64,000 bases of DNA from Minisyncoccota bacterium (lineage in GTDB: Bacteria; Patescibacteriota; Minisyncoccia; UBA6257). A program made the translations under genes and the position numbers. The first letter of the stretch is position 1; each line of letters begins with the position of its first letter. The stretch is taken from assembly GCA_028695015.1 (NCBI GenBank), contig JAQVJR010000001.1, forward strand, positions 255,297 to 319,296, written 5' to 3'. The notes under the pieces were generated by a model, which was not told the origin of the DNA, made no database searches, and worked only from the letters and a program-made list of their open reading frames with translations. Shown here piece by piece: positions 1-64,000 of the stretch.

Positions 1-357
1 AAAACAGAAGGTCTTTTACCAATTATAGAAACAAAATGGGCTAATTTAGAAGAAGAAAGAGGTAGTGGTTTGTCTAATGGTTCTTGTGATTTAGTTTTAA
101 TAGCTAATGTTCTTTTTCAAGTAGAAAATAAAGAAAAATTTCTTTTAGAAGCTAAAAGAGTTTTAAAACCAGAAAGTTATCTTGTAGTTATAGAATGGAA
201 TCCTGATAAACTGCCAGCACAAAAACAATTATTGCCTTTTTCAAAAGAAGATGCATTAAACCTAATTGAAAAATCAGGTTTTCAATTAGAAAGAGAATTG
301 TCTTTAGGTATTACTCATTACGGGTTTTTAGCAAAATTACCAAAAGCTAGGGCCTAA
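1..357 (+). CDS. SAM-dependent methyltransferase, C-terminal fragment (5' end outside the window)
   Basis: Frame stays open from nt 1 into the listed ORF 70..357. C-terminal class I methyltransferase-like motif (LVLIANVLFQVE...LKPESYLVVIEW). Confidence 0.45.
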   Translation, partial: KTEGLLPIIETKWANLEEERGSGLSNGSCDLVLIANVLFQVENKEKFLLEAKRVLKPESYLVVIEWNPDKLPAQKQLLPFSKEDALNLIEKSGFQLERELSLGITHYGFLAKLPKARA

Positions 358-369
358 AATATAAAAATC

Positions 370-1683
370 ATGTCTCTAACATCTCATCAAAAAAAAATTG
401 TTTTAATCACTTTTGTTGTTATTTTCTTGATTGCTTTTGTTAGTATTTTTTTTAGAAAAGTCCGCCCACAACCAATTACTTTAGAAATTTGGGGAATAAG
501 AGATGAACCTTTGGTTTTTGAACCTATAATTCAAGCTTACAATCAATCATATCCTCATGTTACTGTTAACTATACTTTAAAAGATGAGAAGACTTATCAT
601 GAAGATCTTTTAAGGGCTTTTGCAGATAATCAGGCGCCTGATATTTTAATGCTTCAAGATAATTGGTTGTCTGTTTATCAAGATAAAATCTATCCTTTAG
701 ACCTAAGTGCTGATAAACATTTTAATGTTTTTGATTTAAAGCAGGATTATTCACCAGTATCCCTGAGTGGGGTAATTGAGAATAATCATTTATTAGGTTT
801 GCCTTTTTATACTGATACCTTAGTTCTTTATTATAACCAGGATATTTTTAAGCATTATAATATAGTTTTACCACCAACTACTTGGGAAGAAATTCTTGAC
901 TTAATACCTATCTTGAGACAAGTAAATCCCCAAGGACGCATTAGCAGAGCAGCAATTGCCTTAGGCTTGGCTTCTAATGTTGAATGGGAAATAGATATTC
1001 TCTCAGCCTTAATGATGCAATATGGTAGTGAAATGGTTGATTTATCTGAAAAAAGGGTAATTTTTGATAGAGCTGTTGAAAAAGGAAATAAATCTATAGC
1101 CCCTGGAGAAGAAGCTATAAATTTTTATACTCAATTTGCAAATCCTTATTCTCGATATTATACCTGGAATGATAATATGGATAATTCAATAATTGCTTTT
1201 AGTCGAGGAGAAGCAGTGATGATGATAGGATATAACCAAGCAAAAAAAATAATAGAGAGGTATAGTCCTAATTTAAGTTATGGGGTTACTGCTTTACCTC
1301 AATTTATTGATGGTTCTTCTTCAAGGATTAATTATGGGCAAACAATGGTTTTATCAGTGCTCCAGTCCTCTCAGCACCAAAAAGCAAGTTGGGATTTTTT
1401 GAAATTTTTTAATCAAAAGAATATTGCTCAATCTTATTTTAATCAAACTAAAAATCCCCCTGCTCGGCTTGACTTGATTAATGAATCTCTTAATGATTTA
1501 GATAGTGGAGTTTTTATTAGGCAACTTTTAACAACTTATAATTGGTATCAATACAATTTTCAAGATATAAAAAAGATTTTTCAAGAAATGATTAACGGGG
1601 TTCTTTTAAAAGGTGAAGAACCAGCAAGGGCCATTGGAACAGCGCGAGACAATATTAATCTTTTTTGGAAACAAAGACAATGA
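370..1683 (+). CDS. ABC transporter substrate-binding protein (family 1, sugar type) with N-terminal membrane anchor
   Basis: 437 aa with an N-terminal TM helix. Overall resemblance to family-1 solute-binding proteins (ILMLQDNWL, YYNQDIF regions). Confidence 0.5.
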   Translation: MSLTSHQKKIVLITFVVIFLIAFVSIFFRKVRPQPITLEIWGIRDEPLVFEPIIQAYNQSYPHVTVNYTLKDEKTYHEDLLRAFADNQAPDILMLQDNWLSVYQDKIYPLDLSADKHFNVFDLKQDYSPVSLSGVIENNHLLGLPFYTDTLVLYYNQDIFKHYNIVLPPTTWEEILDLIPILRQVNPQGRISRAAIALGLASNVEWEIDILSALMMQYGSEMVDLSEKRVIFDRAVEKGNKSIAPGEEAINFYTQFANPYSRYYTWNDNMDNSIIAFSRGEAVMMIGYNQAKKIIERYSPNLSYGVTALPQFIDGSSSRINYGQTMVLSVLQSSQHQKASWDFLKFFNQKNIAQSYFNQTKNPPARLDLINESLNDLDSGVFIRQLLTTYNWYQYNFQDIKKIFQEMINGVLLKGEEPARAIGTARDNINLFWKQRQ

Positions 1684-1738
1684 TTAAATTAAAGAACAAG
1701 ATTTAATTAAATATAAAAAGGATTAAAATAAAAGAAAG

Positions 1739-2575
1739 ATGAAAAATACAAACAAAATAACTCAGAAATTAATTATCTTTTTCCTGATGATTAGTTTTTA
1801 TTGTTTTCCTTTCTTTATTCAAGCAGCTGGGCTAGTTCCTTGTGGAGGACCTTCAGAACCAGAGTGCAATATTTGTCATCTATTACAATTAGCTCAAAAT
1901 GTAGTGTATTTTGCCATAGAAATAGCTTTCTTAATCATTGTTATTTTAATAGTTTACGGAGGGTTTCTTTGGATTTTTTCAGCAGGCAAAGAAGAGAATA
2001 TCAGGACAGGGCAAAAAACAATTTATAATGCTATTATAGGGCTAATAATTATTTTAGCTGCTTGGGTAATTGTTAATACAATATTCTGGTTCCTTATTAA
2101 TTTTACTGGAGAACTTGATTCTGAATATTACACTGGCACTTGGTGGAAAATTGAATGCGAAGAAGTGAAGTCACAGTCCTCACAATCTCCTCAATCTCCA
2201 CAACCCCCGAGTTTTTCTTCCCCTGATCCTGACAGTAATCTTCCTCCCGCTCCTAGCCTTGAGGAGCAAATACAAAGCAGGAAAACTGAAATAGAGCAAA
2301 AGTATTGGGATGTAGCTAGTTATGGTAAATGGGCAGAGGAGTCAATCTATTGTTATGACTATATGGAAGCAGATTGCAAGCAGGCCTTTGGAACAGCTTA
2401 TTGTGAACCAAATTATTATTTAAAAGAAGGTTTTTGTTTTGCCTTGGATTCTACAACTGAGATTTTGCAATCAGAGAGTACAAAAACTGGTTGGACTTGT
2501 ACTTTTGAAAACACAGCAACAAAGCAGCCACAAGGCAAGGCTTTTGTTTATTGTATCCCTTCATATATTCATTAA
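1739..2575 (+). CDS. VirB2/TrbC-like (T4SS pilin-like) membrane protein with Ser/Pro-rich linker and Cys-rich C-terminal domain
   Basis: Signal/TM segment, then a PCGG..C..C motif. Double-TM pilin-like core (IVYGGFLWIFSAGKEENIRTGQKTIYNAIIGLIIILAAW) paralogous to the next two ORFs. Extra ~150 aa tail with an SQSPQSP linker and 8 Cys. Confidence 0.4.
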   Translation: MKNTNKITQKLIIFFLMISFYCFPFFIQAAGLVPCGGPSEPECNICHLLQLAQNVVYFAIEIAFLIIVILIVYGGFLWIFSAGKEENIRTGQKTIYNAIIGLIIILAAWVIVNTIFWFLINFTGELDSEYYTGTWWKIECEEVKSQSSQSPQSPQPPSFSSPDPDSNLPPAPSLEEQIQSRKTEIEQKYWDVASYGKWAEESIYCYDYMEADCKQAFGTAYCEPNYYLKEGFCFALDSTTEILQSESTKTGWTCTFENTATKQPQGKAFVYCIPSYIH

Positions 2576-2594
2576 TCTTAATTAACTTAATAAA

Positions 2595-2978
2595 ATGAAA
2601 AATCTTATTTTTATAATTAGTTTATTAACAATTTTCTTAATAGCTTTACCAGTGCTAGGGCAAGATCTTGTATTTAAAAATCCCTTTAAGGAAATTACAA
2701 CCATTACTAGTTTAATAGAAGCTATAATTAAATTCTTAAAGAGCTTGGCTATAATGGTAAGTGCAATACTCATTGTTTATGCAGGTTATTTATATATGAC
2801 TTCTGCTGGAAATCAGCAAAAGATAGAAACAGCTCAAAAGACTTTGATTTGGGCTTTAGTAGGGATTGGTGTAATTTTAATAGCAAGCGCAATAACTAAA
2901 GTAATTGAAAATGTTCTTGAAGTTGATTTAACAATAGGAAGCAATACAATAAGCGAAGTGAATAAGGTAGATAAATAA
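2595..2978 (+). CDS. VirB2/TrbC-like pilin-like small membrane protein
   Basis: Signal peptide plus two TM helices flanking a short charged loop (ILIVYAGYLYMTSAGNQQKIETAQKTLIWALVGIGVIL). Paralog of 1739 and 3096. Confidence 0.4.
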   Translation: MKNLIFIISLLTIFLIALPVLGQDLVFKNPFKEITTITSLIEAIIKFLKSLAIMVSAILIVYAGYLYMTSAGNQQKIETAQKTLIWALVGIGVILIASAITKVIENVLEVDLTIGSNTISEVNKVDK

Positions 2979-3095
2979 AAAAGATATCTAAAAATATATA
3001 ATGGCATTAGTAATAGGCATTATTTTTTATTGAGTATCTCTTTAAAATTTGTTATAATTTTTAAAGGTCGAATATAATTAATTTCAATAAACAAA

Positions 3096-3452
3096 ATGGA
3101 AAAATATATCGTACCAGTCTTGCTTTTAAGCTTTTTTATTGCTTTGCCTTGTTTTGGTCAACCAACAGTAACCGTGACTGTTCCTCCTGGAACAGCTGGA
3201 GGATTAACCGATATTTGGGCAATATTAACAAAAGTTTTAAACACCTTTTTTAATGTTGTGCTTTTTCTAGCAGCGATTATGATAATTTTTGCAGGTTGGC
3301 AATACATAACAGCAGCTGGAGATCCAGAAAAAGCCAAGAAGGCATTAAATTCTTTGGTTTATGCTTTGATAGGAGTGGGAATAGCTTTATTGGCTAAGGT
3401 ATTAATTTACCTAGTAGCTAATTTCTTAGGTGTAAGTATTACAGGTTTCTAA
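3096..3452 (+). CDS. VirB2/TrbC-like pilin-like small membrane protein
   Basis: Same architecture (IIFAGWQYITAAGDPEKAKKALNSLVYALIGVGIALLA). Third tandem paralog. Confidence 0.4.
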   Translation: MEKYIVPVLLLSFFIALPCFGQPTVTVTVPPGTAGGLTDIWAILTKVLNTFFNVVLFLAAIMIIFAGWQYITAAGDPEKAKKALNSLVYALIGVGIALLAKVLIYLVANFLGVSITGF

Positions 3453-3482
3453 GAAGTAAAAAAAAGATTAAATTACAAATTA

Positions 3483-3509
3483 AAAACTCCGTTTTAAACG
3501 GAGTTTTTA
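3483..3509. terminator. Bidirectional intrinsic terminator (perfect inverted repeat)
   Basis: AAAAACTCCGTTT/TAAACGGAGTTTTT palindrome flanked by A and T runs. Lies between the convergent pilin-like gene and tRNA-Leu. Confidence 0.7.
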
Positions 3510-3517
3510 ATTAATAG

Positions 3518-3603
3518 GGTGCCGCGGGGGAGATTTGAACTCCCACAGGGAAAACCCTAATAGGTTCTAAACCTATTGCGTCTGCCAGTTCCGCCACCGC
3601 GGC
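3518..3603 (-). tRNA. tRNA-Leu(UAG), no encoded CCA
   Basis: Reverse complement folds as GCCGCGG acceptor, anticodon loop TTTAGAA, long variable arm, T-arm GGGAGTTCAAATCTCCC. Confidence 0.8.
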
Positions 3604-3605
3604 TT

Positions 3606-4001
3606 TTATTCCTCTTCTATTTTTAAAGTTTTCTTTTTGGTTTTAATTAATTTTGGCAAATAGATACTAAGCAAACCATTTTTGATAGAGGCCTTAGCTT
3701 TATCAGCATTTATTTCTTGGGGCAAGATTAAGGAACGGGAAAAAGGGCCCCAAAAACACTCATTGTAATAAAATTTATCAATCTTATCTTTTCCTTCTCG
3801 GCTTCTTTCTCCTCTGATAGTAATCATGTCATTGGTGATAGAAATATCTATTTCATTTATATTCACACCGCCAATAGCCGCTTGAAGAATGAGCTCGTCT
3901 TTAGTTTCACAAAGGTCAATTGCTAATTCGCCTTCTTCTTCTGAAGCTGGCCAAGCAGTTTCTTCTTTGTTAATTTTCTTTGAAATGGTTTTTTCTGCCA
4001 T
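3606..4001 (-). CDS. Hsp20/alpha-crystallin family small heat-shock protein
   Basis: 131 aa. ACD-like core (ITIRGER...FSRSLILP...NGLLSIYLPK). Confidence 0.75.
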   Translation of the reverse strand: MAEKTISKKINKEETAWPASEEEGELAIDLCETKDELILQAAIGGVNINEIDISITNDMITIRGERSREGKDKIDKFYYNECFWGPFSRSLILPQEINADKAKASIKNGLLSIYLPKLIKTKKKTLKIEEE

Positions 4002-4005
4002 AGTA

Positions 4006-4746
4006 TTAAATTATTAATTTATTTTTTGGATTAATGGGTTTTTGAATCTGTTTCAGGATGTCAAATGCCCAAAGAAGGAAAATACAAGTAAAGAATAGGA
4101 CAAGGCTGATTATAAAAATAGCATCACTACCTAGTTTTATAATAGCAATATTAAAGAGCCAATGCAATGAAATACCTAAGAATAGCCCTATGCTTAAATA
4201 TCTTTTTTTATCAGTGACTAAACTTAATGCCCAGAAAAAACCAATAGTTCCTGAGCTTATGGCATGAAGTAAATTAGCGCCAACAAAACGTAAACTTATT
4301 AACTGAAGAGTTGGTAAAAAACTTGCTCCAAGCATTATTTCTTGAAAAGCAACTAATATATTCTCTACTGCCCCAAATCCTAGAGCCAAAACAATTAAAT
4401 AGATCATTGCATCTATTGCTTCATCAAAATACTTGTTTTTTTTCAAAGCTATAGTTGTGGTAAAGAACTTTGCTAATTCTTCTATTATTGCAATGATTAA
4501 ACAAGCAAGAATAGCAACTGGAAAGGACAAAGAGCCTAGAGTATTAATTTTAAATAGTTTTAGTAAATAATTTTCAATAATTCCAACAAAGGGGGTAATT
4601 ATAGCTCCTAATAGAAATAGAATTAAAAGCCATTTTAAAGGCTCTGGTTTATTGATATCTTGCCATAGAAAAAATATTAACCAGAGAATAATAGGCAAGA
4701 GTCCAATAAAGCTTGCTAAAATAAAAGTCAAAATCATTGAGGCCAT
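4006..4746 (-). CDS. PrsW-family intramembrane protease (putative)
   Basis: Polytopic membrane protein with EELAKF, FGAVEN, HAISSG and HWLFN motifs resembling PrsW signatures. Confidence 0.5.
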   Translation of the reverse strand: MASMILTFILASFIGLLPIILWLIFFLWQDINKPEPLKWLLILFLLGAIITPFVGIIENYLLKLFKINTLGSLSFPVAILACLIIAIIEELAKFFTTTIALKKNKYFDEAIDAMIYLIVLALGFGAVENILVAFQEIMLGASFLPTLQLISLRFVGANLLHAISSGTIGFFWALSLVTDKKRYLSIGLFLGISLHWLFNIAIIKLGSDAIFIISLVLFFTCIFLLWAFDILKQIQKPINPKNKLII

Positions 4747-6902
4747 TGAGTAATTATTAAGAGATTGTCTTTTTTGTTTTCATAATGAGGTAGTTTTTGC
4801 CAAATAGCTTCAGTAACAAATGGCATGAATGGATGTAGCATTTTTAAGCAATCTTTCAGAATTATATCAAGGATATATTGAGCTTGTTTTTTATCTTGAT
4901 TATCTTTAATCCTGTTTTTCATTTCCTCAATTATTTTATCAGCAAAAGTGTGCCAAAAATAATGATAAAGGGCTTCTCCAGCTAAAGAGAATTTAAAGTT
5001 TTCTAAGTTTTTTGTTATCTTTTGTTTTGTTTTCTTAAAGGCAATTAATGTCTTTTTATCTTTTACATTAAGTGTTGGTTTTTTACCATCATAATCATTT
5101 AAATTACTAATAACAAAACGAGAGGCATTCCATATTTTATTAGCAAAATTACGATAACCTTTGATTTTTTCTTCTGAAATAACAATATCATTACCAGCAG
5201 TATTACCTATAATTAAAGCCATTCTTAAAGCATCAGCTCCATAAACATCAATTACAGCTAAGGGGTCAATAACATTACCTTTTGATTTTGACATTTTTTG
5301 TCTATCTTTATCTCTGACCAAACCATGAAGATAAACATATTTAAATGGAATTTTCCCAGTATAGTAAATACCTAGGATAATCATCCTAGCAACCCAGAAA
5401 AATAAAATATCCCAACCAGTTTCCATTATGTCAGTAGGATAAAAGGTTTTAAAGTCTTTTGATTTTAACCCTTGGTTGCCAAAAAGAGTAGCATAGGGCC
5501 ATTGACCTGAAGAGAACCAAGTGTCTAAAACATCAGTATCTTTTTTTATATTCTTGCTTTGACAATAAAGGCATTTCTTAGGGATTTTATCTATTTGTAT
5601 AAAAGATTCTTTGCAATCTTCGCAATGAAAGGCAGGAATAGGAATCCCCCAACGGATTTGACGGGAAATATTCCAGTCTTTAATATTATTCATCCAATGG
5701 AAAAATACCTTTTCAAAGCGAGGGGGAATTATTTTTATCTCTCCTTTTTTTACAGCATTAATAGCTAAATCGTTTAAAGACTTATTTTTCTTTGGCAAGG
5801 GTTTAGTCATTGCTATAAACCATTGATCCATAATCATTGGCTCTATTCTGGAATTACATTTATAACAATGTCCTACTTGATGAACATGCTCTTCTTTTTT
5901 AACTAAAGAGTCACTAGCTTGTAAAATTGTTATTGATTTTTCTCTGGCTTGAGAAACATTAAGTCCAGCTAAAGGCCCAGCTAATTCATTAAAATAGCCG
6001 TTAAAATCCAAAGTCTCTCTTGTTTCTAAATGATGTCTTTGTCCAATTTCAAAATCTAAAGAATCATGGGCTGGAGTAATTTTTAAAGCCCCAGTACCAA
6101 AATCAATTTCAACATCCTTATCAGCAATTATAGGAATTTCTCTTTTAGTGATTGGTTCGATAACAACTTTATTAATTAATTTTTTATATCTATTATCCTT
6201 AGGATTAACGGCTATAGCTGTGTCTCCAGGAATAGTTTCTGGTCTGGTAGTAGCCACAGTAATCCATTTGTTTCTTTCTTCTTTTAATTTGTATCTTACA
6301 AAATAGAGAAAATCTTTTTGTTCTTGATATTTAACTTCTAATTCAGAAAAAGCGGTTTTATGCTTAGGGCAATAATTGACAATTCTTTTACCTCGATAGA
6401 GTAATCCGTCTTTCCACAATTTCTCTAAGGTTTGATAAACAGTTTTTTGAATATCCTCATCAAGAGTAAATTTTTCCCGAGACCAATCACAAGAAGCTCC
6501 TAAGAGCTTTAATTGATATCTGACAATTTTTTTGTTTTTTTGCGTATATTGCCAAACTGCTTTATAAAACTCATCTCGATTCATCTCTAAGCCAGATTTC
6601 CCTTGCTTTTCTAATTCTTTTTCAAAAACTACTTGGGTTTCAAATCCAGCATGATCAGTGCCTGGAAGCCAAAGAGTTCTTTTGCCTCTCATTCTTTGAA
6701 AACGAATCATCAAATCTTGCAAAGTAACAAAAACACCATGGCCAATATGTAATGGTGCATTAGCGTTTGGCGGAGGCATAATAATGCAAAAAGGTTTGCT
6801 TTTTTTATCAAAAGGTAATTTATCAGGATTAAAAAAGCCTGATTTTTCCCAAAGCTGGTAGATATTCTTTTCTGTTTTTTGATGTTCGTAAACCTTATCC
6901 AC
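4734..6902 (-). CDS. valS: Valine--tRNA ligase (short form)
   Basis: PPPNANAPLHIGHG (HIGH) and KMSKSKGN motifs. 722 aa, lacking the long C-terminal coiled coil. Confidence 0.85.
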   Translation of the reverse strand: MDKVYEHQKTEKNIYQLWEKSGFFNPDKLPFDKKSKPFCIIMPPPNANAPLHIGHGVFVTLQDLMIRFQRMRGKRTLWLPGTDHAGFETQVVFEKELEKQGKSGLEMNRDEFYKAVWQYTQKNKKIVRYQLKLLGASCDWSREKFTLDEDIQKTVYQTLEKLWKDGLLYRGKRIVNYCPKHKTAFSELEVKYQEQKDFLYFVRYKLKEERNKWITVATTRPETIPGDTAIAVNPKDNRYKKLINKVVIEPITKREIPIIADKDVEIDFGTGALKITPAHDSLDFEIGQRHHLETRETLDFNGYFNELAGPLAGLNVSQAREKSITILQASDSLVKKEEHVHQVGHCYKCNSRIEPMIMDQWFIAMTKPLPKKNKSLNDLAINAVKKGEIKIIPPRFEKVFFHWMNNIKDWNISRQIRWGIPIPAFHCEDCKESFIQIDKIPKKCLYCQSKNIKKDTDVLDTWFSSGQWPYATLFGNQGLKSKDFKTFYPTDIMETGWDILFFWVARMIILGIYYTGKIPFKYVYLHGLVRDKDRQKMSKSKGNVIDPLAVIDVYGADALRMALIIGNTAGNDIVISEEKIKGYRNFANKIWNASRFVISNLNDYDGKKPTLNVKDKKTLIAFKKTKQKITKNLENFKFSLAGEALYHYFWHTFADKIIEEMKNRIKDNQDKKQAQYILDIILKDCLKMLHPFMPFVTEAIWQKLPHYENKKDNLLIITQWPQ

Positions 6903-6930
6903 GGTTTCAGAATTATTTTTATAAATTAAC

Positions 6931-8034
6931 CTATAATCTTAAATTAGCCATTGCTTCAATTTTTTTCCAATCCCAAGTTTTTTTTGGGCCATAAACATAT
7001 TGGAAAAAGCTGGCAAGTGCTACCATTATAGCATTATCAGTAGTGTATTCCAATAAAGGAGTTAGGAATTTAATATCTAAATTTTTCTCTTTTAATTTGT
7101 TTTCAAATTTTTGTCTTAATCTTAAATTAGCTGAAACTCCTCCAGCTAAAATAATGGATTTTGTTTTAAATTCTTGAGCAGCTTTAAGAGTTTTCTCTAC
7201 TAAAACATCAGTAATAGCTTCTTGAAGTTCAAAAGCAAGCATTGAGGCTAATTTCTTTTTTTTATTTGAAAAATTAATCTCTTGAGCTAAATAAAGAAGA
7301 GCGGTTTTTAATCCAGAAAAAGAAAAATCATAATCTTTGGTATGCATCATTGGCCTAGGTAGGGAAATATCTTGTAGTTCTGATATTTTTTCAATTACTT
7401 TAACTTGTTCTGCTATTTTAGCTATATTTGGTCCGCCAGGGTATTCTAAACCCAAAATACGAGCTCCTTTATCAAAACATTCACCAGCAGCATCATCTCG
7501 GGTTTCACCAATGATTTTATAATTACCGAATTTTTTAATATGGACTAATTGAGTATGGCCACCAGAAACTAAAAGACAAATAGCAGGGAATATATTCTCA
7601 TAATCATTAATTGAAAGTTTATGGCTTTTATTATTTTCTGGTAATAAAAAACTAAATAAATGTCCTTCTAAATGATTAACACCCATAATAGGTTTTTCCC
7701 AAGCCCAAGCTAATGTTTTAGCAAAATTAACACCAATTAATAAAGAAAGAATTAAGCCTGGTCCTTTAGTAACAGCAATAAGATCAATTTTAGAAAATTC
7801 TTTTTTAGAACCAAAGGCTTGTTGTAAAGATTTTTTTAAAACAAAAGGAATATTTTTTGCATGTTCTCTACTAGCTAGCATTGGGACAACGCCTCCGTAT
7901 TCTTTGTGGATTTTAATTTGACTAGAAATAACATTACTTAGGGGCTTAATAAAAAAACCGGCCTTGGTTTTTTTAGCTTCTAAAATACCAATAGCCGTTT
8001 CATCACAAGAAGTTTCTATTCCTAAAATTATCAT
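6931..8034 (-). CDS. tsaD: tRNA N6-adenosine threonylcarbamoyltransferase TsaD
   Basis: MIILGIETSCDETAIGI N-terminus, Kae1/Gcp family. Confidence 0.85.
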   Translation of the reverse strand: MIILGIETSCDETAIGILEAKKTKAGFFIKPLSNVISSQIKIHKEYGGVVPMLASREHAKNIPFVLKKSLQQAFGSKKEFSKIDLIAVTKGPGLILSLLIGVNFAKTLAWAWEKPIMGVNHLEGHLFSFLLPENNKSHKLSINDYENIFPAICLLVSGGHTQLVHIKKFGNYKIIGETRDDAAGECFDKGARILGLEYPGGPNIAKIAEQVKVIEKISELQDISLPRPMMHTKDYDFSFSGLKTALLYLAQEINFSNKKKKLASMLAFELQEAITDVLVEKTLKAAQEFKTKSIILAGGVSANLRLRQKFENKLKEKNLDIKFLTPLLEYTTDNAIMVALASFFQYVYGPKKTWDWKKIEAMANLRL

Positions 8035-8058
8035 AATAAAATGATTGGCAGTAAGAGG

Positions 8059-8133
8059 TGGCGCTAATGGGATTCGAACCCATGTTCCGGGATTGAAGGC
8101 CCCGTGTCCTAGGCCAGACTAGACGATAGCGCC
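8059..8133 (-). tRNA. tRNA-Glu(UUC)
   Basis: Reverse complement: acceptor GGCGCTA/TAGCGCC, anticodon loop CCTTCAA, T-arm ATGGGTTCGAATCCCAT. CC but no full CCA. Confidence 0.8.
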
Positions 8134-8162
8134 AAAGCTTAATAATAATAACAGATAAAGAA

Positions 8163-8888
8163 TTATTTAACAAGAACCATCTTTACAGCAACTCGCTTTG
8201 AGGCTACACCCACAGGCCAGCAACTTTGAAGAACGAGAATTGTTTCCTCATTGCTTGGTGGAAAGATTGTTTCTGTGGTCTCTGAGCCTTTAGGCCAGGG
8301 GATAAAAATTTTCTTATCGACAAATTCAAAAACTAAAGGTTGTTGTTCCCAGAAAATATAGATTTGGTCACCAGTATCTAATTCATTTAATAAAGAAAAA
8401 ACTGATTTATAATTACCTTTTTCCCATGGATACTGGGAGCTATGACCAATAATAATAGAATAGCCTTGGCTAGGATTAGTAGATCCTGGATAAAGCACCA
8501 CTCCTTTTTTAAGTTCTTTGTAAATTAAATCCAAATCAGGAGTTTTTACAGTAATGATTGGGGCTTTAATATTGAATTTTGGTAATTCAATAATATTTAC
8601 TTCATTTGCCTCTTCAGGAATAGAAGGCAAAACAATATTCTCTATTTCAGTTGGAGAAAAAGAAGGAAAAAGAAAATTATCCATAGAAGGAACTAATCTA
8701 TTTTCTTCAACAACAGGGATCTTAGTTAAGAATTTTGGAGTACGAAATAATTCACTTTGGAAAAGATGAGTTGTTTCTTGGAATTTATAATTAAGCCAGG
8801 CAGGAAAAGCACTACCATTAAATACAAAAAAAAGACTAACAAAAAGGAATAAAAAAACCAATAATGAAATTTTTATATCAGTAGTCAT
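8163..8888 (-). CDS. Sortase family transpeptidase
   Basis: N-terminal TM. LPKFNIKAPII, GVVLYPGSTNPSQGYSIIIGHSS (His), VLQSCWP (TLxTC-like Cys) and a downstream Arg. Confidence 0.6.
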   Translation of the reverse strand: MTTDIKISLLVFLFLFVSLFFVFNGSAFPAWLNYKFQETTHLFQSELFRTPKFLTKIPVVEENRLVPSMDNFLFPSFSPTEIENIVLPSIPEEANEVNIIELPKFNIKAPIITVKTPDLDLIYKELKKGVVLYPGSTNPSQGYSIIIGHSSQYPWEKGNYKSVFSLLNELDTGDQIYIFWEQQPLVFEFVDKKIFIPWPKGSETTETIFPPSNEETILVLQSCWPVGVASKRVAVKMVLVK

Positions 8889-8890
8889 TT

Positions 8891-9958
8891 TTAATAAATC
8901 ATTAAGCTCCCAATAATGCTTTCTAATTGAAAAGTGAAAAATGAAATTCCTAAAATAATAACAATTAAGCTTCTAAGAACTAATTCAGAAATACCAATAT
9001 CAATAGATTGTCTTTGCAAGACAATACCAAATAACATTATTAAACCAAAAGAGATTATGAAAACAGCGATAATTCTATTAATAATATCTATTTGGTTTCT
9101 AGTATTGTTGTTTATTTTATTTAAAATATTTTGTTGTTCTAATAATACTGTTGCCACTGGTATTTCTGGCTCAAGTTGAACAGGGCTTTCTTCTTGAGTA
9201 GTTCCTACAGGAATAGTTGGCTTGCTTGATGTAATCTCGGTTATTTCAGGGGCTGGTTGTTCTTGTTCAGCTAAAACTTCACTAGGAGCTTGCTCAGAAG
9301 GTTTTTCTATGTGTTGTTCTGGAGGAATCACAGTTTCTTTTTCTGGGATTGTTTCTGGTTCTTGTGCTAAAGCTATTGGCGTTGAGGGTTGGTGTTTTTT
9401 AGTGCCAAATAATTGAACCACTAAGATTCTATTAATCCCTTCTTTATTAAAATCACCAGAGATAACAGCAATACCCATTTCCTGATAGTTTTTATTTAAA
9501 AGATTATCTCGATGGCTAGGAGAATTAAACCAACCTTTTATAACTTCTTCACTATCTAAGAAATTCATTGCTAAATTCTCTCCTGCATAATAATAATCAT
9601 ATCCAGCTTTGTCTATCCAAAACCAAGGGGAAATTCCTGCAGGACTAAAATGACTAAAATAAGAATGTTGCAACATATCTTCTGCTTTGTATTTCGCAGC
9701 TTGATTTAATAAAGAATTTTCTAAAACTGGCGCTAAACCACTTTGTTTTCTAATGTCATTGGTTAATTGGAAAATTTCCTGAGCGCTTACATCAGCAAAA
9801 AGAGAAGATTGTTTTACTAAAATAAGGTTAAAACTAAAGATAACCTTGACTAATAAAAATAAAAGAATAAATATGGAAATAGCCCGATCACTTAAAATAC
9901 CGGGGTGAAAACCATTTTCTTTTGTAGGCCAAAACCAATTTTTTATTCGTTTAAACAT
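8891..9958 (-). CDS. CAP (SCP/PR1-like) domain protein with N- and C-terminal membrane segments and Pro/Glu-rich linker
   Basis: YFSHFSP...YYYAGENLA...HRDNLL...YQEMGIAV motifs typical of CAP/YkwD domains. Confidence 0.55.
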   Translation of the reverse strand: MFKRIKNWFWPTKENGFHPGILSDRAISIFILLFLLVKVIFSFNLILVKQSSLFADVSAQEIFQLTNDIRKQSGLAPVLENSLLNQAAKYKAEDMLQHSYFSHFSPAGISPWFWIDKAGYDYYYAGENLAMNFLDSEEVIKGWFNSPSHRDNLLNKNYQEMGIAVISGDFNKEGINRILVVQLFGTKKHQPSTPIALAQEPETIPEKETVIPPEQHIEKPSEQAPSEVLAEQEQPAPEITEITSSKPTIPVGTTQEESPVQLEPEIPVATVLLEQQNILNKINNNTRNQIDIINRIIAVFIISFGLIMLFGIVLQRQSIDIGISELVLRSLIVIILGISFFTFQLESIIGSLMIY

Positions 9959-10103
9959 TTTTCTAAAATTGATATTTTACTCTTTTTAATTATATAGAAT
10001 AAATTGATTAATTCAAAGAAAGATTAATCCCTGAACCGATATATTTTAAATTATACCATATTTTACCAAGACTGGCAATAGTAAGTTAATAAGTATTTAA
10101 ATG

Positions 10104-10132
10104 AAAAACCCGTTCATTTATTGAACGGGTTT
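10104..10132 (-). terminator. Intrinsic terminator for the 10139..10483 gene
   Basis: AACCCGTTCA-TTTAT-TGAACGGGTT hairpin. On the minus strand it is followed by a T-run. Confidence 0.6.
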
Positions 10133-10138
10133 AAGTTG

Positions 10139-10483
10139 CTACCAATATGTAAAATACAAAGTATTACCACCAGGATTTAAGTAGATATGCTGCACATGTG
10201 AAAAGCATGGGCCGCTATCTACTACGTATACTTTAACCATCTGGTTGCATGGCAAATTTTCGAATCGAATATTTGGAGAATATTCAAAATCGATGTATTT
10301 GCCAGTGTTTTGATCATTAAGGTATACATATCCGTATACATTGCTGGTATATGTGGCAATAACAGTCAAACTACATTTAGGGGTAGGTGACGGACAGGTA
10401 ATACAGGGACCACAACAGTAGCACCCATTTAAACAAACCAAGCTAATAAAAATAATTATTAACAAGACAGCTTTATTTTTCAT
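10139..10483 (-). CDS. Small secreted Cys-rich (lipo)protein
   Basis: Signal peptide ending LNGC followed by CYCCGPCITCP. 114 aa, no recognisable domain. Confidence 0.35.
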   Translation of the reverse strand: MKNKAVLLIIIFISLVCLNGCYCCGPCITCPSPTPKCSLTVIATYTSNVYGYVYLNDQNTGKYIDFEYSPNIRFENLPCNQMVKVYVVDSGPCFSHVQHIYLNPGGNTLYFTYW

Positions 10484-10551
10484 TTCAGCTCAATTCCTTT
10501 CTTTCTAATTTTTTTTTATTTAATATTTAAAATTGTCAAAATGCTAAACAA

Positions 10552-10580
10552 ATTATAACTATAAAATTATAATTTGTCAA
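10552..10580 (-). promoter_or_regulatory. Sigma-70-type promoter (TTGACA-17-TATAAT) driving the 10139..10483 gene
   Basis: Minus strand reads CTTGACAAATTATAATTTTATAGTTATAAT. A-rich RBS precedes the ATG at 10483. Confidence 0.5.
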
Positions 10581-10613
10581 GTCTACTTAATAATCTTATA
10601 CTAAAAGTTTAAT

Positions 10614-10694
10614 AAAAAAATGCTGCCACCTATTGAAGCAAGCTTCTCTAAGTGACAGCATTCTCAGTATAACAAATGGAAAATATTTGTCAAG
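10614..10694 (-). repeat. Copy A of the promoter-hairpin-U-tract module (also the likely argS terminator)
   Basis: Minus-strand sense: CTTGACAAATATTTTCCATTTGTTATACT-GAG-AATGCTGTCAC[22-nt loop]GTGGCAGCATTTTTTTATTA. About 85% identical to copy B at 56199 in the flanks and stem, with a divergent loop. Confidence 0.55.
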
Positions 10695-10709
10695 TCTTTT
10701 ATTTTAATC

Positions 10710-12446
10710 CTAAATTTCTTTTAAAACTTGAATACCTAATACTTGTAAACCGTTTTTTAAAACCTGGGTAATGATTTGTAAAAGATTTAATTGAGCTTGA
10801 AGGCGATTTTTATTTTCTTCTTTAAGCACCGGGACTGATTCATAGTATTGATTAGATAAATCAGCAAGAGATAATAAATAAGTAGCTAAATAATTTGGTG
10901 CATATTTTTCAGCGCTTAATTCTATTATTTCTGGAAATTCAGATAATTTTTTAATAAGTTGAATTTCCAAAGAACTATTTAATAATAAATAATTTGGTTT
11001 AATGTTTTTAGTTTTTTTAGCTTTAACAAGAATTTTATTTATCCGAGCATAAGTATACTGAAGATAAACACTAGTGTTTCCAGAAAAATCAAGCATTTTA
11101 TCCCAGTCAAAAACAACATCAAGGGCACGAAATGATTTTAAGTCATTAAACTTTAAAGCACCAAGGGCAATAACTTGAGCCAATTCCTCTTGTTTTTTTA
11201 ATGGCCAGTCAGTTTTTTTCTTTTTAACTATATCCAAAGATTTTTCAATTGCTTCATTAATTACTTGATCTAAGGAAATTAACTCACCTTCTCTTGTAGA
11301 AAACTTTTTCTTTTCCGTTGATAAAACTAAGCCAAATTTTACATGAGTTAATTCAGTTTCTTGTTTTGGAAAAAGTATTTTTGCTAAAGTAAAAACTTGT
11401 TTAAAATGCATGTCTTGTTCATTGCCAACAACATAAAGAATTTTTTCTGGTTGGTATTTTTTAAAACGATAAGAAATTAAAGCTAAATCACGAGTAAGAT
11501 ATAAAGAAGCTTCATCTGATTTTTGAATCAGGGCTGGAGGTAGGCCATATTTTTCTAAAGGAATAATTATGGCTCCTTGGCTTTCTTGGGTCAATTCTTT
11601 CTTGTGCAAGGAATCTATTAAAGGAAGGAGATCTTTCTCAAAAAAACTCTCACTAATAAAAAGATCAAATTTAATATTTAAAAGGTTATAGATTTTTTCA
11701 AATTCTTTTAAAGATTCTTTTTTAAACCAAAGCCATATTTTTCTATTTTCTTTATTGCCTTGTTCTAGTTTTTTAAATTCTTGTTGGCCAAATTTTTCTA
11801 ATTCTGGATTCTTTTTTAATTCTTGATGGAATTTTCTGTATAGATGAAGAAGGGTAGTAATAGGCGCTTTTTCGATTTCCTTTTTATTGCCCCAGAGTTT
11901 ATATGCAGCAATTAATTTTCCAAATTGAGTTCCCCAATCACCAAGATAATTCCAGCGAATTACTTGATAACCTAAGCATTCATAAAGATTAGCTAAAGAT
12001 TCACCGATAATCGTTGAACGTAAATGCCCTATATGCATTGGCTTGGCAATATTAGGTGATGAATAATCAATAATAATTTTTTCTTTTTTTCCTTTTTTAG
12101 AAAAACCAAAGGATTCTTTATCTTTAAAAATTTTCTCTAATTGTTTTTGAATAAATATTGGATTAAGGTAAAAATTAATAAAACCATTTCTGGCTATTTC
12201 GATTTTTAATATCTTATTTGGTAATAGTAAATTCATTTCCTTTACTAAAATTTCAGCAATTTCTAAAGGAGATTTTTTAATATCTTTGCTGATTAAAAAA
12301 GCAATGGTAGTACTATAATCTCCAAATTGTTGAATAGTAGGAGTTTCCAAAGGAATGTCATTAATAGATAACAGGGGCCAATTGTTCTTTTTAGCTATTT
12401 TTTTAAAAGATTGATGAATATATTTTTTAATTTCTGATTTGAGCAT
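10710..12446 (-). CDS. argS: Arginine--tRNA ligase
   Basis: SSPNIAKPMHIGHLRST class I HIGH motif and C-terminal DALR-like region. 578 aa. Confidence 0.85.
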   Translation of the reverse strand: MLKSEIKKYIHQSFKKIAKKNNWPLLSINDIPLETPTIQQFGDYSTTIAFLISKDIKKSPLEIAEILVKEMNLLLPNKILKIEIARNGFINFYLNPIFIQKQLEKIFKDKESFGFSKKGKKEKIIIDYSSPNIAKPMHIGHLRSTIIGESLANLYECLGYQVIRWNYLGDWGTQFGKLIAAYKLWGNKKEIEKAPITTLLHLYRKFHQELKKNPELEKFGQQEFKKLEQGNKENRKIWLWFKKESLKEFEKIYNLLNIKFDLFISESFFEKDLLPLIDSLHKKELTQESQGAIIIPLEKYGLPPALIQKSDEASLYLTRDLALISYRFKKYQPEKILYVVGNEQDMHFKQVFTLAKILFPKQETELTHVKFGLVLSTEKKKFSTREGELISLDQVINEAIEKSLDIVKKKKTDWPLKKQEELAQVIALGALKFNDLKSFRALDVVFDWDKMLDFSGNTSVYLQYTYARINKILVKAKKTKNIKPNYLLLNSSLEIQLIKKLSEFPEIIELSAEKYAPNYLATYLLSLADLSNQYYESVPVLKEENKNRLQAQLNLLQIITQVLKNGLQVLGIQVLKEI

Positions 12447-12461
12447 TTTTATAACGAGTAT

Positions 12462-13235
12462 TTAAATTAAAATTAAAATACCAAGGATTAATAAGTAAAA
12501 AGAAAACCAAAAGAATTTTCCTTTTTGCAATATCTTGGATAAAACTTTTAAGCTGATAATTCCAATAATAAAAGCAATTAAAGTTCCTAAGGCGTAAAGA
12601 AGATAATTGTTTTGTGCTTGTTGCATTAGGCTTGGTACTTGTAAAACAAAAGCGCCTAAAATAGCAGGGATTGCTAAAAGAAAAGAAAACTCATAAGCAG
12701 TTTTTGGTTCTAGTTTTCTAAATAAACCAGCAGTAATTGTCATTCCAGATCGAGAAATACCAGGAAATAGCGCTATTGCTTGAGCCATGCCTATTATTAA
12801 AGCATCTAGGGAAGAAATATTTTCTATATCAATTTGATTTTGTTGATCCTTTTCAGAGAGTTTGTTTGCAAATCTAGTTAAGAAAAGAAACAGAGCAGTT
12901 ATTAAAAAAGCAAAACCAATAAATCTTAAAGAACTAAATTTAGTTTCAATAAATGATTTGAAAAGCAAACCAAAAATTGCAGCTGGTAAAGTGCCAATAA
13001 TAAGTAGTTTAATTATTTTCCAGTTTTTATTTATAATAATTGCTTTAATGTCTTTGTAGAATATTACTAAGATAGCACCTAAAGTACCAAAATGCAGTAA
13101 GATATCAAAGGCAATAGAAGATTCTGGTAATTGCCAAATAGTTTGAAGAACAGCTAAGTGACCAGAACTAGAAACAGGCAAGAGCTCTGTTATTCCTTGC
13201 ACGATGCCCAAAATAATTGTTTGAAATAAATTCAT
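12462..13235 (-). CDS. uppP: Undecaprenyl-diphosphatase
   Basis: GITELLPVSSSGHL signature, polytopic membrane protein. Confidence 0.8.
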   Translation of the reverse strand: MNLFQTIILGIVQGITELLPVSSSGHLAVLQTIWQLPESSIAFDILLHFGTLGAILVIFYKDIKAIIINKNWKIIKLLIIGTLPAAIFGLLFKSFIETKFSSLRFIGFAFLITALFLFLTRFANKLSEKDQQNQIDIENISSLDALIIGMAQAIALFPGISRSGMTITAGLFRKLEPKTAYEFSFLLAIPAILGAFVLQVPSLMQQAQNNYLLYALGTLIAFIIGIISLKVLSKILQKGKFFWFSFYLLILGILILI

Positions 13236-13247
13236 AATATTATTAAG

Positions 13248-13320
13248 TCGGGGTGGTGGGATTTGAACCCACGATCTCAGCGTCCCGAACGCTGCGTGTT
13301 AGCCTCTGCACTACGCCCCG
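13248..13320 (-). tRNA. tRNA-Pro(CGG)
   Basis: Reverse complement: C1-G72 acceptor (one mismatch), anticodon stem CAGCG/CGCTG with loop TTCGGGA, T-arm GTGGGTTCAAATCCCAC. No CCA. Confidence 0.7.
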
Positions 13321-14810
13321 TTGTTTACATAGTATTTTTTCTTAATTTTTATTTCCTCTTCTTCTAAGAGATTTTGATATTTTTCTTCAGCAATTTTTCT
13401 TTTTTTAATCAATTCTTTTTCCGGTAATTTTATTATTTGTTTAGCAATTTTCTCTAAATCTTTCTTATTGTTTTTTTTAGGATCATCCAAGACTTCTTCT
13501 AAGAGAATGCTTAAAACAGCTCCAATCTTTGGTCCTGGTTGTAGTTTTAGGTTTTTAATAAGATCATTGCCATTTATTTTTAAAATCTTTAAAGAAGGTT
13601 GATTTCCTTCTAGTTCTTGTAAAACTTTTTCTACACGAAAAAGAAAATGGCGTAAACGAAAAGGTAAGGCTTTAGGACATCCAGAACCAATACGGTCTGC
13701 TTCTCTTACTTGGGCTAATTCTTGGATGTTTTCTTTCCCAACCTTGACTAATAATCTTCGGACCGCAGCATCAGTAGTAATTTCTGGATCATAAACAAAT
13801 TGATGGTAGCGAATTAGCTTAAGAGTTTTTTCTGAAATAGATTTTGGGAATTTTAGTCGATTAAAGATTCTAGCTGAGATTTTAGTTCCCACCCATTCAT
13901 GATTATAAAAAGTAGAATCTATTCCCTCGCCCTGCTTAACCTGAGGTTTACCAATATCATGGAATAAGCTGGCTAATTTCACTTCTAAACTAAAATCTTT
14001 CTTTGCTGCATAATCCAAAGAACGCCATAAATGTTCCCAAACAGTATAAATATGATGTTTATTTTGAGTAACCCCTATTGATTCTTCTAATTCTGGAATG
14101 ATTTCTTTTAATAGATTAGTTTCTTTTAATAACAAGACTCCTTGAGCAGCTTGTCGAGTATTAATAATCTTAATAAATTCATCACGAATTCTCTCCTTGG
14201 AGATAAAAGACAAAAGTGAAGAATTTGCTTTGATAGCTTTTTGAGTCTTAGGTTCAATTTTAAAATTCAATTCGCAAGCTAAACGAATAGCTCGCATTAA
14301 TCTTAATCCATCTTCTTGGAAACGATTTGCTGGATCTCCAACTGTTCGGATAATCTTGTTTTTTAAGTCTTTTTGTCCATCATATAAATCTATAATTTGA
14401 AATTTTGGTTTTTGGCTTTTAGAGGTTTCAATTCTTAAAGCTATAGCATTAATAGTAAAATCACGACGGCAAAGATCTTCTTCTATTGTTTTTGCAAATT
14501 GAATCTTGTCCGGATGTCTTTTATCAGTGTATTTTCCTTCTTTTCGGAAAGTGGTAATTTCTATTATCTTTAAAGTTGGGTCTTTTGACCTTGTTTTTAC
14601 TGCTATGGTACCAAAATTATTCTCATACAAACTATCAGGAAAAATTGCTTGAATTTGTTCAGGTAGGGCATTAGTGGCAATATCCCAATCTTTAGGTTTT
14701 TGAGCAGGATGAATAAGCAGGTCTCTGACACAGCCACCAACAATATAGGCTTCAAAATTAGCTTTAGTAAGCTTTTCTAAGATGTTTAAAATTTCTTTAG
14801 GGATTTGCAT
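13311..14810 (-). CDS. cca: CCA-adding tRNA nucleotidyltransferase with C-terminal HD domain
   Basis: GGCVRDLL head motif (pol-beta superfamily) and LFHDIGKP HD motif. Stop overlaps tRNA-Pro by a few nt. Confidence 0.7.
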   Translation of the reverse strand: MQIPKEILNILEKLTKANFEAYIVGGCVRDLLIHPAQKPKDWDIATNALPEQIQAIFPDSLYENNFGTIAVKTRSKDPTLKIIEITTFRKEGKYTDKRHPDKIQFAKTIEEDLCRRDFTINAIALRIETSKSQKPKFQIIDLYDGQKDLKNKIIRTVGDPANRFQEDGLRLMRAIRLACELNFKIEPKTQKAIKANSSLLSFISKERIRDEFIKIINTRQAAQGVLLLKETNLLKEIIPELEESIGVTQNKHHIYTVWEHLWRSLDYAAKKDFSLEVKLASLFHDIGKPQVKQGEGIDSTFYNHEWVGTKISARIFNRLKFPKSISEKTLKLIRYHQFVYDPEITTDAAVRRLLVKVGKENIQELAQVREADRIGSGCPKALPFRLRHFLFRVEKVLQELEGNQPSLKILKINGNDLIKNLKLQPGPKIGAVLSILLEEVLDDPKKNNKKDLEKIAKQIIKLPEKELIKKRKIAEEKYQNLLEEEEIKIKKKYYVNNGA

Positions 14811-14889
14811 AATTACGGATTTTTCATTATAATTAAAAAACTAAAGATTCTTCTTTAATCATAGAGCAAAACACTCTATTTTTCAATGA

Positions 14890-14963
14890 GCCCTCGTGGT
14901 GTAACTGGATAACATTTCTGTCTTCGGAACAGAAGATTGCAGGTTCGACTCCTGCCGAGGGCA
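14890..14963 (+). tRNA. tRNA-Arg(UCG)
   Basis: Acceptor GCCCTCG/CGAGGGC, anticodon stem TCTGT/ACAGA, loop CTTCGGA, T-arm GCAGGTTCGACTCCTGC. Confidence 0.75.
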
Positions 14964-14968
14964 CAGAT

Positions 14969-15039
14969 GCCCCTATAACTCAACGGCAGAGTAGTGGCCT
15001 CTTAAGCCATTAGTCCAGGTTCGAATCCTGGTAGGGGCA
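14969..15039 (+). tRNA. tRNA-Lys(CUU)
   Basis: Acceptor GCCCCTA/TAGGGGC, anticodon loop CTCTTAA, T-arm CCAGGTTCGAATCCTGG. Confidence 0.75.
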
Positions 15040-15049
15040 CGACCATTTT

Positions 15050-15131
15050 GGAGGAGTGGCAGAATGGTAATGCGCCAGTCTTGAAAACTGGTGCCCGTAA
15101 GGGCTTGCAGGTTCGAGTCCTGTCTCCTCCG
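15050..15131 (+). tRNA. tRNA-Ser(UGA)
   Basis: Acceptor GGAGGAG/CTCCTCC plus G73, anticodon loop CTTGAAA, long variable arm. Confidence 0.8.
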
Positions 15132-15146
15132 CTTATTTTATTTATT

Positions 15147-16625
15147 ATGAAAAACAAAGGCATACAATCAGGCTTAATTTCCCGTCCCCCAGTTATTGTG
15201 GTTTTGGGTCATGTTGATCATGGAAAAACTAGTCTTTTAGATTATATTAAAAAAACAAAGATTGTTGATGAAGAAACAGGAGGAATTACTCAGCACATAG
15301 GAGCTTATGAGATAGAGGTTGATAAACATAAAATTACCTTTATTGACACTCCAGGACATGAAGCTTTTTTTAAGATTCGTTCTCGTGGAGCTAAGGTTGC
15401 TGATATTGCAATTCTAGTTGTTGCTGCAGAAGAAGGTATTAAATTACAAACAAAAGAATCTTTTGATATTATTAAAAATGCAGAAATTCCTTTTATTGTT
15501 GCTTTAACTAAAATAGACAAACCTACAGCTAATTTAGAAAAAGTTAAAAATGAATTAAGTGAATTAGGTATTTTGCTAGAAGGGCGTGGCGGAGATGTGC
15601 CTTGTGTTGGAGTTTCTTCAAAAACTGGAGAAGGGGTTGATGAGCTTTTAGAATTAGTGATTCTTTTATCAGAAATGCAAGAACTAAAAGCCAATCCTAA
15701 TAATGCAGCCTCAGGCATTGTAATAGAATCTCATCTGGATCGTTTTAGAGGCAATACAGCCAGTTTGGTTATCACTGATGGTACTCTTTACTTAAGGGAT
15801 GAAATCATAGTAGGAAATGTTTCAGGTAAAGTAAAAATATTAGAAAACTTTAAAGGGAAACCCATAACAAAAGCAACCTTTTCTGCACCAGTAAGAGTGG
15901 TAGGGCTTGAAGGATTGGCTCCAGTTGGTGAAATCTTTTACGCAGGAAAAACAGAAGTAGAAATATTAGAGCCTATTAAAGCATCTAGCCTGATTATTAA
16001 AGAATTGGGTGATAAAGATTCTGAAATTGAAATTCCTTTAATTATAAAAAGTGATATGGTTGGCTCAGGCGAAGCTTTGGAGGAAATTATAAAACAAATT
16101 GGTATAGATAATAAATGGCTTTTCTTGCTTTTTAAAAATGAAGTTGGTGATATATCTGAAAATGATTTTAAATTAATTCCTTCTAAAAATGCTTTAATTA
16201 TTGGTTTTCGAGTTAAAAGAAAACCTGAGATTAGTAATTTATTATTAACAAGAGATAATTTGTATTTAATTGAAGGGGATATTATTTATGAGATTAAAGA
16301 TAAAATAGAAGAAATAATAAAAAATAAATTTATAGAAAAACCTACAGAAGAAATTCTTGGTAAATTAGAAGTTTTAGCTATTTTTAATCCTATCAAAGGC
16401 AATCAATTAATTGGTGGCAAGATAATAGAAGGTAAAGCTCAAGGCAAAAATACTTTTTTCTTAGTTCGTAATGAAGAAACAATAGCTCAAGGAAGAATCT
16501 TAAATTTACAAAAAAATCGAATAGAGGCTCCAGAAGTTAAAACAGGAGAAGAATGTGGGCTTTTAGTTTCTTGTTCAAAAACCATAGAAGAAACAGATCA
16601 ACTTGTATTTTTTAGAAAAATTTAA
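15147..16625 (+). CDS. infB: Translation initiation factor IF-2 (short form, no N-terminal domain)
   Basis: G domain VLGHVDHGKTSLLD...DTPGHEAF...TKIDK. The listed ORF start at 15048 is a TTG inside tRNA-Ser, so the real start is taken as ATG 15147 (MKNKGIQS). Confidence 0.8.
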   Translation: MKNKGIQSGLISRPPVIVVLGHVDHGKTSLLDYIKKTKIVDEETGGITQHIGAYEIEVDKHKITFIDTPGHEAFFKIRSRGAKVADIAILVVAAEEGIKLQTKESFDIIKNAEIPFIVALTKIDKPTANLEKVKNELSELGILLEGRGGDVPCVGVSSKTGEGVDELLELVILLSEMQELKANPNNAASGIVIESHLDRFRGNTASLVITDGTLYLRDEIIVGNVSGKVKILENFKGKPITKATFSAPVRVVGLEGLAPVGEIFYAGKTEVEILEPIKASSLIIKELGDKDSEIEIPLIIKSDMVGSGEALEEIIKQIGIDNKWLFLLFKNEVGDISENDFKLIPSKNALIIGFRVKRKPEISNLLLTRDNLYLIEGDIIYEIKDKIEEIIKNKFIEKPTEEILGKLEVLAIFNPIKGNQLIGGKIIEGKAQGKNTFFLVRNEETIAQGRILNLQKNRIEAPEVKTGEECGLLVSCSKTIEETDQLVFFRKI

Positions 16626-16639
16626 TAAGATAAACTTGT

Positions 16640-16711
16640 GGCGCGGTGGCGAAGTGGAAACGCTGGGGTCTGCAAAACCTCGATGCGAGGGTTCGATTCC
16701 CTCCCGCGCCT
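16640..16711 (+). tRNA. tRNA-Cys(GCA)
   Basis: Acceptor GGCGCGG/CCGCGCC, U73 discriminator, anticodon loop CTGCAAA. Confidence 0.8.
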
Positions 16712-16778
16712 CAAGAAGAAAATATATAATTCCTAGAAAATTTACGTATTCTTTACCTTAATTATTAAGATATAAAAA

Positions 16779-16862
16779 GCCCAGGTGGCGGAATCGGTAT
16801 ACGCAAAGGACTTAAAATCCTTGGCTTGTATAAGCTTGTGGGTTCGAGTCCCACCCTGGGCA
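16779..16862 (+). tRNA. tRNA-Leu(UAA)
   Basis: Acceptor GCCCAGG/CCTGGGC, anticodon stem AAGGA/TCCTT, loop CTTAAAA, long variable arm. Confidence 0.8.
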
Positions 16863-16863
16863 C

Positions 16864-16891
16864 TAAAAAAACCCGGCTTTTGCCGGGTTTT
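16864..16891. terminator. Bidirectional intrinsic terminator
   Basis: AAAAAAACCCGGCTTTTGCCGGGTTTTT. Lies between tRNA-Leu (+) and the 3' end of the 3D-domain gene (-). Confidence 0.7.
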
Positions 16892-16907
16892 TGTTTTCCT
16901 GATTTAA

Positions 16908-17441
16908 TTAATAATTTAAAATCTCAATTGTGGTTTCTTGGATTCCAAATTCTTGAGCTGAGGCTCTATCTGGAAACCAGATATCAACTCTATCATCTCC
17001 AAATCGTGAATTCATCCTGTCTTCAACTATAAATATCTTATCACCAAAGATTTCTGGAATTCTTACCTTAGTATTAAAAGATAAGAAATTAGCAGCTAAA
17101 ACTCCATCATAAACATGAGCACCAGAAGCAGTGATAAAAGGATCACCGTCTGTTTGGTCTGGAGTTGAAGAATAGGCTGTGGCATATACTTTTTTAACTT
17201 GAATTAATACTGGAGTATTAATTGGAGTAAAGAAAGTATTATTAGAGATGTAATAAGGATCAATTTCTTCTTTTGCAAGATTGTTTGTTTCAAGATCTTG
17301 TTGGATTGGTTCATTTATGCCTTGTTGAATAGTCATAAAAGGAGAACCTTCAACTAAAAATCTTGGCCAGAAGCTTATTAGACTAAAGAATAAGATAATA
17401 GCTAATAAGCCTATTTTAGACGATTCATCACTATTATTCAT
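16908..17441 (-). CDS. 3D (MltA/YuiC-like) domain cell-wall-associated protein
   Basis: N-terminal TM. TAYSSTPDQTDGDPFITASG...DRMNSRFGDDRVDIWFPD motif typical of the 3D domain. Confidence 0.6.
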   Translation of the reverse strand: MNNSDESSKIGLLAIILFFSLISFWPRFLVEGSPFMTIQQGINEPIQQDLETNNLAKEEIDPYYISNNTFFTPINTPVLIQVKKVYATAYSSTPDQTDGDPFITASGAHVYDGVLAANFLSFNTKVRIPEIFGDKIFIVEDRMNSRFGDDRVDIWFPDRASAQEFGIQETTIEILNY

Positions 17442-17465
17442 GATTTTTGTTAGTTTGCGTATTAA

Positions 17466-17485
17466 AAAACTCCCTTTTTGGGAGA
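17466..17485 (-). promoter_or_regulatory. SD-sequestering hairpin in the leader of the 3D-domain gene
   Basis: Minus-strand TCTCCC-AAAAA-GGGAG followed by TTTTTTAATC-ATG. GGGAG is the only SD-like sequence before the ATG and pairs with CUCCC. A TTGACAAAT box lies ~40 nt upstream. Confidence 0.4.
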
Positions 17486-17646
17486 TAACTGACTTTATTT
17501 TATCATACTATGATTATTTGTCAAGTTTTCAAATCCAAGTTTAAATTTTAAATTTTGTAATAAATTTATTTTTTAAATCCGTTTTTTTATTCAAAAGTTG
17601 CTTTTTGAATTACTTTTAGATAAACTTAATATAAATTATATCTTAA

Positions 17647-17734
17647 GGAGGGTTGGCTGAGCGGTCCAAAGCAGCGGTTTGCTAAACCGTGGTCGTCTAA
17701 AAGCGACCCGTGGGTTCGAATCCCACACCCTCCG
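17647..17734 (+). tRNA. tRNA-Ser(GCU)
   Basis: Acceptor GGAGGGT/ACCCTCC plus G73, anticodon loop TTGCTAA, long variable arm, T-arm GTGGGTTCGAATCCCAC. Confidence 0.8.
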
Positions 17735-17800
17735 CATTTCATTAATCAGATTTAAAATTTAAACTTGAGCTTAAAAATAAAAAAAGATGAATTAAATTGC

Positions 17801-17826
17801 AAAAACCTCTCAATGAGAGGTTTTAA
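17801..17826 (+). terminator. Intrinsic terminator after tRNA-Ser
   Basis: AAAAACCTCTC-AATG-AGAGGTTTT. Confidence 0.55.
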
Positions 17827-17878
17827 AGTTCAAGATTGATTTTATTAAGGGATTGTGATAATATAAAAATACAGAGAT

Positions 17879-18142
17879 ATGTTAAACACAAAACAAAAAG
17901 AAAAAGTTATTAAAGAGTTTGCTACTCATAAAAAAGATACAGGTTCTCCTGAAGTGCAGATAGCTTTATTAACAAAAAAAATACAATTACTAAGCAAGCA
18001 TTTAAAAGAACACGCCAAAGACTATCATTCAAGGAGAGGTCTTTTAAGCATGATTTCTGAAAGAAGAAGGCTTCTTTCTTATCTAAAAAAAACCTCAGTT
18101 CGTCGTTATAATAAAATTGTAAAAAAGCTAGAGCTAAAATAA
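17879..18142 (+). CDS. rpsO: 30S ribosomal protein S15
   Basis: 87 aa, [14 protein letters not shown]...[17 protein letters not shown]15 signature. Confidence 0.9.
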
Positions 18143-18176
18143 ATGCTGTTTGATAGTAATTTTAAAAATATTTTTT

Positions 18177-18743
18177 ATGACAATCAGGAATAAAAATCAA
18201 CGAGTAGTGGTTTTGATTGATGTGCAAAATCTTTATCATTCTGCAAAGAATCTTTATGGGGCGCGAGTAAATTTTAAAAATCTTCTTTTAGAAGCTGTAT
18301 CTGGTCGTCAATTAATCAGAGCAATTGCTTATGTAGCAAAAGCAGATGAGCCAGGCGAGGCTTCTTTTTTTGATGCTTTAGAAAAATCAGGCATAGAGGT
18401 AAGAGTTAAGGATCTTCAGGTTTACCCTGATGGGACAAAAAAAGGAGATTGGGATGTAGGCTTCGCCATTGATGCTGTTAGATTGGCTTCTAATATAGAT
18501 GCTTTTGTTTTAATAACTGGTGATGGTGATTTTATTCCTTTAGTAGAATATTTACGAGCCTTGGGTAAATATGTTCAAGTTATGGCTTTTGGTAAGACAA
18601 CCTCATTTCATTTAAAAGAAATTGTTGATGAATATTTAGATTTAGATTCAAAATCAGATTATTTTCTTTTAACTCCTTCTAAAAAAGAAGGTTTTTATAA
18701 GAAAATACCAAAAATCATTAAAACAACATTAAAAAGTAAATAA
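18177..18743 (+). CDS. NYN (LabA-like) domain protein, predicted PIN-like RNase
   Basis: VVVLIDVQNLYHS...AYV...WDVGFAIDA...ITGDGDF acidic-residue pattern of NYN/LabA domains. Start taken at ATG 18177 rather than the listed TTG 18150. Confidence 0.55.
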   Translation: MTIRNKNQRVVVLIDVQNLYHSAKNLYGARVNFKNLLLEAVSGRQLIRAIAYVAKADEPGEASFFDALEKSGIEVRVKDLQVYPDGTKKGDWDVGFAIDAVRLASNIDAFVLITGDGDFIPLVEYLRALGKYVQVMAFGKTTSFHLKEIVDEYLDLDSKSDYFLLTPSKKEGFYKKIPKIIKTTLKSK

Positions 18744-18766
18744 TTGAATAAAGATTTTTAAGATAT

Positions 18767-20902
18767 ATGGCAATAATTAAAAAACAGTTTTCTGTAAAAG
18801 CAGGAGATAAAACAATAAATATTGAATTTTCTAATTTGGTTGAACAAGCTAATGGTTCAGTTATGGTAAAAATGGGTGAAACCATTGTTCTGGCTTCTGC
18901 AGTAATGGGAACTGAAGACAAGGCAGATTTAGGTTTTTTTCCTTTAATGGTTGATTATGAAGAAAAATATTATGCAGTGGGTAAGATTTATGGCAGTCGT
19001 TTTGTTAGAAGAGAATCACGGCCTTCTGAAATAGCTATTTTAAATGGCCGTTTAATAGATAGAACTATTAGGCCTCTTTTTTCTCAGCAAATGAGAAGAG
19101 AGGTGCAAGTAGTAGTGACTTGTCTTTCTATTGATGAAAAAAATGACCCTGATATTTTAGGCATTATTGCTGCTTCCTTGGCCCTGGGTGTTTCTAATAT
19201 TCCCTGGCAAGGACCAGTAGCTGCTACTAGAATAAGTTGGTCAAAAGAAAATGGCTTTATAATAAATGCTGAATATGAAGAAAGAGAAAAATCTGATTTT
19301 AGCATTACTATATCTGGGCCAGATAATTTAATTAATATGCTAGAAGCTGAGGCAGATGAAGTGCCTGAAGATATTGTTAAGCAGGCAATTAAAATGGCTC
19401 AAGAGGAGATTACAAATTTGAATAAACAATTAGAAAAGATTATTAATGAAGTGGGGGTAGCTAAAGAAGAGGTAATGATAAAAGAATGGGATTTAGGACT
19501 AGAAAAAGAAATTGAAAGTTTTACAAAAAATAAATTAGAAACAGTTCTCTATCTCAAAAGCAAAACTGAAAGAAATACTCAGCTTGATTTATTGAAAACA
19601 GAATTAATAGAATATTTAGAAGCTAAAGATTTTTCACCAGAATCTTTAAATGACTTAAATTCAATTCTTGATGAACAAATAAACAAGATTATTCATCAAA
19701 ATGTTTTAGAAAATGAAAAAAGACCTGATTTAAGAAAATTAGATGAAATTAGGTCTTTAGAAATGGCAATTGATATTTTACCTCGACCTCATGGTTCAGC
19801 TTTATTTATGAGAGGTGAAACTCATGTTTTATCAGTAGTAACCTTGGGTTCGCCAGGTGATGTTTTGCTTATGCAGGGAATGGAAGTAACTGGTGAAAAA
19901 AGATTTTTGCATCATTATAATTTTCCTTCATATTCAGTTGGAGAAATTGGTCCTTTGCGCGGTCCTGGGCGAAGAGAAATTGGTCATGGTGCTTTAGGAG
20001 AAAGAGCTCTTTTTCCCATAATTCCCATACAAGAAGAATTTCCTTATACAGTAAGGGTAGTTTCTGAGATATTGTCTTCTAATGGCTCAACTTCAATGGC
20101 TGCCACTTGTGCTTCTTCTTTGGCTTTAATGGCTAGTGGTGTCCCAATCAAAGAACATGTTTCTGGCATTGCCATGGGATTGATGATAGATGAAAAAGGA
20201 AAGTATAAAATCTTAACTGATATTCAAGGCCCTGAAGATCATTATGGAGATATGGATTTTAAAGCCGCTGGTACTAAAAATGGAATTACTGCTTTACAGA
20301 TGGATGTTAAGATAAAAGGATTAACTGAAGATATTATTGCAGATGTTTTAGATAAAGCTAAAAAAGCAAGAGAATTTATCTTAGAAAAAATGAATCAAGT
20401 AATTCCTGAGCCAAGAGAAAATCTTTCTCCCTTTGCTCCAAGAATATTTACTTTAAAAATCAAAAAAGAATTAATTGGTTGTCTTATTGGGCCTGGTGGT
20501 AAAGTAATTAATAAAATAATTGAAGATAATGATGTTTCCATTGATATTGAAGATGATGGAACAGTTTTTGTTACAGCCCCTGATGAACAAAAGGCCGAAG
20601 CAGCTATTAAAGATATTAAAGAGGTTACCAAGGAATTTACTGCTGGAGAAGTAGTAAAAGGTAAAGTTATTCAAATTAAAGACTTTGGGGCGATTGTAGA
20701 TTTAGGAGGCACTAAAGAAGGATTGCTTCATATTTCTGAATTAGCTCCCTGGCATGTTAATAAAGTAGAAGATATAGTTCGTCAAGATGAAGAGCTAGAT
20801 CTAAAAATAAAAAAGGTTGAGCCTAATGGAAAGATATCTCTTTCTTTAAAAGATATTCGTTATTCAGAAGAGGATAAGGATAGAAAGAAAAGATCCAATT
20901 AA
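18767..20902 (+). CDS. pnp: Polyribonucleotide nucleotidyltransferase (PNPase)
   Basis: Two RNase PH domains plus KH (IGPGGKVINKI) and S1 (GEVVKGKV) domains. 711 aa. Confidence 0.9.
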   Translation: MAIIKKQFSVKAGDKTINIEFSNLVEQANGSVMVKMGETIVLASAVMGTEDKADLGFFPLMVDYEEKYYAVGKIYGSRFVRRESRPSEIAILNGRLIDRTIRPLFSQQMRREVQVVVTCLSIDEKNDPDILGIIAASLALGVSNIPWQGPVAATRISWSKENGFIINAEYEEREKSDFSITISGPDNLINMLEAEADEVPEDIVKQAIKMAQEEITNLNKQLEKIINEVGVAKEEVMIKEWDLGLEKEIESFTKNKLETVLYLKSKTERNTQLDLLKTELIEYLEAKDFSPESLNDLNSILDEQINKIIHQNVLENEKRPDLRKLDEIRSLEMAIDILPRPHGSALFMRGETHVLSVVTLGSPGDVLLMQGMEVTGEKRFLHHYNFPSYSVGEIGPLRGPGRREIGHGALGERALFPIIPIQEEFPYTVRVVSEILSSNGSTSMAATCASSLALMASGVPIKEHVSGIAMGLMIDEKGKYKILTDIQGPEDHYGDMDFKAAGTKNGITALQMDVKIKGLTEDIIADVLDKAKKAREFILEKMNQVIPEPRENLSPFAPRIFTLKIKKELIGCLIGPGGKVINKIIEDNDVSIDIEDDGTVFVTAPDEQKAEAAIKDIKEVTKEFTAGEVVKGKVIQIKDFGAIVDLGGTKEGLLHISELAPWHVNKVEDIVRQDEELDLKIKKVEPNGKISLSLKDIRYSEEDKDRKKRSN

Positions 20903-20979
20903 GGTTGACTTTCTTTTTCATAATATTATAATAAATACAGGTGAGAACTCACTGATAAAATTTTAAATAATTTAAAAAC

Positions 20980-22230
20980 ATGCCTGAAAATTTTAATCTT
21001 AATCAAAATACTTATCCTCAAGATTATCCTAAAAAAGAGGATGAAGGGATTCCTAATTTACAAACAAATCTTGACCCAGGAGCAAGTCAATTTCCTCAAC
21101 AACCTTATGAACCTTTGGCAGGAGGACAAACAGATTCATTTCAACAACAAGCACCAGATCAATTTGCAGCTACAGGGCAGCCATTAGGTCAGATGCCTTC
21201 TGATCCTTTAGGGCAACAACCGCAACCGCAACCAGAGTTTTCAGGGCAGCAACAGCCAGAGCCTTTAGAAGGCTCTCTTCCTAAAGACCCAGAGCCAAAA
21301 TTTACACCACCTCCTTCAAATGTTTTTATTAGAACTTCAGAATCAGATTTAGAAAGAATTAAAGCTGAAGGAGGTACTATGCCAGGCATAGAGCCAGATA
21401 TAGCACCACCTCCTTTTTCTCCAGACATGCCTGGTACTGGATTTCAAGAAATACCAGAAGGCCCAGCTTCAACTCCTAAGAAAAGTAATTTAGTTCCTTT
21501 ATTAATAATTGGGATTTTAGTTATTGGTGCTATTTTATTAGGCTATTTCTTTTTATGGCCTATGTTAAGAAAAGAAAAAGAAGTTTTGCCTATAGAATTA
21601 GAAGAACCAACAACAACAACTACAACAATAGCTTATTCACCTTACCCTCAAATTAGCGGTCCTTTTCAAAAATCTATTGTGGATATAAGTATCTCTGGTG
21701 AGATAGTAAAAGAAGCTATCCATGACATAGCTCTTTCTGAGATAGCTTCACCTAATACTTTTAAGGTTCTTATTCCCAAAACTCACAACGATCCTTTAAC
21801 AAATGAAGAGGTTGTTCTTTCTTTAATTTCTGAATTGCCAGCTAGATTACATCCTTATCTTTTAGCTCGCAAATATTTAGTTTATGCCTATTATGGAGAA
21901 GTTAATCCTTCACTTGGTTTAATTATTGATATAGGTGCAGAAAATAAAGAAGAAGCAAAATCAGTATTTTTGTCTTGGGAAAAGAATCTAGGTATTTTAA
22001 AAGATCTTCAAAATTTGTTTTTGGTTAGTGTGCCTACAAAAAGAGATTCTAAAGAATTTCAAGAAACAACCAATGCTGGAGCAGAGATTCGTTATTTCGC
22101 ATATTCGGGTGAAGAAGTAGCTATTAGTTATGCTTTTTTTGACCAATATCTTGTTTTGACTTCATCTTTAGAATCAATAAATAGTGCAATTTCTCATTTA
22201 GGAGGTGCTACAGAACCAATTTATCCATAA
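20980..22230 (+). CDS. Hypothetical bitopic membrane protein with Pro/Gln-rich disordered N-terminal half
   Basis: Low-complexity QQP/PEP repeats, single TM (LVPLLIIGILVIGAILLGYFF), ~220-aa C-terminal domain with no recognisable motif. Confidence 0.3.
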   Translation: MPENFNLNQNTYPQDYPKKEDEGIPNLQTNLDPGASQFPQQPYEPLAGGQTDSFQQQAPDQFAATGQPLGQMPSDPLGQQPQPQPEFSGQQQPEPLEGSLPKDPEPKFTPPPSNVFIRTSESDLERIKAEGGTMPGIEPDIAPPPFSPDMPGTGFQEIPEGPASTPKKSNLVPLLIIGILVIGAILLGYFFLWPMLRKEKEVLPIELEEPTTTTTTIAYSPYPQISGPFQKSIVDISISGEIVKEAIHDIALSEIASPNTFKVLIPKTHNDPLTNEEVVLSLISELPARLHPYLLARKYLVYAYYGEVNPSLGLIIDIGAENKEEAKSVFLSWEKNLGILKDLQNLFLVSVPTKRDSKEFQETTNAGAEIRYFAYSGEEVAISYAFFDQYLVLTSSLESINSAISHLGGATEPIYP

Positions 22231-22269
22231 ATTGCTTTTAAGTTTAATTTAAGTTAAGATGGTATTGCT

Positions 22270-24078
22270 ATGAATAAATTAGCAAAATCTTTTGTTTTTA
22301 TTTTTCTTATCTTTTTAAGTCTCTCGCTCATCTTTTCTGCAATGAGCGGTCTTGTTATTACTCCAGAAAAGATCAGCCTTTCAGAAGCCATTCAGGTTTT
22401 AAAAGAAGAACGACCAACAGAAGTAATTCTTTATCCAAATAAATTTGAAATTGTCCTTAATGAAGAAAAAACTTTTACTGCTGAAAGAGAGCCTAATGTA
22501 TCTTTTTCTGAAACTCTTCAGAATTTTGGTTTTTTGCCAGAAGAAATATCAGCTCTTAATATTGAAGTTAAAGGAGAGGGTGGCCTAGCTTTTTTCCTAT
22601 CAGTGATTTTACCAATTTTATTACCAGTTATTATCTTGGGGTTTCTTTTGTTTTATTCTTTCCGTCGAGCCAATCAAGGGGCAATGCAAATTTTCTCTTT
22701 TTCTCGTTCAAATATTAAATTATTTGCTCCAAGCAAAGATGGTATTAGTTTTAAAGATGTGGCTGGCTTAAAAGAAGCAAAAGAAGAATTAAAAGAAGTG
22801 GTTGAGTTTTTAAAAACCCCTAAGAAATTTTATGATTTAGGTGCTAAAATTCCCAGAGGAGTTCTTTTAATGGGGCCACCAGGCTCAGGGAAAACTTTAT
22901 TAGCCAGAGCTGTGGCTGGTGAAGCCAGAGTTCCTTTTTTCCATATTTCTGGTTCTGAATTTGTAGAAATGTTTGTTGGGGTTGGAGCTAGTCGTGTTAG
23001 AGATACATTTGCTACTGCTAAAAAAGCAGCTCCTTCTATCTTATTCATTGATGAGATAGACGCAATTGGGAGAATTAGGGGCGCTGGAGTTGGTGGTGGG
23101 CATGATGAAAGAGAGCAGACTTTAAATCAAATCTTAGTAGAAATGGATGGTTTTGATAGAGATACAAAGATAATTGTTATTGCAGCAACTAATAGGCCAG
23201 ATGTTTTAGATCCAGCTTTATTAAGGCCAGGTCGTTTTGACAGGCGAGTGATTTTAGATATGCCAAGCATTAATGACCGGGAAGAAATATTAAAAATTCA
23301 TAGTCGGGGTAAAACATTAGATTTGAGCGTAGATTTAAGAGAGATAGCTGAAAGAACACCTGGTTTTTCTGGTGCTGATTTAGCAAACTTAGTTAATGAA
23401 GCAGCAATTTTAGCAGCAAGAAGAAATAAAAAAAATATTAGCCAGCAAGAATTATTAGATTCAATAGAAAAAGTCATCTTAGGCCCAGAAAGAAAAAGTC
23501 GTCTTTTAACAAAAAAAGAAAAAGAAATCACTGCTTATCATGAAGCAGGACATGCTCTAATTACAGCTTTACTTCCAGGCACTGTTTTAGTTAGAAAGAT
23601 TTCTATTATTGCACGTGGTAGAGCAGCTGGTTATACAATGAGAATGCCTACAGAAGAAAAATACATGAAAACCTACTCAGAATTCTTAAATGATCTTTGT
23701 GCTCTTCTAGGAGGTTATGTAGCAGAAGAAATCAAATTTAAAGATGTTTCTACAGGCGCTGCTAATGATTTAAGAGAAGTAACAGACATTGCTAGAAGTT
23801 TAGTAACTAAATATGGGATGAGCAAGAAACTGGGTCCAATTTCTTTTGGTGAAACAGAAGAACTTGTCTTTTTAGGTAGGGAAATAGCCACAGAGAAAAA
23901 TTACTCAGAAGAAACAGCAGCCAAGATAGATAAAGAAGTTTTGGGTATTATAAATAAATGCTATCAGAAAACTAAAAAATTATTGAAAAAAAATATCAAT
24001 AAATTAGAATTAGTTACTCAGGAATTAATTAAAAAAGAAACCTTAGAAAAGGAAGAATTTGAAGATCTTATAAAATAG
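22270..24078 (+). CDS. ftsH: ATP-dependent zinc metalloprotease FtsH
   Basis: Walker [17 protein letters not shown] region and HEAGHA zinc motif. N-terminal TM. Confidence 0.9.
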
Positions 24079-24083
24079 TAAAA

Positions 24084-24159
24084 GGGCGTATAGCTCAGTG
24101 GTTAGAGCGCCACTCTTATAAAGTGGAGGTCGATGGTTCAATTCCATCTACGCCCACCA
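24084..24159 (+). tRNA. tRNA-Ile(UAU) with encoded CCA
   Basis: GGGCGTA acceptor, anticodon stem CCACT/AGTGG, loop CTTATAA (anticodon TAT). Body closely resembles bacterial tRNA-Ile(GAU) (TTAGAGCGC, GAGGTCGATGGTTCAATTCCATC, CCCACCA). Confidence 0.75.
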
Positions 24160-24160
24160 T

Positions 24161-24234
24161 GGGCGGTTAGCTCAGTTGGTTAGAGCGCGTACTTGACGTG
24201 TATGAGGTCAGGGGTTCGAGTCCTCTACCGCCCA
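24161..24234 (+). tRNA. tRNA-Val(GAC)
   Basis: Acceptor GGGCGGT/ACCGCCC, anticodon stem CGTAC/GTATG, loop TTGACGT. Confidence 0.75.
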
Positions 24235-24297
24235 CCCTAAGATTAAGGATTAGAAATTAACGACATTGTTTGTCGTTAATTTAAATAACAGGTTTAT

Positions 24298-25266
24298 ATG
24301 AGAAAAATCATTGTTGAACAAATTCCTAAGCCTGTGCGCTTGGATAAATACTTAAAAGAAGTAATCAAAGATATTTCTAGAGAGAAAATTGTTTTTTTAA
24401 TTAAGCAAGGGAAGATTAAAATCAAAGATAAAGAAAAGATCAAGCCCAGTCTTTTATTAAAAGGAGGAGAGGAAATTTATTTAGATGATTCTGTTATTCA
24501 AAAAAACAAAGAAGCACCTGTTTTAAAACCATTATCTTTGAGCTTAGAGCCAAAGATCTTGTATGAAAACAATGATTTATTAGTAATAGATAAGCCAGCA
24601 GGAGTTTTAACCCATGCTTCTCTTAGTAATCTTAATTCTCCTTCTATAGCCAGTTGGTTAATAGGTAAATATCCTTTTATCTCTCAAGTAGGTGAAGATA
24701 AGTTAAGGCCTGGTATTGTCCATCGTCTGGATAAAGACACTGCTGGAGTTTTAATTATTGCTAAAAATAATAATTCTTTTTTTTATTTGAAAAATCTTTT
24801 TAAGCAGAGAAAGGTTAAGAAAAGATATGTTGCTTTAGTTAAGGGTGAATTAAAGCAATCAAAAGGAGAGATAGATTTTCCTTTGACTCGTTCTAAAAAA
24901 TCAACAGTAAAACAAAAGGTAGTTGTAAATAAAACAGAAGAGAGAAAAGCTAAGGCAGCGCTTACTAAATATCAGGTCTTAGAAAGATTTAAAGGATTTA
25001 CTCTTTTAGAAATCATGCCAGAAACAGGCAGAACTCATCAAATCAGGGTTCATTTAGCAAGCATTGGTTTTCCTGTTGTTGGTGATAAGCTATATGGCAA
25101 GTTTAAGAAATCTGATAATTTTAATTTATCATATCACTTTCTTCATGCTCAAGAAGTTTCTTTTATTTCTCCTACTGGAGAGAACCTTGTAATTAAAACA
25201 TCCCTACCTCAAGAATTAAAAGAGTTTTTAAATCAATTAAGCAAAACCTCTAAAAAAGTTGCTTAA
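24298..25266 (+). CDS. RluA-family pseudouridine synthase (RluD-like, S4 plus catalytic domain)
   Basis: HRLDKDTAGVLIIAKN catalytic Asp motif. N-terminal S4-like region. Confidence 0.75.
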   Translation: MRKIIVEQIPKPVRLDKYLKEVIKDISREKIVFLIKQGKIKIKDKEKIKPSLLLKGGEEIYLDDSVIQKNKEAPVLKPLSLSLEPKILYENNDLLVIDKPAGVLTHASLSNLNSPSIASWLIGKYPFISQVGEDKLRPGIVHRLDKDTAGVLIIAKNNNSFFYLKNLFKQRKVKKRYVALVKGELKQSKGEIDFPLTRSKKSTVKQKVVVNKTEERKAKAALTKYQVLERFKGFTLLEIMPETGRTHQIRVHLASIGFPVVGDKLYGKFKKSDNFNLSYHFLHAQEVSFISPTGENLVIKTSLPQELKEFLNQLSKTSKKVA

Positions 25267-25314
25267 AGGCCCCTATTTATGCTAAAGTATTACAGATACT
25301 TTTAAATTATTAAA

Positions 25315-25671
25315 ATGACAAATATAAATATAGAAGAAGTAAAGCCTGGAATGACAGTAAGGATTTTCCAAAAAGTTCCAGCTTTTGATAAAGCAAAATC
25401 AAAAAAAACAAAAGATAGCGATAAAGAAAAAACCCAACAAATAGAGGGTTTAGTTATTGCTCGCAAGCATGGCAAAGAAGCTGGAGCTACTATTACTATT
25501 AGAAGAACAGCCAGTGAGGTAGGAGTGGAATGGGTTATTCCAATTGCTTCGCCTCATATAAAAAAAGTTGAATTAATAAGCGCGGCCCGAGTACGCAGAG
25601 CGAAGATGTATTTTCTTAGAGATAAATCCCAAAAAGAAATTCGTGCTAAACTCAAAGAAAGAGTCAAGTAA
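25315..25671 (+). CDS. rplS: 50S ribosomal protein L19
   Basis: 118 aa, VRIFQK...IEGLVIARKHGK...TITIRR L19 pattern. Confidence 0.9.
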   Translation: MTNINIEEVKPGMTVRIFQKVPAFDKAKSKKTKDSDKEKTQQIEGLVIARKHGKEAGATITIRRTASEVGVEWVIPIASPHIKKVELISAARVRRAKMYFLRDKSQKEIRAKLKERVK

Positions 25672-25680
25672 GTTTTTCAA

Positions 25681-25763
25681 GCGCGGGTGGTGAAATGGCA
25701 GACACGCATCCTTGAGGTGGATGTGTCCGTAAGGACGTGGAGGTTCGACTCCTCTCCCGCGCA
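25681..25763 (+). tRNA. tRNA-Leu(GAG)
   Basis: Acceptor GCGCGGG/CCCGCGC, anticodon stem CATCC/GGATG, loop TTGAGGT, long variable arm. Confidence 0.8.
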
Positions 25764-25773
25764 CTGAAAAATA

Positions 25774-26784
25774 ATGTTTTTTTTTGAATCAAAAAAAATT
25801 ATCCAAGTAGTTAAGAAATCAACGCCTTCAATCGTTGCGGTTTTAGTTTCCAAAGAGCTTTCAAAAGTAACAGAAGAAATAGGAGTTGAATTAACTCAAG
25901 GTTTAGTACAAGATGAAAAAGGAATGGTTAATGTTGGAGGTTGTTCTGGTTTTTTTATAACAGCAGATGGATATATTCTCACTAATCGCCATATTGTAGA
26001 AGATGAAGAAGCTTCTTATACAGTTGTTTGGCAGAATAAAACTTACTCTTGTGAAATACTAGCACGAGATAAGGTAACTGATATTGCTATTTTGAAGATA
26101 GATTCTCCAAAAGAAAAGTTTCCTTATTTGAAATTAGGTGACTCTTCTAAATTACTTTTAGGGCAAACAGTAATTGCTATTGGTAATGTCTTAGGAGAAT
26201 TTCAAGACACTGTTTCTCGAGGGATTGTTTCTGGATTATCTCGGCAAATTAAAACTGAAGGTGAGGAGAAAGTTCAGGAATTTTCAGGATTAATTCAAAC
26301 AGACGCCGCTATTAATCCTGGCAATTCAGGCGGTCCTTTAATTGATCTAAAGGGAAAAGTTATTGGTATTTGCGCAGCGGTTATCTTAGGAGTTGAAAAT
26401 ATAGGGTTTGCTATTCCAATAAACGAAGCTAAGAATATTTTGACAGATATTAAAAAATACGGAAAAATATGTCGTCCTAGTCTAGGGGTAAGATATTTCT
26501 TAGTTGATGAAGAAATGAAAGAATTGCATTGTTTGCCTTTTGATTATGGTGCTTTTATTGTATACGAGAGTATTCCTGGTTATGGAGGGATTATTTCAGG
26601 TGGCTTAGCTGAAAAAATAGGATTAAAAGAAGGAGATATTATATTAGAAATTAATGGGAAAAAAGTAGATAAGAAATTTAATCTAGCTCAGTCATTTATT
26701 AATTCTAAAGCTGGGGATAAAGTAAAAATTTCCTATTGGCGTCAAGGAAAAAAAGAAGAATTAACTGCAGAATTAGAATGCTAA
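25774..26784 (+). CDS. HtrA/DegP-like S1C serine protease with PDZ domain
   Basis: Catalytic HIV...D...GNSGGPL triad context. C-terminal PDZ-like region. Confidence 0.75.
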   Translation: MFFFESKKIIQVVKKSTPSIVAVLVSKELSKVTEEIGVELTQGLVQDEKGMVNVGGCSGFFITADGYILTNRHIVEDEEASYTVVWQNKTYSCEILARDKVTDIAILKIDSPKEKFPYLKLGDSSKLLLGQTVIAIGNVLGEFQDTVSRGIVSGLSRQIKTEGEEKVQEFSGLIQTDAAINPGNSGGPLIDLKGKVIGICAAVILGVENIGFAIPINEAKNILTDIKKYGKICRPSLGVRYFLVDEEMKELHCLPFDYGAFIVYESIPGYGGIISGGLAEKIGLKEGDIILEINGKKVDKKFNLAQSFINSKAGDKVKISYWRQGKKEELTAELEC

Positions 26785-26785
26785 T

Positions 26786-28954
26786 TTATTGTTGAGGAGT
26801 CTTTTTAGAAAAATCTTGAAAATTGGCTAATAATAAAGGCCATTTTTTTAATGAAAAATCTTGTTTTAAGATTTCTTTTGCTTCTTGATGGATTTTTTCT
26901 ATAAATTCTTTATTAAGAAGAGAGCTCATGACCAAATCTGGGATACCTGATTGTTTGGTGCCTAAGAATTCACCTGGGCCTCTTAGAGATAAGTCCATTT
27001 CTGCTAAGCGAAATCCATCATGACATTTTTCTAAAATTTTTAAACGTTTAGCAGTTTGTTGATAAGGAGTTTCTGTGAAAATAAAGCAATAGGATTGGTG
27101 AATAGACCTACCAATGCGTCCCCTAAATTGATGAAGTTGAGCTAGACCAAAATGCTCAGCACCTTCGATAATCATAATTGAAGCATTAGGAATATCGATA
27201 CCTACTTCAATAACAGAAGTAGAAACTAGAATATTAGTTTTGTTTTTAATAAAGTCTTGCATAATTTTTTCTTTTTCTTTTGGTAACATTTTCCCATGAA
27301 GCATTCCAACTTTTAAATCAGGAAAAATATCCTGGCTTAATTTTTGATGTTCTTTTTTAACTGCTTTAACTTCATAATTTAGTTTTGTAGATAAATCAAG
27401 AAGGTCTTTTGCTTTTACATCTGAATTTTCAGTTTCTTCAATTCGAGGGCAAATAACAAAAGCTTGGCGCCCTTTTTTTATTTCCTGGCGAATAAATTCA
27501 TAAACTTTATTTTTATTTTTCTCAGTGATAATTTGAGTGATGATTTTCTTTCTTTCTTTTGGTAATTCATCCAAAACAGAAAGATCTAAGTCACCGTAAA
27601 AAGCTAAAGCTAGGGTGCGAGGAATTGGAGTGGCTGTCATTGACAAGAGATGAGGAATTTCTTTTTGATTATCATTTTTTGAAATGAGCTTCTTTCTTTG
27701 CTCAACTCCAAAACGATGTTGTTCATCAACAATTATTAGGCCTAAGCGGCTAAAACGAACATTTTTTTGAATTAAAGCATGAGTACCAATAGTAATAACA
27801 GGAACATCTATAATAGGAGAAGAAATTACTTTATAAAGAGCTTTTTTTGAAATATTACCTTCTAATTCATTGTCATAGATTTTAGCTTTTGAAGAAGTAA
27901 GTAAAGCAATTTTTAAATTAAAAGGAGATAGAAAGCTTTTGAATTTATTATAATGTTGTTGGGCTAAAATTTCAGTTGGTGCCATTAAAGCTACTTGATA
28001 ATTTGATTTTATGGCTAATAGAGCTGCACTCATGGCAACAATAGTTTTTCCTGAACCAACTTCTCCTTCCAAAAGACGATTCATTGGGCTTTGATTTAAA
28101 TTCTTAGCTATTTCCCAAATAGTTTTTTTTTGACAATCAGTTAGGGTAAAAGGCAGGGATTTTACAAACTTTTGAAGCAAAGGAACATCCAAGTTAATTT
28201 GCGGAGCTTTTAAGAGAGAGTTTTTCTTTTTGTTTTTTAAAAGGAAAATCTGGGAAAGCAAGAGTGATTCAAAGATAAATCTTTCCTTAGCTTTTTGAGC
28301 TAAAAACAAAGAAGAAGGAAAATGAATTTGCTGAAGAGCTTGTGGTAAATTCATTAATTTATATTTTTCAATTAAGAAATCTGGTATGGGTTCTTTAAGA
28401 CTAATAGTTGTTTTTAACAATGGTTTTATAAAATAACGCAATGCCCTAGAGCTTAATCCTTGGGTTTCTGAATAAACAGGAACTAAGCGTCCTGTATGTA
28501 AAGTTTCTTTAGGAAGAGTTTTATTTGTTGTTGAAAAAGAAATTACTTCATAAGCTGGGCTAGAGATAATGAATTTTTTTCCTTTTTGGGTTATTTTTCC
28601 TGATAAGGAAACAATAGACCCAATAGGAATATTCTTTTTTAAATAAGGTTGATTAAACCAGATAGCAGTAATTTCTCCTGTTTCATCTTCTATTAAGGCT
28701 TCTAAGATAAACATTTTTTTTCGAAAACTGCGCCTAATATCCATTTTCTTTACAACCCCCCTAATAGAGGTTTTAATATCTGGCTCTAATTCATTAATCT
28801 TTTTAATCTTAGCAAAATCTTCATAACGAAAAGGAAAATACCAAAGCAAGTCTTTAATAGTTTTAATACCTAGCTTTTCCAAATATTTTAAATAACGCGG
28901 TCCAATGCCGCGTATTTTAGAAACTGAATCAGAAAATTTGATAACAGAATTCAT
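26786..28954 (-). CDS. recG: ATP-dependent DNA helicase RecG
   Basis: Wedge domain followed by helicase motifs (GEVGSGKT, DEQHRFG). Start set at ATG 28954 (MNSVIKF) because the longer ORF runs into tRNA-Arg. Confidence 0.85.
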   Translation of the reverse strand: MNSVIKFSDSVSKIRGIGPRYLKYLEKLGIKTIKDLLWYFPFRYEDFAKIKKINELEPDIKTSIRGVVKKMDIRRSFRKKMFILEALIEDETGEITAIWFNQPYLKKNIPIGSIVSLSGKITQKGKKFIISSPAYEVISFSTTNKTLPKETLHTGRLVPVYSETQGLSSRALRYFIKPLLKTTISLKEPIPDFLIEKYKLMNLPQALQQIHFPSSLFLAQKAKERFIFESLLLSQIFLLKNKKKNSLLKAPQINLDVPLLQKFVKSLPFTLTDCQKKTIWEIAKNLNQSPMNRLLEGEVGSGKTIVAMSAALLAIKSNYQVALMAPTEILAQQHYNKFKSFLSPFNLKIALLTSSKAKIYDNELEGNISKKALYKVISSPIIDVPVITIGTHALIQKNVRFSRLGLIIVDEQHRFGVEQRKKLISKNDNQKEIPHLLSMTATPIPRTLALAFYGDLDLSVLDELPKERKKIITQIITEKNKNKVYEFIRQEIKKGRQAFVICPRIEETENSDVKAKDLLDLSTKLNYEVKAVKKEHQKLSQDIFPDLKVGMLHGKMLPKEKEKIMQDFIKNKTNILVSTSVIEVGIDIPNASIMIIEGAEHFGLAQLHQFRGRIGRSIHQSYCFIFTETPYQQTAKRLKILEKCHDGFRLAEMDLSLRGPGEFLGTKQSGIPDLVMSSLLNKEFIEKIHQEAKEILKQDFSLKKWPLLLANFQDFSKKTPQQ

Positions 28955-28957
28955 AAG

Positions 28958-29029
28958 TCCCCCTGCGAGGAGTCGAACCTCGATCACGGGATCCGCAATC
29001 CCGCATTTTATCCATTAAACTACAGGGGG
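28958..29029 (-). tRNA. tRNA-Arg(GCG) (unusual isoacceptor; identity tentative)
   Basis: Reverse complement: acceptor CCCCCTG/CAGGGGG plus A73, anticodon stem CGGGA/TCCCG, loop TTGCGGA, T-arm CGAGGTTCGACTCCTCG. Confidence 0.6.
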
Positions 29030-29123
29030 TTAGGGGCTTTATTATTATATCTAAATTCTCTCTTGAAGGCAAAGCCCTTTATTTTGTATACTATCTGAAG
29101 GATAAAAACTCAATTTTAATATT

Positions 29124-29852
29124 ATGGAATATTACACAACGTTAGCTTTTGTTTTAAAGCAAGAACCAGTTAGAGAGCATGATCGAAATTATACTTTCTA
29201 TACTCAGAAATTTGGTAAAATAAATTTATTAACTCCAGGGGCTAGAAAAATAAATGCAAAATTACCTGGTCATTTAGAAGTACCTTCATTAGTAGAGATA
29301 CAATTTACAGTATCTAAAAAACCTCGCCTCATTAGTGCCTTGGAGAAATTTTCTTTTCCAGTAATTAAAAAAAAGAAAAAACCTTTATTAGTTTCTTTTT
29401 TAATTGTAGATTTAGTAGATAAGCTTACAATTGAAAATCAAATTGAGCCAGAAACCTGGAAACTTCTTTATGATTCTTTTTATTTTTTAGAAGAGAATTT
29501 TGATAAATTTCCTGAAATTGCTGATTTTCTTTGGCTTTATTTTAATGCTAAGTTTTTAGAAATCTTAGGCTTGTTTCCATTTTTAGAAGGTTGTGTTGAG
29601 TGTGGGAAAACAATTAATAACAAGTTTTTTAGTTTTCAAAAAAAGGGTATTGTTTGTCTTCAGCATCATCAAGAACAAGATTGGTCAATAAGTACACAAC
29701 AAAAAAGAATTTTGAATTTGTTATTTAATTCTTCTTTACAACAATTCTTGCGCCGTTCTCAAGTTAATGAGGTTTTAAAAGAAAAAAAATACCTCAAGCG
29801 GTTTTTAGATGAATTTACTTTAGCCATAAAATCAGATATAATAAGTTCATAA
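29124..29852 (+). CDS. recO: DNA repair protein RecO
   Basis: N-terminal OB-fold region and CVECGK...C zinc-finger segment. 242 aa. Confidence 0.7.
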   Translation: MEYYTTLAFVLKQEPVREHDRNYTFYTQKFGKINLLTPGARKINAKLPGHLEVPSLVEIQFTVSKKPRLISALEKFSFPVIKKKKKPLLVSFLIVDLVDKLTIENQIEPETWKLLYDSFYFLEENFDKFPEIADFLWLYFNAKFLEILGLFPFLEGCVECGKTINNKFFSFQKKGIVCLQHHQEQDWSISTQQKRILNLLFNSSLQQFLRRSQVNEVLKEKKYLKRFLDEFTLAIKSDIISS

Positions 29853-29872
29853 TCTTTAAATATTTTAAATTT

Positions 29873-31606
29873 ATGGAGATTAAAACATTTTTTAAAACTT
29901 TTTGGGGAGGCGTCGTTATTACAATTTTAATATTAATCATTGGTTATCTATTCTGGGGATTTTTTAATAGAGGAGGAGTGGATTTTATTTTTTCTGGAAC
30001 TGATGAGGCTAAATCTGGTGAAGTAAAGGAATTTTCTTTAATAGTCGAAAATAAGTCCCGGGTAAAGCTTGAAGAAGCAGAGATAAAGATAAAATTACCT
30101 GAAGGTGTGTTTGCTGTTGATAATCCTAAAGAAAAAGTCCTTACTTTAAAGCTAGAAGAAATAGATTCATTAGCAATGGATAAAAAAGAAATTAGCTTAT
30201 TAATTACTGGAGAATCAAAAACATTAAAAAAAATTGAAGCAGTTCTTGCTTATCGCTCAAAAGGAATTAGTTCTATTTTTGAAAAGAAAGCTGCTAAATC
30301 TGTTTTGATTTCTGGCTCTTCTTTTAGATTAGAGGCTGTTACTTTAAGTCAGGTTTTTGCCGAGCAAGTTTTTCCTTTAGAAATTAATTGGGAAAATCTT
30401 TCTAGCTATACCTTTGATAATGTTGAAGTACGAGTGGAGTGGCCTACAGGTTTTATTTTTCAAGAATCTACTCCTGAAATTTCTACCACAGGGGATAATC
30501 GATGGATATTAGGGGAATTATATCCAGCCAGTCAAGGCAAGGTTCTTGTCAAAGGATTTATGACTGGACAAGCTGGAGAAACAAAAAGAATAATTTTAAA
30601 CTTAGGCATGGTAAAAGATGGAGTTTTTCTCCCTTTAAGCAAAGCTGAAAGTTTCTTAACAGTAATTAAGAATCCTTTAGCTATTTCTTCTTTGGTTAAT
30701 AGTCAAATTAATTACAATGCTGATCTAGGAGAAACCTTAGAAGTTGTCATAGATTATCAAAATAATTATTCTGCTACCTTAAGGAATTTAGATGTTGAAG
30801 TAGTATTAAAAGGTGAGGCTTTTGATTTATCAACTTTAAAGGCTCCAAAGGCAACATTTTTATCAAAAACTAATACATTGATCTGGTCTGGGGCAAAAGT
30901 GGCACCACTTTATTCTCTTAATCCAGGAGAAAAAGGAACCTTAGAGTTTTCAATAGGATTAAAAAAAGATTGGCCAATGACAAGCGCAGTTCAAAAAAAT
31001 GTAATTTTAGAAATACAAACACTAATTAAAAGCTCTAATGTGCCAGAACAGCTAGAGGTGAGTGAGTTACCCCGAGCAGCAACTTTAAATACTATTAAAA
31101 TTAATACTGGTAGTAATTTAGTGATCGAAAGCTATTTTCGTGATGCTCCTTCGCAGATAGCAAATACTGGTAGTTTGCCTTTAAGAGCTAATAATGCTAC
31201 TGATTTTACGATTCATTGGAAAGTATTAAATAGCTTTAATTCTTTAAGAGATGTAAAAATCCGCACGACCTTACCTCTCTGGGTGGAATTCACCAGTCAA
31301 ATTAGTGGTAATTATGGTTCCAATCGTCCAGTATATGATCCTTTAACTCGTGAGCTTTCTTGGCAAATTGATACTATTCCAGCTGGTTCAGGAATTATTA
31401 CTAAAGCTCAAGAACTTATCTTTCAAATAAAAGTTACTCCTTCAACAGCACATATTAATCAGGCAATAGATTTAATAGAAAAAACAACTTTTACAGCCTT
31501 AGATGCTTTTACTGGAAAAAATATTAATTTAAATTATCCAGCAGTTAAATCTATTGAGTTGACTGATAAAACCGTATTGCCAAATGAAGGCATTGTCGGG
31601 TTGTAG
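29873..31606 (+). CDS. Hypothetical membrane-anchored extracellular multi-domain protein
   Basis: N-terminal TM, then ~550 aa of beta-rich repeated segments with no catalytic motif. Confidence 0.3.
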   Translation: MEIKTFFKTFWGGVVITILILIIGYLFWGFFNRGGVDFIFSGTDEAKSGEVKEFSLIVENKSRVKLEEAEIKIKLPEGVFAVDNPKEKVLTLKLEEIDSLAMDKKEISLLITGESKTLKKIEAVLAYRSKGISSIFEKKAAKSVLISGSSFRLEAVTLSQVFAEQVFPLEINWENLSSYTFDNVEVRVEWPTGFIFQESTPEISTTGDNRWILGELYPASQGKVLVKGFMTGQAGETKRIILNLGMVKDGVFLPLSKAESFLTVIKNPLAISSLVNSQINYNADLGETLEVVIDYQNNYSATLRNLDVEVVLKGEAFDLSTLKAPKATFLSKTNTLIWSGAKVAPLYSLNPGEKGTLEFSIGLKKDWPMTSAVQKNVILEIQTLIKSSNVPEQLEVSELPRAATLNTIKINTGSNLVIESYFRDAPSQIANTGSLPLRANNATDFTIHWKVLNSFNSLRDVKIRTTLPLWVEFTSQISGNYGSNRPVYDPLTRELSWQIDTIPAGSGIITKAQELIFQIKVTPSTAHINQAIDLIEKTTFTALDAFTGKNINLNYPAVKSIELTDKTVLPNEGIVGL

Positions 31607-31633
31607 AGAAAATAATAATAAAGAATAAATAAA

Positions 31634-33007
31634 ATGAATCAAAGTGATTTAATGGAAAAAATCATTTCTTTATGTAAAAGAAGAGGTTTTGTTTATCTCT
31701 CATCTGAGATTTATGGTGGCCTAGCTAATGTTTATGATTTTGGTCCCTTGGGTTCGCTTTTAGCTAAAAATATTCGTGACCTTTGGATAAAAAAAATGAT
31801 TCAGGAAAGAGATGATATTTATTTAATTGATGGGTCTATTCTAATGCATCCAAAAGCATGGGAGGCTAGTGGTCATACAGTTGCCTTTACTGATCCCTTA
31901 ATTCAGTGTCCAGTTTGTAAAAAAAGATTTCGGGCTGACAATCTTGAAGGCTGGGTATTAGAAAAGGATAATCAAACAGGAGAATGGGAGATTTTAAAAC
32001 AAGGTAGTTTAGCTTGTCCTGATTGTAAGGGAGAATTAATACCAACGGTAAAAGAATTTAATCTTTTAATGGCAACTGAGGTTGGGGCAGTGGCTGGAGA
32101 AAAAATGAAGGTATATCTTAAAGGAGAATCTTGTCAAAATATTTATCTTGATTATCTACCAGTTAGAGATACAATGGCTGCACAAATTCCTTTTGGTATA
32201 GGGCAAATAGGCAAGGCTTTTCGTAATGAAATTACTTTAGGAAAATTCTTGTTTAAGGTTCGAGAATTTGAACAAATGGATATTCAATATTTCTGTGCTC
32301 CAGAAAATGCAGATAAGGTATATGAAGAATGGAAAAAAATTAGATTAGATTGGTATTTAGAAGATATTGGTTTAAATAAAGAAAGATTACGTTGGAGACA
32401 ACATACCCCAGAAGAAAGAATTTTTTATGCAAAAGATGCTTGGGATATTGAATATAAATTCTTTAATGATTTTGAAGAGCTAGAAGGGGTGCATCATCGT
32501 TCTGATTATGACTTAACTCAGCATGGTAAGTTTTCTGGTAAAACTCTTGATTATTTTGATCCTCAAACAAAGAAAAGATATGTTCCATATATTATTGAAT
32601 GTTCTGGTGGTTTACAAAGGACTTTCCTTTCTGTTTTAGCAGAAAGTTACAGAGAAGAAATGGTTAATAAAGACAAGAGAGTGTTTTTGAAAATGAAACC
32701 AGTGTTAGCGCCATATAAGGCAGCGGTTTTTCCTTTAGTAGCTAATAAACCTGAATTAACTAAAAAAGCAAAAAGTGTTTTTAATACTTTAAAGCCAGAA
32801 TTTATGACTCTCTGGGATGATATTGGAAATATTGGGAAAAGATATCGCCGTCAAGATGAAATTGGCACTCCTTGGTGCATTACCATTGATTATCAGACCT
32901 TAGATGATGATACAGTTACTATTCGTGATCGGGATACAATGAAACAAGAAAGGATTAAATCTTCAGATATTGCCCAATATATAAAAGAAAAATTAAACAA
33001 TGCATAA
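31634..33007 (+). CDS. glyQS: Glycine--tRNA ligase (alpha2 dimeric type)
   Basis: RRGFVYLSSEIYGGLANVYDFGPLG class II motif 1 region and zinc-ribbon insert. 457 aa. Confidence 0.85.
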   Translation: MNQSDLMEKIISLCKRRGFVYLSSEIYGGLANVYDFGPLGSLLAKNIRDLWIKKMIQERDDIYLIDGSILMHPKAWEASGHTVAFTDPLIQCPVCKKRFRADNLEGWVLEKDNQTGEWEILKQGSLACPDCKGELIPTVKEFNLLMATEVGAVAGEKMKVYLKGESCQNIYLDYLPVRDTMAAQIPFGIGQIGKAFRNEITLGKFLFKVREFEQMDIQYFCAPENADKVYEEWKKIRLDWYLEDIGLNKERLRWRQHTPEERIFYAKDAWDIEYKFFNDFEELEGVHHRSDYDLTQHGKFSGKTLDYFDPQTKKRYVPYIIECSGGLQRTFLSVLAESYREEMVNKDKRVFLKMKPVLAPYKAAVFPLVANKPELTKKAKSVFNTLKPEFMTLWDDIGNIGKRYRRQDEIGTPWCITIDYQTLDDDTVTIRDRDTMKQERIKSSDIAQYIKEKLNNA

Positions 33008-34271
33008 GTTTAAATTAACAAAATTCAACAATGGTTTAAAAGTGCTTACAGTTCCTTCTAAAGAGGCACTTTCTTTTCGAGCCATGGTTTTGATAAACAC
33101 AGGTAGTGATTTTGAAAGCAAAGAGAATAATGGTATTTCTCACTTCTTAGAGCATATGTGTTTTAAAGGTACTAAAAAACGTCCTTCAAATTTTGCCATT
33201 ACCAAAGAACTAGATTCTATTGGTGGCTCTTATAATGCTTTTACTGGTTCTGAATATACAGGCTATTATGCTAAAGTAGCAAAGCAAAACAAAGATATAG
33301 CTTTAGATGTAGTTTCAGATATTTTCTTAAATTCTCAATTTCCAGCTCAAGAAATAAAAAAAGAAAAAGGGGTTATTATTGAAGAAATTAATATGCGTAA
33401 AGATGAACCCAGAAGATATGTTTGGAATCATTGGGGGAGATTATTATATGGTAACCAATCCATAGGTCGTTCTATCTTAGGCCCAAAGGAAAACATTATA
33501 AACTTTCAAAAAAAAGACTTTATTAAATACAGGGAATCTCAATATAGGGCAGAATCAACAATTGTTGTTATTAGTGGTAATTTCTCTGAAAAAGAAATTA
33601 TTAAAAAAGTAAAAAAATATTTTCATAATATAAAACCAGGTCAAGGAATAGCAAAAGAAAAGGTAAAGGAAAAACAAAACAAGCCCCAAGTTTTTATAGA
33701 AAATAGAAAAACAGACCAAACTCATTTAGCCCTAGGAGTAAGGGGCATAAACTTTTTTGACAAGAGAAGATATGCTTTAAAAGTTTTAGATACTATTTTA
33801 GATGGGGGAATGTCTGGAATGCTTTTTCAAGCTATCAGAGATAAATTAGGAGTGGCTTATTATGTCAGTAGTGCATTGGTTACTTATTCAAGTCATGGTT
33901 TTTGGGTTGTTAGAGCAGGTATAGATAATAAACGCTTAGAAGAAGTAATCAGAGTCGTTTTAAAAGAATGGGGCAAATTGAAAACAAAAAAAATAGGTAA
34001 TAAAGAGCTAAAAAAAGCTAAAAATTATATTAATGGTAAAGTGGCCTTAGGTTTAGAAAATATCCATAATTTAGCAGAAGGATTTGCTTATGATGAATTA
34101 TTAAGAAAAGAAATAGAAACACCTGAGCAGTATTTAAAGAAAATTAAAGAAATAACTGTTTTTGATATTCAAAAAGTAGCTCAAGATTTATTAAAACCTG
34201 AGTTTTTAAATTTAGCTTTAATTGGCCCCCACAAGAATAAGGAAAAACTAGAAAAATTACTTTATATTTAA
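33000..34271 (+). CDS. M16-family zinc peptidase (pitrilysin-like)
   Basis: HFLEH inverted zinc-binding motif (HxxEH) near the N-terminus. Confidence 0.65.
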   Translation: MHKFKLTKFNNGLKVLTVPSKEALSFRAMVLINTGSDFESKENNGISHFLEHMCFKGTKKRPSNFAITKELDSIGGSYNAFTGSEYTGYYAKVAKQNKDIALDVVSDIFLNSQFPAQEIKKEKGVIIEEINMRKDEPRRYVWNHWGRLLYGNQSIGRSILGPKENIINFQKKDFIKYRESQYRAESTIVVISGNFSEKEIIKKVKKYFHNIKPGQGIAKEKVKEKQNKPQVFIENRKTDQTHLALGVRGINFFDKRRYALKVLDTILDGGMSGMLFQAIRDKLGVAYYVSSALVTYSSHGFWVVRAGIDNKRLEEVIRVVLKEWGKLKTKKIGNKELKKAKNYINGKVALGLENIHNLAEGFAYDELLRKEIETPEQYLKKIKEITVFDIQKVAQDLLKPEFLNLALIGPHKNKEKLEKLLYI

Positions 34272-34272
34272 A

Positions 34273-35313
34273 ATGAATCAAAAACTAGATATTTCTTGGC
34301 AAAGTTTTTTAAGATTTTATATCATCTTAATAGGTTTTATTGCTGCTTGGTATTTTAGGCAAATTATTTTCATTGCTTTATTAAGTTTTATTTTAGCGTC
34401 TTTATTTGAAAAACCTATTGATTATTTAGAGGCAAAATGGAAGAATCGTTGGTTGGCAACTTCAATGGTGTATTTAGCTTTATTAGGTGGTTTAAGCTTA
34501 ATGGCTTTTTGGTTAATCCCTATCTTAAACCAATCAATGCTTGATTTTATAAACCTTATTCCTGCTGAGATAAATAAAGAGTCTTTATTTCGATTATGGC
34601 AAGAATGGCAATTACCAGAATCTTCAGTAGAAAATTGGTTAAGCTTAACAGGTATTTCCCAAGGTCATTTATTTGAATTTTTAAACCAATCTGTTGGTTT
34701 ATTAATTAAGGTTCTTGGTGGAGCTTTTACTGCTTTTTCTGTTTTATTGTTTTCTTTTTTTATTAATACAGAAAAACAAGGAATAGAAAAAACAATTTCT
34801 TTAATTTTTCCAAAGATTTATGAAAATTATGTTATTGAACTTTGGAGAAAAACACGAGGAAAGGTTTGTAATTGGTTTTTTACTCAGCTAATCTTAAGTT
34901 GTTTTGTTGGTAGTTTGGTTTTTATCAGTTTTAAGATTTTAGGCATACCCCAGGCTGAATTATTAGCTACCTTAACTGCTTTATTTGATTTTATTCCTTA
35001 TATCGGCCCAATCATTATTGGGCTAATAGCAACCTTAATTGGATTTAATCAAAGCTTTTTCTTAGGCATTACTGCTTTAATTATTTTTATGGTTATTCAA
35101 GCTATAGAAAGCTTTATTGCTCCTTTATTAAGAGCTAAGACAATGAAGTTAAATCCTTTGATAATTATTATTGCTTTATTAATTGGAGGCAAAACAGCAG
35201 GGATTGCAGGAATTATTATTGCTATTCCCTTAGCTGCAGCCATAGTTGAGTTACTAAGAGATATTCAGAGTGGTCGCTTAGCTTCTTTTATTCCTCAGAA
35301 ACAACTTCTGTAA
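34273..35313 (+). CDS. AI-2E family transporter (PerM/YhhT-like)
   Basis: Eight predicted TM segments. Characteristic C-terminal IAIPLAAAI region. Confidence 0.55.
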   Translation: MNQKLDISWQSFLRFYIILIGFIAAWYFRQIIFIALLSFILASLFEKPIDYLEAKWKNRWLATSMVYLALLGGLSLMAFWLIPILNQSMLDFINLIPAEINKESLFRLWQEWQLPESSVENWLSLTGISQGHLFEFLNQSVGLLIKVLGGAFTAFSVLLFSFFINTEKQGIEKTISLIFPKIYENYVIELWRKTRGKVCNWFFTQLILSCFVGSLVFISFKILGIPQAELLATLTALFDFIPYIGPIIIGLIATLIGFNQSFFLGITALIIFMVIQAIESFIAPLLRAKTMKLNPLIIIIALLIGGKTAGIAGIIIAIPLAAAIVELLRDIQSGRLASFIPQKQLL

Positions 35314-35317
35314 TATT

Positions 35318-36157
35318 ATGATATTTGATTCACATACTCATTTGAATTTAGCTGCTTTTGACAAGGATTTAGAGCAAATAATAGAAAAAAACAAACAAGA
35401 GAATGTTTTTGTTATTAATGTTGGAACTTGTTTAGAAACTTCTAAGAAAGCAGTAGCTATTGCTAAACAATATGAAAATTGTTGGGCCACAGTAGGTTTA
35501 CATCCAAGCCATACTGGTCCAATGAAAGTAGATAAAAATGAATTAAATAAAATTGACTTTGATTCAGAATTTAAAGATCCAGAAGTTTTTGATCAGAATT
35601 TTGAAATTCTTTTACAAGAGCCCAAGGTAGTGGCAATTGGGGAATGTGGTTTAGATTATTCTTACTTAAAGGATTTTTCAAAAAAAGACCAAGAGAAATA
35701 TCAAGAAGCACAAAAAAAAGAATTTAAAAAACAAATTCAAATAGCTAAAAAATATCAATTACCCTTGAGTTTACATGTTCGTAATCTATATGAACAAGCC
35801 CTGTCGATTTTAGAAGCTGAAGAATATAAAGGGCAAGGAGTATTTCATTTCTTTACTGGAAGCTTAAGTCAGGCAAAAATGATTATTGACAAAGGGTTTT
35901 TGATTGGATTATCAGGAGTTATTACTTATTCTTCAGAAATGGATAGGGTAATAGAGATGATACCTTTGGAAAAGATATTAATTGAAACTGATGCTCCATA
36001 TGTAGCGCCAGTGCCTTATCGTGGTCAGAGAAACGAACCTATTTATGTTAGAGAAGTGGCTAAGAAAATTGCTCAAATAAAAAAACTCTCCCAAAAAGAA
36101 GTTGAGAGAGTTACTTTTCAAAACACAGTTAAATTGTTTAAACTTCAATTACAATAG
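35318..36157 (+). CDS. tatD: TatD-family metal-dependent hydrolase
   Basis: MIFDSHTHLN start and GECGLD motif. Confidence 0.8.
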   Translation: MIFDSHTHLNLAAFDKDLEQIIEKNKQENVFVINVGTCLETSKKAVAIAKQYENCWATVGLHPSHTGPMKVDKNELNKIDFDSEFKDPEVFDQNFEILLQEPKVVAIGECGLDYSYLKDFSKKDQEKYQEAQKKEFKKQIQIAKKYQLPLSLHVRNLYEQALSILEAEEYKGQGVFHFFTGSLSQAKMIIDKGFLIGLSGVITYSSEMDRVIEMIPLEKILIETDAPYVAPVPYRGQRNEPIYVREVAKKIAQIKKLSQKEVERVTFQNTVKLFKLQLQ

Positions 36158-37856
36158 GCAAAACCATAGGCCTTCTTTCTGTTTTCTTAAATAGGAATAG
36201 GCCTATTTTATTTCTTAAATTATTACGAATATATCCTTCATTAAATGTATGGCCACTAGTAGAAGAACTAACTATTTCCCTAATTAGTTTTTTAGTTTGA
36301 TTAATTAAATCTTTTGATTCTTTCATATAGACAAATCCTTGAGAGGTAATTTGAGGATCATTTATAAGTAGTCCTGTTTTTCTATCTACTAAGGCAACAA
36401 TAATAAAAATGCCATCAGTAGCTAAAGCTTGTCTGGCCCTAAGAACTACTTCTTTAACATCACCAACGCCTAAGCCATCAACCATAATGTAATTAGCAGG
36501 AACAAATTTTTGAGTGGCTGTTATTTTGTTTTTTGTTAATTCGATTACCTGGCCATTAATAGCCAATACAATATTATTAGGAGCAATACCGACTGATTCA
36601 GCTAATTCTGCATGTGCTTTTAACATTGAATAGTGACCATGGATAGGAATAAAGAACTTAGGCTTAACTAAATTAATCATTGTTTTTAAATCTTCTTGAT
36701 AGCCATGGCCTGAAGCGTGAATATCAAGCATTTTATAATGATAGATTTTAGCACCTTGTTTAGCTAAATTATCTTTTAAGTTTTGAACAGCCAATTCATT
36801 GCCAGGGACCACAGAAGAAGAAAAGATCACAACATCTTTTTTCTGGATTCTAAGATGTTTATGTTGTCGGTTAACAATTCGCATTAAAACCGCCTCTGAT
36901 TCTCCTTGGGCGCCAGTACAAAGAACAGTGAGTTTATTTGGCTCTAATCGGCTTGCTGTTTTCCAATCAACAATAGTGCCTTTCTTAATTGATAGATATT
37001 TTAATTTTTCTGCAATAGCAATATTGGTTTTCATAGAAAATCCTTCAATAACAACCTTTCGATTGTATTTTTCTGAAAGCCAAATTGCTTGTTGGGCTCG
37101 GCTGATTAGTGAGGCAAAAGTTGATAAAATAATCCTACCTTTTGCATCTCTAAAAACAGGGTCCATATTATCCATAATTGTTTTTTCAGAGATAGAATGA
37201 CCAGGGTTTTCAGCTCCAGTTGAATCAGCCATTAAGAGAGTTGTTCCTTTTGAAGCTAAGTCAATAATACGTGAGAGATCAGCAGGTTTATCTGCAATGG
37301 GTTGAAGGTCAAATTTAAAATCTGTAGCAAACATAATCAAGCCAGCAGGACTATCTATAGCCAATCCAAGAGTGTCAGGTATATTATGGTTTAAGTGAAA
37401 AGGAGTAATCTTAAATGGACCTAAGGTGAATTTCTTCCCTGGATGGGTTTCCTGGATATTAAGTTTCTTTAAATTAGAAAAATCTTCTTGCCTTTTTAAA
37501 ATGATTCCTTTGCTTAAGGGAGCAGTAAAGATTGGTGGATAATTGATCTTGTCAATTAGATAAGGAATAGCACCAATATGATCATAATGAGCATGAGTGA
37601 TAACAACTCCTAGTATTTTTTTCTCTGGGTGTTTAGTTAAGTATTCTATATTAGGAATAATAAAATCAATCCCAGGCATATCTTCATCAGGGAATTGTAA
37701 TCCCATATCAACAATTAAAACTTGATTTTGGTATTCAAACAAGGTCATATTACGACCAATTTCTTCCAAACCACCCAAAGGAATAATCTTTAAAGAATCC
37801 ATGGATTGTTTTGTTTTTCTATGAGAAAATTTTTGATGTTTTTTATTTGTAGACAT
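36138..37856 (-). CDS. rnj: Ribonuclease J
   Basis: Metallo-beta-lactamase HAHYDHIGA motif plus beta-CASP and C-terminal domain. 572 aa. Confidence 0.8.
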   Translation of the reverse strand: MSTNKKHQKFSHRKTKQSMDSLKIIPLGGLEEIGRNMTLFEYQNQVLIVDMGLQFPDEDMPGIDFIIPNIEYLTKHPEKKILGVVITHAHYDHIGAIPYLIDKINYPPIFTAPLSKGIILKRQEDFSNLKKLNIQETHPGKKFTLGPFKITPFHLNHNIPDTLGLAIDSPAGLIMFATDFKFDLQPIADKPADLSRIIDLASKGTTLLMADSTGAENPGHSISEKTIMDNMDPVFRDAKGRIILSTFASLISRAQQAIWLSEKYNRKVVIEGFSMKTNIAIAEKLKYLSIKKGTIVDWKTASRLEPNKLTVLCTGAQGESEAVLMRIVNRQHKHLRIQKKDVVIFSSSVVPGNELAVQNLKDNLAKQGAKIYHYKMLDIHASGHGYQEDLKTMINLVKPKFFIPIHGHYSMLKAHAELAESVGIAPNNIVLAINGQVIELTKNKITATQKFVPANYIMVDGLGVGDVKEVVLRARQALATDGIFIIVALVDRKTGLLINDPQITSQGFVYMKESKDLINQTKKLIREIVSSSTSGHTFNEGYIRNNLRNKIGLFLFKKTERRPMVLPIVIEV

Positions 37857-37896
37857 CTTTTTATTATTTAATTTTACTATTTTAAAAATTGTTTAG

Positions 37897-37980
37897 TGCC
37901 TTGAGGGAGATTCGAACTCCCAATCCCTTATGGGAACTAGCATCTGAAGCTAGCGCGTATACCAATTTCGCCATCAAGGC
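37897..37980 (-). tRNA. tRNA-Leu(CAG)
   Basis: Reverse complement: acceptor GCCTTGA/TCAAGGC, anticodon stem CTAGC/GCTAG, loop TTCAGAT, long variable arm. Confidence 0.8.
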
Positions 37981-37995
37981 GGGCTTTATAAAAAA

Positions 37996-39660
37996 CTATT
38001 TTAAAACCCTTTTAGAGTATAAATACCAATTTTCTACATCAGTGAATTTTTCTGAAGGTAGATTAGCATATTCAATGTGATTGCCTTTTACAGATTGAGG
38101 CAAAAGATAAAGATAAAATGGATTGTATAAGAAAATTGCTGGCTTTTCTTCTGCGAGAAGCGTTTGGATATTGCTTAAGTTTTCAAGACGCTTTTTTTCA
38201 TTAAAGGTTTGTCTAGCTATTTCTAAAAACTTATCTAGTTCTTTGTTTTGAAACATAGAGAGATTAAGTCCAGGATCAGTGATTTGAGATGAATGCCAGA
38301 ACGAGTATAAGTCAGGATTTTGACCAACTATTTCTCCAAAAAGAAAAGCTTCATAAGAGCGAGGTTGAATAACTTCTTTTTCCAAAGTCGCTAAGGGCAA
38401 TATTTGTAATTCTACAGAAAAACCTATCTTCTCCCAACTATTAACAAGATAATTAGCTACTTTAATCAATTCTGTATTATGAGGCAAAGAGAGAGTAAAG
38501 CTAATTGGTTCTTCTTTTGCCAATCCTGAAGAATTAATTAGTTCCTTAGCTGCTTCTAAGGAATATTCTGGTATTTTATTAAATTCTTGTTCAGCCCCAG
38601 AACCTAAGAAACCAGGAGTTATTGGCCCGCCTAAGGCAATAGCTTGTTCTTGTAGTATTTCTTTAGTTAGTTCTTCTCTGGAAATTGCTAAATCTAAGGC
38701 TTGGCGAATATTTTCATTTTTAAAGAGAGGATTATTGAAATTAAGAAAGACAGCATAATATCGGGCTAAGATTAAAGAATTAATTTTAATATTTTTTTTA
38801 TTAACAAAAAAATCAAAATCTTCAATGAAAAGGGGAAAGAATCCGTCAATTTCTTTTTTCAATAAACCATTTTTCATTGAATCATAATTATCATAAAATT
38901 TGAAAATGATTTTTGAAATGTAGGGTTTGTTTTTAAAATATTTATCATTAGCCACCAAGGAATAATTAACAATTTTCCCTTTTTCAGTTTTCTCTATATT
39001 ATCAAAGAGATAAGGACCAGTTCCTATAGGTGTGAGATTGTATTTTGCAGTGTTAAAAAAACTAGGTTCAATATCTTCCCAAACATGTTTGGGAATTATT
39101 TTCAAAGTGAGATTTTGGAGAAAGGGTTGGTAAGTGTTCTTAAGATTAAAACGAATAATATTATCTCCGAGTTTTTCTACTACCACTCCTTCCCAATTGA
39201 GTCTCAAAGGGCTTTTTATTTTTGGATTTTGAATTGTTTCAATAGTAAAAACCACATCATCGGCAGTAAATTCAACACCATCATGCCAGAGGATATTATC
39301 TTTTAGGAAAATTGTATAACTAGTTCCATCTTCGTTAATTTCAACTTTTTCTGCTAATGCTGGCTCTAAAGATCCCTGACCATCTATACTAAAAAGACTG
39401 CTATAAATTAATTCACTAATATCGCGCTCACAATCATTAGATTGAGAGAGAACAGGATTTATATAAGAAGGAATTCCAATAGCTCCAAAAAGAAGTTTGC
39501 CTCCTTCTTTTGGCTCTAAAACAGTGATTTGAGTAAGTAAATTACTAAAAAAAACAACAATCCCAATAAGGAGTATTATTAAAAACAAAAAACATAATAA
39601 TCTTTCTTTTAATGTTAAAAGAAACCATTTTTTAAAGAAAGACTTTAAAAGATTTTTCAT
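37996..39660 (-). CDS. ABC transporter substrate-binding protein, family 5 (peptide/nickel type), membrane-anchored
   Basis: 554 aa, N-terminal TM, overall SBP_bac_5 resemblance. Confidence 0.5.
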   Translation of the reverse strand: MKNLLKSFFKKWFLLTLKERLLCFLFLIILLIGIVVFFSNLLTQITVLEPKEGGKLLFGAIGIPSYINPVLSQSNDCERDISELIYSSLFSIDGQGSLEPALAEKVEINEDGTSYTIFLKDNILWHDGVEFTADDVVFTIETIQNPKIKSPLRLNWEGVVVEKLGDNIIRFNLKNTYQPFLQNLTLKIIPKHVWEDIEPSFFNTAKYNLTPIGTGPYLFDNIEKTEKGKIVNYSLVANDKYFKNKPYISKIIFKFYDNYDSMKNGLLKKEIDGFFPLFIEDFDFFVNKKNIKINSLILARYYAVFLNFNNPLFKNENIRQALDLAISREELTKEILQEQAIALGGPITPGFLGSGAEQEFNKIPEYSLEAAKELINSSGLAKEEPISFTLSLPHNTELIKVANYLVNSWEKIGFSVELQILPLATLEKEVIQPRSYEAFLFGEIVGQNPDLYSFWHSSQITDPGLNLSMFQNKELDKFLEIARQTFNEKKRLENLSNIQTLLAEEKPAIFLYNPFYLYLLPQSVKGNHIEYANLPSEKFTDVENWYLYSKRVLK

Positions 39661-39671
39661 TTAAAAAGGAA

Positions 39672-39890
39672 TTAAATCAGAAAAGAAACAATTGCTAAAA
39701 GAATGAATAAAGCGCCTAAAACAATCGTTGAGATGAAAATGGTTTTTTCTAATCCTCTCCGAGTGCCATAAAACTGAGAAGTTAAACCACCTAAAGCGCC
39801 CATACCACTACCTCTTTGTTGAAGAAGGACTAAGGTAATTAGTAAAACACCAACAATAATTTGAAGAATGGTTAAAAAAGATTGACTCAT
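39672..39890 (-). CDS. secG: Preprotein translocase subunit SecG
   Basis: 72 aa, two TM helices with the LLQQRGSGMG...GLT loop typical of SecG. Confidence 0.7.
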   Translation of the reverse strand: MSQSFLTILQIIVGVLLITLVLLQQRGSGMGALGGLTSQFYGTRRGLEKTIFISTIVLGALFILLAIVSFLI

Positions 39891-40243
39891 AATTTATGAA
39901 TTAAAGAATTAAAGATACTAAGAATCATTGAAGCAGCAAACCAAGTTAAAGGTAATTGAATTAGAAGTGAGGCAGTAAAACAGGTGACTAGCTTTAAGAT
40001 AATAATATTAATAACAAAAGAGAAAAGCCCAAGGGTTATCCAAATAAAAGGCAGGAAAATAAGTCTTAAGATAGGCTTGATAAAAAAATTAACTAACGTA
40101 ATAACTAAGGCTAATATTAATAACTGAGAAAAATCTCCCTGAAAATAAAAATCATTCAGTAAATTATTGAAAAGAGCTTGGCATAATAAAATCGCTAAAG
40201 AATTGAAAATTATGCCAAAGAAGATTTTTCTAAAAAAATTCAT
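39887..40243 (-). CDS. Hypothetical small polytopic membrane protein
   Basis: 118 aa, 3-4 TM helices. Stop overlaps the secG start. Confidence 0.3.
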   Translation of the reverse strand: MNFFRKIFFGIIFNSLAILLCQALFNNLLNDFYFQGDFSQLLILALVITLVNFFIKPILRLIFLPFIWITLGLFSFVINIIILKLVTCFTASLLIQLPLTWFAASMILSIFNSLIHKL

Positions 40244-40296
40244 TTAAAGAGAACTTTTAAAGTATACAGTAATAATTTTTAAAAGTCAAAAATTAA

Positions 40297-41928
40297 CTAT
40301 TTTTTAATATTTAATAAAGGTAATAGACTTTGGCCAGTCATTTCTGGGGGAATTGGCAAACCAAATAGTTCTAAGATAGTGGGAGCAACATCAGCAAGCA
40401 TGCCTCCAGCCCATCTTTCAATTTCTGCTATCTCTTTTTCTGTTCGTGGCGCAGAAAGCTTCCAACGAGAATCAATAAGATAAAAAGGAACTAAGCTTGC
40501 ATCATGTTCTGTTTCTATTTCGCCTGTAATAGGATTCATCATTCTTTCTAAGTTTCCATGGTCAGCAGTAATGATTGTAGTGTATTGAAGGTCTAGGCTT
40601 TTTTTAATTATTTTCCCTACTTCTTGGTCAATGATTTTAGCACATTCTATTCCTGATTTGATATTACCTGTATGGCCAATTAAATCAGGGCTAGCATAAT
40701 TAACCAAAATGAATTCATAAATATTTTCTTCAAAAGCTTGAATAAGGCGAGTACTGATTTCCAATGATTTTAAAGCGGGGTAATCTTCTAAGCGCAATGT
40801 TTTTATAGAAGGGATAATTACCCAATATTCCCCAGGAAAGGGTTTTTCTTTAAGGCAATTGAAGAAATAGGTAACATGAGCATATTTTTCTGTTTCTGCT
40901 AGGTGGAATTGTCTTTTGCCATATTGAGAAAGAATTTGTGATAAACAAGCAGTGACTTTTTGAGGTGGAAAAGCAACTTTTACTGGGAATTCTTTTTTAT
41001 ACTCAGTAAAGGTAGCAATTTTTAATCCTGGAATATTTTTAACAGGGAATTCTTTAAACTCAGGCATACTAAAAGCTTCTACTAATTGCCTCATCCTTTC
41101 TTCTCGAAAATTAAAAAATATTATACCATCGTTTTCTTTTATAAATCCTAAAGAATCTGGATTTTGATCTTCTTCAATAATAGCTGGGACAATAAATTCA
41201 TCAGTAATTCCTTCTTGATAACTTTCTTTAAGATAAACAAGTGGATCTTTTATTATCTTACCTTTGCCTTCAGTTAAAATATCATAGCTTTTAGCAATAC
41301 GGCTAAAATTTTGATCTCTATCCATAGCATAAAAACGACCAGCAATACTAGCAATTCTGCCCACATTCTTTTTTTTCATATCTTTCATTAATTGGGCTAC
41401 TAAATCCAAGGCTCTTTTTGGAGGAGAGTCTCTGCCATCAGTAAAAAGATGGAGGTTAACCTTAGATATCTTTAAAGAATTAGCTAAATCTAAAAGAGCT
41501 AATAGATGATTGTATGCACTATGGACAATATTCTCACTTAATAATCCAGCTAAATGCAAGGTGCTGTCATTTTCTTTTACATGATTGGCTACTTCTAAAA
41601 GAGCAGGATTTTGAAAAAAAGATCCATTTTCTATGCTTTGAGATATTCGAACTGAATATTGATATATTATTTGACCGCTGCCTAATGTTAGATGACCTAC
41701 TTCACTATTACCAGCTCGATTAAATGGTAAGCCAACTGCTATGCCAGATGCTTGAAGAGAAAGCATTGGGTAATATTTTTTTATTTTATCTAAATTAGGG
41801 GTGCCAGCTCGATAGATGGCATTAGTGAAATTTTTTTCTCCTATTCCCCAACCATCTAAAATTATTAAACAAATTTTTGAACAAAGACGAGGCATAAATT
41901 TAAAATTATTACCATTAGTATATCTCAT
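40297..41928 (-). CDS. gpmI: 2,3-bisphosphoglycerate-independent phosphoglycerate mutase
   Basis: ILDGWGIG N-terminal motif and ITADHGN metal-site motif. 543 aa. Confidence 0.85.
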   Translation of the reverse strand: MRYTNGNNFKFMPRLCSKICLIILDGWGIGEKNFTNAIYRAGTPNLDKIKKYYPMLSLQASGIAVGLPFNRAGNSEVGHLTLGSGQIIYQYSVRISQSIENGSFFQNPALLEVANHVKENDSTLHLAGLLSENIVHSAYNHLLALLDLANSLKISKVNLHLFTDGRDSPPKRALDLVAQLMKDMKKKNVGRIASIAGRFYAMDRDQNFSRIAKSYDILTEGKGKIIKDPLVYLKESYQEGITDEFIVPAIIEEDQNPDSLGFIKENDGIIFFNFREERMRQLVEAFSMPEFKEFPVKNIPGLKIATFTEYKKEFPVKVAFPPQKVTACLSQILSQYGKRQFHLAETEKYAHVTYFFNCLKEKPFPGEYWVIIPSIKTLRLEDYPALKSLEISTRLIQAFEENIYEFILVNYASPDLIGHTGNIKSGIECAKIIDQEVGKIIKKSLDLQYTTIITADHGNLERMMNPITGEIETEHDASLVPFYLIDSRWKLSAPRTEKEIAEIERWAGGMLADVAPTILELFGLPIPPEMTGQSLLPLLNIKK

Positions 41929-41948
41929 TTTCTAATTTTTGACAAAAG

Positions 41949-41977
41949 ATATTTTCTTGGCTATAATGATTACAATT
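41949..41977 (+). promoter_or_regulatory. Consensus sigma-70 promoter (TTGACA-17-TATAAT) about 300 nt upstream of rny
   Basis: TTGACAaaagatattttcttggcTATAAT. Followed by an ORF-free ~300-nt leader before the rny ATG at 42275. Confidence 0.55.
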
Positions 41978-42274
41978 AAGCCGCACTTATCTAATAACAG
42001 AAATCAAGGCTTAATGTTTCGTAAAGAATTTTAGTCTAAATTGGTACTATTAATTCTCTAGCAGAATAATTCTTGTAAAATAATGTTAAAGTTTATCTTT
42101 TTCTTTCTTAATTGGTTATTTATCTTTCAATTCTTTAGTTTAAGTAATAAAACAAGCTTAAAGAGTTTTTTATTGCTGAGTAATGAAAGAATAGTCAATT
42201 GATAGAGAAAGGAATTTGTTGATTTATTAAACAAGAAAATAGAGAATAATAGGCCTTAACTTAAATAATGGCTT

Positions 42275-43810
42275 ATGTTTAATTTTAATGTTTTTAATGT
42301 CTTTATTGGCATTGTATCTTTAAGTATTGGAGGTTTTCTAGGCTATATTATTCGTCAGAAAATCGCTCAAAAATCATCTGAATCAATTGAATCAAAATTA
42401 AAAACACGAATAGAAAAAGTTCGTGAAGAGGCAAAAAGTATTGTTTTAGAAGCTAGGGAAAAAGCAGCTCAAGTTTTAGAAGAAGCAGAAAAAGAGAAAA
42501 AAGCAAGAAAAACTTTATTAGACAAAACTGAATCTAGGTTATTGCAAAGAGAAGAATTATTAGATAAAAGGCATATTGAGCTTAGTGAAAAAGAAGAAGA
42601 AAATAAGCAGATATATGAGAAAATTCAGTTATTAAAAACAGAATTGGAAAAAATACAGAAAAATGAATTAGATCTATTAGAGAAAATTGCAAAACTTACT
42701 CAGAAAGAAGCAAAAGAAGAATTGATGAAAAAAATAGAAAAGGAAAACAGTGAAGAGGTTTTAAAAGCTCTAAAAAAGATAGAAGTTTCTAGGCAAGAGG
42801 AAATAGAGAAAAAAGCAAAAGAAATAATGATTGGAGCAATTCAGAAATACAGTCGTTCAAATGTTGGTGAAGTAACAACAAGTGTTATTAATTTATCATC
42901 AGAAGATATTAAAGGAAAGATAATTGGTCGTGAAGGTAGGAATATTCGTCATTTTGAAAAATTGTCTGGAGTAGAATTAATAATGGATGATTCTCCAAGC
43001 ACCATAGTGCTTTCAAGCTTTGATTCAGCAAGAAGAGAGATAGCTAAGGTTGCTTTAGAAAAATTAATTCAAGATGGACGTATTCAACCAGCAAAGATTG
43101 AAGAAAAGATAGCTGAGGCCCAAACAGAAGTTAGGGAAAGAATAAAAAAAGCTGGTGAAGATGCACTTTATGAAGTTGGTATCTTAGATTTACCTCAAGA
43201 ATTGGTTTATCTAGTAGGTAGATTGAATTTTAGGACAAGTTATGGGCAAAATGCTCTTACTCACTCAATAGAAGTTTCTTTATTAGCTGCAGCTTTAGCT
43301 TCAGAATTAGGAGCTGATATAGAAATATGTAAAAAAGCTGGTTTACTTCATGATATTGGTAAAGCAGTGGATCAAGAAATAGAAGGCACTCACTTAGAAT
43401 TAGGTAGGAGAATATTGATAAAATACAATATGCCAGAAGAAATTGTTAAAGCAATGCAATCCCATCATGATACTTATCCTATAGAAACCATAGAAGCTGC
43501 AATTGTAAATGCAGCTGATGCAATTTCAGCCTCAAGGCCTGGAGCTAGAAAAGACTCAATTGAGGCTTATCTTAAAAGATTAGCTAATTTAGAAGAAATT
43601 GCCTCTTCTTATGAAGGAGTGGAAAAAGTATATGCTATTTCTGCTGGCAGGGAAGTTAGGATTTTTGTTCAACCAGAAAAAATAGATGATTTAGGAGCTA
43701 TTAAATTGGCTAAGGAAATTGCCAATCGTCTAGAAGAAACCTTGAAATTCCCAGGAGAAATAAAAGTTACAGTAATTAGAGAAACGAGGGTAGTAGAGGT
43801 AGCGAGATAA
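42275..43810 (+). CDS. rny: Ribonuclease Y
   Basis: N-terminal TM, coiled coil, KH domain (GREGRNIRHFEKLSG) and HD domain (LLHDIGKA). Confidence 0.85.
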   Translation: MFNFNVFNVFIGIVSLSIGGFLGYIIRQKIAQKSSESIESKLKTRIEKVREEAKSIVLEAREKAAQVLEEAEKEKKARKTLLDKTESRLLQREELLDKRHIELSEKEEENKQIYEKIQLLKTELEKIQKNELDLLEKIAKLTQKEAKEELMKKIEKENSEEVLKALKKIEVSRQEEIEKKAKEIMIGAIQKYSRSNVGEVTTSVINLSSEDIKGKIIGREGRNIRHFEKLSGVELIMDDSPSTIVLSSFDSARREIAKVALEKLIQDGRIQPAKIEEKIAEAQTEVRERIKKAGEDALYEVGILDLPQELVYLVGRLNFRTSYGQNALTHSIEVSLLAAALASELGADIEICKKAGLLHDIGKAVDQEIEGTHLELGRRILIKYNMPEEIVKAMQSHHDTYPIETIEAAIVNAADAISASRPGARKDSIEAYLKRLANLEEIASSYEGVEKVYAISAGREVRIFVQPEKIDDLGAIKLAKEIANRLEETLKFPGEIKVTVIRETRVVEVAR

Positions 43811-43943
43811 AAACCCTTTACTAAAAGGTTTTACTTTACTTAATTCTTTTGATATAATAAAGAGAATCAAATATTAACTAAAAAGGTCGACCCCCTTTTA
43901 AATAACTTTCATTTAAAAGGAACATTTGTAAAAAATAAATATT

Positions 43944-44216
43944 ATGACAAAAGAAGGATTAATTGAAGCTATTGTTAATAAAATAGGTTGTTCTAAAAAA
44001 GACGCTGCTGAAGCTTTAGAGGCTATCTTAGATACTATTACTAAGGCCTTAGTTTCAGGAGATACGGTTACCGTTACTGGTTTTGGCACTTTTTCTGCTA
44101 GAAAAAGAGCTGCTCGTCAAGGAGTTAATCCTAAAACCGGTGAAAGAATCCAAATTCCAGCTATGACTGTCCCTAAGTTTAAAGCGGGAAAAGGATTAAA
44201 AGATGCAGTAAGATAA
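43944..44216 (+). CDS. hup: DNA-binding protein HU
   Basis: 90 aa, GFGTFSARKRAARQGVNPKTGE arm motif. Confidence 0.85.
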   Translation: MTKEGLIEAIVNKIGCSKKDAAEALEAILDTITKALVSGDTVTVTGFGTFSARKRAARQGVNPKTGERIQIPAMTVPKFKAGKGLKDAVR

Positions 44217-44237
44217 TAAAGGATTATTCTTTGAATT

Positions 44238-44268
44238 TTAAAATCCCAGCTGAAAAAGCTGGGATTTT
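44238..44268. terminator. Bidirectional intrinsic terminator (perfect palindrome)
   Basis: AAAATCCCAGC-TGAAAAA-GCTGGGATTTT between convergent hup and the S1-like gene. Confidence 0.7.
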
Positions 44269-44285
44269 GCTTATTAATTTAGGGT

Positions 44286-45092
44286 TTAGAGATTTTTCAA
44301 AGACAGGGAGATTTTATTGTTTTCAGTAGAGATTATCCTTGCTTCTTTAATCTCTCCTTCTTTTAAAATCTTATCAATATCTTCTGGGGCTGGAGCTGGG
44401 TCTGAAATCTCTGAAAGATGGATTAATCCGTCAATTCCTGAATCTTCTAATTTTACAAAAGCACCAAAATCAACAATTTTTGTAATTTTTACCTTAACTT
44501 TATCTTCTACTTGATAGTTTTTAATAATATTTTTTAACTTATCTTTTTCAACTAACTTTTCTGAAAGGATTAGCTTGTTTGTTGCTTGATCAAAGTCTAA
44601 AACCTTTACTTGAATCTCTTTACCAATAAGAGTTTTTAATTTTTCTAAAATCTCAGACTTTTTTCCTTGCTCAACTTTAGGATAATGCTCAGCTGCTAAT
44701 TGAGAAGCAGGTAAAAATCCTTTAATGCTTTCTGTTTTACCCATTAAGCCTCCAGTATTAGCTTCAAGAATTACAAAAGGAAAGCTTTCATTTTTATTCT
44801 TAAGTTCTTTTATAGTTTCCCACGATTTCTTTCGTTCAAGATTTTCTAAAGACAGTTCAATAAAACCTTCTTCATTATTCCAATCAATGATTTTAACAAA
44901 AACTTTATCTTCAGGAGAAAGGCTTTTAATATAATCTCTAGATTCAAGGAATTCTGGCCCTTGAATAATACCAGTGCCATAAGGAGAAAGATCTATAATT
45001 AAAGATTTTTCTTTTTTTCCTAAAATTACCCCTTCTAAAAGAGAACCAATAAGGGGCAATGAGATTGAGTTGTTTTTTTTCAGTAAAGTCAT
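44286..45092 (-). CDS. S1 RNA-binding domain protein (short ribosomal protein S1-like)
   Basis: Repeated S1-like segments (KVKVKITKIVDFGAFVKLEDSGIDGLIHLSE). Start set at ATG 45092 (MTLLKK) so it does not overlap the tRNA exon. Confidence 0.5.
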   Translation of the reverse strand: MTLLKKNNSISLPLIGSLLEGVILGKKEKSLIIDLSPYGTGIIQGPEFLESRDYIKSLSPEDKVFVKIIDWNNEEGFIELSLENLERKKSWETIKELKNKNESFPFVILEANTGGLMGKTESIKGFLPASQLAAEHYPKVEQGKKSEILEKLKTLIGKEIQVKVLDFDQATNKLILSEKLVEKDKLKNIIKNYQVEDKVKVKITKIVDFGAFVKLEDSGIDGLIHLSEISDPAPAPEDIDKILKEGEIKEARIISTENNKISLSLKNL

Positions 45093-45129
45093 ATGATTAA
45101 AACTTAAAAATATCAATAGTTTTTTAAAG

Positions 45130-45438
45130 TGCCGAGGCGGTGAATCGAACACCGGACGCTTTGCTCTTCCGAATATTCTCTAAATTACTTTAGAGTTTGG
45201 ACTATATCATCACCCTATTTATAGGGGCTGGGCGCTTTGAAGCAAATATTTACTTGCCCCTACTCTTAAAAAAGATAGTCTCTACACCTCCCTATTTGAA
45301 AATTAATTCAATTAGGTTTGGCTCGGAATTGCCCAAGACAATATTTGGGTTTTTCCGATTTCACCCAGTTTGCAATCCATATTACTATGGAATGGCCCAA
45401 AGATTTAGGCAAACGCTCTACCACTGAGCTACCTCGGC
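45130..45438 (-). tRNA. Intron-containing tRNA gene, most likely tRNA-Phe(GAA); exons 45407..45438 and 45130..45169
   Basis: 5' exon (reverse complement) GCCGAGGTAGCTCAGTGGTAGAGCGTTTGCCT. 3' exon GAAGAGCAAAGCGTCCGGTGTTCGATTCACCGCCTCGGCA. Joined, they give a 72-nt tRNA with anticodon stem TTTGC/GCAAA and loop CTGAAGA, plus U20, a GCGUC variable loop and A73 as in tRNA-Phe. Confidence 0.7.
45170..45406 (-). ncRNA. Group I self-splicing intron (IC3-like) in the tRNA anticodon loop between U33 and G34
   Basis: Exon ends in U and intron ends in G. P1: exon GCCU pairs with intron GGGC. P10: 3' exon GAAG pairs with intron CUUU just 5' of the IGS. P2: CCATA-GTAA-TATGG. P7: AGACTAT...ATAGTC. P9: CTCTAAA-GTAA-TTTAGAG. 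GGTGTAGAGACTA and CCGAGCCAAACC blocks match Azoarcus/Anabaena-type tRNA introns. Confidence 0.7.
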
Positions 45439-45545
45439 TTAATATTAAATAAAAAGTTTAGATAACTTTTATTTAATCTTCTATTTTATTATAAAGGTTT
45501 GTGCTGTCTATTCTATCTTATTATTGAAATAAAATCAATTATTAG

Positions 45546-45619
45546 TGGGCAGTATAGGATTCGAACCTATGACCTCATGAATGTAAGTCATGCGCTCTAA
45601 CCAGCTGAGCTAACTGCCC
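45546..45619 (-). tRNA. tRNA-Val(UAC)
   Basis: Reverse complement: acceptor GGGCAGT/ACTGCCC, anticodon stem CATGA/TCATG, loop CTTACAT. Confidence 0.8.
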
Positions 45620-45632
45620 TGTAATTGACAAG

Positions 45633-45705
45633 TGGACCCGAGGGGACTCGAACCCCTGACCTCTACTATGCCATAGTAGCGCTCTACCAACTAAGCTACG
45701 GGCCC
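45633..45705 (-). tRNA. tRNA-Ala(GGC)
   Basis: Reverse complement: acceptor GGGCCCG/CGGGTCC with the G3-U70 Ala identity pair, anticodon loop ATGGCAT. Confidence 0.8.
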
Positions 45706-45799
45706 TTTGTTTGTTAAGCTTACCAACTTTCATTTAATTTTTCAAGAAATATCTTTTTCTTTTTAATGAAGAATGTGATAAGATTTATTTATTAAAACT

Positions 45800-46651
45800 A
45801 TGAAACTTTCTCAAAAAGAAATTGAAAAAATATCTGTTCAAATTCGTGAAGAAGTTATCAAGATGATTTTGAAAGCAGGCTCTGGCCATTGCGCTGGTCC
45901 TTTAGGTGCAGTTGAATTATATACTTCTTTGTATCTTAGTGGCATTTTAAAACATGATCCTCAAAACCCTGATTGGGAAGATAGAGATAGGGTAGTGGTT
46001 TCTAATGGGCATTATGCACCTTTAGTTTATGCTATCTTAGCTGAGGCAGGGTATTTTTCTAAAGAAAAATTAAAAACTTTAAGAAAATTAGGCAGTCAAT
46101 TACAAGGTCATACATATCGTTTATCTTTACCAGGAATTGAAACCTCATCAGGGCCAGTAGGTGAAGGACTATCTCAAGCTGTAGGCATGGCCTTAGGGGC
46201 AAAATTAGATGAAAAGAAATACCAGGTTTATTGTTTTATGGGTGATGGGGAACAAGATTGTGGTAATACTTGGGAAGCTATAATGGCGGCTAATAAATAT
46301 CAATTAGATAATTTAACGGCGATTATAGATAGAAATAATATTCAAATAGATGGATTTACAGAAAAGGTAATGCCTTTAGAGCCTTTAAAAGAAAAATATG
46401 AATCTTTTGGTTGGAAAGTCTTAGAAGTTGATGGTCATAATATTTCAGAAATCATTAAAGCTTTTCAGGCTTCAAAATCTATCTTTGTTAAACCAGTAGT
46501 GATTATTGCGCATACAATTCCTGGAAAAGGGATTGACTTTATGCAATGGGAATATGAATGGCATGGCAGGGTTCCTGATTCTCATCAAGCAGAAATGGCT
46601 TTGCAGCAATTAAGAAATTTAAAAGGTAAAATTAAATCAGAATTAGATTAA
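45800..46651 (+). CDS. Transketolase, N-terminal (TPP-binding) subunit
   Basis: GSGHCAGPLG and GDGE TPP-binding motifs. 283 aa split form. Confidence 0.8.
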   Translation: MKLSQKEIEKISVQIREEVIKMILKAGSGHCAGPLGAVELYTSLYLSGILKHDPQNPDWEDRDRVVVSNGHYAPLVYAILAEAGYFSKEKLKTLRKLGSQLQGHTYRLSLPGIETSSGPVGEGLSQAVGMALGAKLDEKKYQVYCFMGDGEQDCGNTWEAIMAANKYQLDNLTAIIDRNNIQIDGFTEKVMPLEPLKEKYESFGWKVLEVDGHNISEIIKAFQASKSIFVKPVVIIAHTIPGKGIDFMQWEYEWHGRVPDSHQAEMALQQLRNLKGKIKSELD

Positions 46652-46660
46652 TTTAAATTT

Positions 46661-47662
46661 ATGCTTAACCCAGAGATTCAATTTAATCCTAAAATCTTTA
46701 CTAAAGAAATAGAAAAAATTTCTCCTCGTGATGGGTTTGGAGAAGGTTTAGTTTTAGCTGGAGAGATGGATAAAAGAGTAGTTGCTTTAAGCGCTGATGT
46801 GACTGAATCAGTGAGGATGCATTTGTTTAAAAGTCGTTTTCCAGAAAGATTTTTTCAATTAGGTATTGCTGAACAAAATATGATTGGCATAGCATCTGGA
46901 TTAGCAGCCACTAATAAAATACCAGTAGTTGGTAGTTATGCGGCTTTTTCTCCTGGTAGGAATTGGGAACAAATCAGAACTACGGTTTGTTATAACAAAC
47001 AAAAAGTAATTTTAATTGGTTCTCATAGCGGATTAAATGCAGGGCCTGATGGAGCTACTCATCAGGCTTTGGAAGACATTGGTTTAATGAGAGTATTGCC
47101 TAATATGTCAGTTATTATTCCAGCAGATTCTTTAGAAGCGCGTAAAGCGATCTTAGCTGCTGTTAAATATCCTGATTCTATTTATATCCGTTTACCACGG
47201 GAAAAATCTCCTGTTTTTACTACTGAACAAAGTGTTTTTGAGATTGGAAAATCCCAGGTTTTATGGTTGCCTGAAAAAGAAGAACAATTTTCTGGAATTA
47301 CAATTTTTGTTTGTGGCTATTTAGTTTATGCTGCCTTAGAAGCAGCTAAGGAATTAGAATCAGAAGGGATTTTAATAACTGTTATTAATAATTCTTCAAT
47401 CAAGCCTTTAGATACAGAACTTGTATTAAAATGGGCTCAAAAATCAAAAGCAATTATTACTCTAGAGGAGCATCAAATAGCTACTGGTATGGGTTCAGCT
47501 ATTGCTGAGTTTTTAAGTGAAACACATCCTTTACCAATTAAATTTATGGGCGTTAAGGACCAATTTGGTGAAAGCGGTCAGGCAGAAGAATTAATAGAAA
47601 AATATGGTCTTGATAAAAAAGCAATTAAACGGACAGTTAAAGAATTATTAAGAAATCTATAA
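46661..47662 (+). CDS. Transketolase, C-terminal (pyrimidine-binding) subunit
   Basis: GIAEQNMIG...GSHSGL...GATHQ motifs. 333 aa. Confidence 0.8.
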   Translation: MLNPEIQFNPKIFTKEIEKISPRDGFGEGLVLAGEMDKRVVALSADVTESVRMHLFKSRFPERFFQLGIAEQNMIGIASGLAATNKIPVVGSYAAFSPGRNWEQIRTTVCYNKQKVILIGSHSGLNAGPDGATHQALEDIGLMRVLPNMSVIIPADSLEARKAILAAVKYPDSIYIRLPREKSPVFTTEQSVFEIGKSQVLWLPEKEEQFSGITIFVCGYLVYAALEAAKELESEGILITVINNSSIKPLDTELVLKWAQKSKAIITLEEHQIATGMGSAIAEFLSETHPLPIKFMGVKDQFGESGQAEELIEKYGLDKKAIKRTVKELLRNL

Positions 47663-47685
47663 TTTGATTTTTAATTTATATTATT

Positions 47686-48678
47686 ATGTTTGATATTGTT
47701 ACAATCGGATCAGCAACTCGTGATGGGTTTTTTAAAGATATTGATTTTCTGCCTGTTGAGGGAAAATGTTTTATGACCAATCAGGGAATTTGTCTTCCCT
47801 TAGGAGCTAAGATGCAAGTACCACAGGTATATTTTCTTACTGGAGGTAGTGCTACTAATACTGCTGTAAGTTTTGCTCGTCAAGGATTAAAAACCGCTGT
47901 TATTAGTCGTATTGGCAATGATGTTTCTGGAGAAACCATTATTAGGGAATTAAAAAAAGAAAAGATTAATACAGATTTTATTCAAAGAGATAAATTAAGC
48001 CCTACTGCTTATTCAGTAATTTTCTTAATGCCTTGCGGAGAAAGAACAATTCTTTCTTATAAAGGCTGTGCAGAAAAATTATCTTTTAAAGAAATTCCTT
48101 GGAATAAGATAAAAACTCAATGGATTTGTATTGGGTCTTTAGGAAAAGAAAAAAACATTTTAAAAAAGATTATTGAATTTGCAATTTCTAAAAATATCAA
48201 ATTAGCTATTAATCCTGGTTGGCAAGAATTAATTTGGCTTAAAGAACATTCTAAATGGATAGATAAATTTGAGATATTTATATGCAATCAAGAAGAAGCC
48301 GCGTATTTTACTGATATTCCTTATACAAAAGAAAAACATATTTTTAAAAAATTAGATGATTTAGTTAAAGGTATAGCAGTAATGACAAAAGGAAAAAATG
48401 GTTCAGTGATTTCTAATGGAGAGAATATATGGAAAGCAGGGGTTTTTCATCAAAAAGCAATTGATGCTACCGGAGCTGGAGATGCATTTACTTCAGGATT
48501 TATTTCTGTTTTTATTAGGAATAAGAAGATTAATAATAAAGTTATTGAAGAGGCAATTCGAGTTGGAAATGCTAATGCTACTTCAGTTATAGAACATATT
48601 GGCACCAAGCAGGGGATTTTATATAAAAAAGATTTAAAGAAAAGAAAGTTTCAAAATTTAGAAATAAAAAATATTTAA
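47686..48678 (+). CDS. PfkB-family carbohydrate/nucleoside kinase (ribokinase-like)
   Basis: C-terminal DATGAGDAF anion-hole motif and N-terminal GG dipeptide region. Confidence 0.7.
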   Translation: MFDIVTIGSATRDGFFKDIDFLPVEGKCFMTNQGICLPLGAKMQVPQVYFLTGGSATNTAVSFARQGLKTAVISRIGNDVSGETIIRELKKEKINTDFIQRDKLSPTAYSVIFLMPCGERTILSYKGCAEKLSFKEIPWNKIKTQWICIGSLGKEKNILKKIIEFAISKNIKLAINPGWQELIWLKEHSKWIDKFEIFICNQEEAAYFTDIPYTKEKHIFKKLDDLVKGIAVMTKGKNGSVISNGENIWKAGVFHQKAIDATGAGDAFTSGFISVFIRNKKINNKVIEEAIRVGNANATSVIEHIGTKQGILYKKDLKKRKFQNLEIKNI

Positions 48679-48690
48679 TAAGATAAAATT

Positions 48691-49452
48691 ATGGATAATA
48701 AATTCATTCAACCATTTTTAAAAAACAATAAAGCTTTGTTATTAGCTTATGACCATGGAATGGAACTTGGCCCAGAGGCTTTAATTGGTCAAAGCATGGA
48801 CCCAGAATATATCTTAGATTTAGCAGTTAAAGGTGGTTATACTGGAATTATTTTACAAAAAGGCATTGGAGAAAAATATTATTGGAATAGTAAATATCAA
48901 AAGATAATTCCTTTAATATTGAAAATCAATGGCAAGACTAATATTGTACCTAAAAAAGATCCATGCTCTGCTATTACTTGTTCTGTTGAATATGCAAGAA
49001 AACTAGGCGCTAAGGCAGTGGGCTATACTATTTATTTAGGCAGTAGCCAGGAAGCAAAAATGTTATCTGAGTTTGGGCAAATTCAAGAAAAAGCTCATCA
49101 ATTAAATATGGCGGCAATTGCTTGGATGTATTTAAGAGGTTCTTCTATAGAAAATGAATATGACCCTAATTTAATTACTTATGCTGCTAGAATTGGGTTA
49201 GAATTAGGTGCTGATATGATAAAAATTAAATATTCTGGTTCTGAAGAATCATTTAGAAAAGTAGTCGAAGCAGCAGGAAAAACAAAAGTTGTTTTATCAG
49301 GAGGGCCACAATTAGAAGAAGAAAAGTTTTTAGAAATAATAAAATCAATTAATAATGCTGGGGCTACAGGAATTGCAGTTGGCAGAAATGTTTTTCAACA
49401 TCAGAATCCTTTAGAGATAACAGAGAAAATTAAAAAAATACTATTTTCTTAA
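48691..49452 (+). CDS. Class I aldolase of the DhnA/FbaB (archaeal-type) family
   Basis: LAYDHG N-terminal motif and IKIKY Schiff-base lysine region. 253 aa. Confidence 0.6.
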   Translation: MDNKFIQPFLKNNKALLLAYDHGMELGPEALIGQSMDPEYILDLAVKGGYTGIILQKGIGEKYYWNSKYQKIIPLILKINGKTNIVPKKDPCSAITCSVEYARKLGAKAVGYTIYLGSSQEAKMLSEFGQIQEKAHQLNMAAIAWMYLRGSSIENEYDPNLITYAARIGLELGADMIKIKYSGSEESFRKVVEAAGKTKVVLSGGPQLEEEKFLEIIKSINNAGATGIAVGRNVFQHQNPLEITEKIKKILFS

Positions 49453-49462
49453 GATAAATAAA

Positions 49463-49544
49463 GGAGGGTTGGCAGAATGGCATTGCGCTGCTCTCGAAAA
49501 GCGGTGGGTGAAAACCCTTAGAGGTTCGAATCCTCTACCCTCCG
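49463..49544 (+). tRNA. tRNA-Ser(CGA)
   Basis: Acceptor GGAGGGT/ACCCTCC plus G73, anticodon stem CTGCT/AGCGG, loop CTCGAAA, long variable arm. Confidence 0.75.
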
Positions 49545-49568
49545 CTATTGTTTTAATAATATTATAGA

Positions 49569-51023
49569 ATGGAAAAAAACTTTTACATCACGACAACATT
49601 ACCTTATGTAAATGCTGAGCCTCATTTTGGCCATGCTTTAGAATTTGTTAGAGCTGATATCATTGCCCGTTATAAAAAGCTAATGGGTTTTGATGTTTTT
49701 TTTAATACGGGGACTGATGAACATGGTCAAAAGATATGGGAAGCAGCTAATAAAGAAAATGTAAAAATAGAAGATTATATAAAAACAAATGCTCAGAAAT
49801 TTAAAGATTTGCTAAAAGAACTCAATATTTTAGAAGAAATTCATTTTATTAGGACTACTGATTCTCATCATATTAAAGGCGCTCAAAAATTATGGGAATT
49901 GGTGTTTAAAAATGGTTTTATCTATAAAGCTAATTATAAAGCTAAGTATTGTGTTGGTTGTGAATTGGAAAAAACAGATACAGAATTAATAAATAATAGA
50001 TGCCCTATCCATCCTAATTTAGATATTGTAGAAATAGATGAAGAGAATTATTTTTTTAAATTCTCTGCATTTCAGAAGAAATTATTAGATCTTTATTCTT
50101 CACGTTCAGATTTTGTATTACCTCAATCAAGGCTAAATGAAATTAAATCTTTTGTTTCTAAGGGTATTCATGATTTTTCTGTTTCTCGTTTAAGAGAAAA
50201 AATGCCCTGGGGGGTGCCAGTGCCTGGGGATGAAGAGCAAGTAATGTATGTTTGGTTTGATGCTTTAGCTAATTATATTACCACTCTTGGTTGGCCAGAA
50301 GATGAAAAATTGTTTAATAAGTTTTGGAAAAATGGGACACCGACTCAATATTGTGGTCAGGATAATTTAAGACAACAATCAGCTATGTGGCAAGCAATGT
50401 TAATGGCTGCTGAATTACCTAATAGTTATCAAATAGTGATTAATGGCTTTGTTACCGGACAAGGTGGAATTAAGATGTCTAAATCTCTTGGTAATGTTAT
50501 TAATCCTATAAAACTTATTTCTTTTTATGGAGTTGATGCTTTTCGTTATTATGTTGTGCATCATATTCATCCTTGGGAAGGTTCGCCCATTACCTATGAA
50601 TCATTTCATCAAGCCTATAATGCTGATTTAGTAAATGGATTAGGTAATTTAGCTTCTCGAGTTTTAACAATGGCAGAAAGACATCTCTTGGAGCCAATTA
50701 ATATGGTGAAAAATAAATTACCCCAAGAATGGCATCAGAATCTAGAATCTTTTAGAATTGATTTAGCTTGTGATTTTATTTGGGAAAAAATATCTAATTT
50801 AGATAAAAGAATAAATAAAGAAGAAGCTTTTAAAATTTCTAAAACAGATATTATTAAAGCAAGAAAATTAATATCTGAATATGTAAATGAGCTTTTAGTA
50901 ATTACTCAAATGCTAGAGCCAATATTGCCTCAAACAAGCAAAGAGATAGAAAAATATATTAAATTAAATAAAAAACCAGAGGCAATGTTTCCACGAAAAG
51001 AGATGATAAAGGAAAATACCTGA
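49569..51023 (+). CDS. metG: Methionine--tRNA ligase (short form)
   Basis: TTLPYVNAEPHFGHA (HIGH-type), Cys cluster for zinc, KMSKSLGN motif. 484 aa. Confidence 0.85.
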   Translation: MEKNFYITTTLPYVNAEPHFGHALEFVRADIIARYKKLMGFDVFFNTGTDEHGQKIWEAANKENVKIEDYIKTNAQKFKDLLKELNILEEIHFIRTTDSHHIKGAQKLWELVFKNGFIYKANYKAKYCVGCELEKTDTELINNRCPIHPNLDIVEIDEENYFFKFSAFQKKLLDLYSSRSDFVLPQSRLNEIKSFVSKGIHDFSVSRLREKMPWGVPVPGDEEQVMYVWFDALANYITTLGWPEDEKLFNKFWKNGTPTQYCGQDNLRQQSAMWQAMLMAAELPNSYQIVINGFVTGQGGIKMSKSLGNVINPIKLISFYGVDAFRYYVVHHIHPWEGSPITYESFHQAYNADLVNGLGNLASRVLTMAERHLLEPINMVKNKLPQEWHQNLESFRIDLACDFIWEKISNLDKRINKEEAFKISKTDIIKARKLISEYVNELLVITQMLEPILPQTSKEIEKYIKLNKKPEAMFPRKEMIKENT

Positions 51024-51032
51024 TTTTTAGAT

Positions 51033-51779
51033 TCATATTACTCCTTTGGCTAAAACTAAGCCAATAACTCTTTTAGCACCGTTTTGTTTTAAGACTTTGG
51101 CTGCTTCTTGCATAGTAGCACCAGAAGTATAAACATCATCTATTAAGATAATCCATTTGTTTTTTATTAGATGAGTTTTCTTTTTTGAAATTTCAAAGAT
51201 ATTTTTTACATTTTGTTTTCTCTTAATAAAGCTCTGGGTTTTAGCTTGAGGAGGATTATTTTTTATTCTTATTAAAATATTAAGATCTGTTGGAAAATTA
51301 AAATACGAGGCAATGTTTTTAGTTAATAATTCTGATTGATTGAAATTTCTTTGTTTTTGTTTTTTAAAATGAAGGGGAATAGAGATCAATAGAATATTTT
51401 TTTGTTTCAATAATAGGATAGATTTTGTTTTTTCTAGGTATTTAATCATAAGATTAGATAATGGCTTTTGAAGAGAAACAATCCTTTGGTATTTAAAAAC
51501 ATGAATTACTTGTTTTAAGATTGGGTTTTGATAAGAGCTAGCATATCCTAAGACATCAAGAGATTCTTTTCTTGAGCAACAATTTCCTGATAGATTAATG
51601 ATAGTTTTATTGCAATGAGGGCAGATAAAAAAATGATTGATAATAATGCTTTCTTGGCAATTTTCACAAAGAGGATAATGCTGGGTTTCTTTTTTACAAA
51701 AACAACAATACCAGGGGAAAATGGTTTCTAAAAAAACATTCCAGAAAAAAGACAAGAAATTAAAAAAACGGCAGGGCAT
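51033..51779 (-). CDS. comF: ComF-family competence protein (double zinc ribbon plus phosphoribosyltransferase domain)
   Basis: N-terminal CxxC pairs. C-terminal ILIDDVYTSGATM PRTase motif. Confidence 0.7.
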   Translation of the reverse strand: MPCRFFNFLSFFWNVFLETIFPWYCCFCKKETQHYPLCENCQESIIINHFFICPHCNKTIINLSGNCCSRKESLDVLGYASSYQNPILKQVIHVFKYQRIVSLQKPLSNLMIKYLEKTKSILLLKQKNILLISIPLHFKKQKQRNFNQSELLTKNIASYFNFPTDLNILIRIKNNPPQAKTQSFIKRKQNVKNIFEISKKKTHLIKNKWIILIDDVYTSGATMQEAAKVLKQNGAKRVIGLVLAKGVI

Positions 51780-51841
51780 TTTGTTTTGTATTTTATATGC
51801 GATATACTATATACTATATATAGTATTCATATTATACCTTT

Positions 51842-52894
51842 ATGAGAATTTTTAAGCAAAACTTATTTCTAGGAATAGATATTGGCACCACTTCTATTAA
51901 ATTAGTAGAGTTACGGAGAAAAAGTAATAGAATGGAATTAGCTAATTATGGCATTTTAGAAAAATATGGTCATTTAGAAAGAATTAATGACGCTATTCAA
52001 ACTAACAGTTTTAAATTACTTGAAGAAAGCACAGCCTTGCTTTTAAAACAATTAATAGAAAAGGCGAAGACTCAAAATCAAAATGCTTTTATGACCCTAC
52101 CTAGTTTTTCTGGGTTTACTTCTTTAATGGAACTTCCAGAGATGCCAGATAAGGAAATAGCTAAGGCAGTTAAGTACCAAGCAGGTCAATATATTCCCAT
52201 GTCTCTTCATGAAATGACTTTAGATTGGCAGATTATAGAAAGAGAAGCAGGTAAAATCATTTTACTTTTAATGGCTGTGCCTACTGATATAATTCAAAGA
52301 TATATCCGAAGTGCTGAATTAGCCAAAATAAGATTAAAAGGCCTTGAGTTAGAAAATGTGGCTGTTAGTCGATTATTAGGGAAAAAAGAAAAAGGTGCCT
52401 TGGCCTTAATTGATATTGGTGGTAGAAATACTTCAATTAATATAGTGGATAAGGGTAATTTAAGATTAAGTCGCAATATAGATACTGCTGGTGGGGATTT
52501 TACCCAGGTGCTAAGTAGTGGTCTAGGAGTTAGTCCTATGCGAGCTGAGCAATTAAAAAAAGCTTCTGGATTGAATCTTCAAGCAGGAGGCGAGGTAAAA
52601 GTATTAAATCTTCTTATGCCCTTATTAGATGTTATTAAAAGGGAAACAGAAAAGGTAATTGGTAATTATTATTTAAGAACTAAAAAGCAAGTAGAGAAAA
52701 TAATCTTAACTGGTGGTGGCTCTAATTTACAAGGACTGGATGAATATTATTCTCAACAAATGTCATTGCCAGTTATTAAAAGTGATCCTTTTAACTTAGG
52801 GCTAATTTCTTATGATCCAAGCTTGCTTCCTATTATAAAAGAAATTGGTCCTTGCTTGACTAGTGCTTGCGCTGTTGTTTTTAAAGATATATAA
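51842..52894 (+). CDS. pilM: Type IV pilus assembly protein PilM
   Basis: Actin-like ATPase fold start LGIDIGTTSIKLVEL. 350 aa. Confidence 0.75.
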   Translation: MRIFKQNLFLGIDIGTTSIKLVELRRKSNRMELANYGILEKYGHLERINDAIQTNSFKLLEESTALLLKQLIEKAKTQNQNAFMTLPSFSGFTSLMELPEMPDKEIAKAVKYQAGQYIPMSLHEMTLDWQIIEREAGKIILLLMAVPTDIIQRYIRSAELAKIRLKGLELENVAVSRLLGKKEKGALALIDIGGRNTSINIVDKGNLRLSRNIDTAGGDFTQVLSSGLGVSPMRAEQLKKASGLNLQAGGEVKVLNLLMPLLDVIKRETEKVIGNYYLRTKKQVEKIILTGGGSNLQGLDEYYSQQMSLPVIKSDPFNLGLISYDPSLLPIIKEIGPCLTSACAVVFKDI

Positions 52895-52970
52895 TAGATA
52901 TGATAAGATAAAAATAATTTGCTTTTAAAAGAAAAAGAGTTAAAATAAATAGAGATAATAAAATATCAAT

Positions 52971-53531
52971 ATGGTAGATCGAACAGCAATGGAATCTTTA
53001 AAAACAAAAGAACTTCCTCCTACTTGGCCAAAAGGACTTTTGACTTTTTTTATTGTAATTTTTCTCGTTGTCTTAGGAGCTTACTTTGGTCTTAATTTTT
53101 GGAACCAGAATCAAGTTTCAAAACTGGATATTTTAGAAGATGAATTTCAAAACATTAGAAGCAGTTTTAGTATTGATGAAGAACAAAAAGTTGTTTTGTT
53201 TGAAAGGAAATTAAATGCCTTAAATAATCTTTTAAATAATCATATTTATTTTTCTAATATCCTATCTTTATTTGAAGAATTAACTCATCCACAAGTTTAT
53301 TATTCAAGATTAGATTTTTCATTAAATAAGAACTTTATTAGCTTAAACGGCGTTGCTAAAGACCAGGGGATATTAAGTGAAGCTATTAATGGTTTAATTA
53401 ATAATCCAGAAAAAGTTAAGGCAGTTGTTTTAAAAGAAATGCAGATTGATTTAAAAAACCTGGTTAATTTTTCTTATGATATTTATTTCAATCCTAATGT
53501 ATTAAAACATCAATTAAATGAAGGAAACTAG
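52971..53531 (+). CDS. PilN-like bitopic pilus assembly protein
   Basis: Single N-terminal TM then a periplasmic coiled-coil/ferredoxin-like region. Position after pilM. Confidence 0.4.
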   Translation: MVDRTAMESLKTKELPPTWPKGLLTFFIVIFLVVLGAYFGLNFWNQNQVSKLDILEDEFQNIRSSFSIDEEQKVVLFERKLNALNNLLNNHIYFSNILSLFEELTHPQVYYSRLDFSLNKNFISLNGVAKDQGILSEAINGLINNPEKVKAVVLKEMQIDLKNLVNFSYDIYFNPNVLKHQLNEGN

Positions 53532-54069
53532 CAAACAAAATCTAGCTATTTTATTGATAACCATATTAGTGGCGGCAACAATCTTTTTATTTATTCGTTT
53601 TATTCAACCAGCAATCACTGAGTCAAAAGGATTATCTGCTAAAATAGCTGAAGAAAAAGAGAAAATATCTTTGCTTCAAGAATACAAGGCAAAATCAGAA
53701 TCTTTAGTTCAGGCATATTTTGATTTGGGAGAGCAAGTCAATGATATTTATTTGGCCCTACCTGACGATTCACAAACAGCTCAATTAATAGCTACCCTTG
53801 ATGCTATTTCCAAAAGAACTGAAATTCCTTTTTCTTATTTAAGTTTTACAGAGTCAAAGCAGGAAGGTCAGAATTATTTAGAGATTAAAACTAGTTTTAC
53901 AACCACTTATGAGAATTTTAAGAATTGGTTAGCAGAAATAGAAAGAGAATTGAGATTAATTGATTTAACTAGAGTTAATATAGAGGTTGGTCGGGATGTT
54001 AAATCTTCTTTAAACAAATTTGATGTAGAGATGAGAGCTTATTTCTTAAATAATAGTGAGGTAAAATAA
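53518..54069 (+). CDS. PilO-like bitopic pilus assembly protein
   Basis: Single TM plus coiled coil. Overlaps the PilN stop. Position in the operon. Confidence 0.4.
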   Translation: MKETSKQNLAILLITILVAATIFLFIRFIQPAITESKGLSAKIAEEKEKISLLQEYKAKSESLVQAYFDLGEQVNDIYLALPDDSQTAQLIATLDAISKRTEIPFSYLSFTESKQEGQNYLEIKTSFTTTYENFKNWLAEIERELRLIDLTRVNIEVGRDVKSSLNKFDVEMRAYFLNNSEVK

Positions 54070-54084
54070 TTTCATTTAATTATT

Positions 54085-54378
54085 ATGGCTATAGAAGTTA
54101 AGCAACAGAAACAAAGCAATTTAGGAGTATTATTAATTTTTATCCTTATTTTAGTTATTGGTGGTTGGTTTGCTTGGAATTTTTTAAAACCCATAGAGAT
54201 TTTACAAAAACCAAGTATAGAAGATCTACTTCCTGGCTCTACTCATGATCTAACCAGAATTGAATTAAATGTTAATGAGGTTTTTAGCCATCCAGTTTTT
54301 CAAACATTATTCCCTCATGTTATCTGGCCTTTGGAAATTCCACAATTAGGCCGCAATAATCCCTTTGCTCCTTTTTAA
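54085..54378 (+). CDS. Hypothetical small bitopic membrane protein (pilus-operon member)
   Basis: 97 aa, one TM helix, lies between the pilO-like gene and pilB. Confidence 0.3.
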   Translation: MAIEVKQQKQSNLGVLLIFILILVIGGWFAWNFLKPIEILQKPSIEDLLPGSTHDLTRIELNVNEVFSHPVFQTLFPHVIWPLEIPQLGRNNPFAPF

Positions 54379-54440
54379 AGAATATATGTTCTAGATTGAG
54401 CAAAGTTTTAATTAATACATTGTTCATATATTAATATCAT

Positions 54441-56195
54441 ATGGTTCAAGAAGAATTATTTCTTTCAACGCTTATTCAAAGAGGTTTAATAAAACAAAGT
54501 GAAGCTTCAAGTCTTCTTCAAGAGGCACAAGGCTTAGAAAAGAATGTTGAGGAACTTATCAATGAAAGGAAGTTAGTGGATGAAAAGATTCTCGCCCAAC
54601 TTAAAGGCGAGCTTTTTAATTTACCAATTAAGCAATTTACCAAAGATGAAATTATCCCTCAGAGTATTTTGAATTTAATCCCAGAAGACACAGCTCGTTT
54701 CTACAATGTGATTGCTTTTAATAAAGAGAATAATGTTTTGGAGATAGGAATGGTTTATCCAAATAATTTAAAAGCCCAAGAAGCTTTAAAATTTTCAGCC
54801 AGTCGTTTAAATTTAGATCTTAGGGTTTATATCATCACTTTAACTGATTTAAAAAATATCTTAACCCAGTACCAAACCTTTACTAAAGAATTTAAAGCAT
54901 TAGTAGAGGATTTTCAAAGAAGATTTGCCGGAGTACCTAAAAAAACAGCTACTTTTAAATTAATAGACTTAGAATCTACTGCTGGTGCTGTAGCTGAAGA
55001 AGCACCTATTATTAGGCTTTTTGCTTCAATTTTAAAATTTGCTGTGCGCTCTAGAGCTTCTGATATTCATATTGAGCCAGAAAGAAATAAATTAAGAGTT
55101 AGGTTACGTGTTGATGGTAATTTAACTACAACCTTAACATTGCCTTTTGCTGTTCATTCGGCAATTGTTAGTCGGGTAAAGATAATGGCTAACTTAAAGA
55201 TTGATGAAACAAGAATACCTCAAGATGGGCGTTTTTTCTCAATGATAGATGAAAAAGAAATTGATTTTAGGATTTCAACATTTCCTACAGCCCTAGGGGA
55301 GAAGATAGCTATTAGAATTTTAGACCCCACAGTGGGTTTAAAAAGCATTCATGAATTAGGTCTTGAGGGAAGAAATTTGGAAATTTTACAATCAGAAATT
55401 TTAAAACCTTATGGGATGATTTTAATTACTGGACCTACAGGCTCTGGTAAAACAACGACTCTTTATGCATTAATGCAGATTTTAAATCAAGATAAAGTTA
55501 ATGTTATGAGTTTAGAAGATCCAGTAGAATACACTATGGAAGGAATTAATCAATCTCAGGTTTTGCCAGAAATTGGCTATACTTTTGCCAGGGGATTGCG
55601 TCATATGGTGCGTCAAGACCCAGATATTATAATGGTTGGGGAAATTCGAGACACAGAAACAGCAGAATTAGCAGTTCATTCTGCTTTAACTGGACATCTG
55701 GTTCTTTCAACCTTGCATACTAATAATGCTATTGGGGTTATCCCTCGTTTATTAGATTTAGATGTTGATTCTTATTTATTACCTTCTTCTTTAAATTTAA
55801 TGGTTGCTCAGCGTTTGGCTAGAAGATTATGTCCTGAATGCAAGAAAAAGGTCTTGGCTACAGAAAAAGAACAACAAATTATTGAAGAATCTCTATCTGC
55901 TTTATCAAAAGAAGCCAAGGAAAAATTATCTTTTCAAAAACCTTATCATGTATATAAAACCAAAGGCTGTCCAACTTGCAACAATAAAGGGTATATGGGT
56001 AGGGTAGCTATTTTTGAGGTAATGAGAATGACTCCTGAATTAGAGCAAATAATTTTATCTCAACCTTCACAAGAAAGGCTTTTTGCCGAGGCTAAGAGAC
56101 AAGGAATGATTACCTTACAACAAGATGGAGTATTAAAAGCATTAGCAGGATTAGTAAGCTTAGAAGAAATTCTTTCTATAACTTCAAGGTATTAA
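54441..56195 (+). CDS. pilB: Type IV pilus assembly ATPase PilB (GspE family)
   Basis: N-terminal GspE_N domains, Walker A GPTGSGKTTT, tetracysteine CPEC...CPTC zinc motif. 584 aa. Confidence 0.85.
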   Translation: MVQEELFLSTLIQRGLIKQSEASSLLQEAQGLEKNVEELINERKLVDEKILAQLKGELFNLPIKQFTKDEIIPQSILNLIPEDTARFYNVIAFNKENNVLEIGMVYPNNLKAQEALKFSASRLNLDLRVYIITLTDLKNILTQYQTFTKEFKALVEDFQRRFAGVPKKTATFKLIDLESTAGAVAEEAPIIRLFASILKFAVRSRASDIHIEPERNKLRVRLRVDGNLTTTLTLPFAVHSAIVSRVKIMANLKIDETRIPQDGRFFSMIDEKEIDFRISTFPTALGEKIAIRILDPTVGLKSIHELGLEGRNLEILQSEILKPYGMILITGPTGSGKTTTLYALMQILNQDKVNVMSLEDPVEYTMEGINQSQVLPEIGYTFARGLRHMVRQDPDIIMVGEIRDTETAELAVHSALTGHLVLSTLHTNNAIGVIPRLLDLDVDSYLLPSSLNLMVAQRLARRLCPECKKKVLATEKEQQIIEESLSALSKEAKEKLSFQKPYHVYKTKGCPTCNNKGYMGRVAIFEVMRMTPELEQIILSQPSQERLFAEAKRQGMITLQQDGVLKALAGLVSLEEILSITSRY

Positions 56196-56198
56196 ATT

Positions 56199-56276
56199 CC
56201 TTGACAAACTTTTTTCATTTGATATACTATTAATGCTGTCGTTTTTGGCTTGCCAGAAGCGGCAGCATTTTTTATT
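56199..56276 (+). repeat. Copy B of the promoter-hairpin-U-tract module (also the likely pilB terminator)
   Basis: CTTGACAAACTTTTTTCATTTGATATACT-ATT-AATGCTGTCG[18-nt loop]CGGCAGCATTTTTTATTA. Matches copy A at 10614..10694 at about 31 of the 36 upstream positions and in both stem arms. Confidence 0.55.
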
Positions 56277-56286
56277 ACCTTCCCTC

Positions 56287-56315
56287 TTGACAAATCAAAT
56301 CTAAAGATGTATACT
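56287..56315 (+). promoter_or_regulatory. Sigma-70-type promoter (TTGACA-17-TATACT) for the lipoprotein gene 56372
   Basis: TTGACAaatcaaatctaaagatgTATACT, then AAAGGAGCAAAAAGA-ATG with an SD. Confidence 0.5.
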
Positions 56316-56371
56316 TAGAATAGTTTTTAGCACTTTTAAAATCAAAAAATATTAAGAAAGGAGCAAAAAGA

Positions 56372-56818
56372 ATGAAAATGAATAGAATGTTTCTTGTTTT
56401 AATGTTAGTAATTTTTTTACTAACAGGATGTAGTGGTAATGGAGTAATTCCTCCTCCAGTAGAAGAGCCACCAGTAGAGATAATAGAAGAAATAGTTGAG
56501 AGGTTTGTTGGTACATGGCTAAATGTGGATAAAAATACAGACAATGTAACCAAGATTGTTATAGCGGAAATTGATAATTATTTATCTATAAGAGTATGGG
56601 GGAAGTGTCATCCTGATGACTGTGATTGGGGGAAAAAATTTATAAAGAAAAACGAAGTAATGGATGGAGTAATAAAGTTAACTTGGCTGTTTTCAGGAAC
56701 AGAAGTTGTGCAAGAAATTATTTTACTAAATGATCCCAATGGCAGGATTAATGTAAAATACGATTATAATTATTTAGGAATAGAGTCTAATGTAACAGAA
56801 GCAATGTACAAGTCATAA
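56372..56818 (+). CDS. Secreted lipoprotein of unknown function
   Basis: Signal peptide with LLTGC lipobox. Pro/Glu-rich linker. CHPDDCDWG Cys pair. Confidence 0.4.
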   Translation: MKMNRMFLVLMLVIFLLTGCSGNGVIPPPVEEPPVEIIEEIVERFVGTWLNVDKNTDNVTKIVIAEIDNYLSIRVWGKCHPDDCDWGKKFIKKNEVMDGVIKLTWLFSGTEVVQEIILLNDPNGRINVKYDYNYLGIESNVTEAMYKS

Positions 56819-56826
56819 ATAAATGA

Positions 56827-56862
56827 AAAAAAGGGCAAATTAATTAATTTGCCCTTTTAAAA
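56827..56862 (+). terminator. Intrinsic terminator
   Basis: AAAAGGGCAAATTAATTAATTTGCCCTTTTAAAA. Confidence 0.65.
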
Positions 56863-56957
56863 TTCCTTACTCAAGACTTGACCCAATATCTTATAAAGGT
56901 ATAATAAATAGAGGCTCTAAAAGAGAGGTTTTTATAAAATTTATAATAAATAAATAC

Positions 56958-57557
56958 ATGAATAAAAAATACATTATTATATTAGGTTCAATTTTTATAG
57001 TTTTAATAATAGCTTTTGGTTTAATTATATATTTTCAGAAAAAACCACTTGATTTAAGTTTTTATGATAATTTACCCTCGGCAGATAGGTGTGAGAATTT
57101 AATGGAAGATAATGCATTTGCAGTGTGTTGCATGAAAGATGAAAAGTTTTATTCTTGTGCTGAGCGCGAAGAATTTAAGCCTGGGGAAGAAATAAAAATT
57201 TTGATAGATCTTCCTAAATTCCCTGAGGTTGAAATATTTTCTGATTATAATTATGTATGCTTAAGCACAGATATTAATCGTAAAAATACAGAAGGAGAAA
57301 TTATTTTCTTTCCAGAGGAATGCTTTGTTTTCTCTAGAGAATCTTTAGCAGAAATATCAGGGGTTATTCCTTCTGCTGATGAGTGTATGTCATGTAGGCG
57401 CGCACCAAATGATCCTTATGGTATTTTTACTCTATTAAAGATTAATCTATATCCAGATTTTTATAAACAAGTATTAGTAGAAAAAGAAACAGAAGAAGGA
57501 ATAGTTGAAAGTGATGAACTTACGATTTTAAATTTAAAGGCCAAAGTGTCTAATTAA
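56958..57557 (+). CDS. Hypothetical membrane-anchored Cys-containing extracellular protein
   Basis: N-terminal TM. 10 Cys in CxxxxxxxCC / CxxC arrangements. No known domain. Confidence 0.3.
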   Translation: MNKKYIIILGSIFIVLIIAFGLIIYFQKKPLDLSFYDNLPSADRCENLMEDNAFAVCCMKDEKFYSCAEREEFKPGEEIKILIDLPKFPEVEIFSDYNYVCLSTDINRKNTEGEIIFFPEECFVFSRESLAEISGVIPSADECMSCRRAPNDPYGIFTLLKINLYPDFYKQVLVEKETEEGIVESDELTILNLKAKVSN

Positions 57558-57579
57558 TCTAAATTATAAATTCAATATC

Positions 57580-58938
57580 ATGAATAATTTAATAGGATAT
57601 AAAAAGATGCGAGTGATTACTTATTTTTTACTTATATTTTTAATATCATTTTCTGTATTTTTTTATATTAACAATTTTACACAGAATTTATTTGCTGCTT
57701 GTCAAGACGACGGAGCTACTACAACTACTACTACTAAAGCTACTACTACCACAACAAAGAGACAGACAACAACAACGACAAAAAGTGGAGGATGTGGCAG
57801 TGGTGGAGATGATGGAGGAGGTAGTAATGGAGGGGGTTATATTCCTGGCCCTGGTGAAACAGGGAGTTCGCCTAATGGAGGAAATGGGGGTCCGTGCGCA
57901 CCACCTGTTGAGTGTTCAAAGTGGGTGATGTGTAAATACTGTGACGAGCAAGGCAAATGTACATCAGTGAGGGAGTGCGAGAGATGTGATCGAACAACAT
58001 GCATTAATGACTCAACTTGTAAATCAGTTATGAAACAACAAACATATAATCTTTGCTTAAATGGTATTTGCACTCAGGTGTCAACAAATTATGCTGATCC
58101 TTCTGGTTTTTTTCTTACTGATGAATGTTCTAATGTAGGAGGTAAGTGTGATATAGGATGTCCTCGTTATTTAGCTTGTTCATCAACATACAGAACATTT
58201 GTTGATAATCAAGGACAAACTCAAATACTAACAGTATATACATGCGCTAGAAGTGATTTCGCTACGCATAATGAATGCGCCAAACCTTCAGATTGTGGTC
58301 CACAAAGCAGCAGTACAGAGCAAAGCAGTACAATATCATGTCAAGTCTGTAATAATAAACAACAATGCGTAAGGCAGTCTTTTAAAGCTTCTTCATGCAC
58401 AAAAGTAAAATCCCAAGGATATACATTGTGCACTAATAATCAAGATTGCAGAGATGCTTCTCTGCCACCAACTGAAAATGGAGATTCAGAGAATGGAACA
58501 AATGGTAATGGAGGTTATTATATCCCCACATGCTCCATTAACAAATTTGAATTACCCAATCATGTCTGGACAGGAGTTAATTATGAAGCAAAATGGTCTA
58601 CCAATAGTGATTGTAAATGGGGTGAAATCACTTGTAAATTAGGAGATGAAGATTGTGGAGATAATGAAACTCTTAGTGGTGAGGTAACAGTTGGCTCTAT
58701 TGATCATGAAAAGTCTTTCCATATCACAACACCAGGTGTCTATACATATCAATTAAAAGCCTGTTATGACAAAAACAATGAAAATACTTGTGTTACTTGG
58801 GAAGATACTCTTGGTACTGAATTAGACTACATAGAAGTCCAAGCAGTTAACCTTCCTTGGTGGCAAGAAATCATTCCTGTTCTACCTGATAAACTCCAAG
58901 GATTCTTAAGGGGATTGTTTTTAAGTTTTAATAAATAA
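57580..58938 (+). CDS. Secreted Thr-rich, extremely Cys-rich protein (adhesin/toxin-like, unknown function)
   Basis: Signal/TM, TTTTTTKATTTTTKRQTTTTTK mucin-like linker, Gly-rich stretch, then ~45 Cys in repeated CxxxC/CxC knots. Locally elevated GC. Confidence 0.35.
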   Translation: MNNLIGYKKMRVITYFLLIFLISFSVFFYINNFTQNLFAACQDDGATTTTTTKATTTTTKRQTTTTTKSGGCGSGGDDGGGSNGGGYIPGPGETGSSPNGGNGGPCAPPVECSKWVMCKYCDEQGKCTSVRECERCDRTTCINDSTCKSVMKQQTYNLCLNGICTQVSTNYADPSGFFLTDECSNVGGKCDIGCPRYLACSSTYRTFVDNQGQTQILTVYTCARSDFATHNECAKPSDCGPQSSSTEQSSTISCQVCNNKQQCVRQSFKASSCTKVKSQGYTLCTNNQDCRDASLPPTENGDSENGTNGNGGYYIPTCSINKFELPNHVWTGVNYEAKWSTNSDCKWGEITCKLGDEDCGDNETLSGEVTVGSIDHEKSFHITTPGVYTYQLKACYDKNNENTCVTWEDTLGTELDYIEVQAVNLPWWQEIIPVLPDKLQGFLRGLFLSFNK

Positions 58939-58966
58939 ATTTTAAGTTAAATACAAGCTAAAGTTA

Positions 58967-58998
58967 AAATGCATGGGAATTAGTTTCCATGCATTTTG
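58967..58998 (+). terminator. Intrinsic terminator
   Basis: AAAATGCATGGGAA-TTAG-TTTCCATGCATTTTGG. Confidence 0.6.
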
Positions 58999-59018
58999 GT
59001 TTATGCTATAATTTTTTT

Positions 59019-59624
59019 ATGAAAAAAATAGATATAATATTTTTTATTTCAATTTTTATTGTTTCTTGGCTTGTTTTTGGCAAAATGGCTCAATTTTCAA
59101 ATGTTTTTATTCGTTGGGGTTTTGGGACAATACCTTTATTGCTTTTCATTCTTTATCCAATTTTTATAACTTTTAAAAAAAGGGAAAAATTTTCAAAAAT
59201 AGGGCTTACTTTTAAAAATTGGTTAATGGCGATTATTTGGGGAGGAGGGGTAAGCTTGTTTATTATTATTTTAAATAAATATTTTGTGTTTAATGAACCG
59301 TTGGCTTATTTTGATAATTTAGGCATGGGAATTGTTTATTGGGGATTCTTGTCATTTTCCCAAGAAATTTTTTTTAGAGGACATTTACAAACTAATCTAG
59401 AAAAGCAATATGGTAATTATTTGGGAGTAATTTTAGCTGCTTTAATTTTTGCTTTTTGGCACATTACAATTCGTTTCTATCCAGGATGGATGTCATTTCC
59501 TCCATTATTAAAAGTTTTTTCCGTAGGGTTATTATGGGGACTATCTTTTCAAAAAACAAAAAACCTAATTGCTCCTTGTTTGTCTCATTTTTTAGTTGGG
59601 GTTTTTTTAAGTAATTATTTTTGA
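59019..59624 (+). CDS. CPBP-family (CAAX/Abi-like) intramembrane metalloprotease
   Basis: EEIFFRGHLQ (EExxxR) and FAFWH motifs. Start at ATG 59019 preceded by a TATAAT box. Confidence 0.6.
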   Translation: MKKIDIIFFISIFIVSWLVFGKMAQFSNVFIRWGFGTIPLLLFILYPIFITFKKREKFSKIGLTFKNWLMAIIWGGGVSLFIIILNKYFVFNEPLAYFDNLGMGIVYWGFLSFSQEIFFRGHLQTNLEKQYGNYLGVILAALIFAFWHITIRFYPGWMSFPPLLKVFSVGLLWGLSFQKTKNLIAPCLSHFLVGVFLSNYF

Positions 59625-59892
59625 TTTTAAATCTTGCGCATGCTAATGGTGAATACTAATGGTGAGTTAAATAATATAAGAAAACGATTAAATAAATGCT
59701 TTCAAGTAAATAGTCAGGGATTATTTTAATTAGAAAATACAGTAGTTAAAATTTATAATAAACTAAAGGGAGTCATTGTTAAAGAAATAAGAAAAGAGCA
59801 CAAAAAATTAAACAATTGCTTCACAAGGATAGTTTTAAAAAATAATTTTAATTGATTAGGCTCTTATTTGATCAAACCTATCATATTAATTT

Positions 59893-60657
59893 TTAGGTTG
59901 TTCTTTTATTTATTTTTATTAAGATTAAACTACCAATGATTATAATAATCAATGAGGCAAATTGAGCATAGCTTAAAGTGTTATACCATGCGTTACCTTG
60001 AAAAATGAATCCTGTATTATAACGAAAATATTCTATAAAAAACCTAGCAAATGATTGAATGATGCTACCTATCAAAAACAAAGAACCATCTCGTAGTTTG
60101 GTTTTATTGGAATAAAAATAAAGGCACAGAAGAATTATAAAATAACTAAAGGCTTCATATAGTTGTGTAGGATGTCTAAAAAGATTATCTCCCAAAGATG
60201 GAAAATTTATAGCCCAAGGTACGTTAGTAATTATTCCATAACAACATCCATGTAAAAAACAACCAATTCTTCCAATTGCATGACCTGATAATATTCCAAA
60301 GATAAGCGCATCCAGCCATTTTTTTATGTTTTCTTTGTTTTTTCTTAAAAATATAATAAAGGCCAAAGTGCCTATAATAAATGCTCCTTGCCAGCTAAAT
60401 CCTCCTTTCCAAAAATAAAACATTCTTAAAGGGTCTTTGAGATAAAAATTAAGATTTAATAAAACATAGCAAATACGAGCTCCTATAAAGCCACTAATAA
60501 TTGTAACAATTGTTGTATATTTAGCTTTATGGCTATTAAGGTTTTTCCTTTTTGCTTGTTTTAAAAAAACTATTCCTCCGATAGCAATACCCAAAATCAT
60601 AAAAAGCCAATAGAACTCTATAGCAAAATTATTAAATTGAAATAAAATAGGATACAT
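59893..60657 (-). CDS. lgt: Prolipoprotein diacylglyceryl transferase
   Basis: MYPILFQFNNFAIEFYWLFMILGIAIG N-terminus and conserved Lgt H/Y/G motifs. Start set at ATG 60657 to avoid tRNA overlap. Confidence 0.8.
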   Translation of the reverse strand: MYPILFQFNNFAIEFYWLFMILGIAIGGIVFLKQAKRKNLNSHKAKYTTIVTIISGFIGARICYVLLNLNFYLKDPLRMFYFWKGGFSWQGAFIIGTLAFIIFLRKNKENIKKWLDALIFGILSGHAIGRIGCFLHGCCYGIITNVPWAINFPSLGDNLFRHPTQLYEAFSYFIILLCLYFYSNKTKLRDGSLFLIGSIIQSFARFFIEYFRYNTGFIFQGNAWYNTLSYAQFASLIIIIIGSLILIKINKRTT

Positions 60658-60664
60658 GTTTATG

Positions 60665-60748
60665 TGCCTAGGGTGGGACTTGAACCCACAAGGCCTTGCG
60701 GCCAATAGATTTTGAGTCTATCGCGTATGCCAATTCCGCCACCTAGGC
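60665..60748 (-). tRNA. tRNA-Leu(CAA)
   Basis: Reverse complement: acceptor GCCTAGG/CCTAGGC, anticodon stem ATAGA/TCTAT, loop CTCAAAA, long variable arm. Confidence 0.8.
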
Positions 60749-60869
60749 AATTCAGTATTTAGTATACAGTATTTAATGTTTAAAATTCAAGGTTTAAAGG
60801 TTTATTAAAAGCCATTGTTTTGTTATAATGAAGAAAGATTTTAAAATTTAGCTCAATAAAATTGTATAG

Positions 60870-61670
60870 ATGTCAGAAATTATTGCTATTTGTAATCAAA
60901 AAGGAGGAGTAGGAAAAACAACGACAACAATAAACCTAGGTGCTTATTTAGCTGCTTTTGGAAAAAAAGTCTTGTTGATAGATTTTGATGCTCAGTCTAA
61001 TACTACTTCTGGTTTAGGTTTTGATTATAAAAAATTGCAAAAAACAATTTATAATGTTTTAGTTTCTAATAGCCCTTTGGAAGAAATAATTTATAAAACA
61101 TCTGTTTTTGGTTTGCATCTTTTACCAGCTTCACCTGACTTAATAGGCGCTCAAGTAGAATTAGATCATTTTATAAATAAAGAATTTAGGTTAATGCAAA
61201 TCTTATCTCCGATAAAACAGCAATATGATTATTTATTAATTGATTTACCACCTTCTTTAGGAGTTTTAACAATTAATGGATTAGTGGCAGCTGATCAGGT
61301 TTTAATTCCTATTCAAACAGAATATTATGCCTTAGAAGGATTATCTCAATTGATAACAACTATAGATTTAATTAGAAGAAATTTAGAAAAAGATTTACGT
61401 ATTCTAGGGGCCATTTTGACTTTATATGATAGAAGGAATAGATTAGATAGAATGGTTGCTAAGCATATTCGTCGTAATTTCCCTGGATATGTTTTTGATG
61501 TAGAAATTCCAAGAAATGTTAGTTTGGCAGAAGCTCCTAGTTTTGGTAAACCAATTATCCAATACAATTCTTTTTCTGATGGTGCTCGTGCTTATCGTCA
61601 ATTAGCTCAGGAATTAATTAAAAAAACAGAACAATCAATTAATGATAATTTTAGTATAAATAATAAATAA
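60870..61670 (+). CDS. parA: ParA/Soj chromosome partitioning ATPase
   Basis: Deviant Walker A ICNQKGGVGKTTTT. 266 aa. Confidence 0.85.
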   Translation: MSEIIAICNQKGGVGKTTTTINLGAYLAAFGKKVLLIDFDAQSNTTSGLGFDYKKLQKTIYNVLVSNSPLEEIIYKTSVFGLHLLPASPDLIGAQVELDHFINKEFRLMQILSPIKQQYDYLLIDLPPSLGVLTINGLVAADQVLIPIQTEYYALEGLSQLITTIDLIRRNLEKDLRILGAILTLYDRRNRLDRMVAKHIRRNFPGYVFDVEIPRNVSLAEAPSFGKPIIQYNSFSDGARAYRQLAQELIKKTEQSINDNFSINNK

Positions 61671-61688
61671 AAGCTTAAATACATATTT

Positions 61689-62864
61689 ATGGATGAACAA
61701 TATACATTTGGGCAAGGGCTTAGTGCTTTAGTGCCACCTAAAAAAGATTCTCTAGGTAATCAATCAAATGATAATCTGTTTAAAAATCAAGATTATAAAG
61801 AAGCAACTGATGATGCCTTAGAAGAAAAAATCAGTGAGAAAATTAATAATACTTTTAATAATTTTCCTCAAGAGATAACATCACCTTTAAATGGCATTAA
61901 AAAAGATTTTCAAGAAGATTTTCAATCCATATCTACAAGAGAAGATACAGAAAAAACCGATAATGTTTTACAAAATCAAGAAGTTTTAAAAACTAATAAT
62001 ATTTTGCAAGACCAAGAAATTCAAACAGATAAACCCTTGATAGAAGAAAAGATTTTTTACATTGAAGCTGAAAAGATAAAGCCTAATCCTCAACAGCCAC
62101 GAAAACATTTTCCTGAAGAATCCCTTAAAGAATTAGCAGATTCTATTAGAGAATTTGGTATTTTAGAGCCCTTGGTGGTTATTAGGACAGAACAAGATAC
62201 AGCAACTGGAGCTAAGGTTGAATATGAATTAATAGCTGGTGAAAGAAGATTAAAGGCATCTAAAATGTTAGGATTGCCAACTGTGCCAGTAATTATTAGA
62301 AAACCCTTAGAAGAACAAAAAAAGCTAGAATTAGCCTTAATAGAAAATATTCAACGTGAAGATTTAACTCCTATATCTAAAGCTAAGGCTTTTGCTCGTT
62401 TAATAGATGAATTTGGCTTAACTCAACAATCTCTAGCAAATAGAATAGGAAAAAGCAGGGAATCTATAGCTAATGCCTTACGTTTATTACAATTATCTTA
62501 TGAAGCACAAAGTGCTTTAGAGCAAGGAAAAATTAATGAAGGTCATGCACGAGCTATTCTTCTATTTAATAATCCAGAAAAAAGAAGAGTGTTCTTAAGA
62601 GAAATCTTAGCTAAAAATCTCTCTGGTCGTGAGGCCTTAGAATTAGCTCAGCATTATTTAAGTTTAGATAATAGACAAGAAACGGTTTCTCGCAGACGGA
62701 GTATTTCTTTAAATCCAGAAGATATAGAATTAAAAGAAAAACTGGAAAATCTTTTACAAACTCCAGTGATTATTAAAAAGAAAGGGAATCAAGGGGCGAT
62801 TGAGATAAAGTTTTTCTCTCAAGAAGATTTAAATAAAATTTTAAACAAGTTTTTTCCCCTTTAA
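61689..62864 (+). CDS. parB: ParB/Spo0J partition protein with ~130-aa low-complexity N-terminal extension
   Basis: ParB box GERRLKAS, HTH (QQSLANRIGKSRESIANALRLL). Confidence 0.75.
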   Translation: MDEQYTFGQGLSALVPPKKDSLGNQSNDNLFKNQDYKEATDDALEEKISEKINNTFNNFPQEITSPLNGIKKDFQEDFQSISTREDTEKTDNVLQNQEVLKTNNILQDQEIQTDKPLIEEKIFYIEAEKIKPNPQQPRKHFPEESLKELADSIREFGILEPLVVIRTEQDTATGAKVEYELIAGERRLKASKMLGLPTVPVIIRKPLEEQKKLELALIENIQREDLTPISKAKAFARLIDEFGLTQQSLANRIGKSRESIANALRLLQLSYEAQSALEQGKINEGHARAILLFNNPEKRRVFLREILAKNLSGREALELAQHYLSLDNRQETVSRRRSISLNPEDIELKEKLENLLQTPVIIKKKGNQGAIEIKFFSQEDLNKILNKFFPL

Positions 62865-64000
62865 TACATCTTGAATCTTTTTTTTAGTTTCATTCATTTT
62901 TACAAATCCTAACCAAGAAGAAGAAGGCTTTTTGCCTTTTTTTATTACTATTTCCACGATTTCTCCAGATTGTAGATTATAATCCAAAGGAACTAATTTT
63001 CTATTAACTAAGGCTCTAATTGCTTGATTGCCAATATCAGTATGAATTTGATAGGCAAAATCAATAGGTGTGGCTCCATCAGGCAGGTCAATAATATCTC
63101 CCTTAGGGGTTAAGACAAAAATTCTGTCTTTAAAAAAATCTACCTTTAGGGCATTTAGGAAATCTTCTGATTGATAAAAGGTTTTTTGCCATTCTCTTAA
63201 TTGATTAATCCAATAAAAATTCTTAGGAGGACAAAAAGACCTTCTTTTTTTATATCCCTTTGTTTGTTTTGCAGAACTATACAACCAATGAGCAGCAATT
63301 CCCCATTCAGCTTCTTCATCCATTTTCAGGGTTCTAATTTGAATTTCTACCATGCGACCATCTTTAGCAAAAACTGTTGTGTGTAAGCTTTGGTAGCCAT
63401 TTGGTTTAGGTAAGGCTATGTAATCTTTAAAACGCCCTGGTACTGGTTTCCACATTTGATGGATAGCGCCTAAGGCGGCATAACATTTTTCCACATCTTT
63501 CATTATTATTCTCATAGCCACTAAATCATATATTCTCCTAATATCCATTTCTTCTTTTTGAAGCTTTCTCCAAACACTATACAAGTGTTTAGTGCGGAAT
63601 TTTATTTCTTTTGAATTTAAATTATTTTCTTCAAGTTTTTTCTTGGTTAAAGGAATTAAGTTGCTAAGGTATTCTTTTTGTTCTTCTCTTCTTTTGCCTA
63701 ATATTTTACGAGTTAATTTGTATTCTTCTGGGAATACATAAGGGAAAGCCAAATCTTCTAATTGTGAGGCAATATCAGTCATGCCTAAGCGATAAGCTAA
63801 AGGAGCTAGAATATCTAAAGTTTCTAAAGACTTCTTTCTTTGTTTTTTAGAAGATAAAGACCAAAGAGTTTTCATGTTATCTAAACGATCAGCTAATTTG
63901 ATGATAATGATTCTTAAATCTTTGGCCAAGGCTAAAATCATATTTCTAAAATTCTCTTTTTCAGCAATAGTGTCTTCTTGTTGGCTTTTGTATTTAATTT
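62841..64000 (-). CDS. RelA/SpoT-family (p)ppGpp synthetase/hydrolase, 3' part (N-terminus beyond the window end)
   Basis: End of HD domain (IIIKLADRLDNMKTL), synthetase domain (YQSLHTTVF...VEIQIRT) and TGS-like C-terminus. Reading frame stays open to nt 64000. Confidence 0.75.
   Translation of the reverse strand, partial: IKYKSQQEDTIAEKENFRNMILALAKDLRIIIIKLADRLDNMKTLWSLSSKKQRKKSLETLDILAPLAYRLGMTDIASQLEDLAFPYVFPEEYKLTRKILGKRREEQKEYLSNLIPLTKKKLEENNLNSKEIKFRTKHLYSVWRKLQKEEMDIRRIYDLVAMRIIMKDVEKCYAALGAIHQMWKPVPGRFKDYIALPKPNGYQSLHTTVFAKDGRMVEIQIRTLKMDEEAEWGIAAHWLYSSAKQTKGYKKRRSFCPPKNFYWINQLREWQKTFYQSEDFLNALKVDFFKDRIFVLTPKGDIIDLPDGATPIDFAYQIHTDIGNQAIRALVNRKLVPLDYNLQSGEIVEIVIKKGKKPSSSWLGFVKMNETKKKIQDVLKGKKLV

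Follow-up and report, generated by a model that had tools for sequence, protein, structure and literature searches.

A conserved gene block beside lgt in a Candidatus Pacebacteria genome encodes variable exported proteins with a shared C-terminal tail and a non-canonical CPBP membrane protein

Introduction

Four open reading frames, A, B, C and D, follow one another on the forward strand between pilB and lgt in the window analysed here (64,000 nt of a genome of Candidatus Pacebacteria, which belongs to the ultra-small CPR bacteria). What does this run of genes do, and does D, a CPBP membrane protein, belong functionally with the secreted protein encoded next to it? The original prediction, which had the four consecutive same-strand genes right, was that they are a foreign accessory islet in which a Cys-rich secreted toxin or adhesin (C) is paired with an immunity protein (D). 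CPBP/Abi proteins take part in bacteriocin immunity in Firmicutes (cited in PMC9298176).

Other members of the family have been placed in protein sorting. [quoted passage not shown] Proteins with MYXO-CTERM and GlyGly-CTERM signals need T2SS for surface display, and Lgt-like lipidation and transport by a T2SS are both steps of the MrtX model (PMC11980579). A further group is degenerate: LnsB acts with LnsA in lipoprotein N-acylation in S. aureus (PMC7387801), and SpbR, which binds the signal peptidase SpsB, and SpdC are non-catalytic (PMC12260438).

Organization of the locus

The upstream flank of the block is pilM-N-O-pilB, ending with a pilB-type type IV pilus/T2SS ATPase gene (54441..56195, forward strand; PF00437 T2SSE, E=4e-126). 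Gene A (56372..56818, forward) encodes a 148-aa lipoprotein with a clear lipobox (LLTGC, Cys20), and its profile matches are weak LPAM/lipoprotein-signal ones only. It is followed by a palindromic intrinsic terminator (56829..56858; dG -15.9 kcal/mol, z -4.35) and then by a promoter-like site 5' of B (TTGACC-16-TATAAT; 56878..56905, forward), which is a consensus match only. Gene B (56958..57557, forward) encodes a 199-aa single-pass membrane protein with a TM segment at residues 6-24 and a mostly beta ectodomain with 8 Cys. Orthologues of A are present at L003, L010, L011, L043 and other loci, always with B downstream, and a B-family gene lies directly 5' of the C-type gene in all three paralogue contexts. 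Gene B is fast-evolving (24-56% identity among relatives); AF2 modelled its protein poorly (pLDDT 61), and no fold match was found for that model. The B-C spacer is 22 nt long and holds no hairpin or terminator, and B and C are predicted to be one transcription unit.

Gene C (57580..58938, forward) encodes a 452-aa exported modular protein. An intrinsic terminator, a hairpin and then UUUUGGUUU, lies 3' of it at about 58964..59002 (forward; dG -22.6, z -4.39), and a promoter-like site for D, recognized by sequence match as the extended -10 box TGCTATAAT, lies at 58984..59012 (forward). Gene D (59019..59624, forward) encodes a polytopic CPBP (Rce1-like) membrane protein. Its in-frame upstream ATG at 58989 falls inside the terminator hairpin of C, and the most likely start is the ATG at 59019, giving 201 aa. 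A non-coding spacer (59625..59892) separates D from the convergent lgt gene (prolipoprotein diacylglyceryl transferase, 254 aa; 59893..60657, reverse strand; PF01790, E=1.6e-54). The gene identities first proposed, a lipoprotein (A), Cys-containing exported proteins (B and C) and a CPBP protein (D), are upheld. Each gene was also thought to be followed by its own terminator, and this is so for A and C but not for B, and no terminator-like structure was found 3' of D. Almost all related loci have an equivalent hairpin between C and D, and a TATGCTATAAT or TATGTTATACT box is conserved 5' of D in related loci. With a terminator and a separate promoter between them almost everywhere, these two genes are probably not an operon.

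Gene C and its C-terminal tail

Residues 1-41 of C (57580..57702, forward) read as a signal sequence, with a hydrophobic segment at residues 12-30 and the lipobox-like LFAAC at the end. The Cys of this motif is Cys41 (Cys32 if counted from the alternative start M10 at 57607) and fits a permissive lipobox pattern only. Such a pattern is found in a minority of C-family members; most have type I signal peptides. The sequence has no pilin-like N-terminal methylation motif, and the Pfam search found none. The linker that follows (residues 42-105; 57703..57894, forward) is a poly-Thr and Gly-rich one. C as a whole has three poly-Thr runs and one Gly-rich stretch, and it has 32 Cys rather than the approximately 45 first reported. 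Residues 106-314 (57895..58521, forward) are variable Cys-rich modules, with partial homology only outside the C-terminal domain, and these modules are shuffled among paralogues and orthologues. The family as a whole is multi-copy and variable, with the Cys/Thr-rich modules placed N-terminally.

The last ~130 aa are a putative Ig-like domain and then an invariant terminal tail. The domain (residues 315-423; 58522..58848, forward) is conserved and is probably an Ig-like beta-sandwich, as indicated by alignments, by AF2 (pLDDT >90 across the sandwich) and by remote profile matches of the C family to PKD/Ig repeats and to the GxYxYxL region of PKD-repeat proteins. Gene C itself has no Pfam PKD match. 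Foldseek with this domain gave generic Ig-like, CARDB and PKD matches only, at TM-scores of only 0.4-0.5.

The tail, which we call the LPWW tail (residues 424-452, NLPWWQEIIPVLPDKLQGFLRGLFLSFNK; 58849..58935, forward), has the consensus LPWWxEIIP...GFLRGL. It spans 20-29 residues and is near-invariant across the C family, with P, W, E, I and I invariant in the alignments. It is located at the extreme C-terminus in 75 proteins, in which the sequence ends 2-8 residues after GFLRG[LI], and no other part of the family is as well conserved (71-88% identity, against about 30% for the rest of C). No Pfam or NCBIfam model matches it, and the LPWW tail is a previously undescribed element. It contains no TM segment (maximum 19-aa hydropathy 0.62, about 1.6 being needed), no Cys (the nearest is 18-37 residues upstream, at no fixed position) and no Arg-rich cluster (E, D, K and R are present, but close to the end there is just one Arg or Lys). 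AF2 confidence is low over the tail, as for a flexible, unstructured segment, and high for the Ig-like domain.

This genome has at least three tail copies, carried by wC, by P0006 and by a third fragment, and L025 and L047 have two each. The 3' ends of paralogues share 98.0% nucleotide identity over 393 nt, in comparison with 83.4% for orthologues. Recombination keeps these 3' ends near-identical while the 5' parts differ, i.e. they undergo concerted evolution. Our best functional guess is the alternative offered with the original prediction, namely that C proteins may serve an episymbiont at its surface or in attachment to its host.

Conservation of the block

The order A-B-C-D-lgt (reversed) recurs in loci picked via C and also in loci picked via D alone, and the synteny is conserved in more than 20 non-redundant loci. 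Linkage was counted in non-redundant loci for which D was the only bait. In 15 of 18 such loci the end of a C-type gene lies 7-126 nt 5' of D. In 19 of 20, lgt and D converge, and their 3' ends often overlap; the D-lgt linkage is thus the tighter of the two. Two unrelated sets of flanking genes surround the block, pilMNO-pilB...parAB and sortase-CAP...ArgRS. The upstream flank seen in the window (context i) is also present in the relatives L003, L013, L014, L043, L056 and L059. In CAZEMH01, a single genome, D-lgt accompanies the first-context copy of C (L017), and ArgRS comes straight after the second-context copy (L024). At L002, L021 and L025 a B-C pair lacks D, and in the close relatives L003 and L018 C is at the same position and D-lgt is absent. 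There is one D per locus as against several tail genes per genome. Some relatives have a second CPBP gene, D2, in the position of the D-lgt spacer, and in some genomes D2 is translationally coupled to lgt.

D is 61-73% identical among relatives, equal to or slightly above the housekeeping gene lgt (58-67%). The tail is conserved to a similar degree (71-88%), in contrast with the C modules and B (about 30%). The block is best read as an envelope locus that is inherited vertically and kept across the clade of Paceibacteria-type CPR bacteria.

Gene D

Gene D matches PF02517 (Rce1-like/CPBP) at 56.8 bits (cut-off 22.4, E=2.8e-15) and has several hydrophobic segments. Active CPBP enzymes are marked by EExxxR and HxxxD/N (PMC12260438), and the first Glu of motif 1 is the catalytic base (PMC11980579). 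Motif 1 of D is Q115-E116-I-F-F-R120, i.e. QExxxR instead of the canonical EExxxR, and its first position is Gln, or Arg in one sequence, among 25 orthologues and 21 further, locus-derived orthologues. Motif 2, FxxxH, is present as F144-A-F-W-H148 and is invariant in the orthologue alignment. Motif 3 is H190-F-L-V-G194 (HxxxG, with Gly invariant) and departs from the canonical HxxxN/D. The motifs are the same in the 21 locus-derived orthologues. The best NCBIfam similarities of D are to Mrt-type sorting CPBPs, all of them sub-threshold: MrtS (39.1 vs 130), Mrt_core (32.9 vs 100), MrtP (32.2 vs 250), MrtX (21.3 vs 180), MrtC (21 vs 195) and MrtJ (19.5 vs 75). These scores may reflect only the shared CPBP core. 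Judged by its sequence, D represents a CPBP subfamily that is narrow and highly conserved and whose catalytic motifs are non-canonical.

D could alternatively be a degenerate, non-proteolytic CPBP that serves Lgt as an accessory or regulatory partner in lipoprotein maturation, with its adjacency to C being inherited synteny and B-C an independent surface/adhesin pair. The convergence of D and lgt in 19 of 20 loci with often overlapping 3' ends would fit such a role, as would their joint presence or absence at a given position (L003 and L018 vs the window; L017 vs L024), the coupling of D2 to lgt, the housekeeping level of D conservation and, going by predicted signals, the transcription of D apart from C. 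The catalytic motifs of D are degenerate, and CPBPs of this kind are known to partner envelope enzymes without being catalytic themselves (PMC7387801; PMC12260438). Like LnsB, SpbR and SpdC, D has a CPBP fold with incomplete motifs, and a role in envelope-protein or lipoprotein maturation would be implied; the likeness is one of fold and motifs, and the partner of D is suggested by adjacency only. In keeping with such a role, D has a fixed gene association with lgt, the gene for the first lipoprotein-maturation enzyme. LnsB and SpbR differ in being more degenerate than D, which retains E116, R120, FxxxH and the motif-3 His, and the block contains no LnsA-like NlpC/P60 gene, unlike LnsA-LnsB. 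We regard this role as somewhat unlikely. D and lgt are convergent and therefore not co-transcribed, and D-lgt comes straight after a C-type gene at two different chromosomal sites, a recurrence that would not be expected from frozen synteny alone. Additionally, the C copies beside D mostly carry ordinary signal peptides, the adjacency is not accounted for by other known Lgt substrates, and LnsB similarity is not among the NCBIfam matches of D (although NCBIfam may include no LnsB model).

Base composition

The DNA of gene C is indeed GC-rich, its GC of 0.367 being the highest of the 50 ORFs in the window (mean 0.312, sd 0.022). The excess is at codon position 2 (GC2 0.480 vs 0.319, sd 0.041), whereas GC3 (0.212 vs 0.194, sd 0.029) and GC1 (0.409 vs 0.424) are not raised in this way, and GC3 is native in all four genes A-D. 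The GC2 excess stems from the poly-Thr/Gly-rich linker (residues 42-105). The excess, confined to codon position 2, is an effect of amino-acid composition (Thr, Gly, Cys, Ser and Pro) and not a foreign signature.

These data bear on whether the genes were acquired horizontally, with C (or B) as a secreted toxin or bacteriocin and D as an Abi/CPBP self-immunity protein. The use of CPBP/Abi proteins in bacteriocin immunity, the high GC of C and the variable, multi-copy nature of its family would agree with this, and D is of the same PF02517 family and likewise adjoins a gene for a secreted protein. We consider it very improbable nonetheless. Synonymous-site composition is native, and the block is kept syntenic across many related CPR genomes in two contexts, which speaks against a foreign islet. 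D is conserved like lgt while C diverges and shuffles, unlike a co-evolving toxin-immunity pair; it is separated from C by a terminator and lacks two canonical residues. There is one D to several paralogues of C, and some B-C pairs have no D at all. No defence or toxin family was matched in Pfam, NCBIfam or PADLOC (whose defence models gave no match at the locus), and no small leader-containing bacteriocin precursor, C39 peptidase or ABC exporter was found near D, nor is there a regulator of the kind found in bacteriocin immunity loci. The refutation named with the original prediction was uniform composition together with a CPBP gene kept beside lgt in relatives that lack Cys-rich genes. GC3 is uniform and the CPBP gene is conserved beside lgt, and the toxin-immunity islet is largely refuted, although most loci (15/18) have a C-type gene as well.

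Discussion

A plausible, if tentative, answer is that this is an envelope locus that would make and handle variable surface proteins, with their tail read by D, possibly together with Lgt or with type IV pilus machinery. C-family proteins would be exported via Sec. The conserved C-terminal module would be a handle for retention or sorting at the cell surface, and the variable modules would be exposed, like those of an episymbiont adhesin or antigenically variable protein. The invariant tail would be read by an equally invariant membrane partner, for which D is the best candidate, and D might work like the myxosortase-type CPBPs that adjoin their C-terminal sorting-signal substrates. Since Gln replaces the catalytic first Glu and Gly replaces the oxyanion Asn, D may bind or present the tail instead of cleaving it. 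It may also form a complex with Lgt.

Surface display appears, on our best reading, to be supported by the conservation of the block in C-picked and D-picked loci and in two contexts, and by the matched conservation of tail (71-88%) and D (61-73%). Consistent with this are the single D in the presence of several tail genes, the concerted evolution of the 3' ends, the flexible tail, the Mrt-type CPBPs as best NCBIfam matches of D and the precedents of CPBP sorting enzymes encoded beside their substrates and of the MrtX model. Against it stand the C-D terminator and separate promoter in nearly all loci, a tail that is not a classical tripartite signal, the loss of two canonical catalytic residues from D, Mrt scores far under the cut-offs, and the linkage pattern, with D-lgt tighter than C-D, B-C pairs without D, and L003 and L018 without D-lgt.

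Myxosortase systems are similar in several respects. They too have a narrow CPBP subfamily beside a protein with a conserved extreme C-terminal motif, and several motif proteins with one CPBP per genome. Their substrates are Sec-exported surface proteins, as proposed for the C family, and they have a proposed tie to Lgt-like lipidation and T2SS/T4P machinery; here lgt and pil genes adjoin the block. In contrast, the LPWW tail lacks the invariant Cys, transmembrane helix and Arg cluster of myxosortase signals, and D has QExxxR/HxxxG instead of EExxxR/HxxxN and is far below all Mrt cut-offs (39 bits vs 130 for MrtS, 33 vs 100 for Mrt_core). A terminator splits C from D, and the host is a monoderm-like CPR bacterium.

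The pilus genes next to the block suggest that the Ig-like domain and tail might instead dock C proteins onto, or route them through, a type IV pilus/T2SS-like machinery, in which case C proteins would be pilus-associated adhesins and D peripheral. Three independent arrangements bring tail genes and type IV pilus genes together: directly 3' of pilM-N-O-pilB (the window and relatives), directly 5' of pilT/B, pilC, a pilin and a prepilin peptidase (L025), and flanked by pilC with pilins and by further pilin-like genes (L027). Known proteins with C-terminal signals (MYXO-CTERM, GlyGly-CTERM) are likewise T2SS-dependent for display (PMC11980579). This mode of attachment seems unlikely, however. 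There are no pilus genes within 6-10 kb in the sortase/ArgRS and TP_methylase contexts or at L036, L042, L045 and L047, and C has no pilin-like N-terminal methylation motif. Moreover, the small genomes of CPR bacteria are rich in pilus genes, and chance alone should place some of them next to tail genes.

Returning to display with D as the reader, a more specific version is possible but doubtful: the tail might be a new, non-tripartite CPR sorting or anchoring signal, and an atypical CPBP as its dedicated reader might act with Lgt, and perhaps the type IV pilus, in displaying recombining, hypervariable Cys-rich adhesins at the surface of the episymbiont. If true, a partnership of CPBP and Lgt, as hypothesised for myxosortases, would gain its first support from genomes through this pairing of their genes.

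Finally, the T9SS C-terminal domain and PKD/CARDB-type sandwiches resemble the C-terminal part of C in that a beta-sandwich of ~110 aa likewise ends variable, modular secreted proteins. The similarity is to remote PKD/Ig-repeat profiles only, gene C having no Pfam PKD or T9SS-CTD match, and C differs from T9SS-type proteins by the extra invariant linear tail after the domain. CPR bacteria are also without an outer membrane and T9SS. A weak Por_Secre_tail match belongs to P0085, a remote and unrelated protein.

Organization and composition of the gene block

Four consecutive genes lie on the + strand between pilB (54441-56195), which flanks them upstream, and lgt (59893-60657, - strand), which flanks them downstream; open reading frame analysis confirmed this arrangement, as the original prediction had described it. 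A (56372-56818) encodes a 148-aa lipoprotein whose lipobox is LLTGC, B (56958-57557) a 199-aa membrane protein that has a TM helix at its N-terminus and contains 8 cysteines, C (57580-58938) an exported protein of 452 aa and D (59019-59624) a CPBP protein of 201 aa (PF02517, E=2.8e-15). We counted 32 cysteines in C, not the ~45 suggested previously. The start at 59019 is the likeliest for D because the upstream ATG at 58989 falls within the C terminator. The window derives from a Candidatus Pacebacteria (CPR) metagenome-assembled genome (MAG), and C, which lies on contig JBEFFD010022295.1, is identical to PHG13_01740.

Each of the four genes had been proposed to have its own terminator. There are intrinsic terminators after A (dG -15.9, z -4.35) and C (dG -22.6, z -4.39), but none was found in the window after B, which is separated from C by 22 nt, or after D. 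In almost every related locus (numbered with the prefix L) the spacer between C and D contains a strong hairpin and U run followed by a conserved TGnTATAAT or TATACT box. The presence of a terminator and a promoter-type box between the two genes indicates that B and C form one transcription unit and that D is separate. The position of the hairpin and of the TATGCTATAAT or TATGTTATACT box just upstream of the D start is conserved across divergent genomes, and the hairpin sequences themselves differ between genomes (e.g. L047:5917-6001 and L013:10339-10435; window 58964-59012).

The GC-rich appearance of C had been taken as a sign of foreign origin. C does have the highest GC content of the 50 ORFs in the window (0.367; mean 0.312, sd 0.022), but the excess is confined to codon position 2 (GC2 0.480 versus 0.319, sd 0.041, for the window ORFs; GC3 0.212 versus 0.194, sd 0.029) and is explained by Thr, Gly, Cys, Ser and Pro codons. 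GC3 and GC1 of A, B, C and D all fall inside the distribution of the window ORFs. With only the GC2 of C being high, a foreign origin of the block was rejected.

Searches of A, B and C against PADLOC, Pfam and NCBIfam for a defence or toxin identity gave no match. The idea of a toxin or adhesin (C or B) paired with an immunity protein (D) is thus without any toxin or defence signature, and is contradicted by composition, synteny, conservation pattern and copy numbers; we consider it very improbable. The original prediction was right in part as an observation and unsupported in its main interpretation; the evidence is compatible with the alternative that it mentioned, proteins of the surface or for host attachment.

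Conservation of the neighbourhood

Related loci were collected in three sets: via the C-terminal tail of C (in GTDB species representatives), via the C-family protein P0016, and via D alone (in metagenomes). All three sets show the same order: an A-like lipoprotein or secreted protein, B, C, D and reversed lgt. Of the non-redundant loci chosen by D, 18 could be assessed for C, and in 15 of these the end of a C-type gene is 7-126 nt upstream of D; the exceptions are L041 (rearranged), L032 (A-B inverted, C past the contig end) and L057. In 19 of 20 such loci lgt is convergent on D, often with overlapping 3' ends. A-D are thus shown to be a native, conserved envelope gene block.

The block occurs in two contexts. 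The first is pilM-N-O-pilB ... parA-parB (window, L013, L014, L017 and L022) and the second is sortase-CAP-small lipoprotein ... ArgRS-BacA-CCA (L004 and L016). The second slot is also present in the window (8163-12446), where sortase (8163-8888), a CAP-domain protein (8891-9958), a 114 aa Cys-rich lipoprotein (10139-10483) and ArgRS (10710-12446), all on the - strand, have no block between them. Since the whole A-B-C-D-lgt block occupies this slot in L004 and L016, its position differs among related genomes. The two parts of the block also separate. In CAZEMH01 the C copy of the first context is followed by D-lgt (L017) and that of the second directly by ArgRS (L024), and in L003 and L018 the first context holds C without D-lgt. 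D-lgt thus acts as a unit that follows a C paralogue, although not always the same one. A B-type gene is found upstream of the C-type gene in every paralogue context, including those that have no D (L002, L021 and L047); in the distant L062, L063 and L025 the upstream gene is B-like by architecture only (N-terminal TM helix plus ectodomain) and lies below profile detection.

In more distant CPR lineages, tail proteins (e.g. PLPWWREIIPKLSGFLRG) are encoded inside type IV pilus clusters with a pilT/B-like ATPase, pilC, pilins and prepilin peptidase (L025:4423-13896 and L027:79-15393). A full B-C-D-lgt block in L012 (CAYWLA010000091.1) was deposited as 'uncultured Methanosarcinales archaeon', the B homologue P0187 as 'Bacteroidales bacterium', and several other loci are labelled Saccharibacteria. 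The contigs concerned are probably of the Paceibacteria type and were misbinned or mislabelled.

The C family

Homology among C homologues is limited to the final ~130 residues (29 % of the query). AlphaFold (AF2) modelling gives a confident beta-sandwich here (pLDDT >90 across residues 18-121 of a 150-residue model), and a fold search with this domain returned only generic Ig-like, PKD or CARDB neighbours; the B model was poor (pLDDT 61), making a fold search meaningless. PDB sequence searches with A, C and the D profile found nothing. The domain is followed by a tail with the consensus a-[LIV]-N-LP[WF]WxEIIPxL-(0-4 residues)-GFLRG[LI]-x2-8, in which P, W, E, I and I are invariant. The tail was seen in 75 proteins and is terminal in every one. 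It contains neither Cys nor a TM segment (best 19-aa hydropathy 0.62), AF2 confidence over it is low, and it matched no Pfam or NCBIfam model. A whole-library profile search gave 252 matches, of which ~75-90 are true family members; the others are PKD-repeat proteins aligned at the GxYxYxL strand.

The N-terminal parts consist of small Cys-rich modules, shuffled between members and joined with Thr/Pro linkers, and the number of cysteines ranges from 4 to 110. Most members have ordinary (type I) signal peptides and a minority, including C of the window (LFAAC), have a lipobox-like end. In a single member, P0017 (L063:973-2505), an N-terminal Hint/intein-like domain (PF07591 and PF14890; TIGR intein N- and C-terminal splicing regions) precedes the Cys modules and an LPWW-type tail.

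The genome of the window has at least two further members, P0006 (PHG13_00500) and a fragment at the start of its own contig. The genes for C and P0006 share a 393-nt 3' segment (window 58524-58916, L002:2613-3005) with 98.0 % nucleotide identity, and their 5' parts are unrelated. The orthologue of C in a related genome (L003) has only 83.4 % nucleotide identity, so the 3' module has been homogenised within the genome. Judged from these sequences, the data suggest gene conversion or cassette-like recombination, and the pairing of nearly identical 3' ends with unrelated 5' modules points to surface variation driven by recombination in a reduced genome. The homology stops just ahead of the unusual final residues of C (FLSFNK, not IS). 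C-family genes are frequently found at MAG contig ends (L015-L019 and L022-L024), as would fit assembly breaks at a repeated, near-identical 3' module; copy numbers per genome are therefore probably underestimated. Taken together, the data show C to be one of a family of variable exported proteins that is present in multiple copies, recombines and has a conserved C-terminal module. Literature searches found no description of the family.

D is an atypical CPBP protein

Only 26 clusters of close D orthologues were found (61-75 % identical to D of the window). The best NCBIfam similarities are to Mrt (myxosortase-type) models, every one far under cut-off. The motifs Q115-E116xxxR120, F144xxxH148 and H190xxxG194 are invariant across the orthologues; they were assigned from the literature and from the constant distance to the R-G of motif 1, and a canonical CPBP sought in the loci as a control for the alignment was not found. 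Active CPBPs have EExxxR, FxxxH and HxxxD/N (PMC12260438), and in MrtX the catalytic water is bound by the first Glu and the motif-2 His, and the oxyanion hole consists of the motif-3 His and Asn (PMC11980579). Two of the canonical catalytic residues are therefore missing from D, which may be an enzyme of an atypical kind or may serve for binding only. Non-catalytic CPBPs are documented, among them LnsB in lipoprotein N-acylation (PMC7387801) and SpbR and SpdC (PMC12260438). The block lies outside the Mrt systems because it lacks their defining Cys, TM segment and Arg cluster. These results show an atypical CPBP that is linked to lgt and in most cases also to a C gene. No CPBP from CPR bacteria was found in literature searches.

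A possible reader of the tail

Identity to the corresponding element of the window is highest for the tail (71-88 %), followed by D (61-73 %) and Lgt (58-67 %); it is 24-52 % for the Ig-like domain and about 30-50 %, in partial alignments, for B, A and the C modules. An invariant tail would be expected to have a reader that is just as invariant, a role that D fits and for which B varies too much. B was also rejected as a conserved CxxC redox partner, as the CMSC of the window copy is missing from distant homologues.

The neighbourhood and the conservation pattern are best, if tentatively, explained by a surface-display system in which the C-terminal module would be a handle for retention or sorting and D would read the tail, possibly together with Lgt. 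D would act like the CPBP sorting enzymes that adjoin their substrates (doi 10.1101/2023.06.07.544157), and Lgt has been proposed independently to partner a CPBP sorting protease as the lipidating enzyme (PMC11980579). D could instead be a partner of Lgt only, its adjacency to C being synteny; lgt converges on D in all but one of the D-chosen loci, and a C-type gene lies next to D in most. We regard this reading as doubtful. That C is itself a lipoprotein was rejected as the reason for the Lgt adjacency, since the signal peptides of most D-adjacent copies are of type I. A search for lspA motifs found none, but as it covered just 64 kb of this genome besides the loci, it is uninformative. Finally, tail genes lie inside pilus clusters in three independent arrangements, which would fit docking of the C-terminal module onto a type IV pilus or T2SS-like machine; this seems rather improbable.

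CPR/Patescibacteria are thought to live attached to host cells and, type IV pili aside, we know little of how their surface is built. The locus is an undescribed variant of C-terminally marked surface proteins with an adjacent CPBP, and defines a clade-wide family of variable surface proteins with a fixed C-terminal handle and fixed membrane-protein neighbours (B, the atypical CPBP and Lgt). If D does read the tail, prokaryotic C-terminal sorting signals would extend to one with neither a TM segment nor Cys, and a partly degenerate CPBP would have a defined client. There would also be independent genomic evidence of CPBP-Lgt cooperation, an open point of the myxosortase model (PMC11980579). 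If it does not, the supposed foreign toxin-immunity islet is still a set of native, conserved envelope genes.

A second CPBP gene

In some relatives D and lgt are separated by a second CPBP gene (D2, 216 aa), which is on the same strand as lgt and whose start overlaps the stop of lgt. Its Pfam match is PF02517 (E=1e-10), its best NCBIfam similarity is to archaeomyxosortase MrtA (2.8e-20, below cut-off) and its motifs are WEYLLRG, FVLLH and HVFIN. D2 occurs in L038 (872-1522, - strand), L037 and L051-L053, and in L004-L009, L028-L029 and L041 it is split across frames; the window has no gene at the equivalent position (59625-59892). It thus seems that some genomes have an intact D2 and others a frameshifted one, and that the window has lost it by deletion.
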